Positions 1-64,000 of a stretch of 64,000 nt of DNA are shown here, in pieces (the stretch's first letter is position 1; each line of letters starts with the position of its first letter). The DNA lies in the NCBI GenBank assembly GCA_040904605.1, contig JBBDTA010000109.1:30309-94308 (forward strand), written 5' to 3'. The translations under genes were made by a program, and so were the position numbers. The DNA is from Paenibacillaceae bacterium (lineage in GTDB: Bacteria > Bacillota > Bacilli > Paenibacillales > UBA4045). The notes under the pieces were generated by a model. It had not been told where the DNA came from. It ran no database searches and saw only the letters and a list, made by a program, of their open reading frames with translations.

Positions 1-1106
1 ATAGGTAGTATATGCCATAAATAATCAGAATGATTCTTCGTTGACAGCATTCCCATCATAAAATAAAGTTTTTCATAGGGGTAAATGGAAGATAATGCCT
101 TCGCTAATGTCTCTGCACCTTCCGGGTTATGAGCACCGTCTATGACGATCCGAGGGGATTTCTGCACCATCTCTAATCTGCCAGGCCACTTTGTTTCCAC
201 TAATCCCGCTAATAGATTCTCGTCATCGACAATGATTGCATAGTACTGCCTAAGAACCTCAAGAGTCATCATTGCGACTGCTGCATTCTTGATCTGATGC
301 TCACCGTTAAGCGAAACCGCTAGTGAATTTATGGTGCGAAATGGCCCCGTGAACGAGAACGATAGATGATCAATTCGTACGTCGTCCAAATGATACTTAT
401 AGTCCTTACCCAACTGGTATAGCTTACTTTGGCTATTCCTAGCCGTGCCCTCCAATAGATCAATTAATTCAGGCTGCTCCACAGAGCTCACAACCGGAAC
501 ACCAGCTTTGATGATTCCAGCCTTCTCTAATGCGATCTGCTCCAGCGTATTACCCAATATATCCATATGATCATGGCCAATATTCGTGATCACCGATACG
601 ATAGGGAATATGATGTTCGTACAATCTAGTCGGCCGCCGAGACCTGTCTCCATGACCACAATATCAGGATAAGCATATCGGGCAAAATAAACGAGCGCAA
701 GCGCTGTGGTAATCTCAAAGCTAGTCGGTGCACCAAGCTCTGTTAAAGCTAGTTCATCAGCTATTGGTTTTAATTGATTAACGATGCCCCTAAGTGTCTC
801 TTCTGGAATATCCTCGCCATTGCATTGAATACGATCTGTGTACTTCGTAATATAAGGTGATGTAAATGATCCTACGTTATACCCACTCTTGATCAGAACA
901 TGGGTCAGATAAGCACAGGTTGAGCCCTTTCCATTCGTTCCTGCAACATGGATAAATTTCAAGCGACGATGGGGATGCTCGAGAAGCTCCATCATATATT
1001 CCATTCGTTTCAATCCAGGCTTGATTCCAAAAGGAATAAGCTCCGTTATCCAATTCACAGCCTCTTGATAAGTAGTGAAGTATGCTGTATCCGTATTGTT
1101 TCCCAT
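1..1106 (-). CDS. folC: Folylpolyglutamate synthase/dihydrofolate synthase, N-terminal ~368 codons (3' end lies beyond window start)
   Basis: Not in the ORF track because it runs off the window edge. My translation from the ATG at 1106 reads MGNNTDTAYFTTYQEAVNWITELIPFGIKPGLKRMEYMMELLEHPHRRLKFIHVAGTNGKGSTCAYLTH. It has the Mur-ligase P-loop GTNGKGS. It lies directly downstream of valS, as in B. subtilis. Confidence 0.85.
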   Translation of the reverse strand, partial: MGNNTDTAYFTTYQEAVNWITELIPFGIKPGLKRMEYMMELLEHPHRRLKFIHVAGTNGKGSTCAYLTHVLIKSGYNVGSFTSPYITKYTDRIQCNGEDIPEETLRGIVNQLKPIADELALTELGAPTSFEITTALALVYFARYAYPDIVVMETGLGGRLDCTNIIFPIVSVITNIGHDHMDILGNTLEQIALEKAGIIKAGVPVVSSVEQPELIDLLEGTARNSQSKLYQLGKDYKYHLDDVRIDHLSFSFTGPFRTINSLAVSLNGEHQIKNAAVAMMTLEVLRQYYAIIVDDENLLAGLVETKWPGRLEMVQKSPRIVIDGAHNPEGAETLAKALSSIYPYEKLYFMMGMLSTKNHSDYLWHILP

Positions 1107-1110
1107 GTGA

Positions 1111-3777
1111 CTAGCCTCTCATCTCGGCGATTCGCGCGATCACTTTATCCCGTTTATCCGCATAATCCTTCAGCTTCGCTTTCTCTTCATCAATAACCTT
1201 AGCAGGTGCCTTGGATACGAAGCCTTCATTACCTAACTTCTTCTCGATTCGTTCTACTTCTGCATGTAAGGTCGCTAATTCCTTCTCTAACCGAATAATC
1301 TCCTGAGCCACATCAATCAAGCCTGCAAGGGGAAAATAAAGCTCAGCACCAGTTACAATTGCAGTCATGGCTTTCTCAGGGTTGACGGCTTGCAGATCAA
1401 TCTCTAAAGATGAGGTATTACTAAATCGTCGGATATACTCCTCATTGCGTTGAATAATAGTTAGAACCTGTTCATTAGCAGGCTTAATAAGCAGTTCAAT
1501 CTTCTTGCCCATCGATACATTCACTTCTGCTCGAATATTACGAACAGCTCGAATAATATCCATCAGCTGACGCATCTCTCCAGCAGCTACCGGCTCCAGT
1601 TGATCATGAGCTACCGGCCATTCCGCTAAACTAATCGAATCTCCCTCATGCGGCAAGTGCTGCCATATTTCCTCTGTTATAAAAGGCATGAATGGATGTA
1701 GTAATCGTAAAGTATGATCTAGCACATATAATAACACGGATTGTGTCGTCTTCTTGGCGTGAGCATCCTCACCATATAAGCTTAATTTCGCAAATTCAAT
1801 ATACCAATCACACAGATCATCCCAGATGAAGTCGTATAATAGTCGGCCTGTTTCACCAAATTCATATTGGTCCATCGTTCTAGTAACATCTCGTGCTGTT
1901 TCGTTCAAGCGATGAAGAATCCATTGATCAGCTGTACTAAGAGGACCTGTCAAATCGACATCCTGTAAGGTAAAATCTTGTAAGTTCATCAGGGCGAAGC
2001 GTGAAGCATTCCATATTTTGTTTGCAAAATTACGAGCCTGCTCTACCTTCTCCTCACGGAAGCGTAAATCTTGACCCGGTGTGCTCCCTGTAGATAACAT
2101 GAAGCGCATGGCATCAGCGCCATATTGATCGATGACCTCAAGAGGATCAACACCGTTACCGAGCGATTTGGACATCTTGCGTCCCTCTGCATCACGAACT
2201 AGACCGTGAATCAACACATCCTTGAAGGGAATCTTTCCTGTGAATTCTAGTGCGGTGAAGATCATCCGAGCAACCCAGAAGTAGATGATATCATAACCGG
2301 TTACGAGTACACCCGTAGGATAGAAACGTTCATAATCAATAGTCTGTTCAGGCCAGCCCAATGTGGAGAAGGGCCAGAGCGCTGAGCTAAACCATGTATC
2401 CAGAACATCCTCATCCCGACGCAGATTCGTGCTATTACACTGAGCGCAGCAACTTGCTTCCTCTACGGAGACGGTGATCTCTGAACAATCTTGACAATAC
2501 CAAGCTGGGATCCGATGGCCCCACCAAATTTGTCTAGATATACACCAATCTCTTACATTCTCAATCCAATGCAAATAAACCTTCTCAAATCGATCAGGTA
2601 CATAATTGACACCTTGACCAGATTTCTGTTGTTCAATCGCTTTCTCTGCCAATGGCTGCATCTTCACGAACCATTGAGTAGATAGATAGGGTTCAATTAC
2701 CGCACCACTACGTTCACTATGTCCTACTTGATGTACATGTGGTTCGATCTGAATACATACACCTTGATCTTGCAGGTCCTTCACCAATCGCTTACGGCAT
2801 TCAAATCGATCCAAGCCTTGATAAGGTCCAGCTTCTTCATTCATTGTACCCGTCTCGTCCATAACTAGGATTTGCGGTAACCTATGGCGCAGCCCGACCT
2901 CAAAGTCATTCGGATCATGAGCAGGGGTAATCTTCACTGCACCACTACCGAATTCCTTCTCTGCATAGTCATCTGCAATAATTGGTATTTCCCGACCGAT
3001 AATAGGCAGAATAACCATTTGACCAATCAGATGTTTATATCGATCATCCTCTGGATTGACGGCTACTGCCGCATCGCCGAGCATGGTTTCTGGACGAGTT
3101 GTCGCCACTGTAATCGTGCCACTACCATCCTTAAGCGGATATTGCAGATGATACAGGTTCCCCTGCAGCTCTTTAAATTCCACTTCGATATCCGACAGAG
3201 CGGTACGAGTAGCCGGATCCCAGTTAATGATCTTCTTCCCGCGATAAATTAGACCTTTATTGTATAATTTCACGAAGACTTCACGAACTGCTAATGATAA
3301 TCCCTCATCTAAGGTAAACCGTTCGCGTGAGTAATCCAGAGATAATCCCATCTTGTCCCACTGTTCCCGAATGGAGTTGGCGTATTGCTCCTTCCACTCC
3401 CATACCTTCTCTAGGAATTTCTCTCGTCCTAGATCGTAGCGTTTAATGCCCTGCTCCCTTAGGTTCTGTTCGACTCTAGTCTGTGTAGCTATTCCTGCAT
3501 GATCACTACCAGGCAGCCACAATGCATCATATCCCTGCATCCGCTTAGAACGAATTATGATATCTTGCAATGTGAAATCTAGTGCGTGTCCAATATGTAA
3601 CATTCCCGTTACGTTCGGTGGTGGGATCACAATGGTAAAGGTTTTTGCTTCCTTACGCTTACCCGCTTCACTATATTTGCCTTGGCGCCAGTACTCGTTC
3701 CACTTTAATTCAGCAACTCTCGGATCATAGGTGGTCGATAAATTCATGTTTGTATTTGTTGCGTTCGAATTAGACAA
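1111..3777 (-). CDS. valS: Valine--tRNA ligase
   Basis: 888-aa ORF with class I aaRS motifs HIGH (LHIGHAL) and KMSKS (RKMSKSLGN) and a C-terminal coiled coil. The TTG at 3777 is preceded by GAGGG. An alternative ATG lies 30 nt downstream (MNLSTTYDP). Confidence 0.97.
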
Positions 3778-4132
3778 TGTAAACCCTCATTCATAGCCAA
3801 TTTTATTACTCCTTATCATACCGATGTTGCGAAATGGAGTCAATAAGATGAAGGTATTTCCTCTATACTCAGCATAACCACGACTGTCCCTATCATAAAC
3901 ATAAGAGATCATTATTTTATTAGAGTCATCTATATATGAGGGAAAGCTGGTGACTTATTATGCAACAATGGTGGTACCGTTACCGATTAACGATCAAGGG
4001 GGTGTTGTTCCCTCTGATTTGCATTCAATTTGTAAGGACAATCATTATCCCGAATCCACTCGATGTGTTTATTCTGTTTATCCTCTTCCTAGCTTACCTC
4101 GGGTTTCTTATGAATGTTTATTGAAGCCAATA

Positions 4133-4155
4133 GAAAAAGGTCGCTTAGGCGACCT
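4133..4155 (-). terminator. Rho-independent terminator downstream of spoVID
   Basis: On the minus strand: AGGTCGC-CTAA-GCGACCT followed by TTTTTCT, 24 nt after the stop codon. Confidence 0.75.
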
Positions 4156-4178
4156 AATTCTTCTGCACAACTTAATGG

Positions 4179-5120
4179 CTATACGTTAGATTTGGGTATG
4201 TAGATAATCTGACCTTCACTAATGTCTACTTCTCCAAGTCGATTATAAAGTGCGATCTCTCTAGGTTGTAATTGATATCGATCTGCAATTGTCTGGAGGG
4301 TATCTTCTCTCTGCACAATACACATTCGGAGCCGCTTAAACTCGACTTTGTCCTCTTTTATGAGGAACAATCGTTTCCATTCGAGACTATTGTTGGCCTT
4401 TTCTGACTTTACCGGAATATCCGCTACACTTTCTGAAGCTGCTTCCACGTGATGCTGTGGCTTAATCGCCACCTTCATATCGGGCTTGAGTGCTGCCTCT
4501 AGTTCAGCTTCCTGGAATTCCACCAGCTTGTTGTCATCCATGACGGCCTCAGCGTGAACCCATTCCTCTGCCTGAGCAATTGGCGCTATCGGCATTCCCA
4601 TATTTGACGGCTCTCGCTCTTGCTCTTGCTTCTCAGCTTGGTGCTCTGCATAAAACTCGTCTGAATCATTGTCCATGCCCTCAGTTCGGCTCTGCTCCCA
4701 ACCTGCTAATGATAATATGCCTGTCACATTCAAGCTCCGATCAGATACCAATTCCACGTCAAATTGATCTATCTTAACTTGAATCTCCTGACTTGAGACA
4801 TCATTGGTGCGAACAGGAAGTGATATTTCAACAGGAATACGATGAATAAAGGTTTGCTTTCCTGCACCTTCCAGAATGGATTCGTAGACGGCTGTCAGCT
4901 GTAAATTTCCTCTCAGCTGAGTTTGCTCATCACCTGGAATACCCTGGAAATAAGGAGTGAGCTCAATCTCCTCAAGATCACGTATCGCTAACGTACCTTC
5001 TGGTAGATGGACCCGTTCGTAGATATCAAATCGAAAGCCAATATTCTGTTCAACCACTGTCATTCCACCCTTCTTCCCCGCTTGTTCATTCTTAAATATA
5101 TGGAGGAAGGAAGGGAACAA
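4179..5120 (-). CDS. spoVID: Stage VI sporulation protein D-like spore-coat morphogenetic protein (C-terminal LysM domain)
   Basis: C-terminal LysM domain (VQREDTLQTIADRYQLQPREIALYNRLGEVDISEGQIIYIPK) and an acidic middle region. Its position between the heme genes and valS matches B. subtilis spoVID. The start is uncertain: TTG at 5120 has no RBS, and MTVVEQ at about 5063 is the alternative. Confidence 0.7.
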   Translation of the reverse strand: MFPSFLHIFKNEQAGKKGGMTVVEQNIGFRFDIYERVHLPEGTLAIRDLEEIELTPYFQGIPGDEQTQLRGNLQLTAVYESILEGAGKQTFIHRIPVEISLPVRTNDVSSQEIQVKIDQFDVELVSDRSLNVTGILSLAGWEQSRTEGMDNDSDEFYAEHQAEKQEQEREPSNMGMPIAPIAQAEEWVHAEAVMDDNKLVEFQEAELEAALKPDMKVAIKPQHHVEAASESVADIPVKSEKANNSLEWKRLFLIKEDKVEFKRLRMCIVQREDTLQTIADRYQLQPREIALYNRLGEVDISEGQIIYIPKSNV

Positions 5121-5136
5121 TGACTATTATTTTAGA

Positions 5137-6009
5137 TTATACCTTCAGCAATTCAATCAGCATCTTCATATGTTCAGGTAGCTCAGCTTGCACGGAAACT
5201 TCATGGCGATCGAATGGATGTCGAAAACCGAGACTTTCCCCATGAAGGGCTTGATGTTGAATTCGCTCACTCGATCCACCGTACATCTCATCTCCTAAGA
5301 TAGGGTGTCCGATGTGACTCATATGAACACGAATTTGATGGGTTCTGCCTGTTTCTAATATCAATCTAAGTAATGAAGCTTCTTTATAGGTTTCGATGAC
5401 CTCATAATGAGTAACTGCATCATCTCCGGTTGGAGATACTCTGCGTTTCCCATTGACATGCCGATCCTTACCAATAGCCGCTCGAATGCATCCTTTCTTC
5501 TTCAACGGAAGCCCTTGAACAATGGCCACATACACCCGTTTGATCATTCGATCTCGCATATCCTGATCCAATTGATGTTGAGCGTATGCATTCTTAGCAA
5601 AGAGAACTGGACCTGAGGTCCACTCATCTAATCTGTGAATATGCCTCACAGCGCATAGCTGTGCAGATGCTTCATAATAAGCAGCGACGGCATTAGCAAG
5701 AGAGCCCCTTCCATTAGACACGGTTGGATGCACAGGAATCCCTGCGGGCTTGTTAACAACTAGGCAGAAGTCATCCTCGAATAACACCTCAATAGGCATC
5801 CACTCTGGTGTAAATCCTAATTCACGCATTGGAAAGAACCGAAGCCTAAGTCGGTCTCCGATCCATTCTATATCCTGCTGCTTGTTCATCCTAAACACAT
5901 ATTCTGTAGGTATGCCAAGCTTACTGGTTAGATACACATCTACATCGACAAGCTCCTTCGCCATTTCTCGCGATAATCGAATGAGCAGCCATTCTCCTTG
6001 ACGCTCCAT
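5137..6009 (-). CDS. RluA-family 23S rRNA/tRNA pseudouridine synthase
   Basis: Catalytic HRLD motif (HRLDEWTSGPVLFAKN) and GRTHQIRVH motif; 290 aa. Confidence 0.85.
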   Translation of the reverse strand: MERQGEWLLIRLSREMAKELVDVDVYLTSKLGIPTEYVFRMNKQQDIEWIGDRLRLRFFPMRELGFTPEWMPIEVLFEDDFCLVVNKPAGIPVHPTVSNGRGSLANAVAAYYEASAQLCAVRHIHRLDEWTSGPVLFAKNAYAQHQLDQDMRDRMIKRVYVAIVQGLPLKKKGCIRAAIGKDRHVNGKRRVSPTGDDAVTHYEVIETYKEASLLRLILETGRTHQIRVHMSHIGHPILGDEMYGGSSERIQHQALHGESLGFRHPFDRHEVSVQAELPEHMKMLIELLKV

Positions 6010-6011
6010 GG

Positions 6012-7487
6012 TTAGCTCCAGCCTAACAAATCATCTACAACCTGCTCAGCACACTGTTTGGCTTGACCAATACAATCCGGTAAACCAACACCCTGATACC
6101 CTGACCCAGTCATATACACGCCTGGCATGACATCTGCAAGCTTCTGCCTAAACAGCTTGAGCTGATCGAGATGACCAACTGGATATTGTGGCATCGAATC
6201 GTCCCAGCGTGCGACTTCCACGAATAAGGGCTCGGCCTCAATTCCCATCGTATGCTTCAGATCGCTTCTCACTCGCCGAGTCAATTGTTCATCTGAATAA
6301 GCAACGGTCTGAGCCGCTCCAGATCTACCAATATAACATCGTACGAGCACCGTGTCATCAGGTGCTGTGTGTAACCATTTGACCGAGGTCCAGGTACAGG
6401 CAGTAATGGTTAGACCTTCGTTTCGCGGTACAAGAAACCCCGATCCATCCTTAGCAAGGACGAGCTCTGATTTACGGAAAGCCATGACCACATTAGCAAC
6501 CGATACATAAGGAATGTTAATAAGAGAATGCGCTTCAGCCAGTTGAGGTAGCATTCGAACAGCAGCATAATTCGGCACAGCTAATACAACAGCGTCGAAC
6601 AACTCTTCTGAACCATCTGATAGCTTGAGTTTATATTTCCCATCGTCTTTGGATACTTCGGTAACCGCAATACCTTTTCGTATCGTTGCTTCAGTCAGGT
6701 TAGCAGCAAGACGATTCACAATTGTAGATAATCCTTGCTTGAAGGTTAAGAACATCGATCTATTGGCTAATTGGGATAATGGCACCTGCCCGCTTCGTTC
6801 ACTCTGAGCACTCTGAGCACTTTGCGCACTCTGTGAATGCTGCTTCACCTTATTACGAATCATTCCTATGATGATACTACGATGCTCCTGCTCTAATGCT
6901 TGAAATTGTGGGAAGGTAGACTGCAAGCTGAGTTCATTCGTATCACCCGCATATATACCTGCCAAGAGAGGCTCTGCTATATGCTCTAAAACCTCCGAAC
7001 CCAGCCTGCGACTTAGGAATACTCCAAGAGCTTCATCGCCCTTGTTAACTTTCTTAGGGAGTAATAAATCTAGCGCGGCTCGAGCTTTACCGAGAGGACT
7101 AATCAACCCGGTTCGCAGGAAGGGCATGATCTGAGTAGGAATGCCGAGCATGAGACCTGCAGGCATTCGATGAAGCTTGTGCTTGTGCAGGATGTAGGTT
7201 TTTTTGGCTTGAGGATTTGTGGCAGTAAGTTCATCTTCTAAGCCAAGCTCACGAGCTAGCTCGAGCATAGACAGCTTTCTAGCTAGAAAGGAGTCCGGCC
7301 CCTGCTCGATCACACAGCCATCACGATGCAAGGTGCGAATTTTACCACCTAGTTGCTCGCTTGGTTCGATGATGGTTATATGTGCGGATATCGCTTTCTC
7401 CTGACAGTAGCGTTGAATATAATAAGCTGCACTAAGCCCACTAATCCCCGCGCCTGCTATAGCGATGCGTCTGTATACTGAGCTCAT
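6012..7487 (-). CDS. hemY: Protoporphyrinogen/coproporphyrinogen III oxidase (HemY/CgoX type, FAD-dependent)
   Basis: N-terminal FAD fold IAIAGAGISGLSAAYY; 491 aa. It follows hemE-hemH, the same hemEHY order as B. subtilis. Confidence 0.88.
   Translation of the reverse strand: MSSVYRRIAIAGAGISGLSAAYYIQRYCQEKAISAHITIIEPSEQLGGKIRTLHRDGCVIEQGPDSFLARKLSMLELARELGLEDELTATNPQAKKTYILHKHKLHRMPAGLMLGIPTQIMPFLRTGLISPLGKARAALDLLLPKKVNKGDEALGVFLSRRLGSEVLEHIAEPLLAGIYAGDTNELSLQSTFPQFQALEQEHRSIIIGMIRNKVKQHSQSAQSAQSAQSERSGQVPLSQLANRSMFLTFKQGLSTIVNRLAANLTEATIRKGIAVTEVSKDDGKYKLKLSDGSEELFDAVVLAVPNYAAVRMLPQLAEAHSLINIPYVSVANVVMAFRKSELVLAKDGSGFLVPRNEGLTITACTWTSVKWLHTAPDDTVLVRCYIGRSGAAQTVAYSDEQLTRRVRSDLKHTMGIEAEPLFVEVARWDDSMPQYPVGHLDQLKLFRQKLADVMPGVYMTGSGYQGVGLPDCIGQAKQCAEQVVDDLLGWS
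6800..6835 (-). repeat. In-frame 9-bp tandem repeat x4 inside hemY
   Basis: Plus strand reads cactctgag / cactctgag / cactttgcg / cactctgtg. It encodes HSQSAQSAQSAQSE on the minus strand. Confidence 0.9.
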
Positions 7488-8425
7488 CGGACGTACTCTC
7501 CCAGTAGACTTAGAACATTATCAGCAAGCACCTTCATATATAATGGATCCGTATTCAGGGAGGCTGTCCGTTCCAAGTGCATGCCAAGTCCCTGAGCTAC
7601 CTTCTGTGCTTCTATATCAATGTCGTACAATATTTCCAGATGATCAGAAACGAAGCCGATTGGAGAGATAACTACATGCTTGATCTGTTCATCCTTGCTT
7701 ATGGATTTCAATACATCTAGAATGTCTGGTCCTAACCATGTGATTGCGGTTCTGCCCGCACTCTGCCAGGCAAATTGCCAATTCGTAACGTTCGTAACCG
7801 CACAAATTGCTCTCGACGTCTCTAATAGTTGTTCCGGATATGGATCGTTCATCTCGAGGATTTTCTCCGGTAAGCTGTGAGCACTGAATATAATACGAAT
7901 TTCATCCTTGTGAGTCTCGGGAAATTTGGTTAGCACATCCGTTAATCGGGTCGATAACGTCTCAATCAACAAAGGATGGAGATGATAATTCTTGACGAAT
8001 TTCATCGAGATCGCATGCTGATCCACTACCTCTTGAGCACGTTTAATATAACTCCCTACACTCATTGTGGAGTAGTGAGGAGCCAATACAATACCGATCG
8101 CTTCTGTTATGCCATCGTCCACCATACGTTGCACGCCATCCTCAATAAAAGGATAAGCATGCTTTAGACCTTGGTAGCAGCTAAACTCATATTCGGGATG
8201 ATCATGATTCAGCTGGTCTTGCAAGGCTTTTACTTGGTTATTCGTATTCTCTCTTAGCGGGAACACGCCACCGACCATTGCTTCATAACGACCTTTCAAT
8301 TCCTTTAATTGCTCAGGAGAAGGTGGCTGTCCACGACGAATATGAGTATAGTACGCTTCTATTTGCTCGAGACTTTCTGGGGTTCCGTAAGACATCACTA
8401 GAACGCCTATTCTCCGCTTCGACAT
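7484..8425 (-). CDS. hemH: Ferrochelatase (coproporphyrin ferrochelatase type)
   Basis: 313 aa with N-terminal IGVLVMSYGTP, typical of Firmicute HemH. It overlaps hemY by 4 nt. Confidence 0.92.
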   Translation of the reverse strand: MSKRRIGVLVMSYGTPESLEQIEAYYTHIRRGQPPSPEQLKELKGRYEAMVGGVFPLRENTNNQVKALQDQLNHDHPEYEFSCYQGLKHAYPFIEDGVQRMVDDGITEAIGIVLAPHYSTMSVGSYIKRAQEVVDQHAISMKFVKNYHLHPLLIETLSTRLTDVLTKFPETHKDEIRIIFSAHSLPEKILEMNDPYPEQLLETSRAICAVTNVTNWQFAWQSAGRTAITWLGPDILDVLKSISKDEQIKHVVISPIGFVSDHLEILYDIDIEAQKVAQGLGMHLERTASLNTDPLYMKVLADNVLSLLGEYVR

Positions 8426-8465
8426 TAGACATCACTACTCTCTATTAAACTCAATTAAACTCAAA

Positions 8466-9521
8466 TTAAACCCTCGCTCCAGCTTTAATCACTGATCTGG
8501 AATATTCGTGAACGAATCCTGTGAGCTCCTTCAGCTTATCCATTGAAGCTTCAGGGAATAAACCATGCCCTAAATTGAATATGTAACCTGGTTGCTCTAG
8601 CCCTTGATCTATAATTTGTTTGGCATACTTTTCAATAACTTGCATCGGTGCAGTCAATACAACGGGATCCATATTTCCCTGAATAGCGAACCGTGATCCC
8701 ACACGACGACGGCCTTCTGTAATGGAAACACGCCAATCCACGCCGATTACATCTGCCTGTATCTCACCTAAGCAAGGAAGCAACTCTCCAGAGCTAACCC
8801 CAGGATAATAAATTTTGGGCTGTGGTAAGTGTGACAGAGCATGAAAAATTCGATGAATCGTAGGCAGTACATATGTTACAAAATCATCTGGAGCTAACGC
8901 TCCCACCCAGCTATCGAATAATTGGACTGTCTGAGCTCCAGCAGCGATATGGGACTTCAGATATTCAATGACCATATCCCCTAATTTATCCATTAGCTTA
9001 AACCAAGTTGTGGGTTCAGTATACATCATTTGTTTGGTCAGCAAATAATTCCTGGACGGTTTCCCTTCAATTAAGTAACTCGCTATCGTAAACGGTGCCC
9101 CAGCAAAAGTAATCAAAGGCACAGTTAATTCACGAGCAAGAATACGAATGGTCTGAATCACATGCGATAAGTCCTGTTCGATTGCAATCGGTCTAAGCCG
9201 ATCTACATCTTGTTCACTGCGAATCGGATTATGTATGACCGGACCAATATTCTTCACAATATCAAAATCTATACCAATAGAAGCAACTGGATTCATAATA
9301 TCCGAATACAGAATAGCTGCATCTACACCCAGCTTCTTGACTGGCATTAAGCTGACCTCTGCGGCCAATTCCGGTTGGCTACAAATCTCAAGCAGTGAAT
9401 ATTTCTCTTTAATTTTGCGATACTCAGGGTCGTATCTACCTGCTTGACGCATGTACCACACTGGTACTTGATCAACTTGCTGCTTACGGCAGGCTTTGAT
9501 GAATGTGTCATTGAAGATCAT
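8466..9521 (-). CDS. hemE: Uroporphyrinogen decarboxylase
   Basis: 351 aa with the PVWYMRQAGRY signature near the N-terminus. Confidence 0.93.
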   Translation of the reverse strand: MIFNDTFIKACRKQQVDQVPVWYMRQAGRYDPEYRKIKEKYSLLEICSQPELAAEVSLMPVKKLGVDAAILYSDIMNPVASIGIDFDIVKNIGPVIHNPIRSEQDVDRLRPIAIEQDLSHVIQTIRILARELTVPLITFAGAPFTIASYLIEGKPSRNYLLTKQMMYTEPTTWFKLMDKLGDMVIEYLKSHIAAGAQTVQLFDSWVGALAPDDFVTYVLPTIHRIFHALSHLPQPKIYYPGVSSGELLPCLGEIQADVIGVDWRVSITEGRRRVGSRFAIQGNMDPVVLTAPMQVIEKYAKQIIDQGLEQPGYIFNLGHGLFPEASMDKLKELTGFVHEYSRSVIKAGARV

Positions 9522-9561
9522 TCGTTAAACTCCTCATTTCCATGCGATTCCTCTTATTTGT

Positions 9562-9591
9562 ATTATAGCCCTATTCCGGAAAAGGCCACAA
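9562..9591 (-). promoter_or_regulatory. Candidate sigma-A promoter of hemEHY
   Basis: Minus strand reads TTGTGG-18 nt-TATAAT, about 40 nt upstream of the hemE ATG. Confidence 0.45.
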
Positions 9592-10041
9592 GTTCTTAAA
9601 CAGTGAACAATCTGACAATTCGATGACAATGGATAAGAAAACCGCAGAAAATCAGATATTATCCCCTTTAGGAGATTCCACCGTACTTTTACTTACGGGA
9701 GTAGTAAAAAAATGTGCAAATACGGGTTAATTGATGTCATGGTGTATGCTCGCTCAAATCGTTGAATTTAGTTTTAATTCGTGAAACTAAATCCCTCCTA
9801 TTAAATTGGATGTCCGATTTAGTTTCATTTTGCACAATTAAACAGGGGTTAGGGTGGAGGTCCGTTCATACATTGGTTTAAATGCGCTAATCCTAACTAA
9901 TGGGTTGCATGAAGTTAATCTCATCGATTTAGTTATGCAAATCCGAACTAATTTTATTTATCCTCTTTGAAACAGACCGTCCATGTCGGTCTATTGGATT
10001 GTTTCCCCTTCCCGGTAAACCTCGAAAACTTATAAATTGTT

Positions 10042-10067
10042 AAAAAAGCCAACCAAAAATTCTGGCT
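10042..10067 (-). terminator. Candidate terminator downstream of hemL
   Basis: Minus strand reads AGCCA-11 nt loop-TGGCT followed by TTTTTT. The stem is short. Confidence 0.45.
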
Positions 10068-10111
10068 GACCTCATAATACGTAATTAGTTATTGGAGAAA
10101 TGTCATATTCA

Positions 10112-11413
10112 CTACAGATTCTGTAGAGCGTTCCGATGTGCTTCAATGGTCGCTTCAATATCTTCATCCGTATGCGCTAAAGAGACGAACATCCCCTCAA
10201 ACTGAGATGGAGCTACACTTACACCGTGATCGAGCAATGCAGCAAAATACCGATTGAAACGCTTCAAGTCTGCGGTCTTAGCGGACTCATAATTCGTAAC
10301 CTTCACATCTGTGAAGAATGGACATACCATCGAGCCCACTCGATTAATCGTACAAGCAATACCTTTTTCCTTAGCATTATCCATAAGCCCTTGCTCTAGA
10401 CGAGCAGATTTGCGTTCAAGTGATTCATACACACCTGGTTGCCCAAGAATGCTTAATGTTGTATATCCAGCCGCCATGGCCAGAGGATTTCCTGACAATG
10501 TACCGGCTTGGTAGATCGGACCCGCAGGGGCCACCATCTCCATGATGTCTCTCCGGCCGCCATAAGCACCAACCGGCAACCCACCACCAATGATCTTACC
10601 AAGACAGGTGATGTCTGGAGATATCCCATATAGCCCTTGAGCACAATGCATGTCGACTCGAAACCCAGTCATGACTTCATCGAAGATGAGCAGGCTGCCG
10701 TAATTGCTTGTAACCTTTCGTAAACCTTCGAGGAAGCCACTCGCAGGTGGTACAACACCCATATTGCCAGCTATTGGCTCTACAATGACTCCGGCAATCT
10801 CATCGCCATACTTCTCGAAAACCTGTTGTACCGCATCTAGATCATTATAAGGAATCGTAATCGTCTGAGCAGCGACCGCTTCGGGTACACCGGGACTATC
10901 TGGTAAAGCTAATGTTGCCACACCCGACCCCGCCTTGATCAGCAGAGAATCTGCATGTCCATGATAACAGCCTTCGAATTTGACGATTTTACTTCGTCCT
11001 GTGAAGCCTCTGGCTAAACGAAGTGCACTCATAGTAGCCTCAGTACCAGAGTTCACCATTCTGACCATCTCAACTGAAGGAACTCGCTCACAAACAAGCT
11101 TAGCCATCTCGGTTTCTAATTGTGTTGGTGCTCCAAAGCTAGTTCCCTTTGCAGCAGTTTGTTGTATAGCTTCAATAATAGCAGGATGGGCATGTCCTAG
11201 AATAAGCGGCCCCCATGAGCCTATATAATCAATATAGGAATGACCATCTATATCATAAATCCTAGACCCTTCACCACGTTCAACATAATAAGGCGTCAAG
11301 CCAACGGAGCGGAATGCGCGAACAGGGCTATTCACCCCTCCGGGAATGTATCTTAATGCTTCAGCAAAAGCTTCCTTAGAGCGTGAATCCTGACGGCCCG
11401 TTATGTCATTCAT
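10112..11413 (-). CDS. hemL: Glutamate-1-semialdehyde 2,1-aminomutase
   Basis: 433 aa class III aminotransferase with FDEVMTGFR and the PLP-lysine context CLGKIIGGG. Confidence 0.95.
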
Positions 11414-11450
11414 TTAATTGCCCCCTTATTAGACTATCGAAGCTTCGTGG

Positions 11451-12449
11451 TTAAGCTTTCGCTTGTAACCATCGTGCAACGTCCTTAGCGAAGTAGGTAA
11501 TGATTATATCTCCTCCAGCTCGTTTGAATCCGACCATCATCTCCATGACAACTGCTTTCTCATCGATCCACCCTTGTCTCGCTGCAGCCTTAACCATGGC
11601 GTATTCTCCGCTGACATTGTATACAACAACAGGCAGGTCAAAGTTTTCTCTGACGGCACGAATAACATCCATATAAGCCAGAGCAGGCTTAACAATAAGC
11701 ATATCAGCACCTTCGATGACATCCGATTCTGCCTCACGAAGGGCTTCCCTGATATTAGCAGAATCCATCTGATAGGTTTTGCGATCTCCAAACTGGGGAG
11801 CCGAATTTGCGGCATCTCGGAAGGGACCATAGAATGCAGAAGCATATTTGACAGCATAAGACATAATCGGAACCCGCTCAAACCCCGCTTCATCTAAACC
11901 ACTCCGTATCGCCTGTACAAAGCCATCCATCATATTGGATGGTGCAATAATATCTGCACCAGCTCTAGCTTGTGAAACCGCTGCTCGAACAAGGAACTGG
12001 AGCGATTCATCATTATCAATATAAGCTTGATTACTTAGAGCATCGTGTTTAACCACACCACAATGTCCATGATCCGTAAACTCACATAGACAAGTATCTG
12101 TGATAACTAACAGATCATTATGCTGCCGTTTAATTTGACGAGTCGCCCTCTGAACGATACCTTCCTCATCGAATGCTGAGCTACCACAAGCGTCCTTCTC
12201 ATCCGTTACACCAAATAATAGCACCGCTTGTATACCTAGCTTGACGACCTCTGCTATCTCTTCATCCAATCGATCAAGTGAGTGATGATATACACCTGGC
12301 ATAGAGGATATCTCAGCGCGGATATTTGTACCTTCAATTATGAAAATGGGATAGATTAAATCGTGAATCGACACAGCATGCTCGCGAACCATATTACGTA
12401 GCATGACAGTGCCCCTTGTTCTTCTATGTCTGGATATTGGAAACGCCAT
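11451..12449 (-). CDS. hemB: Porphobilinogen synthase (delta-aminolevulinate dehydratase)
   Basis: 332 aa ALAD family with an active-site lysine context ([12 protein letters not shown]) and a cysteine-rich metal site ([14 protein letters not shown]). Confidence 0.95.
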
Positions 12450-12463
12450 AACTGCACCTCATT

Positions 12464-13996
12464 CTATTGTATAATAGCCTCAATCAATGACTCAATCGTT
12501 GCTTCCTTTGCCATATAGTCAATATGTAAACCCCAGTTTGTAATCGTCGCAGCAGTTACCGGTCCGATACATGCAATCTTGGCTTCTGCTAATAATTCAA
12601 CTGCCTTACCTCCAGTATGCTCCTCAAGAAGACGACACAGATTATTCACCGTAGAAGAGCTTGTGAAGGTAACAATGTGAATATCTCCACAACGAAGCAG
12701 CTCGATCAAATCTTCAATACCTTCGCTGCATACCACATTATTGTACACATCCACTTGTGTTACATTCAGACCTAGCTGCAGCAATTGATTGGGCAAGTAA
12801 TCTCTAGCTAGGTCAGCGCGTGGTAGAAGCACTTCCTGGCCTGGCTGGAGCTCAGGCAACACCGTCTGCAGCAAGCCCTCTGCTTGGAAGAACGAAGCGG
12901 GTAGAACAGATGTCAACAAGCCATGATTCAACAATGCTTCTTCCGTCTTCGGACCAACTGCAGCAATTCGAGCTTTGGCCATTCTACGAATATCAATACC
13001 GAGCTGTTGCATCCGCAGGAAGAAGTATTCAACACCATTACCACTTGTGAACATAATCCAATCGTACATCTCTATTCTTTGTAATGCTTGATCGAGCTTC
13101 ACTAGGGTAGTTGGATCCGTTGGCTGTCTTAAGTCAATAACCGGGAATTCATAAGGCTCACCGCCAAGATCATCGATACGCTCAGCCAATTCGCTAGCTT
13201 GACTTCGCGCTCTGGTAATCAACACTCTTCGGCCAAAAAGCGGCTTCTTCTCATACCAATTCAGCTTCTCACGAAGCTTAACCACCTCTCCAACGAGAAT
13301 AACTGCTGGTGGTTTGAAATTAACCTCTACCACCTTCTCAGCAATATCAGCTAAGGTACCGATCAATGTTTGTTGATTGACTCTTGTACCCCAACGAATA
13401 AGTGCAACTGGCGTTTCGGGAGCTTTACCGTACAGCATTAGCTGATCGCGGATATATTCAATTTTGGCTATTCCCATTAAGAAAATCATCGTATCTGTAG
13501 CAGGTGTTAGCTTATCCCATTTAATATTCATATCTAACTTCTCAGGATTCTCATGACCCGTAACAATAGCAATGGATGAAGCATAGTCTCTGTGGGAAAC
13601 GGGTATGCCCGCATAAGCAGGTACAGCTGTGGCCGAGGTTACACCTGGAATAATTTCGAATTGAATTCCATGATCGACTAACAGCTCTGCTTCTTCTCCA
13701 GCTCGGCCAAAGATAGTCGGATCTCCTCCCTTGAGGCGCGTAACTACCTTACCTTGCAGTGCCAAATCAACAAGCAGCTGATTAATTTCTTCCTGCTTCA
13801 TCGTATGACGATCTGTACGTTTACCAACATATATTTTCTCAACTCCGGGCTTTAATACTTGAAGTAATCGCGGACTAGCTAGTCGATCATATACGACCAC
13901 GTCAGCCTTCATCAGAGCTTCCATACCTCTGACTGTAATCAATTTAGGATCACCTGGTCCAGCTCCAACCAAATATACCTTCCCTTTATGTTCCAT
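12464..13996 (-). CDS. cobA-hemD: Fusion protein: uroporphyrinogen-III C-methyltransferase (N-terminal) / uroporphyrinogen-III synthase (C-terminal)
   Basis: The N-terminus KVYLVGAGPGDPKLITVRG is the SUMT signature. The C-terminal ~250 aa is HemD-like and sits at the hemD position of the operon. Confidence 0.85.
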   Translation of the reverse strand: MEHKGKVYLVGAGPGDPKLITVRGMEALMKADVVVYDRLASPRLLQVLKPGVEKIYVGKRTDRHTMKQEEINQLLVDLALQGKVVTRLKGGDPTIFGRAGEEAELLVDHGIQFEIIPGVTSATAVPAYAGIPVSHRDYASSIAIVTGHENPEKLDMNIKWDKLTPATDTMIFLMGIAKIEYIRDQLMLYGKAPETPVALIRWGTRVNQQTLIGTLADIAEKVVEVNFKPPAVILVGEVVKLREKLNWYEKKPLFGRRVLITRARSQASELAERIDDLGGEPYEFPVIDLRQPTDPTTLVKLDQALQRIEMYDWIMFTSGNGVEYFFLRMQQLGIDIRRMAKARIAAVGPKTEEALLNHGLLTSVLPASFFQAEGLLQTVLPELQPGQEVLLPRADLARDYLPNQLLQLGLNVTQVDVYNNVVCSEGIEDLIELLRCGDIHIVTFTSSSTVNNLCRLLEEHTGGKAVELLAEAKIACIGPVTAATITNWGLHIDYMAKEATIESLIEAIIQ

Positions 13997-14000
13997 TCGA

Positions 14001-14960
14001 TTAGCTCCCCACTTGGTCTAATATACGGTCGGCACCTTGTGATATTAATAATTCACCCAGCTTCACCCCAAGTTCTATGGGGTCCACACCTGTCATAGTC
14101 TCTTTAAGGATGATATCCCCGTCTGGTGATCCCACCATGCCGGTCAATCGAATGATTCCTTGCTCTTGGTTATCCTGAAGCTCTACCTCGGCATATGCGC
14201 CAATAGGAACCTGACAGCCGCCATTCAATCTCTTGAGAAAGCTCCGTTCAGCTCTAACCGTTTGGGCTGACCAAGGATCGTTCAATAGGTCCAATAATGC
14301 TCGAATTTGCGCATCTTCAGATCGACATTCAATTCCAAGTGCACCTTGCCCAACGGCAGGCAAGCACATCACTGGATCTAAATATTCACTTATGCGGTTT
14401 TCCCAGCCCATTCGGAATAATCCTGCTGACGCAAGCATGATCGCATCGAAGCCTTCACTTTCTAATTTTCGAATTCTTGTATCGATGTTACCACGAATCG
14501 ATACCAATTGCAGATCAGAGCGGAATGCTTTCATCTGACATACTCGCCGCAGGCTACTTGTCCCGATTCGAGCTCCGTAGGGTAGATCCGCTAGCCTGCG
14601 GTTATTCGATGTAATCAGACAATCCCGAGGATCCACACGTTTAGGCACAGCACCAATAACTAATCCATCAAGTAATTCAGCAGGCATGTCCTTCAAGCTA
14701 TGAACAGCCAAGTCAATCTCACCATCATAGAGAGCCTGCTCTATTTCTTTGACGAACAAGCCTTTACCACCAACCTTGGATAAGGTTACATCAAGAATAC
14801 GATCCCCTTGTGTAACCATGTTCCTAGTTGAGAATTCATAATCTAATCCATGATGCAAACTGATGTCCTGAAGTAATCGTATAATCTGATTCGTCTGTGT
14901 TAATGCTAATGCACTCTTCCTAGTTCCTACCACGATATTTCGTTTCATGAGTTTCATCAT
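14001..14960 (-). CDS. hemC: Hydroxymethylbilane synthase (porphobilinogen deaminase)
   Basis: VGTRKSALALTQT N-terminal signature; 319 aa. The first ATGs are tandem, so the exact start is uncertain by a few codons. Confidence 0.95.
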   Translation of the reverse strand: MMKLMKRNIVVGTRKSALALTQTNQIIRLLQDISLHHGLDYEFSTRNMVTQGDRILDVTLSKVGGKGLFVKEIEQALYDGEIDLAVHSLKDMPAELLDGLVIGAVPKRVDPRDCLITSNNRRLADLPYGARIGTSSLRRVCQMKAFRSDLQLVSIRGNIDTRIRKLESEGFDAIMLASAGLFRMGWENRISEYLDPVMCLPAVGQGALGIECRSEDAQIRALLDLLNDPWSAQTVRAERSFLKRLNGGCQVPIGAYAEVELQDNQEQGIIRLTGMVGSPDGDIILKETMTGVDPIELGVKLGELLISQGADRILDQVGS

Positions 14961-14973
14961 CCGACTCCATTCT

Positions 14974-15693
14974 CTATATCGTTTTTAAGTTATTCGAATA
15001 ATCCTTAAGCTGCTGTTCCCATTCGTCAACCTGAAGCTCTTGTTCAAGCATAATCTGCAACCATAAGCGGAAGGCATGCAGCTTTTCAGCCTGTATTAGC
15101 TCTAGTATATCGAATTTTAACACATGATGGAAAATCATTGCACGGCATTGCTCATTCGCAACCTTCTCAGCGACCCATTCCCGCAGCTCAGAGAGAAAAT
15201 CTACATAAAGCTCGTATTCAACTCCATAACATGCTGTCAGCTCATTTCGAATTCGCTTCGCTAGTCCAGGACTTGCACCAGAGGTTGATACCGACATAAT
15301 AAGCCGTCCTCGTCTTAGTACTGCCGGTACGATGAATGTACTCAACTTAGAGTCTCCTAGATCATTCACAGGAATTTGGAGCTTCCTCGCATCGTCCGTA
15401 ATTAGCCTATTCACGATATTATCATTGGTTGCAGCAAAAACCAGATCCGCATTCTTAAGGTCATCTTCACCTTCGTAATTACGAAGTGTAATACGAACTT
15501 TCCCTTCTGTAGCTAGGCGATTCATATCAGAGTGGCAGTGTGGACTTATGACTGTGATCTTAGCACCAGCCTCAACTAGTCCATGAACTCGACGTACTGC
15601 TATATGTCCACCACCTACAATTACACAATGCCGTCCATTCATATCTAGGTGAACCGGGTACCATTTGTTCAACGAAGTCACATCCATATCCAT
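14974..15693 (-). CDS. sirC: Precorrin-2 dehydrogenase / sirohydrochlorin ferrochelatase (SirC/CysG N-terminal-domain type)
   Basis: Rossmann motif VIVGGGHIAVRRVHGLVEAGAKITVISP; 239 aa; lies inside the hem operon. Confidence 0.8.
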   Translation of the reverse strand: MDMDVTSLNKWYPVHLDMNGRHCVIVGGGHIAVRRVHGLVEAGAKITVISPHCHSDMNRLATEGKVRITLRNYEGEDDLKNADLVFAATNDNIVNRLITDDARKLQIPVNDLGDSKLSTFIVPAVLRRGRLIMSVSTSGASPGLAKRIRNELTACYGVEYELYVDFLSELREWVAEKVANEQCRAMIFHHVLKFDILELIQAEKLHAFRLWLQIMLEQELQVDEWEQQLKDYSNNLKTI

Positions 15694-15703
15694 TAGAGTT
15701 CCA

Positions 15704-16519
15704 TTAATGAAAATTCGACATCCAGCTTGAGGTCATATAGTTGAGAAATACTAGGAAGAATGCACCAAGATTCAGAATTGCCATTCGAGGCCAAGTCGTC
15801 TTAGCTGCAATCTGTCTCCACAAATAAATACAATATATAAGTATAATTAAGATCGAGAATAGAACCTTCACATCTAGCAGTAAGGGCCACTCCTTCTCCA
15901 GGGCAATCCACACGATCCCTAATACCAAGGAGAGCATAAGTAGTGGTGTACCGATCATCACAGCTCGCATCGCATACCGTTGAATATGGCCCAGACTCGG
16001 CATACGTCTTATCGTACCGAAATATTGTTTCTTCTTTAATCCCGCATGAAGGAATAATAACATTCCTGAGAACATCGCACTACAGAAGTAAGCTGCATAG
16101 CTTCCAATTGCTAATGAAACGTGGATAAATAGTAATTCATCGCGTACCTCCCAGCTTGCAGCAAGTGGAGAAATACTCTTCTCACTAAAGAAAGCAATGG
16201 CAGCAACGATAAAACCAGCTAAGCTTACGAAAAATAGGACAAATTCAATACGTATAAGTAAAGTGAAGATTAATGATAACGTAATCAACAGCCATGAGAA
16301 GAAAAATAATGTATCAAAAATCGAGAAAACAAAAATTTGTCCATCTCGGATGAGTTGATTCGCCAACAATATGGTTTGTATGCTCCATACAAAAACAAGC
16401 AGCCCTGTGCCCATCCGCTTAGCCCTCGGATTTCGCTGAATGAAATCTGAGAATATAAACAAGAGGCTCAGGGCGTATATATATACCATCGTATCGAAAA
16501 ACCAGCTTTTCGTAGTCAT
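15704..16519 (-). CDS. hemX: HemX / CcsA-like integral membrane protein of the hemA operon
   Basis: 271 aa polytopic hydrophobic protein directly downstream of hemA, the same position as B. subtilis hemX. Confidence 0.8.
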   Translation of the reverse strand: MTTKSWFFDTMVYIYALSLLFIFSDFIQRNPRAKRMGTGLLVFVWSIQTILLANQLIRDGQIFVFSIFDTLFFFSWLLITLSLIFTLLIRIEFVLFFVSLAGFIVAAIAFFSEKSISPLAASWEVRDELLFIHVSLAIGSYAAYFCSAMFSGMLLFLHAGLKKKQYFGTIRRMPSLGHIQRYAMRAVMIGTPLLMLSLVLGIVWIALEKEWPLLLDVKVLFSILIILIYCIYLWRQIAAKTTWPRMAILNLGAFFLVFLNYMTSSWMSNFH

Positions 16520-16533
16520 TGCCTAGCCACCTC

Positions 16534-17937
16534 CTACGAGTGCATCGGCTGGCTTTGCAGCTTCGGTAGAGAAATCCTTCTCACAGGATCCAACTCTTCA
16601 CGTTCTTCCTTATTAACCTCGGATTCCAATAAAGCATCCTCAGGTAATGCATCATGCTCTTCAACCCACTCTTCCAAGGCGAAGAGATGAGAGAACATCT
16701 TAATCGCATCATCGCCATGACGTTCAGCAGCTAATTCCTTAACACGTAATATCGGATCATGTAGCATTTGATTAACGATGCTTTTACTTAACTTGTGTAT
16801 GATTTTTAATTCGCGTTCCTCTAAATCTGGTAGCTTCTTAATTAAACTATCCATTGTTTCTTTGTGAATGAGGGCAGCCTTCTCCTGCAGAGCGCGGATC
16901 ACTGGACTGACACCGAGAAGCTTATACCATTGTTGAAATACGGTTATTTCTTGCTTGATCAAATCCTCGACCTTCTCACCCTCACGTCGGCGAAGATTGA
17001 CATTGCTCTCTACAATTGCTTGTAGATCGTCCATATCGTATAGGAATACCTGATCGCTCTTAGCGATTTCCGGATCAAAGTCTCGAGGGACTGCGATATC
17101 GATCAAGAACAAGGGTTTATTGAATCTCGCTCTCATCACTTCGTCCATCTGTTCTCTTGATAAGACATAACCTTCTGCTCCTGTAGAACTGATTACGATA
17201 TCCACACCGTGCTCAGTTAATATAGACTTTACGTTATCCATAGAACACGCTATACCATTCCAACGAGCTGCTAATTCCTCTGCTCGAGCTAATGTTCGAT
17301 TAGCCACTATAACTTTGCTTGCACCATTAGCGTGCAGATGCTTGACGGTTAACTCGCCCATCTTACCCGCACCGATAATCATTACACTCTTATGATGATA
17401 ATCCCCGAATATACGCTTTCCTAACTCAACAGCCGCATAGCTCACCGATACAGCACTCTCACCGATGCCTGTCTCTGTATGGACCTTCTTCGCAAGTGTA
17501 ATAGCTTGCTTGAATAACATATTGAAGAATGTTCCTGTTGCCGCTTCCTTCTGAGCAGTTAAGAAGGAGCTTCTGACTTGACCCAGAATCTGTGTTTCGC
17601 CGATCATCATGGAATCTAGCCCACAAGTTACACGGAATAAGTGTTTGATAGCCTCTTGATCTTCATGAATACTTAAATATGGGATGAATTGATCTCGTGA
17701 AATTCCGAACCAATTTTCCAAAAATCCGCGTATATAATGCCCACACATATGAAGGCGATCAACTACCGCATAGATCTCCGTACGGTTACAGGTTGACACG
17801 ATCACACCTTCAAGTATGCTCTTCGTCTGCTTTAATCGGATCAGCGCTTCGGGAAGTCTTTCGTCGGAAAAGGTAAATCTCTCGCGTACTTCAACAGGTG
17901 CTGTATGATGATTTAAACTAACGGCGATGATGTGCAT
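16534..17937 (-). CDS. hemA: Glutamyl-tRNA reductase
   Basis: 467 aa with SLNHHTAPVEVRE and the catalytic-cysteine context STCNRTEIY. Confidence 0.96.
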   Translation of the reverse strand: MHIIAVSLNHHTAPVEVRERFTFSDERLPEALIRLKQTKSILEGVIVSTCNRTEIYAVVDRLHMCGHYIRGFLENWFGISRDQFIPYLSIHEDQEAIKHLFRVTCGLDSMMIGETQILGQVRSSFLTAQKEAATGTFFNMLFKQAITLAKKVHTETGIGESAVSVSYAAVELGKRIFGDYHHKSVMIIGAGKMGELTVKHLHANGASKVIVANRTLARAEELAARWNGIACSMDNVKSILTEHGVDIVISSTGAEGYVLSREQMDEVMRARFNKPLFLIDIAVPRDFDPEIAKSDQVFLYDMDDLQAIVESNVNLRRREGEKVEDLIKQEITVFQQWYKLLGVSPVIRALQEKAALIHKETMDSLIKKLPDLEERELKIIHKLSKSIVNQMLHDPILRVKELAAERHGDDAIKMFSHLFALEEWVEEHDALPEDALLESEVNKEEREELDPVRRISLPKLQSQPMHS

Positions 17938-17989
17938 CGGTCTTTCACCTGCCTTTCCGACAGAGTTAGATGTTTTTTTTTACCGATTC

Positions 17990-17998
17990 ATTATAACA
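17990..17998 (-). promoter_or_regulatory. Extended -10 (TGTTATAAT) of the hemA promoter
   Basis: Minus strand reads TGTTATAAT about 50 nt upstream of the hemA ATG. The cognate -35 is poor (AGGAAA) and lies inside the third direct repeat. Confidence 0.6.
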
Positions 17999-18003
17999 TA
18001 TAG

Positions 18004-18066
18004 AACCAAGCATTTCCTTGATAGAATATGAATATTCCTTGAAGGAATGTGAATATTCCTTGAAGG
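18004..18066 (-). repeat. Three tandem 21-bp direct repeats upstream of and overlapping the hemA -35
   Basis: Minus-strand units: CCTTCAAGGAATATTCACATT (18066-18046), CCTTCAAGGAATATTCATATT (18045-18025), and degenerate CTATCAAGGAAATGCTTGGTT (18024-18004). Confidence 0.85.
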
Positions 18067-18085
18067 TAAGGATAAATACACATTG

Positions 18086-18109
18086 AAAAACCGCGGGAAT
18101 CCCGCGGTT
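18086..18109 (-). terminator. Rho-independent terminator downstream of speD
   Basis: AACCGCGGG-AAT-CCCGCGGTT, a perfect 9-bp stem, followed by a T-run on the minus strand. Confidence 0.85.
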
Positions 18110-18133
18110 CTATTGTTTCCTATTCAATTCATA

Positions 18134-18535
18134 TTAACGGCTGTATAACAATTGTTTGATCTCTGGTGTTTCCACTTGGATTTCTCCCATGCCACGAACC
18201 AACTTCTTAGCGTGTACATGTTCTGGCGCCAATACGGATACCAAATAATCAATTGCAGTTTGTGGATCAACCGTATCACCACAGGTATAGCAATCAATTG
18301 CAGCAAAGCCCTTCTCCGGGTACGTGTGTATGGAGAGATGACTTTCTGACAATAGTACCAGAACAGTTGCTCCTTGTGGTTCGAATTGTTTAGCTTGAAC
18401 GGACAAGACAGTAGCACCAGAAATCTCTGCAGCTTCTACCATCTGTGATTGTAACCACTCCGCATCATTCAAGCGATCGAAGTTTACCCCCCAAGTATCA
18501 ACAGCAACATGCCTTCCGAAAGTAGAGTATTCCAT
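18134..18535 (-). CDS. speD: S-adenosylmethionine decarboxylase proenzyme (class 1, pyruvoyl)
   Basis: Self-cleavage motif LSESHLSIHTYPE. I prefer the start MEYSTFGRH at 18535, which is preceded by AAGGGGGA, over the ORF-track start at 18580. Confidence 0.88.
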   Translation of the reverse strand: MEYSTFGRHVAVDTWGVNFDRLNDAEWLQSQMVEAAEISGATVLSVQAKQFEPQGATVLVLLSESHLSIHTYPEKGFAAIDCYTCGDTVDPQTAIDYLVSVLAPEHVHAKKLVRGMGEIQVETPEIKQLLYSR

Positions 18536-18721
18536 CTTCCGGTTCCCCCTTCCTAGGAATAAAATGTTTGGAAATTTCATCCGCTAGGACCTACGTCATT
18601 CACTGCTCGAGGGAAAAATCTCTCGCAACATTCAATGTCATGAGTGAATCCTGGTTCCTATAATATTGTCAACGAAACTAAAAATAACATCTCTTGACCG
18701 GAAATGCAATACTTTTTTTTG

Positions 18722-18819
18722 GGAATCGAGTTCAAAGTTTTGTGTAACAAAACTACTTCGCAAGTATAAGCTTGCTTTGAAACAAAGAAGAGGCCTTATA
18801 GGCCCCTAAACTCGATTCC
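18722..18819 (-). repeat. 98-nt module bounded by a perfect 11-bp inverted repeat; contains leader-motif copy D and a terminator hairpin
   Basis: GGAATCGAGTT (18722-18732) and AACTCGATTCC (18809-18819) are perfect reverse complements. The interior contains AAGCTTATACTTGCGAAGTAGTTTTGTTACACAAAACT (minus strand). Confidence 0.8.
18780..18807 (-). terminator. Candidate terminator of the 195-aa ORF
   Basis: Minus strand reads AGGGGCC-TATAA-GGCCTCT followed by TCTTTGTTT. Confidence 0.55.
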
Positions 18820-18831
18820 ATGGAATATCAT

Positions 18832-19419
18832 TTATGCTTCAAGAACAAACAATCGATAAGTCAATTCTGTTAGTATTATATCAATCTTAGAACGTGTGAA
18901 TGCTTCTTCTGTATGGTTGCGTTCATCAAGCAATCGGTTAATCTCATCTCGAACACTCATGATCTCATATTCAATCTGCTGATCATTGTAGAGCTGCTCA
19001 AGCCGTCCTACCGTATTCCTGTATTCATATATAGTCTTCTGATAATGTTCGTTCAGCTCGACAATTTTGACGACTGTACCTCGCTCATAATAATAAACCA
19101 TGGTGAAGTTGGAATAGATTCGATTGACAATGGCGTTACCTTTGAATGCAGAAACAGCTTTTCTCATTATATTGGCAAGAGGCATTGTATTCAAGCGATA
19201 GGAGCCTTCGGATACGTATATGCCGTCTCGATGCTCAAAGCTGATGATGACCTCTGAACCACTATCCTCATGAAAGACTAATTGTTGGCTTCCATTATCA
19301 AGTACCTTTACACGAAAAACAATTCCTTGATCCATCAACATTCGTTCTAACTGGGTCATTTCGGTTTCTGTTAATGTCAGACTGGCTTTGACATATTCTG
19401 TCGCTAACCGCTGAGCCAT
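18832..19419 (-). CDS. Hypothetical protein (195 aa), no motif recognised
   Basis: Uninterrupted ORF with its own TATAAT-type promoter region and terminator, located between engB and speD. Confidence 0.6.
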   Translation of the reverse strand: MAQRLATEYVKASLTLTETEMTQLERMLMDQGIVFRVKVLDNGSQQLVFHEDSGSEVIISFEHRDGIYVSEGSYRLNTMPLANIMRKAVSAFKGNAIVNRIYSNFTMVYYYERGTVVKIVELNEHYQKTIYEYRNTVGRLEQLYNDQQIEYEIMSVRDEINRLLDERNHTEEAFTRSKIDIILTELTYRLFVLEA

Positions 19420-19542
19420 AATATCTCCTCGATTCCATATAGTAACCCATTACATGCAACCTATTATACACCATAGTAAGCTGGTCTGCCCATGGTGAAA
19501 AAACTTAAAAAACACGCAAATAAACCAGTTTAGACCGTAAAT

Positions 19543-20160
19543 TCAGTCACTAACCAGCTGTTCCTCCTGTAATTGTATCGTTTGTTCAATAAAGCTCCAC
19601 AATTCATCCCTACCCTGACTAGTTACCGAGGAGAATAGAATAATTGGAATATGCTCAGGCATATGTAGACCATCCTGAATCATCTTCAGATGTTTCTGAT
19701 ATTGAGATCGAGGAATTTTGTCTGCCTTCGTAGCAACAATACATACCGTCATTCCATTATGAATCAACCAGGAGAACATACTTAAGTCCTCTTTAGATGG
19801 CTGATGCCTCAGATCGATCAATTGTAAGACCAAGCGAAGCTTCTCGCGCTTCACCATATACTTCTCTATCAGATTGCCGAACTGTCTACGTTGTACTTGA
19901 GAGACCTTAGCATAACCATAACCTGGGCAGTCTACCAAATAGAGCTGAGAGTCAATGTTATAATAGTTTAACATCTGCGTTTTGCCAGGAGTTCCACTCG
20001 TCTTAGCCATCGATTTACGACCGAGCATTCGGTTAATTAATGATGATTTGCCGACATTGGAACGCCCTGCTAGAGCGACCTCTGGCAGGGTTTCCTCAGG
20101 CAATTGTGAGAGTGTTGCAACACTAGTCAGAAACTCGGCGTTGTGAATATTCAGAATCAT
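19543..20160 (-). CDS. engB: Ribosome-biogenesis GTPase EngB/YsxC
   Basis: G1 motif GRSNVGKSSLIN. It overlaps the lon stop by 4 nt, the same lonA-ysxC order as B. subtilis. Confidence 0.93.
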   Translation of the reverse strand: MILNIHNAEFLTSVATLSQLPEETLPEVALAGRSNVGKSSLINRMLGRKSMAKTSGTPGKTQMLNYYNIDSQLYLVDCPGYGYAKVSQVQRRQFGNLIEKYMVKREKLRLVLQLIDLRHQPSKEDLSMFSWLIHNGMTVCIVATKADKIPRSQYQKHLKMIQDGLHMPEHIPIILFSSVTSQGRDELWSFIEQTIQLQEEQLVSD

Positions 20161-22523
20161 ATCCGATCACCCACAATTACAGTCTGTTCAATGACAAGGT
20201 GGAATGGACGAGTAAGTGCTTCGTTTAGAACCTGATCCATATGAATGACTTGGACAAACTTCAGGTCATTCCTTACGCTTTCCGGAATATCCTCAATATC
20301 CTTATCATTATCTTTAGGAATAATAATGGTTGTAATACCAGCTCGATGAGCTGCCAGCGCTTTTTCCTTTAGCCCACCGATAGGTAGAACTCGCCCACGC
20401 AGTGTAATTTCCCCAGTCATCGCAACCATACGTGATACAGGAATATTCGTTAAAGCTGATATCAGTGCAGTCGCCATAGTGATCCCTGCTGACGGCCCAT
20501 CCTTAGGAATAGCACCTTCAGGAATATGGATATGAATATCGTTCTTCTCATGGAAGCCCGGGTCGATGTTGAGCTGGGCTGATCTGGATCTCGTATAACT
20601 GAAGGCCGCTTGAGCTGATTCCTTCATCACATCACCTAGTTTACCGGTAAGCGTCAGTTTCCCTGTGCCTGGAAGGACGGTTACTTCAATGATTAGAGTG
20701 TCTCCTCCAACCTCCGTCCAAGCAAGACCGGTTACAGCGCCTATCTGATCTTCCTCTTCAGCCATTCCATAACGGTATTTCTGTGGACCTAAGTAATCCT
20801 TAATGTGATCCGGTAGTAGAACTTTCTCAATTAATTGTGCAGATACTACCTCCTTGGCTGTCTTACGGCAAAGTGTAGCTATCTGTTGCTCTAAGTTACG
20901 AACTCCCGCTTCACGGGTATATTCACGAATAACCTTCAACATGGACACATCATCCATCTGCAGCTGTTCCTCATTCAGACCGTGATCCTTACGCTGCTTC
21001 GGAAGCAGATATCGGTCAGCGATTCGTAGCTTCTCCAATTCGGTATACCCCGGAATGTAGAGCACTTCCATACGATCCAATAAAGGGCGTGGAATGTTAT
21101 GGACGGCATTAGCTGTAGTTACGAACATCACGTTGGATAAATCAAAGGGAACTTCAATATAATGATCACTAAATGTATTGTTCTGCTCTGGATCAAGCAC
21201 CTCTAAGAGTGCAGATGAGGGATCACCACGGAAATCCATAGCCATCTTATCGATCTCATCGAGCAAGAAAACTGGATTGTTCGAACCCGCATTCTTCATA
21301 CCTTGAATAACACGTCCTGGCATGGCTCCCACATAAGTCCGGCGATGTCCTCTAATCTCAGCCTCATCACGAACTCCACCAAGCGACATTCTAACAAATT
21401 TGCGTCCAAGGGATCGAGCAATTGAGCGAGCTAAGGAAGTCTTACCGACACCAGGAGGGCCTACTAAGCAAAGTATAGGCCCCTTTAATTTTTTCACTAA
21501 TTGCTGTACTGCCAAATATTCGAGGACACGCTGCTTGGGTTTCTCCAGACCGTAATGATCTTCATCAAGAATAGCTTCTGCTTTCTTAATATCGATATCA
21601 TCTTCAGTTGACGTTCGCCAAGGCAAACCGATTAGCCAATCCACATAATTCCGAATGACGGCCCCTTCTGCAGAGGTAATTGGCATCTTCTCCAGTCGAT
21701 CGATTTCCTTCTCAACTTTCTCCTTAACCTTATCAGCAAGTGCAAGCTCCTCAACTTGAGCACGGAGCTCCTCAATTTCACCAGTACGTCCTTCTTTATC
21801 ACCTAACTCCTTCTGGATCGCTTTCATCTGCTCACGCAAATAATATTCCTTCTGAGTTTTCTCCATCTGTTTCTTGACACGTTGACTGATTTTACGCTCA
21901 AGCTCTAGAACCTCGCGCTCGTTATTCAGAATATCAAGTAGCTTCTCCAGACGTAGACGAACATCAACCGTCTCTAGGATTTCTTGTTTATCTTTAATTT
22001 TTAAGGATAAATGACTGCAGATTACATCAGCCAACCGACCAGGCTCTTCAATATCGGATACAGCAGCTAATGTCTCTGGTGTTACTTTCTTCGAGAGATT
22101 AATGTAGTACTCAAACTGGTTCAATACAGTACGCATAAGAGCATCGATCTCGGGATCAGCTAACTCCAGCTCGGGCAATAGTTTGACCAACACTTCGAAG
22201 TATTCTTCGGTTGGCAAATACTCTACAATTTCAGCTCGAGTGATTCCCTCGACAAGTACACGAATTGTTCCGTTGGGTAGCTTGAGCATTTGCCGAATCT
22301 TAGCCATTGTTCCTACGCGATAAATGTCGTCCATTGTCGGTTCCTCTATGTTCACCTCTGATTGAGAGCATAGAAGAATGGTATGGTCATCCACCATTGC
22401 ATGTTCTAGAGCCTTAACCGATTTATCACGTCCAACATCAAGATGGAGTACCATGCTCGGATATACAAGTAATCCTCTTAAAGGCAGCAAAGGAATACGA
22501 CGCTTCATCCTGTTAGTTCCCAT
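20157..22523 (-). CDS. lon: ATP-dependent Lon protease (LonA)
   Basis: 788 aa with Walker [10 protein letters not shown] and the protease serine context PKDGPSAG. Confidence 0.97.
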
Positions 22524-22597
22524 TCATAGCACCTCCATTAACAATTTAAGCCCAATTCGTAATACGCAAAATTCAAATGTTTCCTTCATTGTACATT

Positions 22598-22636
22598 CTT
22601 AATTGTAACAAAACTACTTTGCAAACACCAATTAAG
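22598..22636 (-). repeat. 8-bp inverted repeat enclosing leader-motif copy E, overlapping the lonB stop codon
   Basis: CTTAATTG (22598-22605) pairs with CAATTAAG (22629-22636). On the minus strand the 23-nt loop reads GTGTTTGCAAAGTAGTTTTGTTA. Confidence 0.7.
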
Positions 22637-24344
22637 GCTCCATACTTACTGAACCAGCATGTAAAATCGATATGGTTGCAGCAGGAATCGCTTCAATGCT
22701 CGGTATTCTCGGCAATGGATTCGAAAAGGTGCGAGTTCCGAGAACTTGGTCGAAAACTTCATCAAGGGAATCAACCTTGATAATTTGCATATCGGTGTAG
22801 CCTTCAAACATGCGCTGCCAATTTTCACTTGGAATATAGACTGTCTTTACCCCAGCCTGACATGCTGCTTCTATTTTGGCTGCAACGCCTCCTACTGGCT
22901 TTACTTTACCTTGAATGCTCAATTCACCTGTTAAAGCAATCGTATGATCTATGGGTATTCCCATTATAGCGGATGCTATTGCTGTAGCAATAGCTATGCC
23001 AGCCGATGGACCATCGATTGGTAGCCCCCCAGGAAAATTAACGTGTAAATCATAATCTGCTGTGTGTAAGCCGTATTGACGAAGTACTGTCATAACATTC
23101 TCTACCGAGCCGCGAGCCATACTTTTTCGTCTCAGGGTCTTATTACCACTCCCAAGCTCCTCTTCGTCTACAATACCAGTCAAGGTAATCCGACCTTCTC
23201 CAGATTGATAAGCAGGTACTGCGCTTACTTCTAGCTCAAGAATAGAACCCATATTAGGGCCATACACGGCTAGTCCATTCACTACGCCAATTAGAGGGGT
23301 TGGATGTATCTTCTTCTCAAAACGAGGAGGAATTTGACTGCTATTGACAACCCATTCCACATCAGCTGCTGACAATTGATCTCTCTTCTCCGTCATGGCT
23401 AGCCCGGACGATAGCTGGATGACATTCACTGCCTCCCGACCATTCGTGGCATACTGCATTACAATGTCTACAGCTTCCTTATTCTCAGGAAATCCAATCT
23501 TATTGATCGCTTTCTTAGCAATTAGACCAATCTCTTCAGGATTTAATGGACGGAAGAATATCTCCATACAACGCGATCTTAATGCAGCTGGAATTTCGTG
23601 TGGATTTCTAGTCGTTGCACCAACGAGTCGGAAATCAGCAGGTAGTCCATTCTGAAATATATCATGAATGTGCTGAGGGATATGAATATCCTCAGAATTG
23701 TAATAAGCACTTTCTAGATGCACCTTACGGTCCTCCAGAACCTTTAATAATTTATTCATCTGTGTGGGGTGCAGTTCACCGATTTCATCAATAAATAGAA
23801 TACCTCCGTGAGCTTTAGTTACCGCTCCAGGCTTCGGTTGTGGTATACCAGCCACCCCCATAGCTCCAGCTCCCTGATAAATCGGGTCATGCACCGATCC
23901 AATTAGCGGATCAGCAATACCTCTCTCATCAAACCGTGCAATGGTTGCATCAATTTCGGTAAACTTAGCATGTAAGCCAAATGGAGACATCGGGTTTTTC
24001 TTTGCTTCATGGAGCAGCACTCGAGCCGCTGCCGTCTTCCCAACACCCGGTGGACCATATATCAACACATGCTGTGGGTTAGGACCACATAGAGCGGCCT
24101 TTAACGCCTTCAACCCCTCCGTTTGACCAACAATATCCGAAAGTGATGCCGGTCTTGTTTTCTCTGATAGAGGCTGTGTTAATGAGATCGTTCGAAGCTT
24201 ACGCAGCTTCTCAAGTTCTTTACGAGACTCTTTATCTATTGCACTTCGACTCGTTCGCTGCCCTCGTAGTAAACCCAAGAAGTATAACCCGATGATCACT
24301 GCAAAAAATACTTGAACGAGCATAATGATCATATTCAAGCTCAT
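22632..24344 (-). CDS. lonB: Sporulation-type membrane-anchored Lon-like protease LonB
   Basis: N-terminal TM helix, AAA+ Walker A GPPGVGKT and protease site DGPSAG. I prefer the start MSLNMIIMLVQ at 24344 (RBS GGAAGGGG, 8-nt spacer) over the ORF-track start at 24437. Confidence 0.9.
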   Translation of the reverse strand: MSLNMIIMLVQVFFAVIIGLYFLGLLRGQRTSRSAIDKESRKELEKLRKLRTISLTQPLSEKTRPASLSDIVGQTEGLKALKAALCGPNPQHVLIYGPPGVGKTAAARVLLHEAKKNPMSPFGLHAKFTEIDATIARFDERGIADPLIGSVHDPIYQGAGAMGVAGIPQPKPGAVTKAHGGILFIDEIGELHPTQMNKLLKVLEDRKVHLESAYYNSEDIHIPQHIHDIFQNGLPADFRLVGATTRNPHEIPAALRSRCMEIFFRPLNPEEIGLIAKKAINKIGFPENKEAVDIVMQYATNGREAVNVIQLSSGLAMTEKRDQLSAADVEWVVNSSQIPPRFEKKIHPTPLIGVVNGLAVYGPNMGSILELEVSAVPAYQSGEGRITLTGIVDEEELGSGNKTLRRKSMARGSVENVMTVLRQYGLHTADYDLHVNFPGGLPIDGPSAGIAIATAIASAIMGIPIDHTIALTGELSIQGKVKPVGGVAAKIEAACQAGVKTVYIPSENWQRMFEGYTDMQIIKVDSLDEVFDQVLGTRTFSNPLPRIPSIEAIPAATISILHAGSVSMEP

Positions 24345-24424
24345 GTTAAAGACCCCTTCCATATTAACCAGTTCATAGCTATTGTTATTATTACCTTCTA
24401 TAAGAGAGGTTAATCGGAGCATTG

Positions 24425-24453
24425 AAAAAACCCTCATTCATCAGAATGAGGAT
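24425..24453 (-). terminator. Rho-independent terminator downstream of ispG
   Basis: Minus strand reads CCTCATTC-TGAT-GAATGAGG followed by GTTTTTTC. Confidence 0.75.
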
Positions 24454-24472
24454 TTGTTATTATAGGAATAGA

Positions 24473-25570
24473 TTAGTGCTTACGACCAGGTATAGAGCCT
24501 GTACGCTCAAATTCCAACACAATCTGATCAATTTCTTTCTTCAATTCATTCACAAGCTCATCTTCTGGCACCTTGCGAATCATCTCACCATAACGGAAGA
24601 GCATACCCTCACCCCGCGCTCCCGCAATACCAATATCAGCCTCACGAGCTTCTCCAGGGCCATTCACAGCGCAACCTAGAACAGATACCTTAATGGGCAC
24701 CTTCACCTTCTCTAGGTATTGCTCAACTTCATTAGCTACAGAGAACAAATCTATATCTAATCTACCGCAGGTTGGGCATGAAACAAGAGTTGGTGCATTA
24801 GCTATGAGACCAAAGGTCTTAAGTAGCTCTTTACATACTTTAATTTCCTCTACAGGATCTGCACTTAATGAGATCCGAATCGTAGAGCCAATACCCATGT
24901 TGAGCAGAACACCTAATCCAGCTGAGCTCTTGACCGAGCCGGCGAATAACGTCCCCGATTCTGTAATACCTAAATGTAGGGGATATTGAATTTTCTGTGC
25001 AGCCAGAGAATAGGCAGCAATCGCCATCGGAACATCCGAAGCCTTCAAAGAAACAATAATATCTTGGAAGTCATATTCTTCTAATACACCAATATGGAAC
25101 ATAGCGCTCTCTACCATAGCTTCTGGAGTAGGATATCCATATTTCTCCAGCAGGTGATTCTCCAGAGAACCGGCATTCACGCCGATCCGAATCGGAATTG
25201 CTCGCTCCTTGCAAGCTTTAACAACAGCCTCGACTTTCTCACGTCGTCCAATATTACCAGGATTAATTCGCACCTTGTCAATACCGTTCTCAATCGCTAA
25301 TAAGGCAAGTCGATAATCAAAATGAATGTCAGATACCAACGGAATGTGAATCTGCTTCTTGATTTCCTTGATGGCTGCAGCAGCTTCTTTGTTATTCACA
25401 GTAACTCTAACTAACTGGCAGCCGGCTTCTTCAAGGCGAAGGATTTCAGCAACCGTAGATTTGACATCAGCTGTCTTCGTCGTACACATGCTCTGCATGA
25501 TGACTTCGTTGCTGCCGCCTATCGTCAGCTCACCGACTCGCACGGGTCTCGTTTCCGTTCTGTGGAACAT
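24473..25570 (-). CDS. ispG: 4-hydroxy-3-methylbut-2-en-1-yl diphosphate synthase (GcpE)
   Basis: GcpE-family sequence with the C-terminal cysteine cluster (SCPTCGR ... [10 protein letters not shown]). I prefer the start MFHRTETRP at 25570 (RBS GGGGAGAG). Confidence 0.92.
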
Positions 25571-25685
25571 AGCGCTCTCCCCTATCCTAAGAAAAAAATA
25601 CATTCTCCCCAATTACACCAAAAACTCCCCCACAGATTTATCCATGGCGGAATTATGGACTTGATTTATGTAGGAGAAGGGAGCA

Positions 25686-26948
25686 TCATGCGCTCTCTTC
25701 TTTACGTTTGACAACCTTGCCATCCTTATTCGATAATTCTGGCTGAGTCTTATCCTGAACAACCTTCTCCGTTATCATGCAATGAGTAACATCATCTCTA
25801 GAAGGCACTTCAAACATGACATCCAGCATGATCCCCTCAATTATAGCACGTAAGCCACGGGCACCCGTATTCCGCTTAATTGCTTCCTTGGCAATGGCCA
25901 CTAACGAATCTGCTTTAAATTCCAGCTTCACATTGTCCATCTCCAGCATCTTCTGGTATTGCTTAACCAATGCATTCCTCGGCTCTGTTAGAATACGGAT
26001 TAATGCATCCTCATCCAACGGCTCCAAGGAGGAGATAATTGGCAAACGACCCACGAATTCAGGAATTAGACCGAATTTGAGTAGATCTTCAGGTAGAACC
26101 AAGGATAAATACTCTCCAGCCTTCAGATCACCCTTGATACTGTCATTACCAAATCCAATAACCTTCTTGCCTATTCTTCGTTTAATCAGCTGCTCTAGAC
26201 CGTCGAATGCCCCACCACAGATGAATAGAATATTCGTTGTATCAATCTGAATGAACTCTTGATGTGGGTGCTTACGACCGCCTTGTGGAGGAACGGAAGC
26301 AACGGTGCCTTCAAGAATTTTTAATAACGCTTGTTGTACACCCTCACCGGATACATCGCGAGTAATAGATGGGTTCTCCGATTTACGGGCAACCTTATCA
26401 ATCTCATCAATGTAGATGATGCCACGCTCAGCTTTCTCTACATCGTAATCGGCTGCCTGAATGAGCTTAAGAAGAATATTCTCAACGTCCTCACCTACAT
26501 AGCCAGCTTCTGTTAATGATGTAGCATCCGCAATAGCAAAAGGTACATTCAGTATCTTCGCAAGTGTCTGCGCCAGAAGTGTCTTACCACTACCCGTTGG
26601 ACCAACCAGCAGGATATTACTCTTCTGTAGCTCAACATCCTCTGTCTTGCTCTGCGAATTAATACGTTTATAGTGATTGTATACGGCTACGGATAGCGAT
26701 TTCTTCGCTTGCTCCTGACCGATGACGTATTGATCGAGTGTGGAGAGAATCTCCTTCGGCTTTGGAACATCCTTCAGATCAAGTTCATCCTCGTGACCGA
26801 GTTCCTCCTCGACGATTTCGGTACATAGCTCGATGCACTCATCACAAATATATACACCAGGACCAGCGACCAGCTTACGAACCTGGTCTTGAGATTTACC
26901 ACAGAATGAACATTTCAATTGACCTTTTTCATCGTTAAACTTAAACAT
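25686..26948 (-). CDS. clpX: ATP-dependent Clp protease ATP-binding subunit ClpX
   Basis: N-terminal zinc finger (CSFCGK ... CDECI) and Walker A GPTGSGKT; 420 aa. Confidence 0.97.
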
Positions 26949-26982
26949 TGAATCACCTCTTTATTTCAGGGTTAAGTCTTCA

Positions 26983-27561
26983 TTATTGAACAATAACTTT
27001 GTCTATCAGACCGTAATCCTTAGCTTCTTCCGCACTCATGAAGTTATCACGATCCGTATCACGTTCAATTTTCTTCAGTGGCTGACCTGTAAAATTTACA
27101 TACATCTCATTAAGCTTCTGTTTGGTACGAATAATCCAGTCAGCGTGAATTTTAATATCTGTAGCTTGCCCTCGCACCCCGCCAAGTGGTTGGTGAATCA
27201 TAACCTCTGCATTCGGCAATGCGAAACGTTTGCCTTTCGCTCCAGCTGTTAGTAGAAGTGAGCCCATACTTGCAGCCATTCCCATACAAATCGTGGATAC
27301 ATCAGGTTTAATAAATCGCATCGTATCCAGTATACCCAATCCTGCGGTTACAGACCCTCCAGGAGAGTTAATATAAAGATGGATATCCTTCTCAGGATCG
27401 TCTGCGGCAAGGAACAATAGCTGCGCAATGACGGCATTGGCAACATCATCATCGATGGCGCTTCCGAGAAAGATGATGCGATCCTTCAATAATCTTGAGT
27501 AAATGTCGTACGATCTTTCGCCACGGTTTGTTTGCTCCACAACGATAGGTACTAAACTCAT
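26983..27561 (-). CDS. clpP: ATP-dependent Clp protease proteolytic subunit
   Basis: 192 aa with the catalytic serine context GMAASMGS and histidine context MIHQP. Confidence 0.97.
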
Positions 27562-27603
27562 GCTCCCAACCCCGCTTCCTAGTGTTAAGTAAGTTACAAG
27601 CTC

Positions 27604-27632
27604 ATTTTACCATTATCTAATGGTCATGTCAT
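27604..27632 (-). promoter_or_regulatory. Candidate sigma-A promoter of clpP with a palindrome in the spacer
   Basis: Minus strand reads ATGACA-17 nt-TAAAAT. The spacer contains ACCATTA-GA-TAATGGT (27609-27624). Confidence 0.5.
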
Positions 27633-27665
27633 TTTTTCAGACGATCCTATTTAGTGTAATTAGCG

Positions 27666-27700
27666 AAAAAGAAGGCACGTGATGGAAATATACGTGCCTT
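27666..27700 (-). terminator. Rho-independent terminator downstream of tig
   Basis: AAGGCACGT-11 nt-ACGTGCCTT followed by a T-run on the minus strand. Confidence 0.8.
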
Positions 27701-27713
27701 ACCTTTAATTATT

Positions 27714-29015
27714 TTATGCTACTTCCGTAATAAGCTTGCTACTCTCCACGAGAAGTTTAACGGTTTTTTTTGTTCTTAAGTCTTGTTTGAAATCGTCAAT
27801 TGTACCATTAGACTCGATAATACTGCGGAGCTCATCTGCGGACTTTTTGTAAACCTCTGACAATCTGGTAAGCTCTCCGTTCAGATCTTCTTCGTCTACA
27901 ATTACATTCTCTGCATTCGCGATAGCTTCCAATACGAGCTGGCTGCGAACTCTCTTCTCAGCTTCATCCTTCATCTGTTCCCTAAGCGCATCTTCATTCT
28001 GACCTGAGAATTGGAAGTACATCTCCATATTCATACCTTGCATCCGTAGGCGATTACCAAATTCTTCTACCATTCTATTGACTTCAGTATCAACCATGAC
28101 TGCAGGAATTTCAACCTCAGCAGATAAAGCTGCCTTCTCAATAACTGTTGATTCGATCGTAATCTCATTGTCTTTCAGCTTGCGTTCCTTAAGCTTGTTC
28201 TCAATATCTTGTTTATATTCTTCAAGCGTCTCATATTCACTAACATCTTTAGCAAATTCATCATCAAGCTCCGGTAATTGCTTGCGCTTGATTTCGTGTA
28301 AAGTCACTTTAAAGACGGCTTCCTTACCAGCCAAATCTTCAGAGTGATAAGCTTCAGGGAAAGTCACATTAATATCCTTGACCTCTTCCTTGCTCATTCC
28401 GACAACCTGTTCCTCAAAGCCAGGAATGAAGCTATTCGATCCAAGCTCCAGCGAATGATTGTCGGCCTTGCCGCCATCGAATAGGACGCCATCCACTGAA
28501 CCTTCATAATCGATAATGGCAATGTCGCCATTCTCTACAGTGCCTTCTTCTACTACGATTAATTCAGCACGACGCTTTTGTTGGCTTTCCAATTCACTAT
28601 TAATTTCTTCAGCAGTAACTTCCGCACTCTGTTCAGGAACTTCTAATCCTTTGTATGCTCCTAGCTGTACCTCCGGCTTCACCATTACCTTGGCTTTGAA
28701 TACGAAAGTATTACCTTTCGAAAACTCATCAAAATCGATGTCCGGACGATCAATTGGATCAATACCTGTTTCCTTAACAGCTTCCATATATGCGTCTGGC
28801 AGTATAATATCGATTGCATCTCTATAGAGGCTTTCAATACCAAATTTAGCTTCAAAAATAGAACGAGGTACCTTCCCTTTACGGAATCCCGGAACGTTTA
28901 CTTTCCCCGCTACTTTCTTGAACGCTTTGTCCAGTGCTAAACTGACTTGCTCCGCATCGACTTCTACTTCGAGAACTCCGATGTTCTTCTCTATCTTTTC
29001 CCAAGTTGCTTTCAT
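27714..29015 (-). CDS. tig: Trigger factor (ribosome-associated PPIase chaperone)
   Basis: 433 aa with the ribosome-binding signature GFRKGKVP and a central FKBP-like region. Confidence 0.96.
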   Translation of the reverse strand: MKATWEKIEKNIGVLEVEVDAEQVSLALDKAFKKVAGKVNVPGFRKGKVPRSIFEAKFGIESLYRDAIDIILPDAYMEAVKETGIDPIDRPDIDFDEFSKGNTFVFKAKVMVKPEVQLGAYKGLEVPEQSAEVTAEEINSELESQQKRRAELIVVEEGTVENGDIAIIDYEGSVDGVLFDGGKADNHSLELGSNSFIPGFEEQVVGMSKEEVKDINVTFPEAYHSEDLAGKEAVFKVTLHEIKRKQLPELDDEFAKDVSEYETLEEYKQDIENKLKERKLKDNEITIESTVIEKAALSAEVEIPAVMVDTEVNRMVEEFGNRLRMQGMNMEMYFQFSGQNEDALREQMKDEAEKRVRSQLVLEAIANAENVIVDEEDLNGELTRLSEVYKKSADELRSIIESNGTIDDFKQDLRTKKTVKLLVESSKLITEVA

Positions 29016-29108
29016 TCTATGCTTTCCCCTCCAACGATTACCCTATCCTAGGGTTTAAGAATACCTTGTACATACGGCGATCCGCCTACAGGCCATTATA
29101 ACCATTAC

Positions 29109-29137
29109 ATTATAAGCATAAAACTATTTCTTTTCAA
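29109..29137 (-). promoter_or_regulatory. Sigma-A promoter of tig
   Basis: Minus strand reads TTGAAA-17 nt-TATAAT. Confidence 0.7.
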
Positions 29138-29200
29138 GGTGGGCATCTTGGAAGCTATTAATCGGCCTGTATCATCATATATAATTAGAGAACTGTAACT

Positions 29201-30121
29201 ATGTATGGGAGACTTAAATCTGTGACTAAACCAATAAAGAAACAACAACCAATCATGAACAGGAGAACCTTCTTGAAGCGAAGCAGCTGGGCCACCCTTG
29301 GCTTTCTAGCTACATGTGCGGTTCCATTCTATTCTTATTTCGCTGAGCCTCGTTGGATCGAAACTACTCAGCTTGAGCTTAGCTTACCACGCCTGCCCTC
29401 GGCTTTCGATGGTATGCGGATATTGCAATTCAGCGATCTTCACTATGGATTTTTCTATGATACTACACATCTAATCAAGCTCATATCGACGATTAACACA
29501 CTAAAGCCAGATATGATCGTATTCACTGGCGATTTTTTCGATGCAGAGGTTGTACCTTATGTTCGAGAATGTGTCGAGACTTTGACACATTTAAACTCAG
29601 CACCTCTAGGCTTTTATGCCGTGATGGGTAACCATGATTATTATTCTGGCTACAATCGCTCCGCTCAAGTTATTGAGGTATATGAGGCGGGTGGCTTCAA
29701 GGTACTTCGTAATGAAAGCATCAGAATCAAACGCAATGGCAAGTCGATTCAGATTGCAGGTGTGGATGATATGTTCTTGGGTAAGCCGAATTTAGAACGA
29801 ACATTTCATAAGACTGATCCGAATGTCTTTACTCTCTTCCTGGCTCACGAACCTGAATTTGCAGATCAAGCCACAGATTATCCTATTGACCTGCAGCTCT
29901 CAGGACATAGTCATGGTGGCCAAATCAGACTCCCGTTTGTGGGTGCAGTTATTACACCCCCTGGCGGCAAGAAATTTGTTCATGGTTTACACACATTAGA
30001 TCATCGAACTGGCACGAGGATCATTTATACCAACAGAGGCATAGGCACTGCACATATACCCGTTCGATTTCTATGCCGTCCCGAGATAACCGTATTCACA
30101 TTGCGCAGTATTCAGCGTTAG
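29201..30121 (+). CDS. Secreted/membrane metallophosphoesterase (YkuE-like, twin-arginine-type signal)
   Basis: Calcineurin-like motifs GDFFD, GNHD and GHSHGGQ; RRTFLKRS signal. The start is ambiguous: ATG 29201, GTG 29222 (preceded by GGGAGA) or ATG 29255. Confidence 0.8.
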   Translation: MYGRLKSVTKPIKKQQPIMNRRTFLKRSSWATLGFLATCAVPFYSYFAEPRWIETTQLELSLPRLPSAFDGMRILQFSDLHYGFFYDTTHLIKLISTINTLKPDMIVFTGDFFDAEVVPYVRECVETLTHLNSAPLGFYAVMGNHDYYSGYNRSAQVIEVYEAGGFKVLRNESIRIKRNGKSIQIAGVDDMFLGKPNLERTFHKTDPNVFTLFLAHEPEFADQATDYPIDLQLSGHSHGGQIRLPFVGAVITPPGGKKFVHGLHTLDHRTGTRIIYTNRGIGTAHIPVRFLCRPEITVFTLRSIQR

Positions 30122-30128
30122 AACAAAT

Positions 30129-31052
30129 TTAAGATACAAAAACGGAGGCAATGAAGCTTTTTATTCGTTCATAAGCATGCTCCATCTGGATACGCTGTTC
30201 AGCATCCAAATCATAGCTTGAATTGATAGTTTCCTCGTCAGCAGATCCCGTCATTGTCTCTACTACTGCCTGATGAAGAGCGGCTGCCCAGACCTCAATA
30301 TCATCCTCGTCCATTTGCTGAAGCGGCTTATACAAGGAGGTTCCATATATATAAGCAAGGAATTCCTGCCAAGTATGTTCGACAAAATAAGTCAAATTCG
30401 GATGATGAACCTCACTAACGTCTTTGATACGATGAATCACATGTTGCACCCCAGTAGGGTATTGTTCAAGTTGCAAGGGAGTGAGTGCAATATCAATCTC
30501 CACTTGTTCGCCGCATCTTTGAATCTTCACAGCCCCTGTACAGTGTCTTTCTCGCAGGGTTCTCAGCACTTTAAATTGAACTAATGGATGAAGATCGACC
30601 TGCTCCAGCCATCGTATTAATGTGTCATTAATCTGCGGATGGTCAGCAATTACAAGCTGCTCGAGCGCGACCATTTTTTTGTCTAATCGAGGATCAGACA
30701 GTATGATTTCTAATAGCTTTTTTACGTAGTTAGGATCCTCAGACATCTTAGTATAGAATCGTTGTTTATGTAAATCCTTCTCCGTTACTTCCTCCTCATC
30801 ATCAGATTCAGAATCAGGAGGAACATCTAGCTCACTATATTCAATAAAGGTTGTCCGCAGCCATTCTAGAAGAGCATTCCACTCCTCCGAGGTTTGTTCA
30901 TCGTCATTCCGGCATTGGAGTAGAAATTGAAGCAGCCGCACTGCTTCCTCATACTTCTCTGTTTCCAATAAATGTGTTAGCTCTTCTTGGTAATAGTCGA
31001 TGGTTTTAGGCAGCAGAATCACATTGTCTTTACGTATGCTATCGATGGCCAC
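30129..31052 (-). CDS. Hypothetical acidic helical protein (307 aa)
   Basis: Long ORF with an extended -10 (TGCTATAAT) upstream. The GTG start has an unusually short spacer after AGGAG. No catalytic motif recognised. Confidence 0.55.
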   Translation of the reverse strand: MAIDSIRKDNVILLPKTIDYYQEELTHLLETEKYEEAVRLLQFLLQCRNDDEQTSEEWNALLEWLRTTFIEYSELDVPPDSESDDEEEVTEKDLHKQRFYTKMSEDPNYVKKLLEIILSDPRLDKKMVALEQLVIADHPQINDTLIRWLEQVDLHPLVQFKVLRTLRERHCTGAVKIQRCGEQVEIDIALTPLQLEQYPTGVQHVIHRIKDVSEVHHPNLTYFVEHTWQEFLAYIYGTSLYKPLQQMDEDDIEVWAAALHQAVVETMTGSADEETINSSYDLDAEQRIQMEHAYERIKSFIASVFVS

Positions 31053-31156
31053 CAGCTCCTAACTGTGGGCGATGTATTATATTTGCTCTACTATTATAGC
31101 ACGACTTACTTGCACAACTAAAATAACAATTTAAATAAATACTAAGAATAGGAGTG

Positions 31157-31185
31157 TTGATTTTCATTTAATCATATGATATGAT
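31157..31185 (+). promoter_or_regulatory. Sigma-A promoter of the tRNA pair
   Basis: TTGATT-17 nt-TATGAT, 25 nt upstream of tRNA-Gly. Confidence 0.7.
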
Positions 31186-31209
31186 GTTTCTTGCTGCAAA
31201 CGGGAACGT

Positions 31210-31283
31210 GCGGGTGTAGTTCAGTGGTAGAACGCCAGCTTCCCAAGCTTGAGGCGAGGGTCCGATTCCCTTCACCCGCTCCA
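31210..31283 (+). tRNA. tRNA-Gly, anticodon CCC (CCA encoded); non-canonical features
   Basis: Hand-folded cloverleaf with acceptor GCGGGTG/CACCCGC, D arm GTTC-AGTGGTA-GAAC and anticodon loop TTCCCAA. There is a C28-U42 mismatch in the anticodon stem, and the T-loop reads TCCGATT (C at position 55). Confidence 0.75.
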
Positions 31284-31301
31284 TTGCAATAATTATGTTG
31301 T

Positions 31302-31375
31302 GTCCCAGTAGCTCAGCTGGATAGAGCAGCGCTCTTCTAAGGCGTCGGTCGGGCGTTCGAATCGCTCCTGGGACG
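31302..31375 (+). tRNA. tRNA-Arg, anticodon UCU (no encoded CCA)
   Basis: Acceptor GTCCCAG/CTGGGAC, anticodon loop CTTCTAA, T arm GGGCG-TTCGAAT-CGCTC; 74 nt. Confidence 0.9.
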
Positions 31376-31392
31376 TATAGTTTCAATCATCA

Positions 31393-31420
31393 AAACTCGC
31401 AATAGTTTGCGAGTTTTTTT
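31393..31420 (+). terminator. Rho-independent terminator after the tRNA pair
   Basis: AAACTCGCAA-TAG-TTTGCGAGTTT followed by TTTT. Confidence 0.85.
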
Positions 31421-31465
31421 GTTCTCCTGACATTCTTCTTCATGTACAGTCGGATTGAATTGTTG

Positions 31466-31828
31466 TTACCGCCCGCTCTCCATATCCACTCTCACGCCCT
31501 CACAATCCAATACATCGAGAACGAAGCTTTCTCGATCCATGTTCAACTGTGAATCGCCAAACATCGAATTCGTCACATCGACATAGGCTTGATGCTCCGC
31601 ATTATCGTACCAATCTATGGCCATAGTGGAATCATTCTTATATACCTGGCGTAAATTGTAGGTTGAACCTCCATCATTCTCTAGAACCGCTACAAACTTC
31701 TGTTCTGTACCCATATTCGCACTCTCTGCCGGCTGGTCACTAAGCTCCATCGAAAATTCGACCTCCGCGACAACCTTACCATCCGTTTCCACGGAACGCA
31801 TAAATCGGGCATTCTTAATTTTGTTCAT
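31466..31828 (-). CDS. Hypothetical protein (120 aa)
   Basis: ORF with a strong RBS (AAGGGAAGGGG) and leader-motif copy F in its 5' region. No domain recognised. Confidence 0.55.
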   Translation of the reverse strand: MNKIKNARFMRSVETDGKVVAEVEFSMELSDQPAESANMGTEQKFVAVLENDGGSTYNLRQVYKNDSTMAIDWYDNAEHQAYVDVTNSMFGDSQLNMDRESFVLDVLDCEGVRVDMESGR

Positions 31829-31851
31829 GTTCAGACCCCTTCCCTTTATCA

Positions 31852-31876
31852 GTTGTTACTTCGCAGCCATAAGCTT
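31852..31876 (-). repeat. Leader-motif copy F (partial)
   Basis: Minus strand reads AAGCTTATGGCTGCGAAGTAACAAC, 24-48 nt upstream of the 120-aa ORF start. Confidence 0.6.
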
Positions 31877-31979
31877 TTTGCGTTAGCATAACCAGGGGGA
31901 CAGACATTTTATACGTGTATTTCGCATAAATTTGGTATAACGTCGGGTCACAAGTATTATTCAGAAGAGGAGAACGTCT

Positions 31980-33833
31980 ATGTGTGGAATTACTGGTTGG
32001 ATCGACTGGAATATGGATCTAACGAAGCACCCAACAATCATTGAGAATATGACAGAAACACTCAAACCAAGAGGTCCTGATGCGGCAGGCACATGGATTA
32101 CAAGCCATTGCGCATTAGGCCACCGTCGCTTGAGTGTTATTGATCCTGAGAATGGAAAGCAGCCTATGATACGCAAACTCGATGGATATTCGTACGTCAT
32201 TGTATACAATGGGGAATTATACAACGCCCCAGAGCTTCGTCATGAGCTTCAGGTAAGAGGTCATCCTTTCACCACCTCTTGTGATACAGAAGTTTTATTG
32301 AATGCTTATGTCGAATGGGGCCCCGATTGTCTAGATCGCCTGAATGGCATATTCGCCTTTGGTGTATGGAATGATAAGGAACAATCATTATTCCTTGCTC
32401 GCGATCGTGTAGGTGTTAAGCCATTATTCTATACCCATAATGATAAAGGCATGTATGTATTCGGCTCGGAAATGAAAGCTATTCTGGCTCATCCTAAGGT
32501 AGAAGCGGCAGTTGGTCGTGAAGGTCTTGCTGAGATATTCGCAATCGGTCCAGCACGAACACCAGGGCATGGGATCTATAGCCATGTATTCGAGTTAAAG
32601 CCAGGCTGCTGTCTCATGATTGATCGGAATGGTTTACAGAAAAGAACATACTGGCGCCTAGTAAGCAGGGAACACGAGGACGATCTGGAGACTACAGCCG
32701 TTCATGTAAAAGCATTATTACAGGATACCGTTGAACGTCAGCTAGTCTCTGATGTGCCTATTTGCACTCTGCTTTCTGGAGGTTTAGATTCGAGCGCTCT
32801 TACAGCAATCGCATCTGAATATTACAGATCACACCAATTGGAGCCACTGCATACGTATTCGGTAGACTATGTAGATAATGACAAACACTTTAAAGAGAGT
32901 GCATTCCAACCGAATGCAGATGCGCCATGGATTGAGCGTATGAGCTCATATTCAGGTACAATCCATCACGATATCGCCTTCGATACACCCGAACTTGTTG
33001 AAGCATTGAAGGATGTGGTACACGCACGCGACATTCCCGGGATGGCTGATGTAGATGCCTCTCTATTACTGTTCTGTAAGGAGATCAAGAAGGGGGCAAC
33101 TGTTGCGATCTCTGGAGAAGCAGCGGACGAAATATTCGGCGGATATCCATGGTTTTACAGAGAGGATGCTCTACAAGCTAACACCTTTCCTTGGTCTCTG
33201 GGGACGAGAGATCGCATCAATCTATTCTCAGAGGATTTCAATGCGTGGATTCAACCTTCACAATATGTAGTTAATCGTTACGAAGAAGCGCTTGCTGAGG
33301 TTCCTCGGTTGGCGTCAGAGAATGCCACGGAATCTCGTATGAGAGAGATGTCCTATCTGAATATTACCCGGTTTATGCCTACCTTGCTTGATCGCAAGGA
33401 TCGAATGAGTATGGCCGTTGGACTAGAGGTTCGCGTACCCTATTGTGATCATCGTCTAATCGAATATGTATGGAATATCCCATGGGAGATGAAGAATGCT
33501 GGTAACCGTGCCAAAGGGATTCTGCGACAAGCTCTAGAGGGCATACTCCCGTACGAAGTGCTAACACGCCGAAAAAGTCCATACCCCAAAACACATAACC
33601 CTAATTATCTAGTTGCTATGAAATCAAAGGTATTAAACATTCTTGACGATACATCGTCACCTCTACTCCCATTTATTGATGTTAAAAAAATTCGCAAATT
33701 AGCAGATTTAGATGCCGCTGAATTTAATTTGCCTTGGTTCGGTCAATTAATGACGGGTCCTCAGCTGTTTGCATATCTGTATCAAATTGATTATTGGTTG
33801 AGAGAATATAAGATCACAGTCCTAGCTGATTAA
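31980..33833 (+). CDS. asnB: Asparagine synthase (glutamine-hydrolysing)
   Basis: N-terminal nucleophile MCGI and PP-loop SGGLDSS; 617 aa. A candidate extended -10 (TGGTATAAC) lies at 31933-31941. Confidence 0.93.
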   Translation: MCGITGWIDWNMDLTKHPTIIENMTETLKPRGPDAAGTWITSHCALGHRRLSVIDPENGKQPMIRKLDGYSYVIVYNGELYNAPELRHELQVRGHPFTTSCDTEVLLNAYVEWGPDCLDRLNGIFAFGVWNDKEQSLFLARDRVGVKPLFYTHNDKGMYVFGSEMKAILAHPKVEAAVGREGLAEIFAIGPARTPGHGIYSHVFELKPGCCLMIDRNGLQKRTYWRLVSREHEDDLETTAVHVKALLQDTVERQLVSDVPICTLLSGGLDSSALTAIASEYYRSHQLEPLHTYSVDYVDNDKHFKESAFQPNADAPWIERMSSYSGTIHHDIAFDTPELVEALKDVVHARDIPGMADVDASLLLFCKEIKKGATVAISGEAADEIFGGYPWFYREDALQANTFPWSLGTRDRINLFSEDFNAWIQPSQYVVNRYEEALAEVPRLASENATESRMREMSYLNITRFMPTLLDRKDRMSMAVGLEVRVPYCDHRLIEYVWNIPWEMKNAGNRAKGILRQALEGILPYEVLTRRKSPYPKTHNPNYLVAMKSKVLNILDDTSSPLLPFIDVKKIRKLADLDAAEFNLPWFGQLMTGPQLFAYLYQIDYWLREYKITVLAD

Positions 33834-34467
33834 CCAAGCTGTCCAACGCTTTACCCCGATGACTAATCGTATTCTTCTCCGCTATAGTCAGTTCGGCCAT
33901 GGTTCGACCGAATTCAGGTAGGTAAAATATCGGATCGTATCCGAATCCACCCTCTCCACATGGCTGATCAACAATCCATCCTGGGCAGGTTTCTTCTACT
34001 CTGATTATCATGTCCTTCGAGGGATCATAGAGCACAAGTGCACATGCAAAATAGGCAGGACTAAGTAGCTTGTAACCCAGGGGATGGATGGGCATTATGA
34101 GGCTATCGTAATCTCCGACCACAGACAGATGATCTAGCTCCTGCAGCAATTTAATCACATTATCTTCATCAGTAGCCTGCTCTCCCGCATATCTTGCCGA
34201 GTATACTCCAGGCTGACCTTGTAAGGTCTCCACACATAATCCAGAATCGTCGGCTAATGAGATCAAATTCAGTGCAGTACCGATGATTCTGGCTTTTTTC
34301 TCTGCATTTTCTAGGAATGTATGACCGTCTTCCACGACGGAGGGTACACCAGCGAAATCAGACAAGCTATAAATCTCACAGTTCATTCCCTTCAATCGGT
34401 GGACGAATTCCTTCACTTTCCCCTTATTCGTCGTTGCTACAACAAGCCGTGAAGATGAGTTTAGCAT
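33814..34467 (-). CDS. rdgB: XTP/dITP diphosphatase (RdgB/HAM1 family)
   Basis: Motifs ATTNKGKVKEF and FGYDPIF. It lies directly downstream of rph, as in B. subtilis rph-ysnA. The ATG at 34467 is preceded by GGGGGA. Confidence 0.9.
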   Translation of the reverse strand: MLNSSSRLVVATTNKGKVKEFVHRLKGMNCEIYSLSDFAGVPSVVEDGHTFLENAEKKARIIGTALNLISLADDSGLCVETLQGQPGVYSARYAGEQATDEDNVIKLLQELDHLSVVGDYDSLIMPIHPLGYKLLSPAYFACALVLYDPSKDMIIRVEETCPGWIVDQPCGEGGFGYDPIFYLPEFGRTMAELTIAEKNTISHRGKALDSLVNQLGL

Positions 34468-34469
34468 CA

Positions 34470-35207
34470 CTATTCCCCCAAACTAATACCAATAAGCGCT
34501 AAGGTCTGTTTTTGGATTTCAACAAGCTGCTGTATACCTAGATCGGACAAGGCGAGTAGCTGGTCCAGCTCTTCTCTAGAGAAAGGTGACTCTTCACCAG
34601 TGCCCTGAATTTCCACTAAAGCGCCGGAACCTGTCATGACTACATTCATGTCTACCTTCGCCTTGGAATCCTCTTCATAGCATAGATCAACTCTTGGCTC
34701 ATTATCGATCACTCCCGCACTAACGGATGCAAGGAAATCGGTGACAGGTATCCGTGGAAGCTTACCGTCCTTCACCAGCTTATTCATTGCTATTACCATG
34801 GCCACAAAAGCGCCCGTAATTGAAGTCGTTCTAGTCCCACCATCAGCTTGGAGCACATCACAATCTAAAGTTAATGTGCGTTCTCCGAGCTTGTCCAGCT
34901 CAACGACTGAACGAAGAGCTCTACCAATCAGACGCTGTATTTCCATCGTTCTTCCGCTAAGCTTACCCTTCGCCGCTTCACGTTGGTTTCTCGTATGTGT
35001 TGCTCTAGGCAGCATGGCATATTCTGCAGTGACCCAGCCCTTGCCTTGACCTTTCATAAAGGAAGGAACCTTCTCCTCCAATGAGGCTGTACACAATACA
35101 CGAGTTTCACCAAACTCAATAAGTACTGAACCCTCAGCATATTTATTCACATTAGGTGTAATGGAAACGGATCTCAACTCATTTCCCTTGCGACCATTAG
35201 TTCTCAA
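34470..35207 (-). CDS. rph: Ribonuclease PH
   Basis: Motifs [15 protein letters not shown] and DGGTRT. I prefer the TTG at 35207 (AGGGG plus 9-nt spacer, giving [12 protein letters not shown]) over the ORF-track TTG at 35216. Confidence 0.93.
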
Positions 35208-35216
35208 TATTAACAA

Positions 35217-35304
35217 CCCCTAAAAGTTTTTGATGACTGCGCGAGCAGTCGATAAAACTACTTCGAAAGCATAAGCTTAGTTTTAGATTTACTTTATTCT
35301 ACCA
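35217..35304 (-). repeat. Promoter/5'-leader cassette copy A (full) upstream of rph
   Basis: Minus strand reads TGGTAGAATAAAGTAAATCTAAAACTAAGCTTATGCTTTCGAAGTAGTTTTATCGACTGCTCGCGCAGTCATCAAAAACTTTTAGGGG. It has an extended -10 (TGGTAGAAT) at 35296-35304 and a GACTGC-TCGC-GCAGTC hairpin. Confidence 0.85.
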
Positions 35305-35357
35305 AACCCGCCCCATAATTACACCATTAATGCACCACTATAAAAAGCATCTCATAC

Positions 35358-35393
35358 AAAGTGCCTCTACTCTGAATAACGTAGGGGCACTTT
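35358..35393 (-). terminator. Terminator downstream of gerM
   Basis: Minus strand reads AAAGTGCCCCTAC-10 nt-GTAGAGGCACTTT (one mismatch) followed by GTATGAG. The T-tail is weak. Confidence 0.55.
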
Positions 35394-35463
35394 ATGACTT
35401 ACATATTGTGATGCTTAATAATAAATTTTATACTATAATTGACTGCGAATAGTCCCATGATGA

Positions 35464-36519
35464 CTACAATTTCTGAGGATTCACCTGTGATGGACGGCTA
35501 ACCGGTGTCGAATAATTGACATTATCAGAAGCTGCTGCTACCGCTTGACCATCAATCATGATCTGAACTTTGGGGACGCCTATTTGTTCAGTCAATGATA
35601 GCACTAGAGCTTGCAGGCTATCTGCCGAAACTTTATGATCTGAACCTATAATATTGCGGCCGAAATTTACGATAACCGTATCTTCCTTTTGTTCAACATT
35701 TAGTACTTCAGTCGTAGACGCCATAACACTAGAAAGCTGTGATTCATCCACAGGTCCCTTCACTAGTTCATGTACAGCTGCTGCAGTCATATCTTCTGTG
35801 TGTGGAATAAGGCGAGTGACCGGCACATAATACGTATAATTGTCTGTATTCTGACTTTGAAAATATAATGTCACTGCCGATGCTAATGCAGGATTTACAT
35901 CCTGAGTTCTCTCTAGATTTATTCCCATCCCTCTAGTCAGAGGCTCATCCAGAGGTGTTCCATCAACTGGCATTTGTTTGAGCACTCTGCCAGCCACCCA
36001 AATTTCTACCTTGTTGACGGATTTGAAGCCAGTTAACGTCCAAGTAATAGCTTCTAGAATTTTGCGTTCATCCTGAGGATTATACTGGGTAAAGTGCTCA
36101 GAGAAATCCACAATGGCCAGACCATTATTGGTTATATTCGTAACTATGGTCGTCCCTTTGGGTATGAGTGCACTAAATCCAGACGGTAATAGTCCTTCCG
36201 CAGGTCCTCCATCGACCATATACTCCAATGCAAGCTCCGCAATCTTCTCCTCAGCAGGTATTCTCAGTCCTATCGGAGCAACATAACCCTGGGCATCCTT
36301 GTAATACAACGTTACTGGTGCCAGCTGCTCGGGTTCAGCCATAACTTCTTCATCTGCTTCGTCCGTGAATATTTCTGTTTCCAGCTCATAATCTACCTGG
36401 GGCGGATCAATCTGCGTGCTGGTCTCCTCAGCTCCAAACCATCCGCATCCCGACAGAAGAAGTGGAATCGATACGAGACCTACAAGCAAGAACCGGCGAA
36501 TGAAACGAATATGCTTCAT
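35464..36519 (-). CDS. gerM: Germination/sporulation lipoprotein GerM-like
   Basis: Lipobox LLLSGCGW; 351 aa; located upstream of rph as in B. subtilis gerM-rph. The two GerMN-type halves are inferred from size and position only. Confidence 0.7.
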   Translation of the reverse strand: MKHIRFIRRFLLVGLVSIPLLLSGCGWFGAEETSTQIDPPQVDYELETEIFTDEADEEVMAEPEQLAPVTLYYKDAQGYVAPIGLRIPAEEKIAELALEYMVDGGPAEGLLPSGFSALIPKGTTIVTNITNNGLAIVDFSEHFTQYNPQDERKILEAITWTLTGFKSVNKVEIWVAGRVLKQMPVDGTPLDEPLTRGMGINLERTQDVNPALASAVTLYFQSQNTDNYTYYVPVTRLIPHTEDMTAAAVHELVKGPVDESQLSSVMASTTEVLNVEQKEDTVIVNFGRNIIGSDHKVSADSLQALVLSLTEQIGVPKVQIMIDGQAVAAASDNVNYSTPVSRPSQVNPQKL

Positions 36520-36527
36520 GGTTACGA

Positions 36528-36615
36528 CCTCCTAAAGTTTTTGATGACTGCGCGAGCAGTCGATAAAACTAACTTTGTAAGCATATGCTAGTTTTTGAAG
36601 CATCTTATTCCTATG
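36528..36615 (-). repeat. Promoter/5'-leader cassette copy B (full) upstream of gerM
   Basis: Minus strand reads CATAGGAATAAGATGCTTCAAAAACTAGCATATGCTTACAAAGTTAGTTTTATCGACTGCTCGCGCAGTCATCAAAAACTTTAGGAGG. It shares a 38-nt perfect block with copy A. Confidence 0.85.
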
Positions 36616-36769
36616 TATACGAGCCTAGCTTGTTTTTATACCGGATTTGTCCACGAAACTAGCTTATGTTTTAAAACATCATTTATCTAACGTCATGAAT
36701 ATGTTACGATGAGGAACATTACGGTCAAAGTTAAACTTATACTTATGATATTTTTTTGGGGGGATCCAC

Positions 36770-37315
36770 TTGGCTTATAATCTCAATAGCAAAAAAGTAG
36801 CGGAAGCAACAGATTCGTGGTTAGCTCAGAGGGGAGTAACTAAGCATCATATTGCCGAGCTGGTTCTGATGCTGCAGAAGGATTATTTTCCGGACTTAAC
36901 GATAGAAGAATGTATTCATAATGTGGATATGGTTTTAACGAAGAGGGAAGTTCAGAATGCTTTATTGACCGGCATACAGCTTGACATCTTGGCAGAGGAA
37001 GGAAAACTATTGCAGCCGCTGCAAGATATGATACAGCACGATGAAGGACTATATGGCTGCGATGAAATTCTGGCCTTATCTATTGTTAATGTATATGGGA
37101 GTATTGGTATGACTAATTTCGGTTATGTGGATAAGCTTAAGCCGGGGATATTGAAGGATTTGAACAGAAAGGGCGGGCCCCAATGTCATACATTCCTCGA
37201 TGATATCGTTGGAGCCATAGCTGCTTCGGCAAGCAGCCGAATTGCCCATCGTATGCAGGAGAATAAAGAAGAAGAAATGGCAAAGCTCAATGAAGAGCAA
37301 CAACAGCAGCAGTAA
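36770..37315 (+). CDS. Phosphatidylglycerophosphatase A-family protein (YutG-like)
   Basis: Region KREVQNALLTGIQLDILAE ... DEILALSIVNVYGSIGMTNFGYVDKLKPGIL, recalled from memory as YutG/PgpA-like. TTG start after GGGGGGA; poly-Q C-terminus. Confidence 0.65.
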   Translation: MAYNLNSKKVAEATDSWLAQRGVTKHHIAELVLMLQKDYFPDLTIEECIHNVDMVLTKREVQNALLTGIQLDILAEEGKLLQPLQDMIQHDEGLYGCDEILALSIVNVYGSIGMTNFGYVDKLKPGILKDLNRKGGPQCHTFLDDIVGAIAASASSRIAHRMQENKEEEMAKLNEEQQQQQ

Positions 37316-37333
37316 CAGTTAGAAGTTGAACGA

Positions 37334-38326
37334 TTATTCACTCACCCGACGATAGTAGATAGTATTGTCCCGCAGCATCTCAACCAATCTTCCTGATTCA
37401 CGCAGGTAAGCCAGATGGGCCAGCGTTTCCACCATGGCAAAGCGGAGCTGGTGAATCGACAATTTGGTTCCAAAAAACTTCAAGCAAAGCTCATAAGCAG
37501 AACGTGGTTCATCTACCATTACAACCAAACGATCTAATCGATCATGATGATGAGCGATGATTTCGTGGCAGCGCTGCGTGAAGCCTGCAAAAGGGTCGCG
37601 ATGACCCGGATAAGCATTCGTGACATATAATCCCGATATGATCTCCAGACTGTTTAGAAAGGAATGCAGTGGATTGTCATCTATACCTGGTAGCAGACCG
37701 ATGTTCGGTGTAATCTGAGGAAGCACATGATCTCCACAGAATACCACTCCACTAGCTTCTTGATAGAAGATAAGGTGACCATAAGCATGACCTGGTGTGT
37801 GGATGGGCTGATAATACTGATCGCCAAGTAAGAATAATTTATTGTCCTGAATCAAGTTGACTTCAGGCTGAGGTGATACGAGTTCGATAAACCCTTCCAT
37901 ATGTTCGAGAAGTGTATCTCCAACCTGCGATTCCATACCATGCAGCATGAACAAAGCGTGCAAATCCATTGTGCCGCTTCGGTAAGCGCCCCATAGATAG
38001 TCAACTTGCCGTTTCCCCGCTTCAGACATCCATACCTGCGCCCCAGATTCCTGTTGCAACCAGCCTGCTAAGCCATAATGATCGGGATGATGATGGGTTA
38101 AGACAATTTGCTCAATATCCGAAAAATTCATATTCATTAACCGCAGAGCCTCGAGCCAGCTAGCTATCGCATCGGTCGTATGTATGCCTGGATCAATGAC
38201 CGTGTAGCCTTCAAAACCCTTCACGACATAAGCATTCACCCAGCGGAGTGGAAATGGTAACGGGATCTTCACTTGAAATATATGTTCTGTACGTTGATCA
38301 ACTAAATTCCGATTATTCATCATCAC
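37334..38326 (-). CDS. MBL-fold metallo-hydrolase
   Basis: THHHPDHYG metal-binding motif; 330 aa. Confidence 0.85.
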   Translation of the reverse strand: MMMNNRNLVDQRTEHIFQVKIPLPFPLRWVNAYVVKGFEGYTVIDPGIHTTDAIASWLEALRLMNMNFSDIEQIVLTHHHPDHYGLAGWLQQESGAQVWMSEAGKRQVDYLWGAYRSGTMDLHALFMLHGMESQVGDTLLEHMEGFIELVSPQPEVNLIQDNKLFLLGDQYYQPIHTPGHAYGHLIFYQEASGVVFCGDHVLPQITPNIGLLPGIDDNPLHSFLNSLEIISGLYVTNAYPGHRDPFAGFTQRCHEIIAHHHDRLDRLVVMVDEPRSAYELCLKFFGTKLSIHQLRFAMVETLAHLAYLRESGRLVEMLRDNTIYYRRVSE

Positions 38327-39061
38327 TTATACCTTCCTAGAACCAACCATAATGAGTCTTGCTGATGTTGCATGCTCATAAACCGAGCCTTCATAATCAC
38401 CATAAACCTCAGAAATTTCTAAAGAAGTGGAGGCGAGCATGTGTACGAAATCAGATAATTCATACAGCTTAACCTGCTCCGAATATCGCCGCTCTGGTTT
38501 AGAAGCTTCCGTCATCACGATATCTTTTTTCACACTGCCATCCTCTATCCGACGATACTCCTTAATTGTAATATCCCCTTCTAGACGTTCTGAATAAGGA
38601 ACCAGCTTTCTTCTCACGGATTCAGGATTCAGAAAATCGATGAGAAACCGTCCCTCGGGTTTAACCAACCGTTGAATCTCATGAAGCACTTGTGTGTTCT
38701 CAGCCATATCGCCAAAATATCCAAAGGAAGTAAACAGGTTCACAACTGCATCGAAGGTCTCATCTAGAGGAACGGCGCGCATATCACCATGCACCCACCG
38801 TACAGCTTTATTCACATCCGTATTCCGCGCTTCATGCAACAACACCTCAGACAAATCCATCCCTGTCACCTTATATCCAAGGTTAGTAAGTGCAAGCGAA
38901 TGACGTCCCATCCCACAGCACAAATCGAATACTTCCGCACCTACAGGTAATTGCAGCCATCTTGCCATTGCTTCTACCTCTCGGTAGGCTCCAGCAAAAT
39001 CACGATGCTTGTAAACGAGTAAATAATCTTCTCCAAAGCTCATCTCGTACCAATCCGTCAT
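38327..39061 (-). CDS. Class I SAM-dependent methyltransferase
   Basis: Motif I VFDLCCGMGRH; 244 aa; abuts the MBL hydrolase gene. An extended -10 (TGTTATAAT) lies at 39108-39116. Confidence 0.85.
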   Translation of the reverse strand: MTDWYEMSFGEDYLLVYKHRDFAGAYREVEAMARWLQLPVGAEVFDLCCGMGRHSLALTNLGYKVTGMDLSEVLLHEARNTDVNKAVRWVHGDMRAVPLDETFDAVVNLFTSFGYFGDMAENTQVLHEIQRLVKPEGRFLIDFLNPESVRRKLVPYSERLEGDITIKEYRRIEDGSVKKDIVMTEASKPERRYSEQVKLYELSDFVHMLASTSLEISEVYGDYEGSVYEHATSARLIMVGSRKV

Positions 39062-39278
39062 GATGAATACCCTCCACAGAAATACCTACTTCAAATTCAA
39101 CTTATTAATTATAACATTCATTGTGATATGATGGGGATATACAAAGGAACAATCAGGAGGGTTCGAAGTCGCTGCACCAGAAAAACCTCCTGATCCATCT
39201 ATCCGGGCAACCGAATAGAATGAATGAGAAGGTTTTCACCTAGAAAGAATTGTAAAGCCGACGGAGTAAGAACAGCGT

Positions 39279-39503
39279 TCAAATCTGAAGTTCACCGAGT
39301 CTAATTAATTCGACGACAGCTTGAGATCGACCTTTCACGTTCAGTTTCTGCATGACGTTGGAAATGTGATTTCGCACCGTTTTTTCACTGATAAATAACA
39401 GCTGGGCGATATCTTTCGTCGTCTTATCCTGAACGAGCAGTTCGAAAACCTCGCGTTCTCGGTTCGTTAACAAAAATTTGCTTCTGTGGTCGCTACCCTT
39501 CAA
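39279..39503 (-). CDS. gerE: Spore-coat transcription regulator GerE (LuxR-type HTH)
   Basis: 74 aa, near-colinear with B. subtilis GerE (LLTNREREVFELLVQDKTTKDIAQLLFISEKTVRNHISNVMQKLNVKGRSQAVVELIRLGEL). Confidence 0.93.
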   Translation of the reverse strand: MKGSDHRSKFLLTNREREVFELLVQDKTTKDIAQLLFISEKTVRNHISNVMQKLNVKGRSQAVVELIRLGELQI

Positions 39504-39568
39504 TAGTGGTCACCCCTCCTTGCTCGGGCCTTATAACATATTACAAGGTGAAGGGATACAGTCAAATT

Positions 39569-39577
39569 TATACTATG
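39569..39577 (-). promoter_or_regulatory. Sigma-K-type -10 element upstream of gerE
   Basis: Minus strand reads CATAGTATA, which fits the CATAnnnTA consensus, with AC-containing sequence about 17 nt upstream. B. subtilis gerE is sigma-K dependent. Confidence 0.5.
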
Positions 39578-39618
39578 AAGGGCAGCGCGCATTGGTGTAT
39601 TCTTTGTTATAAAATGGG

Positions 39619-40287
39619 CTATTCAGCTGTTGGGAATATTCGTTTAACTAACGTATTAAACTCAATAATCATACCCCGGATGGGCTGTCCATTCTGGAAT
39701 CGTTCCCCGTATCCACGCATTCTGCCTACGAAATCAGGGTTAGCCGATACATATACGTTCTCGACATTGGGCTCGACCGATTTTACTTTCTGGGCAATAT
39801 TCGCCTTTAAATCATCTGTCAAGCCTTCATCGCCTTTGCCTGGACCCTGACGGCCCATGCGATCCGTTGTAGCATTATTACCCATCGCATTCGGAGTCCT
39901 CTTCGCGCCTAAATTAGCTGTATTGCCTTTTCCAACATTCCGTCCCAGATTTGCCGCTCCATACCCTGTACCATTATCCAATACAACCGCAACATAAGCA
40001 TTCTGATCAGTAAGTAATACAGTAGCTGTATCCACTTCATCCATAGCTGTTAATGAGTCTGCAATCTTGTCACTAATCTCCATCCGTGTATTATTGTGTG
40101 TATCCGTAAAGTTGTTGTTCCTTGAATTATCCCAGCCCTGGCTACTTACTCCTGCACCATTATTCGGTATGCCTTGCTGATTTATATCAGTATTCGTTCC
40201 TATTCCTTGCTGATTATCAGTAGCACAGCCTGTTAATGCAATAGCCAATCCAATAATTACAGGTAATCTCAATCCAATCTTGACCAT
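39619..40287 (-). CDS. YhcN/YlaJ-family sporulation lipoprotein
   Basis: Lipobox LTGCATDN, an N/G/Q-rich middle region, and the C-terminal signature NVYVSANPDFVGRMRGY. Confidence 0.8.
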   Translation of the reverse strand: MVKIGLRLPVIIGLAIALTGCATDNQQGIGTNTDINQQGIPNNGAGVSSQGWDNSRNNNFTDTHNNTRMEISDKIADSLTAMDEVDTATVLLTDQNAYVAVVLDNGTGYGAANLGRNVGKGNTANLGAKRTPNAMGNNATTDRMGRQGPGKGDEGLTDDLKANIAQKVKSVEPNVENVYVSANPDFVGRMRGYGERFQNGQPIRGMIIEFNTLVKRIFPTAE

Positions 40288-40370
40288 CTTTACTCACCAT
40301 CCTCCATCTCATAAGGTAGATTGTTATCCGTTATTAGGATTGATGGTTTATAGACAATTCATACCGCTTA

Positions 40371-41126
40371 TTATTTTCCAATAAATTGTTGAGTAAGCAT
40401 CTTACCGCAAGGTCCTCCGTTCACGATGCCAATACCAATATGTGTGAATTGGGTGCTTAGAATATTCTCTCGATGTCCTGTGGATTCCATTAACGCTTTA
40501 TGTGCCGCCTCTACGGTCTGATTACAAGCAATATTCTCACCTGCGGTTTGATAAACGATGCCGAATTGCTTCATCATCTCGAAGGGTGAGCCATAGGTTG
40601 GTGATTGATGCGAGAAGTATTGATTGTCCGCCATATCTTGACTTTTCACTTCGGCAACCTTAGATAGAGGTGCGTCTGCTGTAAGTGAGGCTAATTTCCT
40701 GCTCGTTCTCTCTTGATTGACCAGCTTTAACAACAGCAACTCATCTGAATTGAGAGTACTTGTCGCAGGGGGATTTGTAGGAGTGGGTATAGTCTGGGAA
40801 TTATCCTTCGGAATCTTAAGCTCAGCATATGCCCATAGAATGGATTCCAAGGTTCTGCTGTCTACGGCTCCGGTAACCGGCAAGCCGTATTGTCGTTGGA
40901 AAAGCTTAACTCCTTGCATAGACTGTACCCCGAATTTGCCATCAATGACACCTGCATAATACCCAAGTGACTTCATCATACCTTGTACAGCATATACATC
41001 TGGACCTTGAGCACCTCTGCCGAATGCATGAGACTGAACGGGTAAGAGACAACCGACAACTAGAGCCACCATAACACAGTAGATGACGAGACATTGGAGC
41101 ATTTGCTTGATTTTCTGGTTATACAT
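40371..41126 (-). CDS. Secreted protein with peptidoglycan-binding domain and CAP/SCP (YkwD-like) domain
   Basis: Signal peptide, PG_binding_1-like segment (GPDVYAVQGMMKSLGYYAGVIDGKFG ... GLPVTG) and a CAP-like C-terminus (YFSHQSPTYGSPFEM ... GENIA). Confidence 0.75.
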   Translation of the reverse strand: MYNQKIKQMLQCLVIYCVMVALVVGCLLPVQSHAFGRGAQGPDVYAVQGMMKSLGYYAGVIDGKFGVQSMQGVKLFQRQYGLPVTGAVDSRTLESILWAYAELKIPKDNSQTIPTPTNPPATSTLNSDELLLLKLVNQERTSRKLASLTADAPLSKVAEVKSQDMADNQYFSHQSPTYGSPFEMMKQFGIVYQTAGENIACNQTVEAAHKALMESTGHRENILSTQFTHIGIGIVNGGPCGKMLTQQFIGK

Positions 41127-41285
41127 AAAAAAACACCCCTCTATGAGTAGATGCTCTTAGTATGTCCTGCAATCATAGTCTTACTCGGAACAACCGAATA
41201 ATTAGTTGCGCTTTTCACAAGAGAATGTAATGCTGCTCAAACGCATATTTACGTTTTGTCCATTGCATCGAAGTACAGCCCCTTC

Positions 41286-42617
41286 TCACTCTTTTAATCT
41301 AACATTTAACCAATCAGTTCGATAGAAACGTATAGTTACAGATATAGCGAATAGAGTTAGAAACGTATACAAGGATAACCAAGCTCCAATACTTCCCAAG
41401 TCTAATATGAAGATAAGAACATAAGATAAGGGGACAAAGATTAACACACCAAAGAAGAATGAGCTTTTCATCAGAAAGGTCGTATCTCCAATACCTCTCA
41501 GTCCACCAGCATAAAAGTTGAGCAAGCCATCGAACAGCTGTAAGAATGCTGATATCATAATTAAACGAGTTACTAGATGAAAGATTTCGGGGTCTGGACT
41601 AAATAACCTTGCAATCGGTTCAGCGAAGAAAAATTCGATAATCCCTATGGTAATAAGCATGATACTTCCTAGTATCGCTGTTTCTGTTCCCATTCGTCGA
41701 CCTAAAAGTGGATTACCTTTACCAACTTGTTGCCCTACCAAGATCGTTGCAGTCGCACCGAAGGCAAAGGCTGGCATGAAGCCAAATGACATGACATTAA
41801 GCGCAATTTCATTGGCCGCTAGTGCATTCTGTCCTAATCGTGCGACAAACATGGTGAATATAAACATCGAGATGCTAAGAGCAAATTCCTGTATACCAAG
41901 CTTCCCGCTTTCTTGAAGGATTAGCTTAGATTCATCACGGTGGAGTGTCACTCGTATTCGCGTGTTAAACCTCTTATTCAATCGGACGAAGAATACATAG
42001 ACACATCCAAGGAACCCAATCCCTTCACCGAATAAGAACGCCCATCCTGCTCCATCGAGGCCTAGCTCAGGGAAACCATAGGCGCCATATGTTAATACAT
42101 AGGTTAGGAAGATCATGATAACACAGGAAATGAGAGTTAGGTAAGCAGGCGTCCTGGTATCCCCAATACCGCGGAAAAATCCATGGAATACAAAGCTAAA
42201 TATACCAAACGCCATCGCATAGAAGCGAAGTCGTACATAAATTTCTCCAGTCTCAGCTATATCACTCATATCTGTAATCACTCGCAGGAAAAAACCACTA
42301 CCCATTGTCCCTGCTATACAGACGATCAGGGCCACTCCCAAGCAGACATATAAGGCTAGGTAAGTTCTTTCCACAGCTCTACGATATTCGCCGGCTCCAT
42401 AGCTTTGTGCGACAAGATAATTCACCGTATGGCCAATACCGGAGAATAACGCCCAACCATTGTACATTATAATGTTCGACACCCCAACAATAGCGATAAG
42501 TGTCGCTCCTAATTGTCCTATCACAATGAGATTAATCGTCCCTGTCACGGTCATGGTTGCGAAGGAGAGGATGGAGGGGATAGCAAGAAGCAGTATAGCT
42601 TTCCAGTTTTTAAACAT
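41286..42617 (-). CDS. MATE-family efflux transporter
   Basis: 443 aa with about 12 predicted TM segments. The N-terminal pattern LAIPSILSFATMTVTGTINLIVIGQLG is typical of the MATE family. Confidence 0.7.
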   Translation of the reverse strand: MFKNWKAILLLAIPSILSFATMTVTGTINLIVIGQLGATLIAIVGVSNIIMYNGWALFSGIGHTVNYLVAQSYGAGEYRRAVERTYLALYVCLGVALIVCIAGTMGSGFFLRVITDMSDIAETGEIYVRLRFYAMAFGIFSFVFHGFFRGIGDTRTPAYLTLISCVIMIFLTYVLTYGAYGFPELGLDGAGWAFLFGEGIGFLGCVYVFFVRLNKRFNTRIRVTLHRDESKLILQESGKLGIQEFALSISMFIFTMFVARLGQNALAANEIALNVMSFGFMPAFAFGATATILVGQQVGKGNPLLGRRMGTETAILGSIMLITIGIIEFFFAEPIARLFSPDPEIFHLVTRLIMISAFLQLFDGLLNFYAGGLRGIGDTTFLMKSSFFFGVLIFVPLSYVLIFILDLGSIGAWLSLYTFLTLFAISVTIRFYRTDWLNVRLKE

Positions 42618-42673
42618 GATGTCTATAGCCTCTCCTAGTCTATAGTTTAATGTTACTCCTGACCATTATACCT

Positions 42674-42709
42674 AAAAAAGGATTATCCTGATATAAAGGA
42701 TAATCCTTT
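42674..42709 (-). terminator. Terminator downstream of prkA
   Basis: GGATTATCC-9 nt-GGATAATCC with flanking A and T runs. Confidence 0.8.
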
Positions 42710-42725
42710 ACTCTTGAAAGTCCAT

Positions 42726-44621
42726 CTAACGATTTAACAAGCTACCTACATAACGAAGCAGCTCGTTCGCGCACACCGGACAATAATGATGTTCATCGAT
42801 CAATCTCCGAGACACCTCATTGATTCGCTTTAGCTGTAATTCATCGGGTGTCTTCGTTGATGTTGTGATCTTGACGATATCCTTCATGTCAGCAAACAGC
42901 TTCTTCTCAATAGCTTCTCGCAAACGATCATGCGTATCAAAGCTGAACTTCTTGCCCTTACGTGAGAAGGAGGACATCCTGATCAGAATTTCCTCGCGGA
43001 ATGCTTTCTTCGCATTATCGGATATCCCAATCTGCTCCTCAATGGACCGCATAAGCCGCTCATCTGGCTCCATCTCCTCTCCAGTCAGAGGATCACGAAT
43101 TCTGGCCCAATTACAGAATGCCTCAATATTGTCCAGATAATTGTCGAAAAGTGTCCTCGCCGACTCTTCATAGGAATAGACGAATGCTTTCTGAACTTCT
43201 TTCTTCGCTAATTCATCATATTCCTTCCGGGCTAATGAGATAAAGTTCAGATAACGCTCCCGTTCTTCCTTCGTTATCGAGGAATGCTGATCAAGACCAT
43301 CCTTTAGCGCTCGTAGTACATCAAGTGCATTAATACATTGAAGGTCATGGCGAATTAAAGCGCTTGAAATTCTGTTAATTACATACCGTGGATCGACACC
43401 CGACATACCCTCCTCCAGATATTCCGTCTGTAGCTCCTTTAAATCAGCTTCCTTGAAGCCTTCAACCTCTTCTCCATCATACAATCGCATTTTCTTAATA
43501 AGGTCGACTCCCTGTTTCTTGGACTCCTTCAAACGTGTTAATACTGAGAACATCGCAGCGGTCTTCATGGCATGTGGCGCGCTATGAATATGGTGCATGT
43601 CGCTCTGACCTACCAATTTCCCGTAAATTTTCTCTTCTGCAGATACTCTTAGATTATAAGGTACAGGCATGACGACCATCCTAGACTGTAGAGCTTCATT
43701 TTTCTTATTACTTATAAAAGAACGATATTCAGCTTCATTCGTGTGTGCAATAATGACTTCATCCGCTGAAATCAAGGCGAATCGACCGGCTTTAAAGTTC
43801 CCTTCCTGGGTTAATGAGAGCAAATTCCAGAGGAATTTCTCATCACACTTGAGCAGCTCTTGGAACTCCATAATCCCTCGATTGGCTTTATTCAATTCTC
43901 CATCGAATCGATAAGCACGAGGATCTGACTCTGATCCATATTCGGTAATGGTTGAAAAATCAATGCTTCCCGTTAAATCAGCGATGTCTTGTGATTTGGG
44001 ATCGGATGGGCTGAAGGTGCCTATTCCAATGCGTTTCTCCTCCGACAAGAAAACCCGCTCTATAGGAATCTCCTCAATTCTCCCGCCAAACTCTGTTTCA
44101 AACCTCATTTGACAGGATGGACATAAGTAGCCTTCAATTTTCACTCCTAATTCTTTCTCAAATTCAAGTCTTAGTTCATTCGGTATAAGATGAAGCGGTT
44201 CTTCATGCATCGGGCAGCCCTTAATAGCATGAACCGCACCTTCAGATGAACGTGAAAACCGTTCCATTCCTTTCTTGATCAATGTAACAATTGTCGATTT
44301 ACCTCCGCTAACAGGTCCCATAAGTAATAGAATTCGTTTGCGAACATCCAGTCTGCGAGCTGCAGAATGAAAGTATTCCTCAACCAGCTTCTCCAGCGTT
44401 CGATCCATACCAAATAAATCGTTCTCAAAAAAACGGTAATGCTTAACGCCGTTCCGTTCTTCAACACCGGCAGCGCGAATCATTTCATATACCCTTGCAT
44501 GGGAAGTCATGGCTAGATGCGACTGCTCCCGCAATAGCTGAATATATTCCCGGAATGTGCCGGACCAGGCCAAGCTTTCCTCTCCTGTCCGATGTTCGGT
44601 AATCCGTCTGAATAAATCCAT
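42726..44621 (-). CDS. prkA: PrkA serine protein kinase (AAA-type)
   Basis: 631 aa, which I recall as the same length as B. subtilis PrkA. Walker A LLLMGPVSGGKST. Confidence 0.93.
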   Translation of the reverse strand: MDLFRRITEHRTGEESLAWSGTFREYIQLLREQSHLAMTSHARVYEMIRAAGVEERNGVKHYRFFENDLFGMDRTLEKLVEEYFHSAARRLDVRKRILLLMGPVSGGKSTIVTLIKKGMERFSRSSEGAVHAIKGCPMHEEPLHLIPNELRLEFEKELGVKIEGYLCPSCQMRFETEFGGRIEEIPIERVFLSEEKRIGIGTFSPSDPKSQDIADLTGSIDFSTITEYGSESDPRAYRFDGELNKANRGIMEFQELLKCDEKFLWNLLSLTQEGNFKAGRFALISADEVIIAHTNEAEYRSFISNKKNEALQSRMVVMPVPYNLRVSAEEKIYGKLVGQSDMHHIHSAPHAMKTAAMFSVLTRLKESKKQGVDLIKKMRLYDGEEVEGFKEADLKELQTEYLEEGMSGVDPRYVINRISSALIRHDLQCINALDVLRALKDGLDQHSSITKEERERYLNFISLARKEYDELAKKEVQKAFVYSYEESARTLFDNYLDNIEAFCNWARIRDPLTGEEMEPDERLMRSIEEQIGISDNAKKAFREEILIRMSSFSRKGKKFSFDTHDRLREAIEKKLFADMKDIVKITTSTKTPDELQLKRINEVSRRLIDEHHYCPVCANELLRYVGSLLNR

Positions 44622-44747
44622 AACGTTCTTCTCACCTGCTTTCCTAGCATATAGACAAGAGTAAAATTGTATATAAAAAATAACTCAAATATATTAATAC
44701 CTATGCGCAAGTGAGGGATAAGTTTCCGATAAATCATCGTATCCTTG

Positions 44748-44783
44748 TGATATAATATTTCGTAATTCAAAACTTTAAGGAGG
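44748..44783 (+). repeat. Leader-motif copy I (core-less version) with extended -10, upstream of the 235-aa ORF
   Basis: Plus strand reads TGATATAAT-ATTTCGTAATTCAAAACTTTAAGGAGG. The 3' part matches TCAAAAACTTTAGGAGG of copies A and B at 15 of 17 positions. Confidence 0.55.
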
Positions 44784-44789
44784 TTCCCC

Positions 44790-45497
44790 TTGGCCATCAT
44801 GAATGAAACAGAGCTTTATTCGCCGGTGAAGGCCTACTTTGAGAGTCAAGGCTATGAAGTAAAGAGCGAAATCATAAACTGTGATTTAGTTGCTATGATT
44901 CCTGGAGAAGCAACCTATACCATAGTCGAATTAAAGAAGACCTTTAATCTCCAGCTAATATTCCAAGCCATAGAGCGTTTGAAGCTGTCCGAAGCCGTAT
45001 ACGTCGCTATAGAATACCATCCTCAAAAAAAGCTTGGTTCTTACTTCTCATGGAAGGATGCAGCGAATTTATGCCAAAAATTAAATATCGGTCTCATTGG
45101 TGTTCAGTTCTATAAAACCAAAAAGCCTGCAGTCGACATTCTCTGTCGCCCAGACCTAGGTGTTCCCCGAACAAAATCAACAAAAAGGAGTCAGAAAGTT
45201 CGTATAGAATTTGAACAGCGAAGTGGTGATTACAATGTCGGGGGGAGTTCACGGAGGAAGCTTATAACAGCCTATAGAGAGAAAGCGTTACGTTGTGTGG
45301 TTCTACTGTCTCAACAGGAGAGTATGACCGTTAGTGAGCTTAGAGAGCATATGAAGGATCCTACAATAGCTCTAATGCTTCAGCACAATCATTATGGATG
45401 GTTCGAACGAATTGTCAAAGGCAGGTATACATTGTCAGTAATGGGCCAACAAGCCCTAACCGAATACGCTCATATTGTGCAGACGCGCCTTGATTAA
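44790..45497 (+). CDS. Hypothetical protein with PD-(D/E)xK-like N-terminal region and helical C-terminal region
   Basis: 235 aa. The N-terminus CDLVAMIPGEATYTIVELKK fits the D...ExK spacing of restriction-endonuclease-like folds. TTG start 6 nt after AAGGAGG. Confidence 0.6.
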   Translation: MAIMNETELYSPVKAYFESQGYEVKSEIINCDLVAMIPGEATYTIVELKKTFNLQLIFQAIERLKLSEAVYVAIEYHPQKKLGSYFSWKDAANLCQKLNIGLIGVQFYKTKKPAVDILCRPDLGVPRTKSTKRSQKVRIEFEQRSGDYNVGGSSRRKLITAYREKALRCVVLLSQQESMTVSELREHMKDPTIALMLQHNHYGWFERIVKGRYTLSVMGQQALTEYAHIVQTRLD

Positions 45498-46432
45498 GAG
45501 TTGGCTCCAATAGTGCTCATCCCCTTGCGACCCATATGAACAAGTGCTTTATGCATCCATACAGCAGACAAAGTTCCTTCTGCCATTGCTACTGACAGCA
45601 TTTCCGAATGAATACCAATATCCCCTGCTGCCCATAGATTAGGAACTGAGGTCATCTTCGTTCGCGGGTCTGTAACAATGTGTCCATTCTCGAGACGCTC
45701 AGCTCCCAACTGATGGGCTAGCTCAGAACGAACCTCATTCCCGCCGAATGCGATGAACGCTCGTTCTCCTTGGATGTGCTCCCCTGATGTCAGTTCTACT
45801 CCGGCAAATTGTCCGATACCCACTGTAACAACTTTTCTGATTTCTTCATTGATTGTGGATATACCTTGCTCAGTTAATTGCGACTTTACGTTATCACTAA
45901 TCGGCTTCAGTTCATGATTAACGAATGTAATCCTATTCGTCCAATATGCTAAGGCTAATGCCATGTGTGCCCCTACATCACCGGAACCCATTACAATTGT
46001 ATTGCGATCCCGGACCTCAAAGCCATCGCAATCAGGGCATACATATACGCTGAGTCCGAAGCATTCGACCAAGCCTGGCAATGGAGTGAAGCGATCCATC
46101 ACACCTGTAGCTAACAATACAAGTGAACCCTGTAATGGTTGTTGTCGGTGCCTTAATGTAGCGAGAAATATTCCCTCCCGATGCTCCACACTCATTACTT
46201 CATCCTCAATGAATATAACTCCCAATCCCTCAGCCTGAAGCCTGCCTATGGTTCGAAGAGTTAATCCAGAAACCCCATCCGGCCATCCGAGTAAATTCCG
46301 ATAGCTCCGACATAGGACGGATCGCCCATAGCCATTGTCCACTATTGTAACAGCATGCATATATCGACCTAACTGTATAGCTGCTTGCAATCCGGCTATA
46401 CCTCCACCAATTATAATTGCATCCATCTTCAT
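45494..46432 (-). CDS. Thioredoxin-reductase-like FAD-dependent pyridine nucleotide-disulfide oxidoreductase
   Basis: FAD fold DAIIIGGGIAGLQAA and redox pair CPDCDG. I prefer the start MKMDAII at 46432 (AGGAGG, 8-nt spacer) over the ORF-track start at 46507. Confidence 0.8.
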   Translation of the reverse strand: MKMDAIIIGGGIAGLQAAIQLGRYMHAVTIVDNGYGRSVLCRSYRNLLGWPDGVSGLTLRTIGRLQAEGLGVIFIEDEVMSVEHREGIFLATLRHRQQPLQGSLVLLATGVMDRFTPLPGLVECFGLSVYVCPDCDGFEVRDRNTIVMGSGDVGAHMALALAYWTNRITFVNHELKPISDNVKSQLTEQGISTINEEIRKVVTVGIGQFAGVELTSGEHIQGERAFIAFGGNEVRSELAHQLGAERLENGHIVTDPRTKMTSVPNLWAAGDIGIHSEMLSVAMAEGTLSAVWMHKALVHMGRKGMSTIGANS

Positions 46433-46489
46433 AGGTGCTGCCTCCTGAAGGTTTTTACTTAGCATACCCTCAGAATTCGGTTGCAAACA

Positions 46490-46518
46490 TTGTGTTAAAC
46501 CGTTCATTTCGTTATAAT
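46490..46518 (+). promoter_or_regulatory. Candidate promoter of the 32-codon minigene
   Basis: TTGTGT-17 nt-TATAAT. Confidence 0.5.
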
Positions 46519-46540
46519 AAAGAAAATGGAGGTGCAGGTA

Positions 46541-46639
46541 ATGCCGGCTACATTTTTTCTGATAGTTACTGTCACTGTATTGATGCTCGGATTTATTTTT
46601 ACTGCTGCCTATAATGAAGACAAGACAAGTGGTCTCTAA
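46541..46639 (+). CDS. Small hydrophobic membrane peptide (32 aa), not in the ORF track
   Basis: The ATG is preceded by GGAGGTG with a 6-nt spacer. Translation is MPATFFLIVTVTVLMLGFIFTAAYNEDKTSGL, followed by TAA and a strong bidirectional terminator. Confidence 0.6.
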   Translation: MPATFFLIVTVTVLMLGFIFTAAYNEDKTSGL

Positions 46640-46661
46640 AAATTGTCCGTTATGATCATTA

Positions 46662-46701
46662 CAAAAAAAACCTTACCTCGTCAATCGAGGTAAGGTTTTT
46701 T
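46662..46701. terminator. Bidirectional rho-independent terminator
   Basis: AACCTTACCTCG-TCAAT-CGAGGTAAGGTT, a 12-bp stem, flanked by A9 on one side and T6 on the other. Confidence 0.88.
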
Positions 46702-46724
46702 AGTTCAAATCTATACTGCCACAC

Positions 46725-46985
46725 TTACACCTGAGTTGCTTGTTTCATATCGATTAAACAATCATTACATATGTAGCGGGTATTGTATTCTATTACGTTA
46801 CCTTGATTGGAACAAAAAATACATTTGGGCTTATAGCGCTCAAGAATAATATGATCTCCTTGCACTAATATTTCGACCGGATCGCCTTCGTTCATTAAAT
46901 ATCTTTTACGAAGGGATTTAGGTAACACAATGCGTCCTAGTTGATCAACCTTTCTTACAATTCCTACTGGTTTCATCCGATTCAC
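46725..46985 (-). CDS. AbrB/SpoVT-family DNA-binding protein with C-terminal CxxC...CxxC zinc-ribbon-like tail
   Basis: The N-terminus GIVRKVDQLGRIVLPKSLRKRY matches the AbrB swapped-hairpin domain. The C-terminus is KPKCIFCSNQGNVIEYNTRYICNDC. Confidence 0.8.
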   Translation of the reverse strand: MNRMKPVGIVRKVDQLGRIVLPKSLRKRYLMNEGDPVEILVQGDHIILERYKPKCIFCSNQGNVIEYNTRYICNDCLIDMKQATQV

Positions 46986-47105
46986 CTCATTCTACCTGTC
47001 TTTGGTGTAATATGTTGTCAATTTTATATTTCGCTATCCTCAACTTAAATCCTTCTATTCTATTTTATTTTTTATTTTTAATTCTCTTATGCGCCATTGT
47101 TCGTA

Positions 47106-47570
47106 TTAGTAGAGCCCCGAGAATCCCGTTTGCCTTAATGCTTCGAATAGAACAATAGCAGCACAATTAGAAAGGTTCATGGAGCGTACCTTGTCAGTCA
47201 TGGGTAATCGGATGAGATGCTCTTGATGATTGTCCAGTATAGAGGCAGGGAGTCCTGCTGTCTCTTTACCGAATACTAAGAAATCGTTATCCGTGAAATT
47301 AACCTCATGATAGGACATACCTGCCTTTGTTGTAGCGTACCAGAAGCGTTGCTCTTTGTACTTATCCATTAGTTGTTCGAAGGAATCATGATATTCGATG
47401 ATGACTGAATGCCAGTAATCAAGCCCAGCCCTTTTTAATGCTTTGTCATCGGTTGAGAACCCGAGTGGATGTACGAGATGTAACACAGCCCCAGTAGCCG
47501 CACAGGTACGTGCGATATTACCCGTATTCGCAGGGATCTCGGGTTCTACAAGAACGATATGAAAAGCCAT
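47106..47570 (-). CDS. trmL: tRNA (cytidine/uridine-2'-O)-methyltransferase TrmL (SpoU family)
   Basis: 154 aa SPOUT-type protein with EPEIPANTGNIARTC and LNLSNCAAIVLFEALRQ. Confidence 0.85.
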   Translation of the reverse strand: MAFHIVLVEPEIPANTGNIARTCAATGAVLHLVHPLGFSTDDKALKRAGLDYWHSVIIEYHDSFEQLMDKYKEQRFWYATTKAGMSYHEVNFTDNDFLVFGKETAGLPASILDNHQEHLIRLPMTDKVRSMNLSNCAAIVLFEALRQTGFSGLY

Positions 47571-47597
47571 TGATTCTCCTCCTGATCCTATTCCTTG

Positions 47598-48692
47598 CTA
47601 ACCGTTTCTCCGCTGAAAGTCCACCATGAATTGCTGCAAAGCACTACAGCTCTCGTAAGGAACGGCGTTGTAGGTCGAGGCTCTTAATCCCCCAACACTA
47701 CGATGTCCCTTCAGACCAACAAAGCCAAGGCTTTCAGATTCCTTAATAAACTGCTTTTCTAAATTTTCATTGTCCATACGGAAGGTTATATTCATCAGCG
47801 AACGATAATCACGAGCAGCAACACCTTGATAAAAACCACCACTTTGATCAATGGTATTATATATGAGGCTTGTCTTGTCCTTATTATTCTGCTCTATAAC
47901 TTGAAGTCCACCTTTTTCTTTAATCCATTCTAAAACTAACTTCACCATATATACAGAATAAGCCGGGGGCGTATTGTACAGAGAATTATTCTCCACATGG
48001 GTTCCGTAACGAAGCATAGTCGGAAGGCTCTTCAGGGAATCTTGAAGTAAGTCCTCACGAGCAATAACGACGGTCACACCAGATGGTCCAAGGTTTTTCT
48101 GTGCTCCTGCATAAATCAATGCGAATCTAGAAACATCGAACGGACGCGATGCAATATCACTAGACATATCCGCAATCAATGAAACACTACCCGTTTGTGG
48201 GTAATCACGATATTGAACTCCACCAATGGTCTCATTCGAGGTAATATGAAGATAAGCGGCGTTCTCTGGGATATGAATCTCATTTAATGATGGAACACTC
48301 GTGAATTGGTCTGCTTCACTGCTGGCAGCTATTACAGCATTGCCGAACAATTTAGCTTCCTTATATGCTTTCTCTGCCCAACTGCCGGTATGAACGAAAG
48401 CAGCCGTCTTGCCAGCAAGCAGCAAATTCATAGGTACCATAGCAAATTGTGTGCTCGCTCCTCCTTGCAGGAACAACACCTTATAGCCTGTTGGAATATT
48501 CAATAATTCCTTAAGTAAGCTCTGAGCTTCATCGTTGATTGCTTCGAATTCTTTGCTTCGATGAGAAATTTCCATTACTGACATACCAATACCGCGGTAA
48601 TCGACCAATTCTTCTTGCGCTCTCTGAAGTACTTCCAGAGGTAATGCTGCAGGTCCAGCATTAAAATTGTATGCTCTAGCCATAGTTAACAC
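47598..48692 (-). CDS. serC: Phosphoserine aminotransferase
   Basis: NFNAGPAALP N-terminal signature; 364 aa. Confidence 0.93.
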   Translation of the reverse strand: MLTMARAYNFNAGPAALPLEVLQRAQEELVDYRGIGMSVMEISHRSKEFEAINDEAQSLLKELLNIPTGYKVLFLQGGASTQFAMVPMNLLLAGKTAAFVHTGSWAEKAYKEAKLFGNAVIAASSEADQFTSVPSLNEIHIPENAAYLHITSNETIGGVQYRDYPQTGSVSLIADMSSDIASRPFDVSRFALIYAGAQKNLGPSGVTVVIAREDLLQDSLKSLPTMLRYGTHVENNSLYNTPPAYSVYMVKLVLEWIKEKGGLQVIEQNNKDKTSLIYNTIDQSGGFYQGVAARDYRSLMNITFRMDNENLEKQFIKESESLGFVGLKGHRSVGGLRASTYNAVPYESCSALQQFMVDFQRRNG

Positions 48693-48853
48693 CCTTCTCT
48701 TCTTTATGATATGGTAATGATAGCAACATTCCGTTGTTCGTTCAAGTGCAATTGCTTAAAAGCAAACACATCATACTGATTCCACACAATAAGAGATCCC
48801 CTTTTTACCAAGGAGATCTCTTATTAGTATATTGCTATTCATTGTTTCCAATA

Positions 48854-50278
48854 TTAGCAGCCAAAGTACAATGAATATTCATGTGGATGAATACGGATAT
48901 TGACCGATTTTGCTTCAGCACGTTTGAATTCAATGTAGTTCGCTAAGAAGTCTTTGGAGAATACGCCATCTGCCGTCAAGAAATCACTGTCAGCTTCCAA
49001 GGCGTCCAAAGCATCTTCTAGGTTAGAAGGAACGCTACGAATCTCTTTCTTCTCTGCATCTGACATTTCGTAGATATTCTTGTCATAAGGACCATAGCCA
49101 AGAGCTGATGGATCCATTTTCTTCTTAATACCATCAAGACCAGCTAATAGCATCGCTGCAAAAGCCAAGTACGGGTTAGCTGTGGAATCCGGTGTGCGGA
49201 ATTCAATGCGGCAGCCCTTAGGAGTAACAGCGGCAACAGGGATACGTACTGCTGCAGAACGGTTACCTTTAGAGAATACAAGATTTACTGGCGCTTCATA
49301 ACCAGGTACTAATCGTTTGAAAGAGTTTGTACTAGGGTTAGTAATTGCAATAAGTGCCGGTGCGTGATGGAGAATACCACCTAGATAGTGCATAGCCATA
49401 TCACTTAGATTAGCGTACTTACCTTTTTCATAGAATAGTGGAGCATCACCATTGAAGATACTTTGATGAACGTGCATACCACTTCCATTGTCTCCGAATA
49501 ATGGCTTCGGCATGAAGGTTGCTACTTTGCCATATTGTCTAGCTGTGTTATGAATAATATATTTGTAAGTCATCAAGTTATCAGCTGTCTTAGTTAATGT
49601 ATCAAAGCGGAAATTGATTTCCCCTTGTCCAGCTGTTGCAACCTCATGATGATGACGTTCGATGCGAAGACCCGCTTCCATAAGCAAACGACAAATTTCG
49701 CTGCGAATGTCTTGTTGTGTGTCGACAGGTGCAACAGGAACGTATCCACCTTTAACTGGCACTTTGAAGCCAAGATTGCCACCATCTTCTTTACGAGCTG
49801 AGTTCCAACCTGCTTCTTCTGAATCAACAGAGAAAGAGGAAGAGTTCATTGTTGTTTCATATCGGACATCATCGAATATGAAGAATTCGGATTCTGGTGC
49901 GAAGAATGCGGCAGTACCTACACCGGATTTCTGAAGAAATTCTTCTGCTCTCTGAGCAATACTACGAGGATCACGATCATATCTCTCACCATCAGGTGTA
50001 TAAATATTACACATGATATTGATTGTCGAATGTGCATTGAATGGATCTAGATATGTAGCATCGGAATCTGGCATCATAACCATATCTGATTCTTCAATAC
50101 CACGAAATCCAGGAATGGACGAGCCATCAAAAGCAACACCATTCTCAAAAGTTTCTTCTTCAACCTCACTCGCAGGTACAGTAATATGATGAGCTTTACC
50201 CGAAAGATCTACGAATCTGAAATCAACCCACTCGACGTTTTTTTCCTTAATAAGGTTCAACACTTTTTTAACTGACAT
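48854..50278 (-). CDS. glnA: Glutamine synthetase, type I, E. coli-like (GSI-beta-like) subtype
   Basis: 474 aa from MSVKKV (RBS GGGAGG). Colinear with E. coli GlnA by my recalled alignment, including HHHEVATAGQ, NGSGMHVH and the KNIYEMS segment aligning with the adenylylation loop KNLYDLP. Confidence 0.92.
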   Translation of the reverse strand: MSVKKVLNLIKEKNVEWVDFRFVDLSGKAHHITVPASEVEEETFENGVAFDGSSIPGFRGIEESDMVMMPDSDATYLDPFNAHSTINIMCNIYTPDGERYDRDPRSIAQRAEEFLQKSGVGTAAFFAPESEFFIFDDVRYETTMNSSSFSVDSEEAGWNSARKEDGGNLGFKVPVKGGYVPVAPVDTQQDIRSEICRLLMEAGLRIERHHHEVATAGQGEINFRFDTLTKTADNLMTYKYIIHNTARQYGKVATFMPKPLFGDNGSGMHVHQSIFNGDAPLFYEKGKYANLSDMAMHYLGGILHHAPALIAITNPSTNSFKRLVPGYEAPVNLVFSKGNRSAAVRIPVAAVTPKGCRIEFRTPDSTANPYLAFAAMLLAGLDGIKKKMDPSALGYGPYDKNIYEMSDAEKKEIRSVPSNLEDALDALEADSDFLTADGVFSKDFLANYIEFKRAEAKSVNIRIHPHEYSLYFGC

Positions 50279-50353
50279 TTGAAAGCCTCCCATTTCCGAA
50301 CATTAGTCTGTTGAACAGCGTTGAACGTTCAACTTTTTGCTTGTTATGTGGAT

Positions 50354-50382
50354 ATTATAAAACGACTGTCCAGAAGCGTCAA
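50354..50382 (-). promoter_or_regulatory. Sigma-A promoter of glnA
   Basis: Minus strand reads TTGACG-17 nt-TATAAT. Confidence 0.7.
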
Positions 50383-50410
50383 TATCTATGTAAGGTATTT
50401 TTTGCGACTG

Positions 50411-50427
50411 TGTTAGATTTACTCACA
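50411..50427. promoter_or_regulatory. TnrA/GlnR box upstream of glnA
   Basis: TGTTAGATTTACTCACA is a perfect fit to TGTNA-N7-TNACA. Confidence 0.7.
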
Positions 50428-50490
50428 CCTTGAATGAAAGACTTCACAAAATCGTCAAATATCTCAAATGTGTATGCTTATATGAACACG

Positions 50491-50524
50491 AAAAAACTCG
50501 ACAAAGAAAGTTTTTGTCGAGTTT
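50491..50524 (-). terminator. Rho-independent terminator downstream of aroF
   Basis: AAACTCGACAAA-7 nt-TTTGTCGAGTTT followed by a T-run on the minus strand. Confidence 0.85.
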
Positions 50525-50545
50525 CAGTGCTTCCATTTCAATTAG

Positions 50546-51595
50546 TTAAGCCAGATTAGCTTTCGCTTGCTTAACAGTGTCAAAGCTCTTACCAACCAGC
50601 GGAGCCATCTTCTCCAGATCCTTCAACAAACTAGCAAATTGCTCTGGATATAAAGATTGTACGCCATCACCCGTCATTGAATTATCTGGATCTGTATGCA
50701 TCTCAATAATAAGTCCGTCTGCACCAGCCGCCAATGATGCCTTAGACATCGTTTCTACTAACTCACGACGACCTGTTCCATGACTTGGATCGGATACGAC
50801 AGGCAAATGACTGAGTTGCTGTAGAACTGGAATAGCGGTTAAATCCAATGTATTGCGCGTATAGGTTTCGAATGTTCGTATGCCTCTTTCGCAAAGCATG
50901 ACATTAGGATTTCCACCAGCAAGCATATATTCTGCTGCATTCAGTAATTCGTCATAAGTTGCACTAAATCCACGCTTTAACAATATCGGTGTATCAATTT
51001 CACCAAGCTTGCGCAGCAAATCGAAATTCTGCATATTTCTAGTGCCCACCTGAAGAATATCAGCATGCTTGGCACAAACTTCCACATATTCGGGAGTCAT
51101 AATTTCAGTTATTGTTAGTAACCCATGCTTCTTGCCTGCATCTGCCATCATCTCTAAGCCTTCAACACCAACACCCTGGAAGCTGTATGGTCCTGTTCGT
51201 GGTTTGAATGCACCTCCACGTAATACTTGCCCGCCAGCAGCCTTCACCAACCGAGCAATCTCATCAATCTGTTCAGGAGATTCAACTGCACAAGGTCCGC
51301 CCATTACAGTTAGAGTACCGCCGCCAATTTCAACTCCCTTGATTTTAATAACAGTGTTATCGGGATGGAAATCACGGCTCGCCAGCTTGTAGGACTTCGA
51401 AATTTTAATTACATTCTCAATACCCTTCATTTGTCTTAGTTGCTCTGCTAATGTTGGATCTGCCTTGCCAACAATACCAATTACCGTACGATCAACACCC
51501 TTTGAAACATGTGCTTTAACACCATGACGGTCGATGTGCTGAACGATCTCATTCAAGCGCTCCTCTGAAACGGTATTAGATGTAATTGCAATCAT
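50546..51595 (-). CDS. aroF: 3-deoxy-7-phosphoheptulonate (DAHP) synthase, type I-beta with N-terminal ferredoxin-like/ACT-like regulatory domain
   Basis: KDO8PS-like catalytic core (GGPCAVES ... KPRTGPYSFQG ... SDPSHGTGRR). The N-terminal ~80 aa is not chorismate-mutase-like. I prefer the ATG at 51595 (GGGAGA plus 9 nt) over the GTG at 51604. Confidence 0.88.
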   Translation of the reverse strand: MIAITSNTVSEERLNEIVQHIDRHGVKAHVSKGVDRTVIGIVGKADPTLAEQLRQMKGIENVIKISKSYKLASRDFHPDNTVIKIKGVEIGGGTLTVMGGPCAVESPEQIDEIARLVKAAGGQVLRGGAFKPRTGPYSFQGVGVEGLEMMADAGKKHGLLTITEIMTPEYVEVCAKHADILQVGTRNMQNFDLLRKLGEIDTPILLKRGFSATYDELLNAAEYMLAGGNPNVMLCERGIRTFETYTRNTLDLTAIPVLQQLSHLPVVSDPSHGTGRRELVETMSKASLAAGADGLIIEMHTDPDNSMTGDGVQSLYPEQFASLLKDLEKMAPLVGKSFDTVKQAKANLA

Positions 51596-51636
51596 TTGTG
51601 CCACTCTCCCTAATTTTTATATACTTTCACACATAA

Positions 51637-51675
51637 ACGCTTGTTCGCTTCAACGCTTATACGCTTTTAACCGCT
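51637..51675 (-). repeat. Phased AAGCG/TAGCG repeats (5 copies, spacings 10, 8, 8 and 8 nt) in the aroF 5' leader
   Basis: Minus strand reads TTTAGCGGTTAAAAGCGTATAAGCGTTGAAGCGAACAAGCGT, directly downstream of the aroF promoter. Confidence 0.8.
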
Positions 51676-51681
51676 AAAGCA

Positions 51682-51710
51682 ATTATACTTAACAAAAAGA
51701 TCTACGTCAA
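51682..51710 (-). promoter_or_regulatory. Sigma-A promoter of aroF
   Basis: Minus strand reads TTGACG-17 nt-TATAAT. Confidence 0.75.
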
Positions 51711-51736
51711 ATCGTAAATTTGGCATTAATCCTAAT

Positions 51737-52687
51737 CTACAATGTACTCTTGACCTTGACTGTCGGAAGAAGCTTCTTCATGTTCACAGTTCTCGCTGCA
51801 TTATATGTAGTAGGATTAGCCGGATCATATTGCTCCAAGAATTGAATCACTTCTCTGGTCAGAGGTGTTGGAGTAGAAGCTCCCGAGGTAACTCCAATCT
51901 TCTTCTTCCCCTCTAGCCATTCCAGCTTAATTTCACTAACATCAGAAACACGATATGCCTGAACACCAGCAATTTCTTCAGAAACCTGTGCAAGCCTGTT
52001 GGAATTATTACTCCGTGGATCTCCAACCACAATGACTAGGTCGGTTTCCTTAGCCTGCTCAGCTACGGCCTCCTGTCTAACCTGTGTAGCCAGACAAATT
52101 TCGTTATAAATTTCGGCCTTTGGATAACGCTCTATTAATTTACTAATTAGATGCTTAATATCCCATTGACTCATTGTTGTTTGGTTAGTAATAACAATCT
52201 TATCTGTTATTAATTGTAATTGGATTATGTCCTCTTCTCGTTCAATCAAATGAACATGCTCCGGAGCAATCCCGATCGCTCCTTCTGGTTCGGGATGTGC
52301 TTTCTTACCGATGTAAATGATGTCGTATCCCTCAGCTACTTTCTCACGGATCAAATCATGTGTCTTGGTTACATCCGGGCAGGTCGCATCCACTACGGTC
52401 AGTCCCTTGTCTCTCGCACGTTTACGTACCTCAGGTGATACTCCATGAGCGGTGAAGATGACAGTGCCTGTTTGAACCTTATCCAGAATCTCCAAACGAT
52501 TCTCACCCTCGAGTGTAATAATACCTTCTTCTTCGAAGGAAGAGGTAACATGGCTGTTATGCACGATCATGCCCAGAATATATATGGGTCTTGGGAGATC
52601 CAAATTCCTAGCGGTTTGTAAAGCTAGCACCATTGCATCCACTACACCATAACAATAACCTCTTGGTGATATTTTGACGACTTCCAT
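51737..52687 (-). CDS. ispH: 4-hydroxy-3-methylbut-2-enyl diphosphate reductase (LytB)
   Basis: LytB family with cysteine contexts PRGYCYGV and DATCPDV. I prefer the start MEVVKIS at 52687 (AGGAGG) over the ORF-track start at 52735. Confidence 0.92.
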
Positions 52688-52727
52688 GGATAAACCTCCT
52701 AGTCGTAAATCAGATGTTTGTATTATG

Positions 52728-54143
52728 CTACACATAACTTTCAGGTAGCCAGATTATGAACATGCTTCCTTCATTTTTCTTAGATACGACCTCAATAGAA
52801 CCATGATGCTCATCTATGATCCATTTGGCAATTGATAAACCGAGACCTGTTCCCGAAGTTTGACCTCGTGAGGTATCTGCTCGATAGAATCGCTCAAAAA
52901 TTTGTGGTATTTGCTCTGATTCCATTCCGATTCCAGTGTCGCTGATACGGATTCCTACTTGATTGCCTAATCTCAGTATATCTAATTGTACATGACCTTG
53001 CTCGGTATATTTGAATGCATTCTCGATAAAAATAAATAAAAGCTGCTGCAGATAATCTTCACTACCCAATACAGTAACATTCTCAAGCAATTGAAGATCG
53101 CCATGTCTCCATTCAACTTGGTGCGGAAGGAAATTAGCCTTGCGAATAACCTCTTCAATAATAGGCTTAAGCTTAACTTGTGTATGCTCGATTTGGTGAC
53201 CTGCATCCGCTCTTGCTAATGCTAGCAGATCATTCACTAATCTGCTCATTCGGGCAGCTTCCTGAGAGATATCATGCATGGCTTCCATAGTCAGCTGCAT
53301 ATCCTGCTTATCTTCCTCAGAACGCCAAACCTTCTCTAATAACTCTACATTACCACGAATCGTTGTCAAAGGTGTTCTTAATTCATGAGATGCATCGGAC
53401 ACGAAGCGTCTTTGGGCACGATATGCCTCCTCCAGCTCCTGATAAGTAGCCTGAAGACGAGCGAGCATACCATTCACCGTATTCGTTAAACGCCCGATCT
53501 CATCATTAGGACCTATATGTTCGATTCGTTGCCCTAAGTCTGTTCCTCGTTCGATCCGATTCGCAGCCGTAATGACATGCTCGATCGGCCTAAGAACCTT
53601 CCGAGCTAAATACCAGCCCAGGGTAGCTGCAATTAGAACGGCAAGAAGAGAGAGGATAGTTAGCACTGTTCTAACATTATTGAGAAAATTTAAATTGTCC
53701 GTTATCTCTGTTGCAACTTGTAATACACCAATGAGTTGTTGGTTTGATTCCATTCGAATATGATAAATAAGTAAATTATTCTCATCTTGTCGTACTGTGG
53801 TAAACCAGCTTTCTTCTTTCTCAGCTTTCCCAAAAGAAAAAGCTGGATCAAATGGCAATCTACCTCTGAAATTATTGGATTTATCTATTGTGCCATTTGT
53901 GAGATTAGCTTGAAGGACTACTCCAATGGACTTGAAGTCGTTGAGTTCTGGCAATGTGAATACATTCCATTGAGGGATTAGTCTGATCTGAGATACCGCT
54001 AATTTACCTTGGCGCTCTAGCATCTCTTTGTTAATTGCTTCGGTCTTCATGGATATGAATACATAGAAAGCGATACCAAATAACAATAATGTAACGGCCA
54101 GTATACTTGTATACCATAGAGTTAACCTTAGTCTAAGCGACAT
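52728..54143 (-). CDS. Sensor histidine kinase (2 TM, HAMP, HisKA, HATPase_c)
   Basis: H-box [14 protein letters not shown] and G-boxes DTGIGM / GTGLGLSI. Its start overlaps the regulator's stop (TAATG). Confidence 0.9.
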
Positions 54144-54832
54144 TAGGATTCTCCTTTCAGCACATAACCCATACCGCGAAGAGTCTGAATCATCCGCGGC
54201 TCACCGCCCTCTTCTGTTTTCTGTCTCAGCATGGCCACATACACCTCAAGCACATTGGACTCACCACTAAAATCGTAGCCCCATACTCTCTCCATAATTG
54301 TATCCCGAGATAATACTCTGCGTGGGTTGTCCATGAATAAATGCAGAAGCTCAAATTCCTTCGTCGTCAACTCGATTAGGCGGCCACCTCGGAACACTTC
54401 GCGTGAATCAAGATCCATAATGATATCCTGAAATTTTAATTTAGTAGATATGTGATCCTTGGATTCTGTGTTCCGACGAAGCAATGCCCTTACTCTGGCC
54501 AGAAGCTCCTCTAATGCAAAGGGCTTAACTAGATAATCGTCTGCACCAAGATCAAGACCCTTCACCCTATCACCAACCTCGTCCTTAGCGGTTAGCATGA
54601 GAACCGGTATTGTTATACCTCCGTCACGTAGTCGCTGAATGACTTCCCAACCACTCAATTGGGGCATCATCACATCTAGAATAATGAGCTCTGGCTCATG
54701 AGATAACAATTGCTTCAAACCTTCACTCCCATTAGCGGCAGTGATTACCGAATATCCCTCGAAGGCTAAACTTCTACGGATAAGCGAGGTAATCTTCTCG
54801 TCATCATCGATGACCAATATAAGATTAGCCAT
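54143..54832 (-). CDS. OmpR/PhoB-family response regulator
   Basis: Receiver domain (LVIDDD ... ILDVMMP ... LTAK) plus a winged-helix C-terminus (RGMGYVL). Its position next to htrA is reminiscent of CssRS, but that is unproven. Confidence 0.9.
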   Translation of the reverse strand: MANLILVIDDDEKITSLIRRSLAFEGYSVITAANGSEGLKQLLSHEPELIILDVMMPQLSGWEVIQRLRDGGITIPVLMLTAKDEVGDRVKGLDLGADDYLVKPFALEELLARVRALLRRNTESKDHISTKLKFQDIIMDLDSREVFRGGRLIELTTKEFELLHLFMDNPRRVLSRDTIMERVWGYDFSGESNVLEVYVAMLRQKTEEGGEPRMIQTLRGMGYVLKGES

Positions 54833-54840
54833 ATGTATAA

Positions 54841-54923
54841 CCTCCTAAACGTATTTAGATGGCTGCGCGAGCAGTCGATAAAACTACTTCGTAAGCATAA
54901 GCTTTATATAACTTATTCTACCA
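54841..54923 (-). repeat. Promoter/5'-leader cassette copy C (full) upstream of the response regulator
   Basis: Minus strand reads TGGTAGAATAAGTTATATAAAGCTTATGCTTACGAAGTAGTTTTATCGACTGCTCGCGCAGCCATCTAAATACGTTTAGGAGG. It shares a 42-nt block with copy A with one mismatch. Confidence 0.85.
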
Positions 54924-54948
54924 CAATCGACAGTTTTCAAAAAAAGGG

Positions 54949-54977
54949 AAGCTGCTTGCAGCTCCCCTACTTTGAAA
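54949..54977 (-). terminator. Rho-independent terminator downstream of htrA
   Basis: Minus strand reads GGGGAGCTGC-AAG-GCAGCTTCCC followed by TTTTTTT. Confidence 0.8.
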
Positions 54978-55001
54978 TCTAGAATACATACAGATTAATT
55001 T

Positions 55002-56519
55002 TTAATTCGATTGTGCATTACGATCTCCAACGATAGTTACAACTTCATACGTTTTCCCATCGCGGAACACCTTAATAGTTACTTTTGCACCGATCTTCTT
55101 ATCTTTAATTGTGGAAATAACATCTTCTTTGCTTTTAATCGATTTACCTGATACCTCTGTGATGATATCACCAGCTTTTATACCAGATTGGTGTGCAGGA
55201 CTACCGACTAATACCTGTGAAATCAACGAACCCTTCGTTCCTGTGAAGCCTAACTGACTGGCAATCGTTGCATTTAGATCTACTAGTTCAACACCAATAT
55301 AAGGAGCTGGCTCCATAGGAATGGGTTCGTTATTTTTCAAATTATCCAAGACTTCAGTAAAAGTACCCGTTGGTATTGCAAATCCAATGCCTTGTGCTTG
55401 AGCATTCACCGCTGTATTGATCCCAATAACCTCACCATTCAGATTTAACAGTGGTCCTCCAGAATTTCCTGGATTAATGGATGCGTCAGTTTGTAATAAA
55501 TCCTGATATTCTCGTATTCCATTCGAGTCCGGTATTGTAATTGGACGTTCTTTAGCACTTAATACACCCACGGTAACGGTATGATCGAAACCATAAGGAT
55601 TACCTATAGCTACTACCCAATCACCTACATCTAATTCATTGGCATCACCAATGTTCAATGCAGAGAAGGGTTTGTCGCCTTCGATCTTCAGTGCAGCCAA
55701 GTCAAGATCGAAGCTTTCCCCAAGCTTCTTAGCCACGAAAGGCTCTTCATAGCCCTCCACATACACTTTTATTTCTGATGCACCCTCTATAACATGCTGA
55801 TTTGTTAATATATATCCGGAGCTATCGAAGATGAAGCCGGAGCCTACACCTGATTGCCTTAGAGTACCATCATCACTCGAGGAACCATCCCTTCTATCAT
55901 TCTGATCTCCGAAAAAAAAATCGAAAATATCATTGTCCATCTGTCTGCTCTGCGTTACCTTTGAATAGGTTTCGATCTTTACAACGGATCCCCGGGAATT
56001 TGCAACAATCTGGGAGATGTTATTTGGTCTAAGCATATCAAGAGCAGCTTTCTCAACACCATTGTTGGATGTAGGTACTTTACTATTCACAGATGAGCTA
56101 GCCTCGTCACTGAACACTGCTTGATCCGCTGTGAACCAATCCATCCGATCAGAAGCGAACATCAAGCTTCCAACGACAACCACTCCTGCCATGAAAGAAG
56201 CAAACATCCTAATGAAGGGTGATCGGGTTCGTGTGGATTTCGTTACAGGTGCCATTCTACTCTGGCTTGAAGCTTGGGTATGTTCTGTGATGTATGTCCT
56301 CGCATCGAGCTCAGATGGTGCCAAGCTAGTATCTGAGTGTGATGTCTCATCATTCAATGTGGAAGCAAATGGACCATATCGATAATAGGATGTTGAAGCT
56401 GTAGTTTCCTCCATCGTATGTGTTTGTTTTTCGCCTTCCTTATGTGCCCCGTTATCTTCCCGCTCAAAGAAGTCGCGATATTTGTCATTACTGTTATTAT
56501 TTTTGTTGTCTTCCATCAT
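55002..56519 (-). CDS. htrA: HtrA/DegP-family membrane-anchored serine protease with PDZ domain
   Basis: Catalytic triad contexts TNQHVI, DLAALKI and GNSGGPL, a C-terminal PDZ domain, and an N-terminal TM helix. Confidence 0.93.
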   Translation of the reverse strand: MMEDNKNNNSNDKYRDFFEREDNGAHKEGEKQTHTMEETTASTSYYRYGPFASTLNDETSHSDTSLAPSELDARTYITEHTQASSQSRMAPVTKSTRTRSPFIRMFASFMAGVVVVGSLMFASDRMDWFTADQAVFSDEASSSVNSKVPTSNNGVEKAALDMLRPNNISQIVANSRGSVVKIETYSKVTQSRQMDNDIFDFFFGDQNDRRDGSSSDDGTLRQSGVGSGFIFDSSGYILTNQHVIEGASEIKVYVEGYEEPFVAKKLGESFDLDLAALKIEGDKPFSALNIGDANELDVGDWVVAIGNPYGFDHTVTVGVLSAKERPITIPDSNGIREYQDLLQTDASINPGNSGGPLLNLNGEVIGINTAVNAQAQGIGFAIPTGTFTEVLDNLKNNEPIPMEPAPYIGVELVDLNATIASQLGFTGTKGSLISQVLVGSPAHQSGIKAGDIITEVSGKSIKSKEDVISTIKDKKIGAKVTIKVFRDGKTYEVVTIVGDRNAQSN

Positions 56520-56523
56520 TATT

Positions 56524-56557
56524 CCCTCCTTGTAAGTTTTGTGTAGATGCTAGTTAC
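56524..56557 (-). repeat. Leader-motif copy H (core-less version) upstream of htrA
   Basis: Minus strand reads GTAACTAGCATCTACACAAAACTTACAAGGAGGG. It shares AAGTTTTGTGTA (12 nt, plus strand) with copy D and ATGCTAGTT with copy B. Confidence 0.5.
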
Positions 56558-56578
56558 TCTCTTATGAATTCTATCATG

Positions 56579-56605
56579 CACATTAAACCTTAAAGCCACA
56601 TTAAA
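56579..56605 (-). promoter_or_regulatory. Direct repeat CACATTAAA x2 (18-nt period) upstream of htrA
   Basis: Plus-strand copies at 56579-56587 and 56597-56605, 60-85 nt upstream of the htrA ATG. Confidence 0.45.
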
Positions 56606-56671
56606 TATACGTGAAAAAAAAATAAACTTGCAAAAAAAGCCGGAATTAATCCAGCTTAAGGTAGAGCTACA

Positions 56672-57082
56672 CTACTGCAGTAGCAGTTCAACTTGCTTCA
56701 ATATGATTTTACTCTGCTCAATCCATTCGGGCGCTATCTCTGCATCCATATCGGCGGGCTTCTGAAATTGATCAATAAATCCTCCATAGGTCTGGATTTG
56801 AGCATCATTATCTAATCCCTCTTGATATAGATGCCTAAGTACATATGGCTTGCCCATCTGTATTCGCGCTTCTATATCTGTAACCTCTCCATCAAACTCT
56901 CCATGGGTCACCTCAAAAGGAATGCGTAGCCACACGGTTCGATGCTCATCCAGAAATCTGTCGAAGGATCCACCGTCATAATCCCAATTACCTCCGAGGG
57001 AAAATTGCAGCTTATCCAGCTCATTCTTCGTATGTATGTAATCCTGAACCTTGTCCTCGAGACTAGAATTAATAGGTATCAT
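56672..57082 (-). CDS. YugN-like small cytoplasmic protein
   Basis: 136 aa. Overall resemblance to B. subtilis YugN as I recall it (similar length, GxWDY motif). Low certainty. Confidence 0.5.
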   Translation of the reverse strand: MIPINSSLEDKVQDYIHTKNELDKLQFSLGGNWDYDGGSFDRFLDEHRTVWLRIPFEVTHGEFDGEVTDIEARIQMGKPYVLRHLYQEGLDNDAQIQTYGGFIDQFQKPADMDAEIAPEWIEQSKIILKQVELLLQ

Positions 57083-57169
57083 CGTTTCATTATCTCCTTA
57101 TTCATACCAAATAGGCAGCCTATTATGGATAGTCCTATTCATAAGGATGGTCAATTTACACAAATCTAT

Positions 57170-57835
57170 TCAACTTACCCAACCTTTTCGGTGAACATAT
57201 ATGGCAAGCTGTGTGCGGTCTTCAACTTCTAGCTTCATAAGCAGGTTGCTCACATGGGTTTTTACAGTCTTGATGCTTATATAAAGCTCTTCAGCAATAT
57301 CCTTGTTCGCCTTACCTTCGGCAATCAGCATGAGTACCTCTCTCTCTCTCACGGTAAGTCCGTCATCATCCTTAGAAGCACTCTTCTGTCTTATTCCTCT
57401 AGATAGAGCTTGAGACACTTCGGTGTTCATTACGGGCATTCCACGAAACGCACCTTTTATCGCATATACAAGCTCTTCCGAAGAAACACTCTTCAATACA
57501 TAGCTGACAGCACCTGCTTGAATGCCTTCCATCACTTTATCATCCTCTAGAAAGCTTGTAAGGATAATAATCTTCATCTCAGGATAACGATCAATTGCCT
57601 CTTGAGTCGTCGCAATTCCATCCATCTCGGGCATCATCAAATCCATGAGAATTAAATCAGGTAAAGGCAAATTAGCCTCCTTCAACCCTTTTAGTACTTC
57701 AAGTGCTTCTCTTCCATTCGAAGCTTCCGCTATAACCTCAATTTCTGATTCCAATGATAAATAAGTGCTTAGGCCTAATCGAACCATATCATGATCATCT
57801 ACAATCATGACTTTCATCACAGTACTCATCGACAT
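57170..57835 (-). CDS. liaR: NarL/LuxR-family response regulator (LiaR-like)
   Basis: Receiver domain (MIVDDH ... LMDLMMP) plus a LuxR HTH (LTVREREVLMLIAEGKANKDIAEELYISIKTVKTHV). It is the third gene of a liaF-liaS-liaR-type triad. The start is possibly 6 nt downstream. Confidence 0.85.
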   Translation of the reverse strand: MSMSTVMKVMIVDDHDMVRLGLSTYLSLESEIEVIAEASNGREALEVLKGLKEANLPLPDLILMDLMMPEMDGIATTQEAIDRYPEMKIIILTSFLEDDKVMEGIQAGAVSYVLKSVSSEELVYAIKGAFRGMPVMNTEVSQALSRGIRQKSASKDDDGLTVREREVLMLIAEGKANKDIAEELYISIKTVKTHVSNLLMKLEVEDRTQLAIYVHRKGWVS

Positions 57836-57849
57836 CTCCTTCTTCCTTA

Positions 57850-58890
57850 TTAATTAACATCATTTTTTTTGAATTTAGGGATTTGCACCTTGATTCGAGT
57901 TCCTGATCCAGCTTTACTGAATATCTCAATTTCGCCGCCTAGCTTTTGTGCACGTTCTCTCATCGTTGATAGACCGTAAGAATTGGTTTGCACCTTTCCT
58001 TTGTAGAAGCCCTGTCCATCATCACTTATATTTAGCACATATAGATGGTCTAGCTCCTGAAGAGTGAGCCCAACGTGCTTCGCATCTGCGTGCTTGACAA
58101 CATTAGCCATAGCTTCTTGAACAATCATGAACAATTGATGCTCTAGTGCATCGGAGATGCTATCAGATAACCTCACATCGATTGAACCTAGAAGATGATT
58201 ATGCCTACAATAATCAGGAAACCAAATTTGTATAGCTTGTTCTAAGGACCTTCCTTCTAGCTCTACAGGTCTAAGCTGCGCGATCAATCCACGCATTTGC
58301 TTCTGAGCATGCGAGGAAACCTGGATAAGCTGCTCGACAATTTCTTTGGCTTTAGGAAGATCCAGATCAATCATTTTCGCTAAGGTTGCGGCTGATAAAT
58401 GCAGAGCGAACAATTGTTGGCTGACCGTATCATGCAGATCACGGGCGAGTCGTTTCCTCTCTTCAAGCACCGCCGCTTCATTAGAGGAAACCTGAAGTCT
58501 GATATTCTCCTCCCCTAGTACCTGTAGCATTTGAATACGTTGTTCGATTGATGCAGCCATATCATTAAAATCATAATAAATTTTATCAAAGGTATCGTTT
58601 CCCATTAGGGGAATACGTATTGTCAGGTTACCTCTACTTAGCTGCAGAATACTTAAGTGAAGAAGATTCACCTTTCTTTGAAACCGCACAGCAATGAAAT
58701 ATCCAATAATAAATCCAATAAGCAGAACACAGAGAGCGATAATAATCCAGATGGTCAACAAGGAAGTTAAGAGGAATGGCAAGTAATATAACCCAACAAG
58801 AACAATGACCAAAGAGAGCTCTGAAACGACTAGGAAGTAAACTAAAAGTTCCCACTTCATGTTCTTAACACCGCGAAGTAAGTTTGCCAT
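57850..58890 (-). CDS. liaS: HisKA_3-type sensor histidine kinase (LiaS-like)
   Basis: 2 TM segments, HAMP domain, H-box RLARDLHDTVSQ, and the ATPase motif DDGQGF. Confidence 0.85.
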   Translation of the reverse strand: MANLLRGVKNMKWELLVYFLVVSELSLVIVLVGLYYLPFLLTSLLTIWIIIALCVLLIGFIIGYFIAVRFQRKVNLLHLSILQLSRGNLTIRIPLMGNDTFDKIYYDFNDMAASIEQRIQMLQVLGEENIRLQVSSNEAAVLEERKRLARDLHDTVSQQLFALHLSAATLAKMIDLDLPKAKEIVEQLIQVSSHAQKQMRGLIAQLRPVELEGRSLEQAIQIWFPDYCRHNHLLGSIDVRLSDSISDALEHQLFMIVQEAMANVVKHADAKHVGLTLQELDHLYVLNISDDGQGFYKGKVQTNSYGLSTMRERAQKLGGEIEIFSKAGSGTRIKVQIPKFKKNDVN

Positions 58891-58897
58891 TAATACA

Positions 58898-59740
58898 CTA
58901 CCCTACTCTCTGAACGGTAATATCCCCGATAAATAAACTGACCTGCAAGCGAATTTTTTTGTCTGACATGATGAAATCCTGAGTTTCCTCTCTGACTGAG
59001 CGCATAAATCCACTTTCTCTTTTGCTGAACACTGTACTATCTCCAAGGAAAGAACTAGACGTGACGCTCACCTCTACCTCCATATCATTCGGAACGAATA
59101 CCTTTACATCACCAATGAAGACAGAAATATTCAATTTCGTATCACCTGCAGGAATCTGCGCTTTGGTAAGATCAATAATCGTATCACCAATAAAATGTGA
59201 AATATTCATTGGCTTTAGCTCCCAATAATCATGTCCTAAGTACAGATCTCCGAAAAATCCGGAGCGGTTCTCTGCTGAAGAATCATGTGTAGGATCAAAT
59301 GAATGTGAGGGATTGAAGCTGGGTCTTGAACCATGATTATAATCATACTCATATTTATTACCATATTCCTGATTTAATTTAGTAGGTCTCTCCTTCCTGA
59401 ACATCATTCTGATCCCAACCAGAATAATGAAAGCTGGTATAAGCAGCTTAATTAACTCGCCCACAGACATGTCTAGATAATTTAAATTCTGGGCTAGAAA
59501 GCCTGCTCCAAGAGCAATCACGAACAAATTCCAGATGTAAGCGCCTCCCGAATGCTTACGATCTTTTACTTGACTAAGTAAACCAGAAATACCGAAAAAA
59601 ATAATAATTATCGGCCAATAGGTTGAAGCCATCTCGCCCGGATTGACCGTGATGAATCCGAGCTGAGATCCTAAGAAGAGTGTTCCTATAAAAATAAGGA
59701 TCATTCCAATGAATATCCGCTTAACGACATGAGAGTTCAT
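58898..59740 (-). CDS. liaF: LiaF-like cell-envelope stress module protein (N-terminal TM segments plus beta-rich C-terminal domain)
   Basis: Membrane N-terminus and a repetitive FIGD(T/V) C-terminal domain, directly upstream of liaS and liaR. I prefer the start MNSHVVKR at 59740 (GGAGGA, 7-nt spacer). Confidence 0.7.
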   Translation of the reverse strand: MNSHVVKRIFIGMILIFIGTLFLGSQLGFITVNPGEMASTYWPIIIIFFGISGLLSQVKDRKHSGGAYIWNLFVIALGAGFLAQNLNYLDMSVGELIKLLIPAFIILVGIRMMFRKERPTKLNQEYGNKYEYDYNHGSRPSFNPSHSFDPTHDSSAENRSGFFGDLYLGHDYWELKPMNISHFIGDTIIDLTKAQIPAGDTKLNISVFIGDVKVFVPNDMEVEVSVTSSSFLGDSTVFSKRESGFMRSVREETQDFIMSDKKIRLQVSLFIGDITVQRVG

Positions 59741-59862
59741 TCTATCATCCTCCAACGCTTCAATGATGTATTTACTATCCTAAGTGTAGCTGATTTTATT
59801 CGTCGTTGGAAGCGTCCTAGGTTGGAAGCATGCTCAGTCTTTAGACGGAGGATATAATATAG

Positions 59863-59879
59863 TGTGAATTTCCCTAACA
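59863..59879. promoter_or_regulatory. TnrA box upstream of the ammonium transporter
   Basis: TGTGAATTTCCCTAACA is a perfect fit to TGTNA-N7-TNACA. It is centred about 52 nt upstream of the inferred transcription start, as at B. subtilis nrgAB. Confidence 0.75.
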
Positions 59880-59886
59880 TCACTCA

Positions 59887-59916
59887 TTGACATATTTGCT
59901 GACATGAACCTATAAT
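59887..59916 (+). promoter_or_regulatory. Sigma-A promoter of amt
   Basis: TTGACA-18 nt-TATAAT. Confidence 0.75.
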
Positions 59917-59957
59917 GATGTTCGAAGATCTGCACTTATTGTCAATGAATGGAGTGA

Positions 59958-61274
59958 ATGGTTTTGGAATTAGATCAAATTATCAGTGGCCTTGATACAA
60001 TATGGGTCGTGCTTACTGCAGCAATGATATTACTGATGGAAGGTGGATTTGCACTTCTCGAAGCAGGGTTTGTCAGACAGAAGAATGCGGTTAGTATCAT
60101 CATGAAGGTATTTGTTGATATTGCCTTTGGTTCACTTGCATTTTATTTTGTAGGCTTTGCACTTATGTATGGGAAGGATGCCTTTGGATTTATTGGCACA
60201 ACAGGTTTCTTGATGGGAGGTAATCTTACTCATATTGATTTAACGATATCCCACGATACCTATTGGTTCTTCCAATGTGCATTCGTTATCGCGGTTATCT
60301 CTATCGTATCAGGCGCTGTTGCAGAGCGCATTAACTTCCGTGCTTATATCCTGTATACCATCGCAATGACTGCACTGATCTACCCAATCGCTGGACATTG
60401 GGTATGGAGTGCTGGAGGCTGGCTCGGCTCCCTAGGTATGATTGATTTCGCAGGATCAGCCGTTATTCATAGTCTAGGTGGTTTCTCTGCACTTGCTGCT
60501 GCAATGTTCATCGGACCTCGAATCGGCAAATTTGCAGATGATGGTACAGCCAATATCGTACCCCCCTCTAATCTGCCACTCGCCTCTGTAGGTGCGTTCG
60601 TCTTATGGTTTGGTTGGTTCGGTTTTAATGCAGGCAGTACTCTAAGCGCTACTAATCTCTCAATTGGCCACATCGCCGTTACTACAATGCTATCGGCTGC
60701 TGCGGGTGGTGCTGCATGCATCCTATTCACGATGTTCCGATATCGCAAAGCAGACCCGCCCATGGTCATTAACGGGTCATTAGCCGGCCTTGTGGGCATC
60801 ACAGCAGGCTGTGCATTCGTCAATGACTGGGTTGCTATTATCATCGGTGCAACCTGTGGCGTAGCTATGGTCTTCGCAACTGAAATATTAGAGAAGAAAC
60901 GGATTGATGATCCTGTCGGTGCTTTTGCTGTTCATGGTGTAAGCGGTAGCATTGGTACAATAGCCGTCGGGTTATTCGCTGTTCCAGAGTTATCAGGCTC
61001 CATTGGACAAGGCTACTATGGTTTATTCTACGGTGGTGGTTGGAATCTGTTGGGCGTTCAGCTATTAGGACTAGCTGTTGTCTGTATTTGGGGATTTGCT
61101 CTTACCTGGTTGGCTCTCACCCTTATCAAGCTTATCGTTCCTGTCCGAGTATCCCGAGATGAAGAACTTATTGGCTTAGATGTAGGCATTCACGGCGTAC
61201 CCGCTTATAGCCAGGAGCATGACTTTATTAATCTACAAAAACTGAAGAGAAACACAGAAACTCAGCAAGGCTAA
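59958..61274 (+). CDS. amt: Ammonium transporter (Amt/NrgA family)
   Basis: 438 aa with 11-12 TM segments and signatures DFAGSAVIH and AVHGVSG. The start could instead be the TTG at 59964. Confidence 0.93.
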   Translation: MVLELDQIISGLDTIWVVLTAAMILLMEGGFALLEAGFVRQKNAVSIIMKVFVDIAFGSLAFYFVGFALMYGKDAFGFIGTTGFLMGGNLTHIDLTISHDTYWFFQCAFVIAVISIVSGAVAERINFRAYILYTIAMTALIYPIAGHWVWSAGGWLGSLGMIDFAGSAVIHSLGGFSALAAAMFIGPRIGKFADDGTANIVPPSNLPLASVGAFVLWFGWFGFNAGSTLSATNLSIGHIAVTTMLSAAAGGAACILFTMFRYRKADPPMVINGSLAGLVGITAGCAFVNDWVAIIIGATCGVAMVFATEILEKKRIDDPVGAFAVHGVSGSIGTIAVGLFAVPELSGSIGQGYYGLFYGGGWNLLGVQLLGLAVVCIWGFALTWLALTLIKLIVPVRVSRDEELIGLDVGIHGVPAYSQEHDFINLQKLKRNTETQQG

Positions 61275-61309
61275 CTCAACAACAATATTCATAACCCTAT
61301 TCAAACAAT

Positions 61310-61354
61310 GAACCCGCACTCCATATGCCGTTGGCAATGTGTGCGGGTTTTGTT
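61310..61354 (+). terminator. Rho-independent terminator downstream of amt
   Basis: AACCCGCAC-21 nt-GTGCGGGTT followed by TTGTTT. Confidence 0.7.
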
Positions 61355-61374
61355 TATTATCCATCTTCGCTTCA

Positions 61375-61746
61375 TTAATCTTCAATAATGTATGTCGGTA
61401 TATGGATCGACTCTCCTGATGATGTCTGATCAACAATTAATTTAACTGCTTGAATTTCTTCCCGTAGCCGCCTGATCTGCTCCTTCGGCTTCTTCACATA
61501 ATGAATGTATTCGACGGCCAGATGATGATCAGGCTTCTTCCCACTGAACAATCGACGAAAGTTCGACATGACTTGAAAAGCCTGCTCTTCCTTCATTCTA
61601 CGCTTCTCATAACGTTCTATGACCTGATCAATCTCCAAGATCAGTTGTTCTCGCTTGGCAATGTAAGTCTCCAAGAATGGATAAATCTCGGCAGCTTTAC
61701 GTTGTTTGCTTAAATACGCTTTCTCAACAAGTTTGGCGTTCTCCAC
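61375..61746 (-). CDS. Hypothetical coiled-coil protein (123 aa)
   Basis: ORF only; charged helical sequence with no motif recognised. Confidence 0.5.
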   Translation of the reverse strand: MENAKLVEKAYLSKQRKAAEIYPFLETYIAKREQLILEIDQVIERYEKRRMKEEQAFQVMSNFRRLFSGKKPDHHLAVEYIHYVKKPKEQIRRLREEIQAVKLIVDQTSSGESIHIPTYIIED

Positions 61747-61942
61747 GGAACATTCTCCTACTCGTAAATGTTATCTTATATGACATATCCTTAGTTTACA
61801 TCAAATTTCTTCATTTGGCTACATTACTTTATGCCGATATCTATACCAATTACACCGATTTCATTACCTTCAGCATCCAATATAGCTGAAGACAAGGTCA
61901 TACACGGTTTTTTGGTAATTGAAGATATGTTGATCTTCGAAT

Positions 61943-61979
61943 TGAAAAGAGGTATGTCGACAAAATGTGACATACCTCT
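61943..61979 (-). terminator. Terminator downstream of the 42-codon ORF
   Basis: Minus strand reads AGAGGTATGTC-10 nt-GACATACCTCT followed by TTTCAATT. Confidence 0.7.
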
Positions 61980-62001
61980 TTACTCTATTTATGGAACGAT
62001 A

Positions 62002-62130
62002 TTATTTATTAGCTTTTTCGTTAGCATTAGCAGCAGTTGCATTCTTCGTAGTCCTAGTCCCTGCTTCTTCAGCCATCTCTGCATTATATCGTGTAGCCTT
62101 GGGTTTTGTGTTATTTTTATTCTTGGCCAT
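62002..62130 (-). CDS. Small hydrophilic K/N/A-rich protein (42 aa), possibly a minor spore protein
   Basis: The ATG at 62130 is preceded by GGGGAGGTGA. Translation is MAKNKNNTKPKATRYNAEMAEEAGTRTTKNATAANANEKANK. I reject the 80-aa ORF-track version because its 5' extension runs through the sigma-factor terminator. Confidence 0.55.
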   Translation of the reverse strand: MAKNKNNTKPKATRYNAEMAEEAGTRTTKNATAANANEKANK

Positions 62131-62201
62131 TACTTCACCTCCCCATAATCGAATGATGATTTTCGCAACTTGCGGGGGCCCAATACATATAGCGGAACAG
62201 T

Positions 62202-62242
62202 AAATAATAAGCCCCACAAGTATTATCTGATACTTGTGGGGC
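62202..62242 (-). terminator. Rho-independent terminator downstream of the ECF sigma gene
   Basis: GCCCCACAAGTA-8 nt-TACTTGTGGGGC followed by TTATTATTT (minus strand). Confidence 0.8.
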
Positions 62243-62261
62243 AAATATACGAAATAAAAGC

Positions 62262-62813
62262 CTAAGAACCGTAGGCTGATGCTCCAAATTCCGCTATTAT
62301 GTGCTCCTTCAATCGGACTTTGGCTCTATGTATTCTTGCTTTGACAGTTCCAACAGGCATCTCCATAATCTCAGCAATTTGCTGGTCTTTCCAACCATAA
62401 TAAAATTTACAAATCATCATCTTACGTGTATCTTCATCCAATAAGGCTAGACTTTCATATATGGTTTGCTTTAGTAATTTATCTTCCATATATAGATGAA
62501 TATCTAGGTCCTTAATACTCATATGCTCATCATAAAGGGAAACAACATGGGAAGATCGCTTCTTCAACGCATTCATTGCGGTGTTGGCTACAATGACTTT
62601 AGACCATTGAATGAGCTTCTTCGGATCTCGCAGGGTTTCTAACTTAAGTAGTATCTTCACCCAAGATTCTTGAACGATATCAAGCGCATCAGAACGATTT
62701 TTCATCTTAGCATAAGCGACCATAAACATATGCTTATATAGATGATCCAGGATTTCATCTTGGTCATCAATACTGAACTGCTCCACTTCCATGAAGTGCT
62801 TCCATTCCATCAT
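62262..62813 (-). CDS. ECF-type RNA polymerase sigma-70 family factor
   Basis: Region 2 (ALDIVQESWVKIL) and region 4 HTH (IAEIMEMPVGTVKARIHRAKVRLKE); 183 aa. Confidence 0.88.
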   Translation of the reverse strand: MMEWKHFMEVEQFSIDDQDEILDHLYKHMFMVAYAKMKNRSDALDIVQESWVKILLKLETLRDPKKLIQWSKVIVANTAMNALKKRSSHVVSLYDEHMSIKDLDIHLYMEDKLLKQTIYESLALLDEDTRKMMICKFYYGWKDQQIAEIMEMPVGTVKARIHRAKVRLKEHIIAEFGASAYGS

Positions 62814-62901
62814 TCCTCTTCCTTCTTAGACACAGAAATAAGGGTTATACCCTCTTCCACTCCGATGAAAGAAACTACTAATGTTCACTAATATTAACAC
62901 A

Positions 62902-62944
62902 AATTTCTCCTAAAAAAAAGAAGTTGACGCAAATCATTATAATG
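62902..62944 (-). terminator. Rho-independent terminator downstream of thrS
   Basis: Minus strand reads GAAGTTGGCGCA-11 nt-TGCGTCAACTTC (one mismatch) followed by TTTTTTTT. Confidence 0.8.
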
Positions 62945-62959
62945 CGCCAACTTCCGACT

Positions 62960-64000
62960 TTATTTTTTGCTATTTATTTCCTCTAAGATCATCTGGATCG
63001 TTGCCTCAATATCGTGAGCACCTAAATCTCCTTCGCCTCTTTTACGCACTGATAACGTACCAGAACTGCGCTCATTCTCGCCAATGACTAGCATGAAGGG
63101 GGTCTTCTCAAGCTGTGCTTCACGAATTTTGTAACCGAGCTTTTCGTTGCGTTGATCGATGTCTACCCGAATTCCTGCTTCTCTCATTCTGTCGACAACC
63201 TCTAAACCAAATTCATTAAAATTGGTTGTCACAGGGATTAAGCGTGCTTGAACTGGTGATAGCCATGTTGGGAGAGCACCAATAAAGTTCTCCAGTAAAT
63301 ACGCCGTCATTCTTTCCATTGTGCTAATGATACCTCGGTGAATCACAACTGGTCTATGTTTCCGTCCATCATCCCCAACGTATTCTAATTCAAACCGCTC
63401 AGGCAGGAGAAAATCCAATTGAGCTGTAGATAAAGTTTCTTCTTTGCCGAGAGCAGTTTTTATCTGAACATCAAGCTTGGGTCCATAGAATGCAGCTTCA
63501 CCCTCAGCTTCGAAGAAAGGTAAGCCCATCTCTTCTACCACCTCGCGAAGCATTCTCTGGGACATATCCCACATCGCGTCATTCTGGAAATACTTTTCTG
63601 TGTCTTGTGGATCACGATACGATAAGCGGAATCGGTATTCCTTAATCCCGAAATCATCATATACCTGACGAATCAAGTTAACGACTCGAGCAAACTCCTC
63701 CTTAATCTGATCAGGTCTACAGAAAATATGCGCGTCATTTAACGTCATTGCTCGAACACGGTGGAGACCTGTTAATGCACCAGACATCTCATATCGATGC
63801 ATTGTACCTAACTCTGCGATTCGAAGGGGCAGATCTCGATAGCTTCGCATGTCGCTTTTGTACACCATCATGTGATGAGGACAATTCATTGGACGTAAAA
63901 CCAGCTCTTCATTATCCATAATCATCTTCGGGAACATGTCTTCACTATAATGCTCCCAATGACCGGACGTTTTATAAAGCTCTACATTGGCCAGCACGGG
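62960..64000 (-). CDS. thrS: Threonine--tRNA ligase, C-terminal ~346 codons (5' end beyond window end)
   Basis: Class II catalytic core ([20 protein letters not shown]) and a C-terminal anticodon-binding domain. The reading frame is open to the window edge. Confidence 0.93.

Follow-up and report, generated by a model that had tools for sequence, protein, structure and literature searches.

This analysis indicated that the window, i.e., the whole 64-kb stretch of DNA under study, carries copies of a short repeat which acts neither as promoter nor as terminator, and which is no gene-specific regulator. It is likely to be a lineage-specific, non-autonomous repeat, both interspersed and tandem, lying next to the Shine-Dalgarno sequence (SD) and transcribed with the gene into a stem-loop of the 5' UTR, the SD remaining free. 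Among small interspersed repeats, which are common, a fixed strand and a fixed position relative to the ribosome-binding site are very rare. In the window and related loci (270 kb), a covariance model gave 30 matches at E ≤ 0.05, and 19 non-orthologous gene sites carried the repeat, in the sense orientation at 19/19 sites and ending 0-5 nt before the SD at 18 of them. Terminal units were followed by the SD, with the start codon 12-18 nt further on in most copies (6-18 nt overall). The initial annotation had proposed a leader module that recurs in the sense orientation and stops at the SD, and its three copies were confirmed; orientation was not random across the family, since all 30 matches shared the strand of the next gene (0/30 antisense). 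In related locus L038, two copies located 130 nt apart are in opposite orientation and face the divergent genes gerM and pgpA, which shows that orientation depends on the gene and not on replication. No relationship links the genes downstream (RNase PH, GerM, an OmpR regulator, DapA, TatD, TenA, ThiE, TatA, MoCF biosynthesis, a cysteine-synthase-like protein, AsnC, HtrA, IspH and PgpA), and the only sequence common to all target sites is the SD.

The mobile unit is about 54 nt long, AGCWTATGCTTACGAAGT-AGTTTT-[variable tip hairpin]-CATCAAAAACTT, with length variants of 53-61 nt. Its 5' part corresponds to a strongly conserved motif, (A/T)AGCWTATGCTTACGAAGT, followed by a base helix AGTTTT...AAAACT which encloses the variable tip, and by the tail CATCAAAAACTT. 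The tip consists of a 6-bp hairpin closed by 4-5 nt of loop, or is replaced by another sequence of about 34 nt. In nearly all copies AAGTAGTTTT was found, with GTAG just 5' of the palindrome and overlapping the base helix. The unit begins with AGCWTATGC... and ends with ...CATCAAAAACTT; its inverted repeats are internal only. No sigma-70-like promoter or terminator-like site was found within the copies. The sole open reading frame of the unit, of 4 codons (ATG-CTT-ACG-AAG-TAG), stops some 40 nt short of the SD, and its frame is shifted in copy B, L003 and L029. Separately, a spurious small ORF (57-aa call) was noted at the repeat in L040.

Three near-identical full copies (A, B and C) lie on the minus strand of the window, 5' of rph, gerM and the gene of an OmpR-type regulator. 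The 27-nt core GTTTTATCGACTGCTCGCGCAGTCATC had three matches at ≤1 mismatch, where none was expected (100 shuffles). The two blocks of identity reported in the initial annotation were both recovered, i.e., an exact 38-nt block common to A and B (35223-35260 = 36534-36571), none being expected by chance, and a 42-nt stretch (35237-35278) in which A and C differ by one mismatch. Copy A (35223-35284, minus strand) is one full unit within the rph 5' UTR, with a covariance model (R1) score of 91 bits and E = 1e-19. It reads, in order, AAAACT, the 5' motif AAGCTTATGCTTTCGAAGT, then AGTTTT-ATC-[GACTGC TCGC GCAGTC]-ATC-AAAAACTTT, the tip hairpin H3 (GACTGC-TCGC-GCAGTC, 35235-35250, minus strand) being defined by sequence and by covariation across the family. 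Upstream, outside the repeat, stands the native extended -10 of rph, TGGTAGAAT (35296-35304, minus strand); downstream stand the native SD, AGGGG (35217-35221), and the TTG start (35214-35216) of the gene, identified by its RNase_PH Pfam domain (35214-35221 for both signals, minus strand). Copy B (36534-36596, minus strand, 83.7 bits) is one full unit in the gerM 5' UTR, preceded by a 5'-truncated tail, GCTTCAAAAACT, and its right end abuts AGGAGG (36528-36533). Copy C (54848-54910, minus strand, 72.8 bits) is also one full unit, in the leader of the regulator gene, with the native promoter TGTGGTAGAAT (54915-54925) on its 5' side and the SD AGGAGG (54841-54846) on its 3' side.

Beside these full copies, the window contains a short variant and several remnants. 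The short variant (18734-18779, minus strand, 33.6 bits, E = 1e-5) carries GTTTTG-TTACA-CAAAAC in place of the tip hairpin; it follows a hairpin resembling a terminator, at a distance of about 130 nt from the downstream ATG of a speD-like gene, and is the only copy without an abutting SD. Upstream of a 120-aa ORF, a decayed remnant, AAGCTTATGGCTGCGAAGTAACAAC (31852-31876, minus strand), corresponds to a diverged full copy (35.4 bits) at the orthologous site of L038. A possible fragment, TTGCAAAGTAGTTTTGTTACAA (22604-22625, minus strand), was seen by eye between lonB and lonA and is uncertain, the covariance-model search having given no match there at E ≤ 10. Among the partial copies proposed initially, the one near speD is a genuine variant, that of the 120-aa ORF a decayed remnant, and that between lonB and lonA weak and unproven. 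Another remnant, again in the sense orientation, lies upstream of the plus-strand pgpA gene (36727-36757, plus strand, window match of only 10.3 bits); its orthologous site is occupied by a degenerate copy both in L038 (9735-9795) and in L044 (589-646). Two further sites had been described as resembling empty sites. The one upstream of htrA (56524-56557, minus strand), TAGCATCTACACAAAACTT followed by the SD, is a decayed remnant, fuller copies being found at orthologous sites and intact ones in L046. The other is a solo 3' tail, TTCAAAACTTT (44766-44776, plus strand), directly 5' of the SD of a 235-aa DUF2161 gene; the orthologues of L046 and L049 keep (AT)TCAAAA(A)CTTTT.

The suggestion that the element behaves as a small insertion was borne out by the comparison of orthologous loci, since both filled and empty sites were found for gerM, rph, the regulator, htrA, lytB and a 94-aa ORF. 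Relatives with 80-90% identical proteins differ in whether they carry the element, and the empty versions keep promoter and SD unchanged. At the rph site, a pristine copy is present in the window, none in the sister locus L038, and different degenerate copies in L040 and L042. For gerM, the element is present in L038 and L042, whereas the sites of L040, L044, L051 and L052 are empty. The regulator site is filled in L047, degenerate in L046, and empty in L048 and L050. At the htrA site, two units are intact in L046, a remnant (AAGCTTA+ATCAAAAACTTTT) persists in L048, and the site is empty in L049 and L050. The inner branches of the relatives' tree are short. In addition, an A-rich ...ACTT precedes the SD at 5/18 empty sites (hand count) versus about 3% of other genes; such sites could be footprints instead of virgin sites, and gain and loss are therefore not always separable.

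These orthologous sites bear directly on a mobile promoter and leader cassette, bringing its own extended -10 and ribosome-binding site as Neisseria REP2/CREN does. The presence of TGGTAGAAT upstream of both copies A and C speaks for such a cassette, and the initial annotation had counted this -10 as a part of it. Promoters and SDs are native, however, because orthologous loci without the element retain both. The rph -10 is indeed kept as TTTGGTAGAAT or TTTGGTACAAT in L038, L040, L042, L044 and L051, empty sites included. The same promoters were found at the same flank distance in element-free rph (L038, L044, L051) and regulator loci (L048, L050), and the SD and spacer of gerM are identical or nearly so at filled and empty sites. 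Moreover, the copies of L003 and L006 start directly after the stop codon of the upstream gene, and the unit holds no promoter-like site. We therefore consider this cassette extremely improbable.

The repeat also varies in number. Tandem arrays of 2-4 units were found, in which units are identical within an array and different between arrays, and two assemblies with 100% identical flanks contain 3 and 2 units, respectively, although collapse during assembly could be part of the reason for such differences. This tandem arrangement accounts for the direct repeats AGTTTT(T/A)GA which flank the core in copies A and B: the 45-nt core plus one 9-nt flanking repeat makes 54 nt, i.e., the tandem period observed in relatives. 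The flanking repeats noticed initially are present, but they look like boundaries of tandem units more than clean target-site duplications, and left ends vary. AAAACT was found on both flanks in A, B, L003 and L023, and not in C, L006 and L029, the left one being absent from C and L006.

The right boundary is fixed at the SD, while the left one lies at position 41-52, 1-6 or 22 of the unit. Such an asymmetry, with variable or 5'-truncated left ends, would be expected of a retroposed or template-switch product, in which leader RNA or nascent DNA is copied from the SD side and inserted at another SD, with the result that the 3' end is fixed, 5' truncation varies and concatemers form head to tail. 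Arrays of identical units, the strict sense orientation and the SD as sole common target are in line with it. No reverse transcriptase was found in the sequence available, however, and arrays and truncations are explained more simply by slippage and local deletion. To our knowledge, there is no precedent in bacteria for elements of such a kind, and we regard this origin as very unlikely. More generally, the element may home to translation-initiation regions, a dedicated machinery, or SD-anchored copy-choice or retro-copying, recognising the SD region itself and inserting a sense unit at its 5' edge. The fixed 3' junction, the 5'-truncated first units and the concatemers of identical units would be its signature, and we view such homing as a rather doubtful prospect.

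The hairpin GACTGC/GCAGTC proposed from the sequence is real. The tip covaries across the family (GACTGC/GCAGTC versus GACCAC/GTGGTC), with two-sided changes in 5/6 of its pairs (17 cells versus 4.9 in shuffles, a value that 0/500 shuffles matched). MAFFT and RNAalifold, applied independently to a cleaner set of 17 copies, also recovered this hairpin, three pairs showing compensatory changes. The base helix was absent from the RNAalifold prediction. RNA structure is weak, with a consensus energy of only -4.6 kcal/mol (RNAalifold) and single-sequence z-scores of only -1.6 to -3.2 for four sense-strand folds. RNAalifold gave zero pairs on the model-fitted alignment A2, because its degenerate rows are too gappy. 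Regarding the structured strand, the two hairpins point in opposite directions: the tip hairpin has 10 A.C mismatches versus 3 G.U pairs, whereas in the 5' hairpin G.U pairs prevail (7, against 2 A.C). As had been suggested, the central AGTTTT has alternative pairing partners in the flanking AAAACT repeats, and the SD is unsequestered in most folds. A transcription-factor operator was rejected, stem bases covarying instead of being conserved and the element lying downstream of promoters.

Another reading is a post-transcriptional operator. A trans-acting RNA-binding protein or small RNA would read the invariant AUGCUUACGAAGUAGUUUU and the hairpin beside the SD and control numerous mRNAs together, in their translation or stability; the element would spread by plugging genes into this regulon. 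Indeed, the 19-nt 5' motif is identical in 15/26 copies from different genomes while the tip varies, and this conservation could equally mean a functional RNA operator. The strict position relative to the SD, the sense orientation, the covarying hairpin and the G.U pairs of the 5' hairpin, which favour the sense strand, are in line with it. By contrast, the downstream genes have no common theme, and copies at orthologous sites decay freely, evolving faster than the adjacent promoter. Presence and copy number differ between close relatives, and even between near-identical strains; the SD is left accessible in most folds, and no candidate factor was identified. Taken together, these observations make such an operator unlikely.

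The same hairpin may be read at the DNA level, as a single-stranded DNA hairpin element mobilised by an HUH/Y1 enzyme of the IS200/IS605 TnpA or REP-RAYT type. The GTTTT located 5' of the hairpin would then act as a guide by pairing with AAAAC, the sequence to be cleaved or targeted, on both sides, and seamless excision, together with insertion next to AAAACT-like targets, would follow. This GTTTT is indeed complementary to AAAAC on both flanks, GTAG precedes the palindrome (AAGTAGTTTT), hairpin covariation is expected of a substrate read by its structure, the A.C mismatches of the tip are G.T on the other strand, and empty sites are clean. The enrichment of ...AACTT before the SD at empty sites (5/18 by hand count versus about 3%) is also in line with a target. 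Against such an enzyme, orientation follows the gene and not the replication strand, as in the divergent pair of L038, and there are no inverted pairs or REPIN/BIME-like clusters (0/30 antisense). The left boundary is variable and often devoid of AAAACT, and the putative target is missing from many empty sites (those of RR, lytB and the 94-aa ORF). A search for a strict AAAACTT target failed, the window having only two extra SD-adjacent AAAACTT sites. No transposase, whether Y1_Tnp or RAYT, and no reverse transcriptase was found in the Pfam scan of 21 window ORFs or in the Pfam lists of related loci, and neither a mobilising gene, an excision product nor an autonomous partner was seen in the roughly 270 kb of this lineage that were read. 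Mobilisation by such an enzyme is thus improbable in our view.

From a mechanistic point of view, the SD-proximal leader repeat, which remains our preferred reading, enters transcribed DNA immediately 5' of a gene's own SD and in the orientation of that gene, at a site that is either intercistronic or 3' of the native promoter. It then expands or contracts in place to 0, 1, 2, 3 or 4 units, probably via slippage or unequal exchange between AAAACT(T) direct repeats, or otherwise decays by mutation and deletion. Its spread may involve a dedicated trans-acting enzyme recognising the conserved 5' motif and the base helix, or copy-choice or gene conversion anchored on the microhomology of tail and SD. 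At the RNA level, the unit would be co-transcribed within a 5' UTR or intercistronic spacer as small stem-loops that stop 0-5 nt before an unpaired SD, and it would therefore be tolerated. It may also modestly protect the downstream mRNA against 5' decay.

Real copies were confined to one uncultured Paenibacillaceae clade in genome-contig and metagenome scans. The genome-contig scan gave 12 matches, 10 of which were chance matches in unrelated taxa (such as a coding TATCGACTGCCCCGGCAG in Rhodobacterales-type MAGs), and the metagenome scan gave 25 loci, 20 of which were chance matches. Zero copies were found in a syntenic locus of 21 kb from a relative whose concatenated proteins are about 63% identical (GerM, 55%). 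An assembly artefact was rejected, the family being present in independent JGI, ENA, Logan and NCBI assemblies. The phages, plasmids and viral contigs searched gave no match to the repeat. Rfam at gathering score reported only two tRNAs in the window, and at E ≤ 10 nothing relevant on the element (best sub-threshold matches, E 0.8-6), while an exact-sequence literature search with the element returned unrelated primers and aptamers only. With no Rfam, phage, plasmid or literature match, the repeat is a previously undescribed small family.

Turnover between genomes that are 80-90% identical implies that the 5' UTRs and intercistronic spacers of housekeeping genes are repeatedly rewritten. If targeting underlies the placement, insertion would rely on a novel mechanism able to read regions of translation start; should homing be true, this would be a targeting mode undescribed for bacterial mobile DNA and a natural case of genome-wide 5' UTR rewriting. 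If placement reflects function, the repeat is a portable leader hairpin, which could serve as a natural insulator or stabiliser part. In practice, it offers a variable-number tandem-repeat marker for this uncultured lineage and is a source of mis-assembly and mis-annotation.

The repeat was compared with several known systems. Between one GTTTT...AAAAC palindrome and the next lie 21 nt that correspond to the conserved 5' motif and do not differ from unit to unit, and a CRISPR array was rejected because these "spacers" are constant. An integron attC site (RYYYAAC ... GTTRRRY) was also rejected, both strands reading 5' GTTTT...AAAAC 3', which is the opposite arrangement. The hairpin resembles the BglG/LicT RAT (ACUGC-loop-GCAG..AAAAC), a hairpin which overlaps an intrinsic terminator upstream of sugar-utilisation genes, but no terminator-like site overlaps the copies and the downstream genes are unrelated, and an antiterminator was not retained. 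As for riboswitches and other cis-regulatory RNAs, position is not conserved among orthologues and the genes downstream differ in kind. The filled and empty sites between relatives recall MITEs, while the terminal inverted repeats of the latter are absent. Pneumococcal BOX elements (boxA-boxB(n)-boxC) are modular, intergenic and co-transcribed, with stem-loops and a tandem module of about 45 nt, but they occur in both orientations, are not tied to the SD and share no sequence similarity with the repeat. REP/BIME/REPIN elements resemble the repeat by a short imperfect palindrome (here the 33-nt GTTTT...AAAAC), by many extragenic copies and perhaps by the GTAG just 5', which here overlaps the base helix. 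REPs are found in both orientations, as inverted pairs and typically downstream of genes or between convergent genes, whereas the repeat is sense in 30/30 cases, on the 5' side of genes and in direct arrays only, and no RAYT was seen. With palindrome elements derived from IS200/IS605, the repeat shares the lack of terminal inverted repeats, a subterminal hairpin with a guide-like sequence and clean empty sites; it differs by an orientation independent of replication, a variable left end and the missing target at many empty sites.

The closest analogues are Neisseria REP2/CREN and mycobacterial MIRUs. Neisseria REP2/CREN and Borrelia IR-A/IR-B are dispersed, in the sense orientation, immediately upstream of unrelated genes (PMC3184786), and MIRUs are reported to be inserted where translation starts, oriented like the gene (PMC3184786; PMC12548453). 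The initial statement that no element of this arrangement had been described was thus overstated. REP2/CREN and IR-A/IR-B share with the repeat two internal stem-loops and the absence of terminal inverted repeats, but they are 120-150 bp long and contain promoter, ribosome-binding site and ATG, whereas the repeat is about 54 nt long and tandem-amplified, promoter and SD belonging to the host gene. In MIRUs, an ORF overlaps the flanking stop and start codons, with translational coupling at -4 nt. A comparable coupling through an upstream ORF was rejected for the repeat, its mini-ORF not being conserved and units of 53 and 61 nt not being multiples of 3. The repeat also stops before the SD and not at the start codon, has no sequence similarity with MIRUs and belongs to another phylum. 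It resembles them, in turn, by units in the 40-100 bp range forming variable-number tandem arrays at dispersed loci, by filled and empty sites between relatives, and by probable co-transcription, its tandem units lying in the sense orientation in transcribed intergenic DNA at gene starts.

The element is a lineage-restricted, mobile and expandable repeat of about 54 nt, found on the sense strand only, immediately 5' of ribosome-binding sites. In the window, the initial annotation had described one recurrent segment before three different genes, and the same segment was indeed read on the minus strand at all three places, upstream of the minus-strand genes rph (RNase PH, 248 aa, TTG start at 35216; copy A, 35223..35284), gerM (351 aa, ATG at 36519; copy B, 36534..36596) and an OmpR-type regulator (229 aa, ATG at 54832; copy C, 54848..54910). 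The 38-nt block common to A and B was identical, and a single position differed over the 42 nt common to A and C. A 27-nt core, GTTTTATCGACTGCTCGCGCAGTCATC, occurred three times in the window at ≤1 mismatch versus none in 100 shuffles, and a repeat finder grouped the three copies independently, together with a fourth, partial one (18749-18778). A short variant (18734-18779) lies about 130 nt upstream of a speD-like gene, after a terminator-like hairpin. This hairpin (AGGGGCCTATAAGGCCTCT and a T-run) directly precedes it, a context unlike that of every other copy, and the variant sits inside an 11-nt inverted repeat, GGAATCGAGTT...GAACTCGATTCC (18700-18800).

Alignment of 17 copies gave the unit consensus AAAACTTAGCnTATGCTTACGAAGTAGTTTTATCGACTGCTCGCGCAGTCATCAAAAACTTT. 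Conservation is highest in the 5' motif ATGCTTACGAAGTAGTTTT, which reads the same in 15 of 26 copies drawn from different genomes. The apical region varies among four forms: its hairpin may be GACTGC/GCAGTC or GACCAC/GTGGTC, it may be missing, as in the short form GTTTTG-TTCA/TTACA-CAAAAC, or a different tip, about 34 nt long, may stand there. The last (…GTC.TAC…GCTACAC) takes the hairpin's place between GTTTTG and CACAAAAC in L023 (2926-2995) and L022 (~1627-1700), and these two tips are related, though from different metagenomes. The 45-nt core initially proposed, taken with one 9-nt flank, equals the 54-nt tandem period. The tip hairpin was supported by covariation, five of its six pairs showing changes on both sides (17 cells versus 4.9 in shuffles, with 0 of 500 shuffles as high, in an alignment fitted to the model). 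Slid controls were much lower, and an independent MAFFT/RNAalifold run found the same tip hairpin, plus a 3-bp 5' hairpin. The base helix AGTTTT/AAAACT is invariant and therefore uninformative on covariation. As had been suggested, the central AGTTTT may, in predicted folds, pair with the AAAACT on either side of it, upstream or downstream; in single-stranded DNA, such alternative pairing would also favour slippage. Folding energies were modest, and the Shine-Dalgarno (SD) sequence was predicted to be unpaired in most folds.

By its GerM and regulator homologues, the window falls within a clade of uncultured Paenibacillaceae (best identity 90% for GerM and 100% for the regulator, the latter in an NCBI MAG). 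A degenerate-pattern scan of one genome per species returned two true copies, both in the MAG Paenibacillaceae LejiaA_43_22, one before dapA, immediately 3' of the preceding stop codon, and one before tatD; its other matches were chance ones in unrelated taxa. Metagenome scanning added five true loci (L015, L021, L022, L023 and L029), in which units of 53-61 nt are repeated head to tail, 2-4 per array, and the final unit always adjoins an SD. The family thus extends beyond the window.

For a census, R1, the covariance model of the repeat, was run over 270 kb and matched 30 times at E≤0.05, which corresponds to 19 non-orthologous gene sites. The sense orientation claimed earlier held throughout, each of the 30 matches sharing the strand of the gene that follows it. 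Between the terminal unit and an SD lie 0-5 nt at 18 of these 19 sites, with a start codon 12-18 nt on in most copies (6-18 nt overall); the sole exception is the short variant near the speD-like gene. Downstream genes share no function. In L023, the repeat immediately precedes tenA and thiE (2995-3070 and 7958-8072), thiamine genes that in Bacillales usually have a TPP riboswitch in front of them. Element orientation tracks the gene, not replication. In L038, the sister locus of the window, copies 130 nt apart are oppositely oriented before the divergent gerM and pgpA, and the window's plus-strand genes with remnants (pgpA and a 235-aa DUF2161 gene) likewise carry them on the plus strand. The window's two tRNA genes (31210-31375) are plus-strand, in a region of uniformly negative GC skew where the minus strand carries almost all genes (49 of 54 ORFs).

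Promoter and SD had been counted as part of the cassette. Both are conserved in orthologues without the element and thus belong to the host. The rph promoter TTTGGTAGAAT (or TTTGGTACAAT) is kept in L038, L040, L042, L044 and L051, with or without the element, and the regulator promoter (A/G)TGGTAGAAT or ATGATAGAAT in L046, L048, L049 and L050; the gerM SD and spacer, AGGAGGTCGTAACCATG, are essentially unchanged between filled and empty sites. Promoter and terminator scans found no site within the copies. It follows that the element has been inserted 5' of the native SD, with either the native promoter or the preceding stop codon on its other side. Between pgpA and gerM, a 24-nt block (~36619-36645; AAAAACAAGCTAGGCTCGTATAC on the minus strand) has the same sequence in every relative, even in L052 (55% GerM identity), in far less conserved surroundings; on the plus strand it reads as a small hairpin with a T-run, and these divergent genes may share it as a promoter or regulatory site. 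Upstream of the regulator gene in L049 (LejiaA MAG, 9735-10000), about 150 nt of unrelated inserted sequence, possibly a second element at the same site, separates the native promoter GTGGTAGAAT from the SD and starts with a repeat remnant, AAGCTAATCAAAACTTTTT.

Syntenic loci of six relatives yielded both filled and empty orthologous sites. The gerM site is filled in the window, L038 and L042, and empty in L040, L044, L051 and L052. The rph copy is pristine in the window, degenerate in L040 and L042 (dissimilar copies) and absent from L038, L044 and L051. The regulator site is filled in the window and L047, degenerate in L046 and empty in L048 and L050; that of htrA holds two units in L046, remnants in the window and L048, and nothing in L049 and L050. 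Before lytB, no site is filled: L048 has a degenerate full copy, L046 a tail remnant, and L047, L049 and L050 are empty. Before a 94-aa gene, L040 has three units, and L038/L039, L042 and L045 none. Old copies at the 122-aa-ORF and pgpA sites have decayed differently by genome. On the concatenated GerM+AsnB+Ham1 tree, ((((window,L038),L040),L042),(L044,L051)),L052, whose inner branches are short, the element must have been gained and/or lost repeatedly to give this pattern. Where orthologous sites are filled, the element is more changed than the nearly invariant adjacent promoter block.

Arrays originate in situ, their units being identical within one array and different between arrays. With 100% identical flanks, L040 (7095-7400) has exactly one 54-nt unit more than L041 (7149-7400), 3 versus 2, a difference for which assembly collapse is possible. 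In L040, the gene caller set a 57-aa ORF across the array, and a separate tail remnant, GCAGGCATCATCATCAAAAACTTT, lies upstream. Arrays have a fixed right end; on the left they start at unit positions 41-52, 1-6 or 22, so that several of them open with a 5'-truncated unit. Recurrent AAGCTTA+ATCAAAAACTTTT remnants and solo tails show internal deletion.

From a mechanistic point of view, the element is probably co-transcribed with the downstream gene, since its place is either intercistronic or 3' of a native promoter and 5' of the SD, and host genes would tolerate it because the SD is left free. It may supply a protective 5' stem-loop, much as the 5' stem-loop stabilisers of Bacillus do. As neutral intergenic DNA is free of copies, placement would result from targeting or SD-anchored copying, not from selection alone.

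The initial view that no described element has this arrangement was overstated: there was no match among Rfam, phage, plasmid and literature sequences, but in concept the element has close neighbours. MIRUs are the nearest; Neisseria REP2/CREN and Borrelia IR-A, two-stem-loop repeats immediately upstream of genes (PMC3184786), are also close. The element lacks the features that define these families, namely a coupled ORF and its own promoter or RBS. It also falls outside the definitions of MITE, having no terminal inverted repeats, of REP/REPIN, being never inverted, of IS200/IS605, showing no replication bias, and of CRISPR and attC. Having none of these defining feature sets, it is best described as a small, probably co-transcribed interspersed repeat of unusually strict placement, SD-proximal and sense-only.
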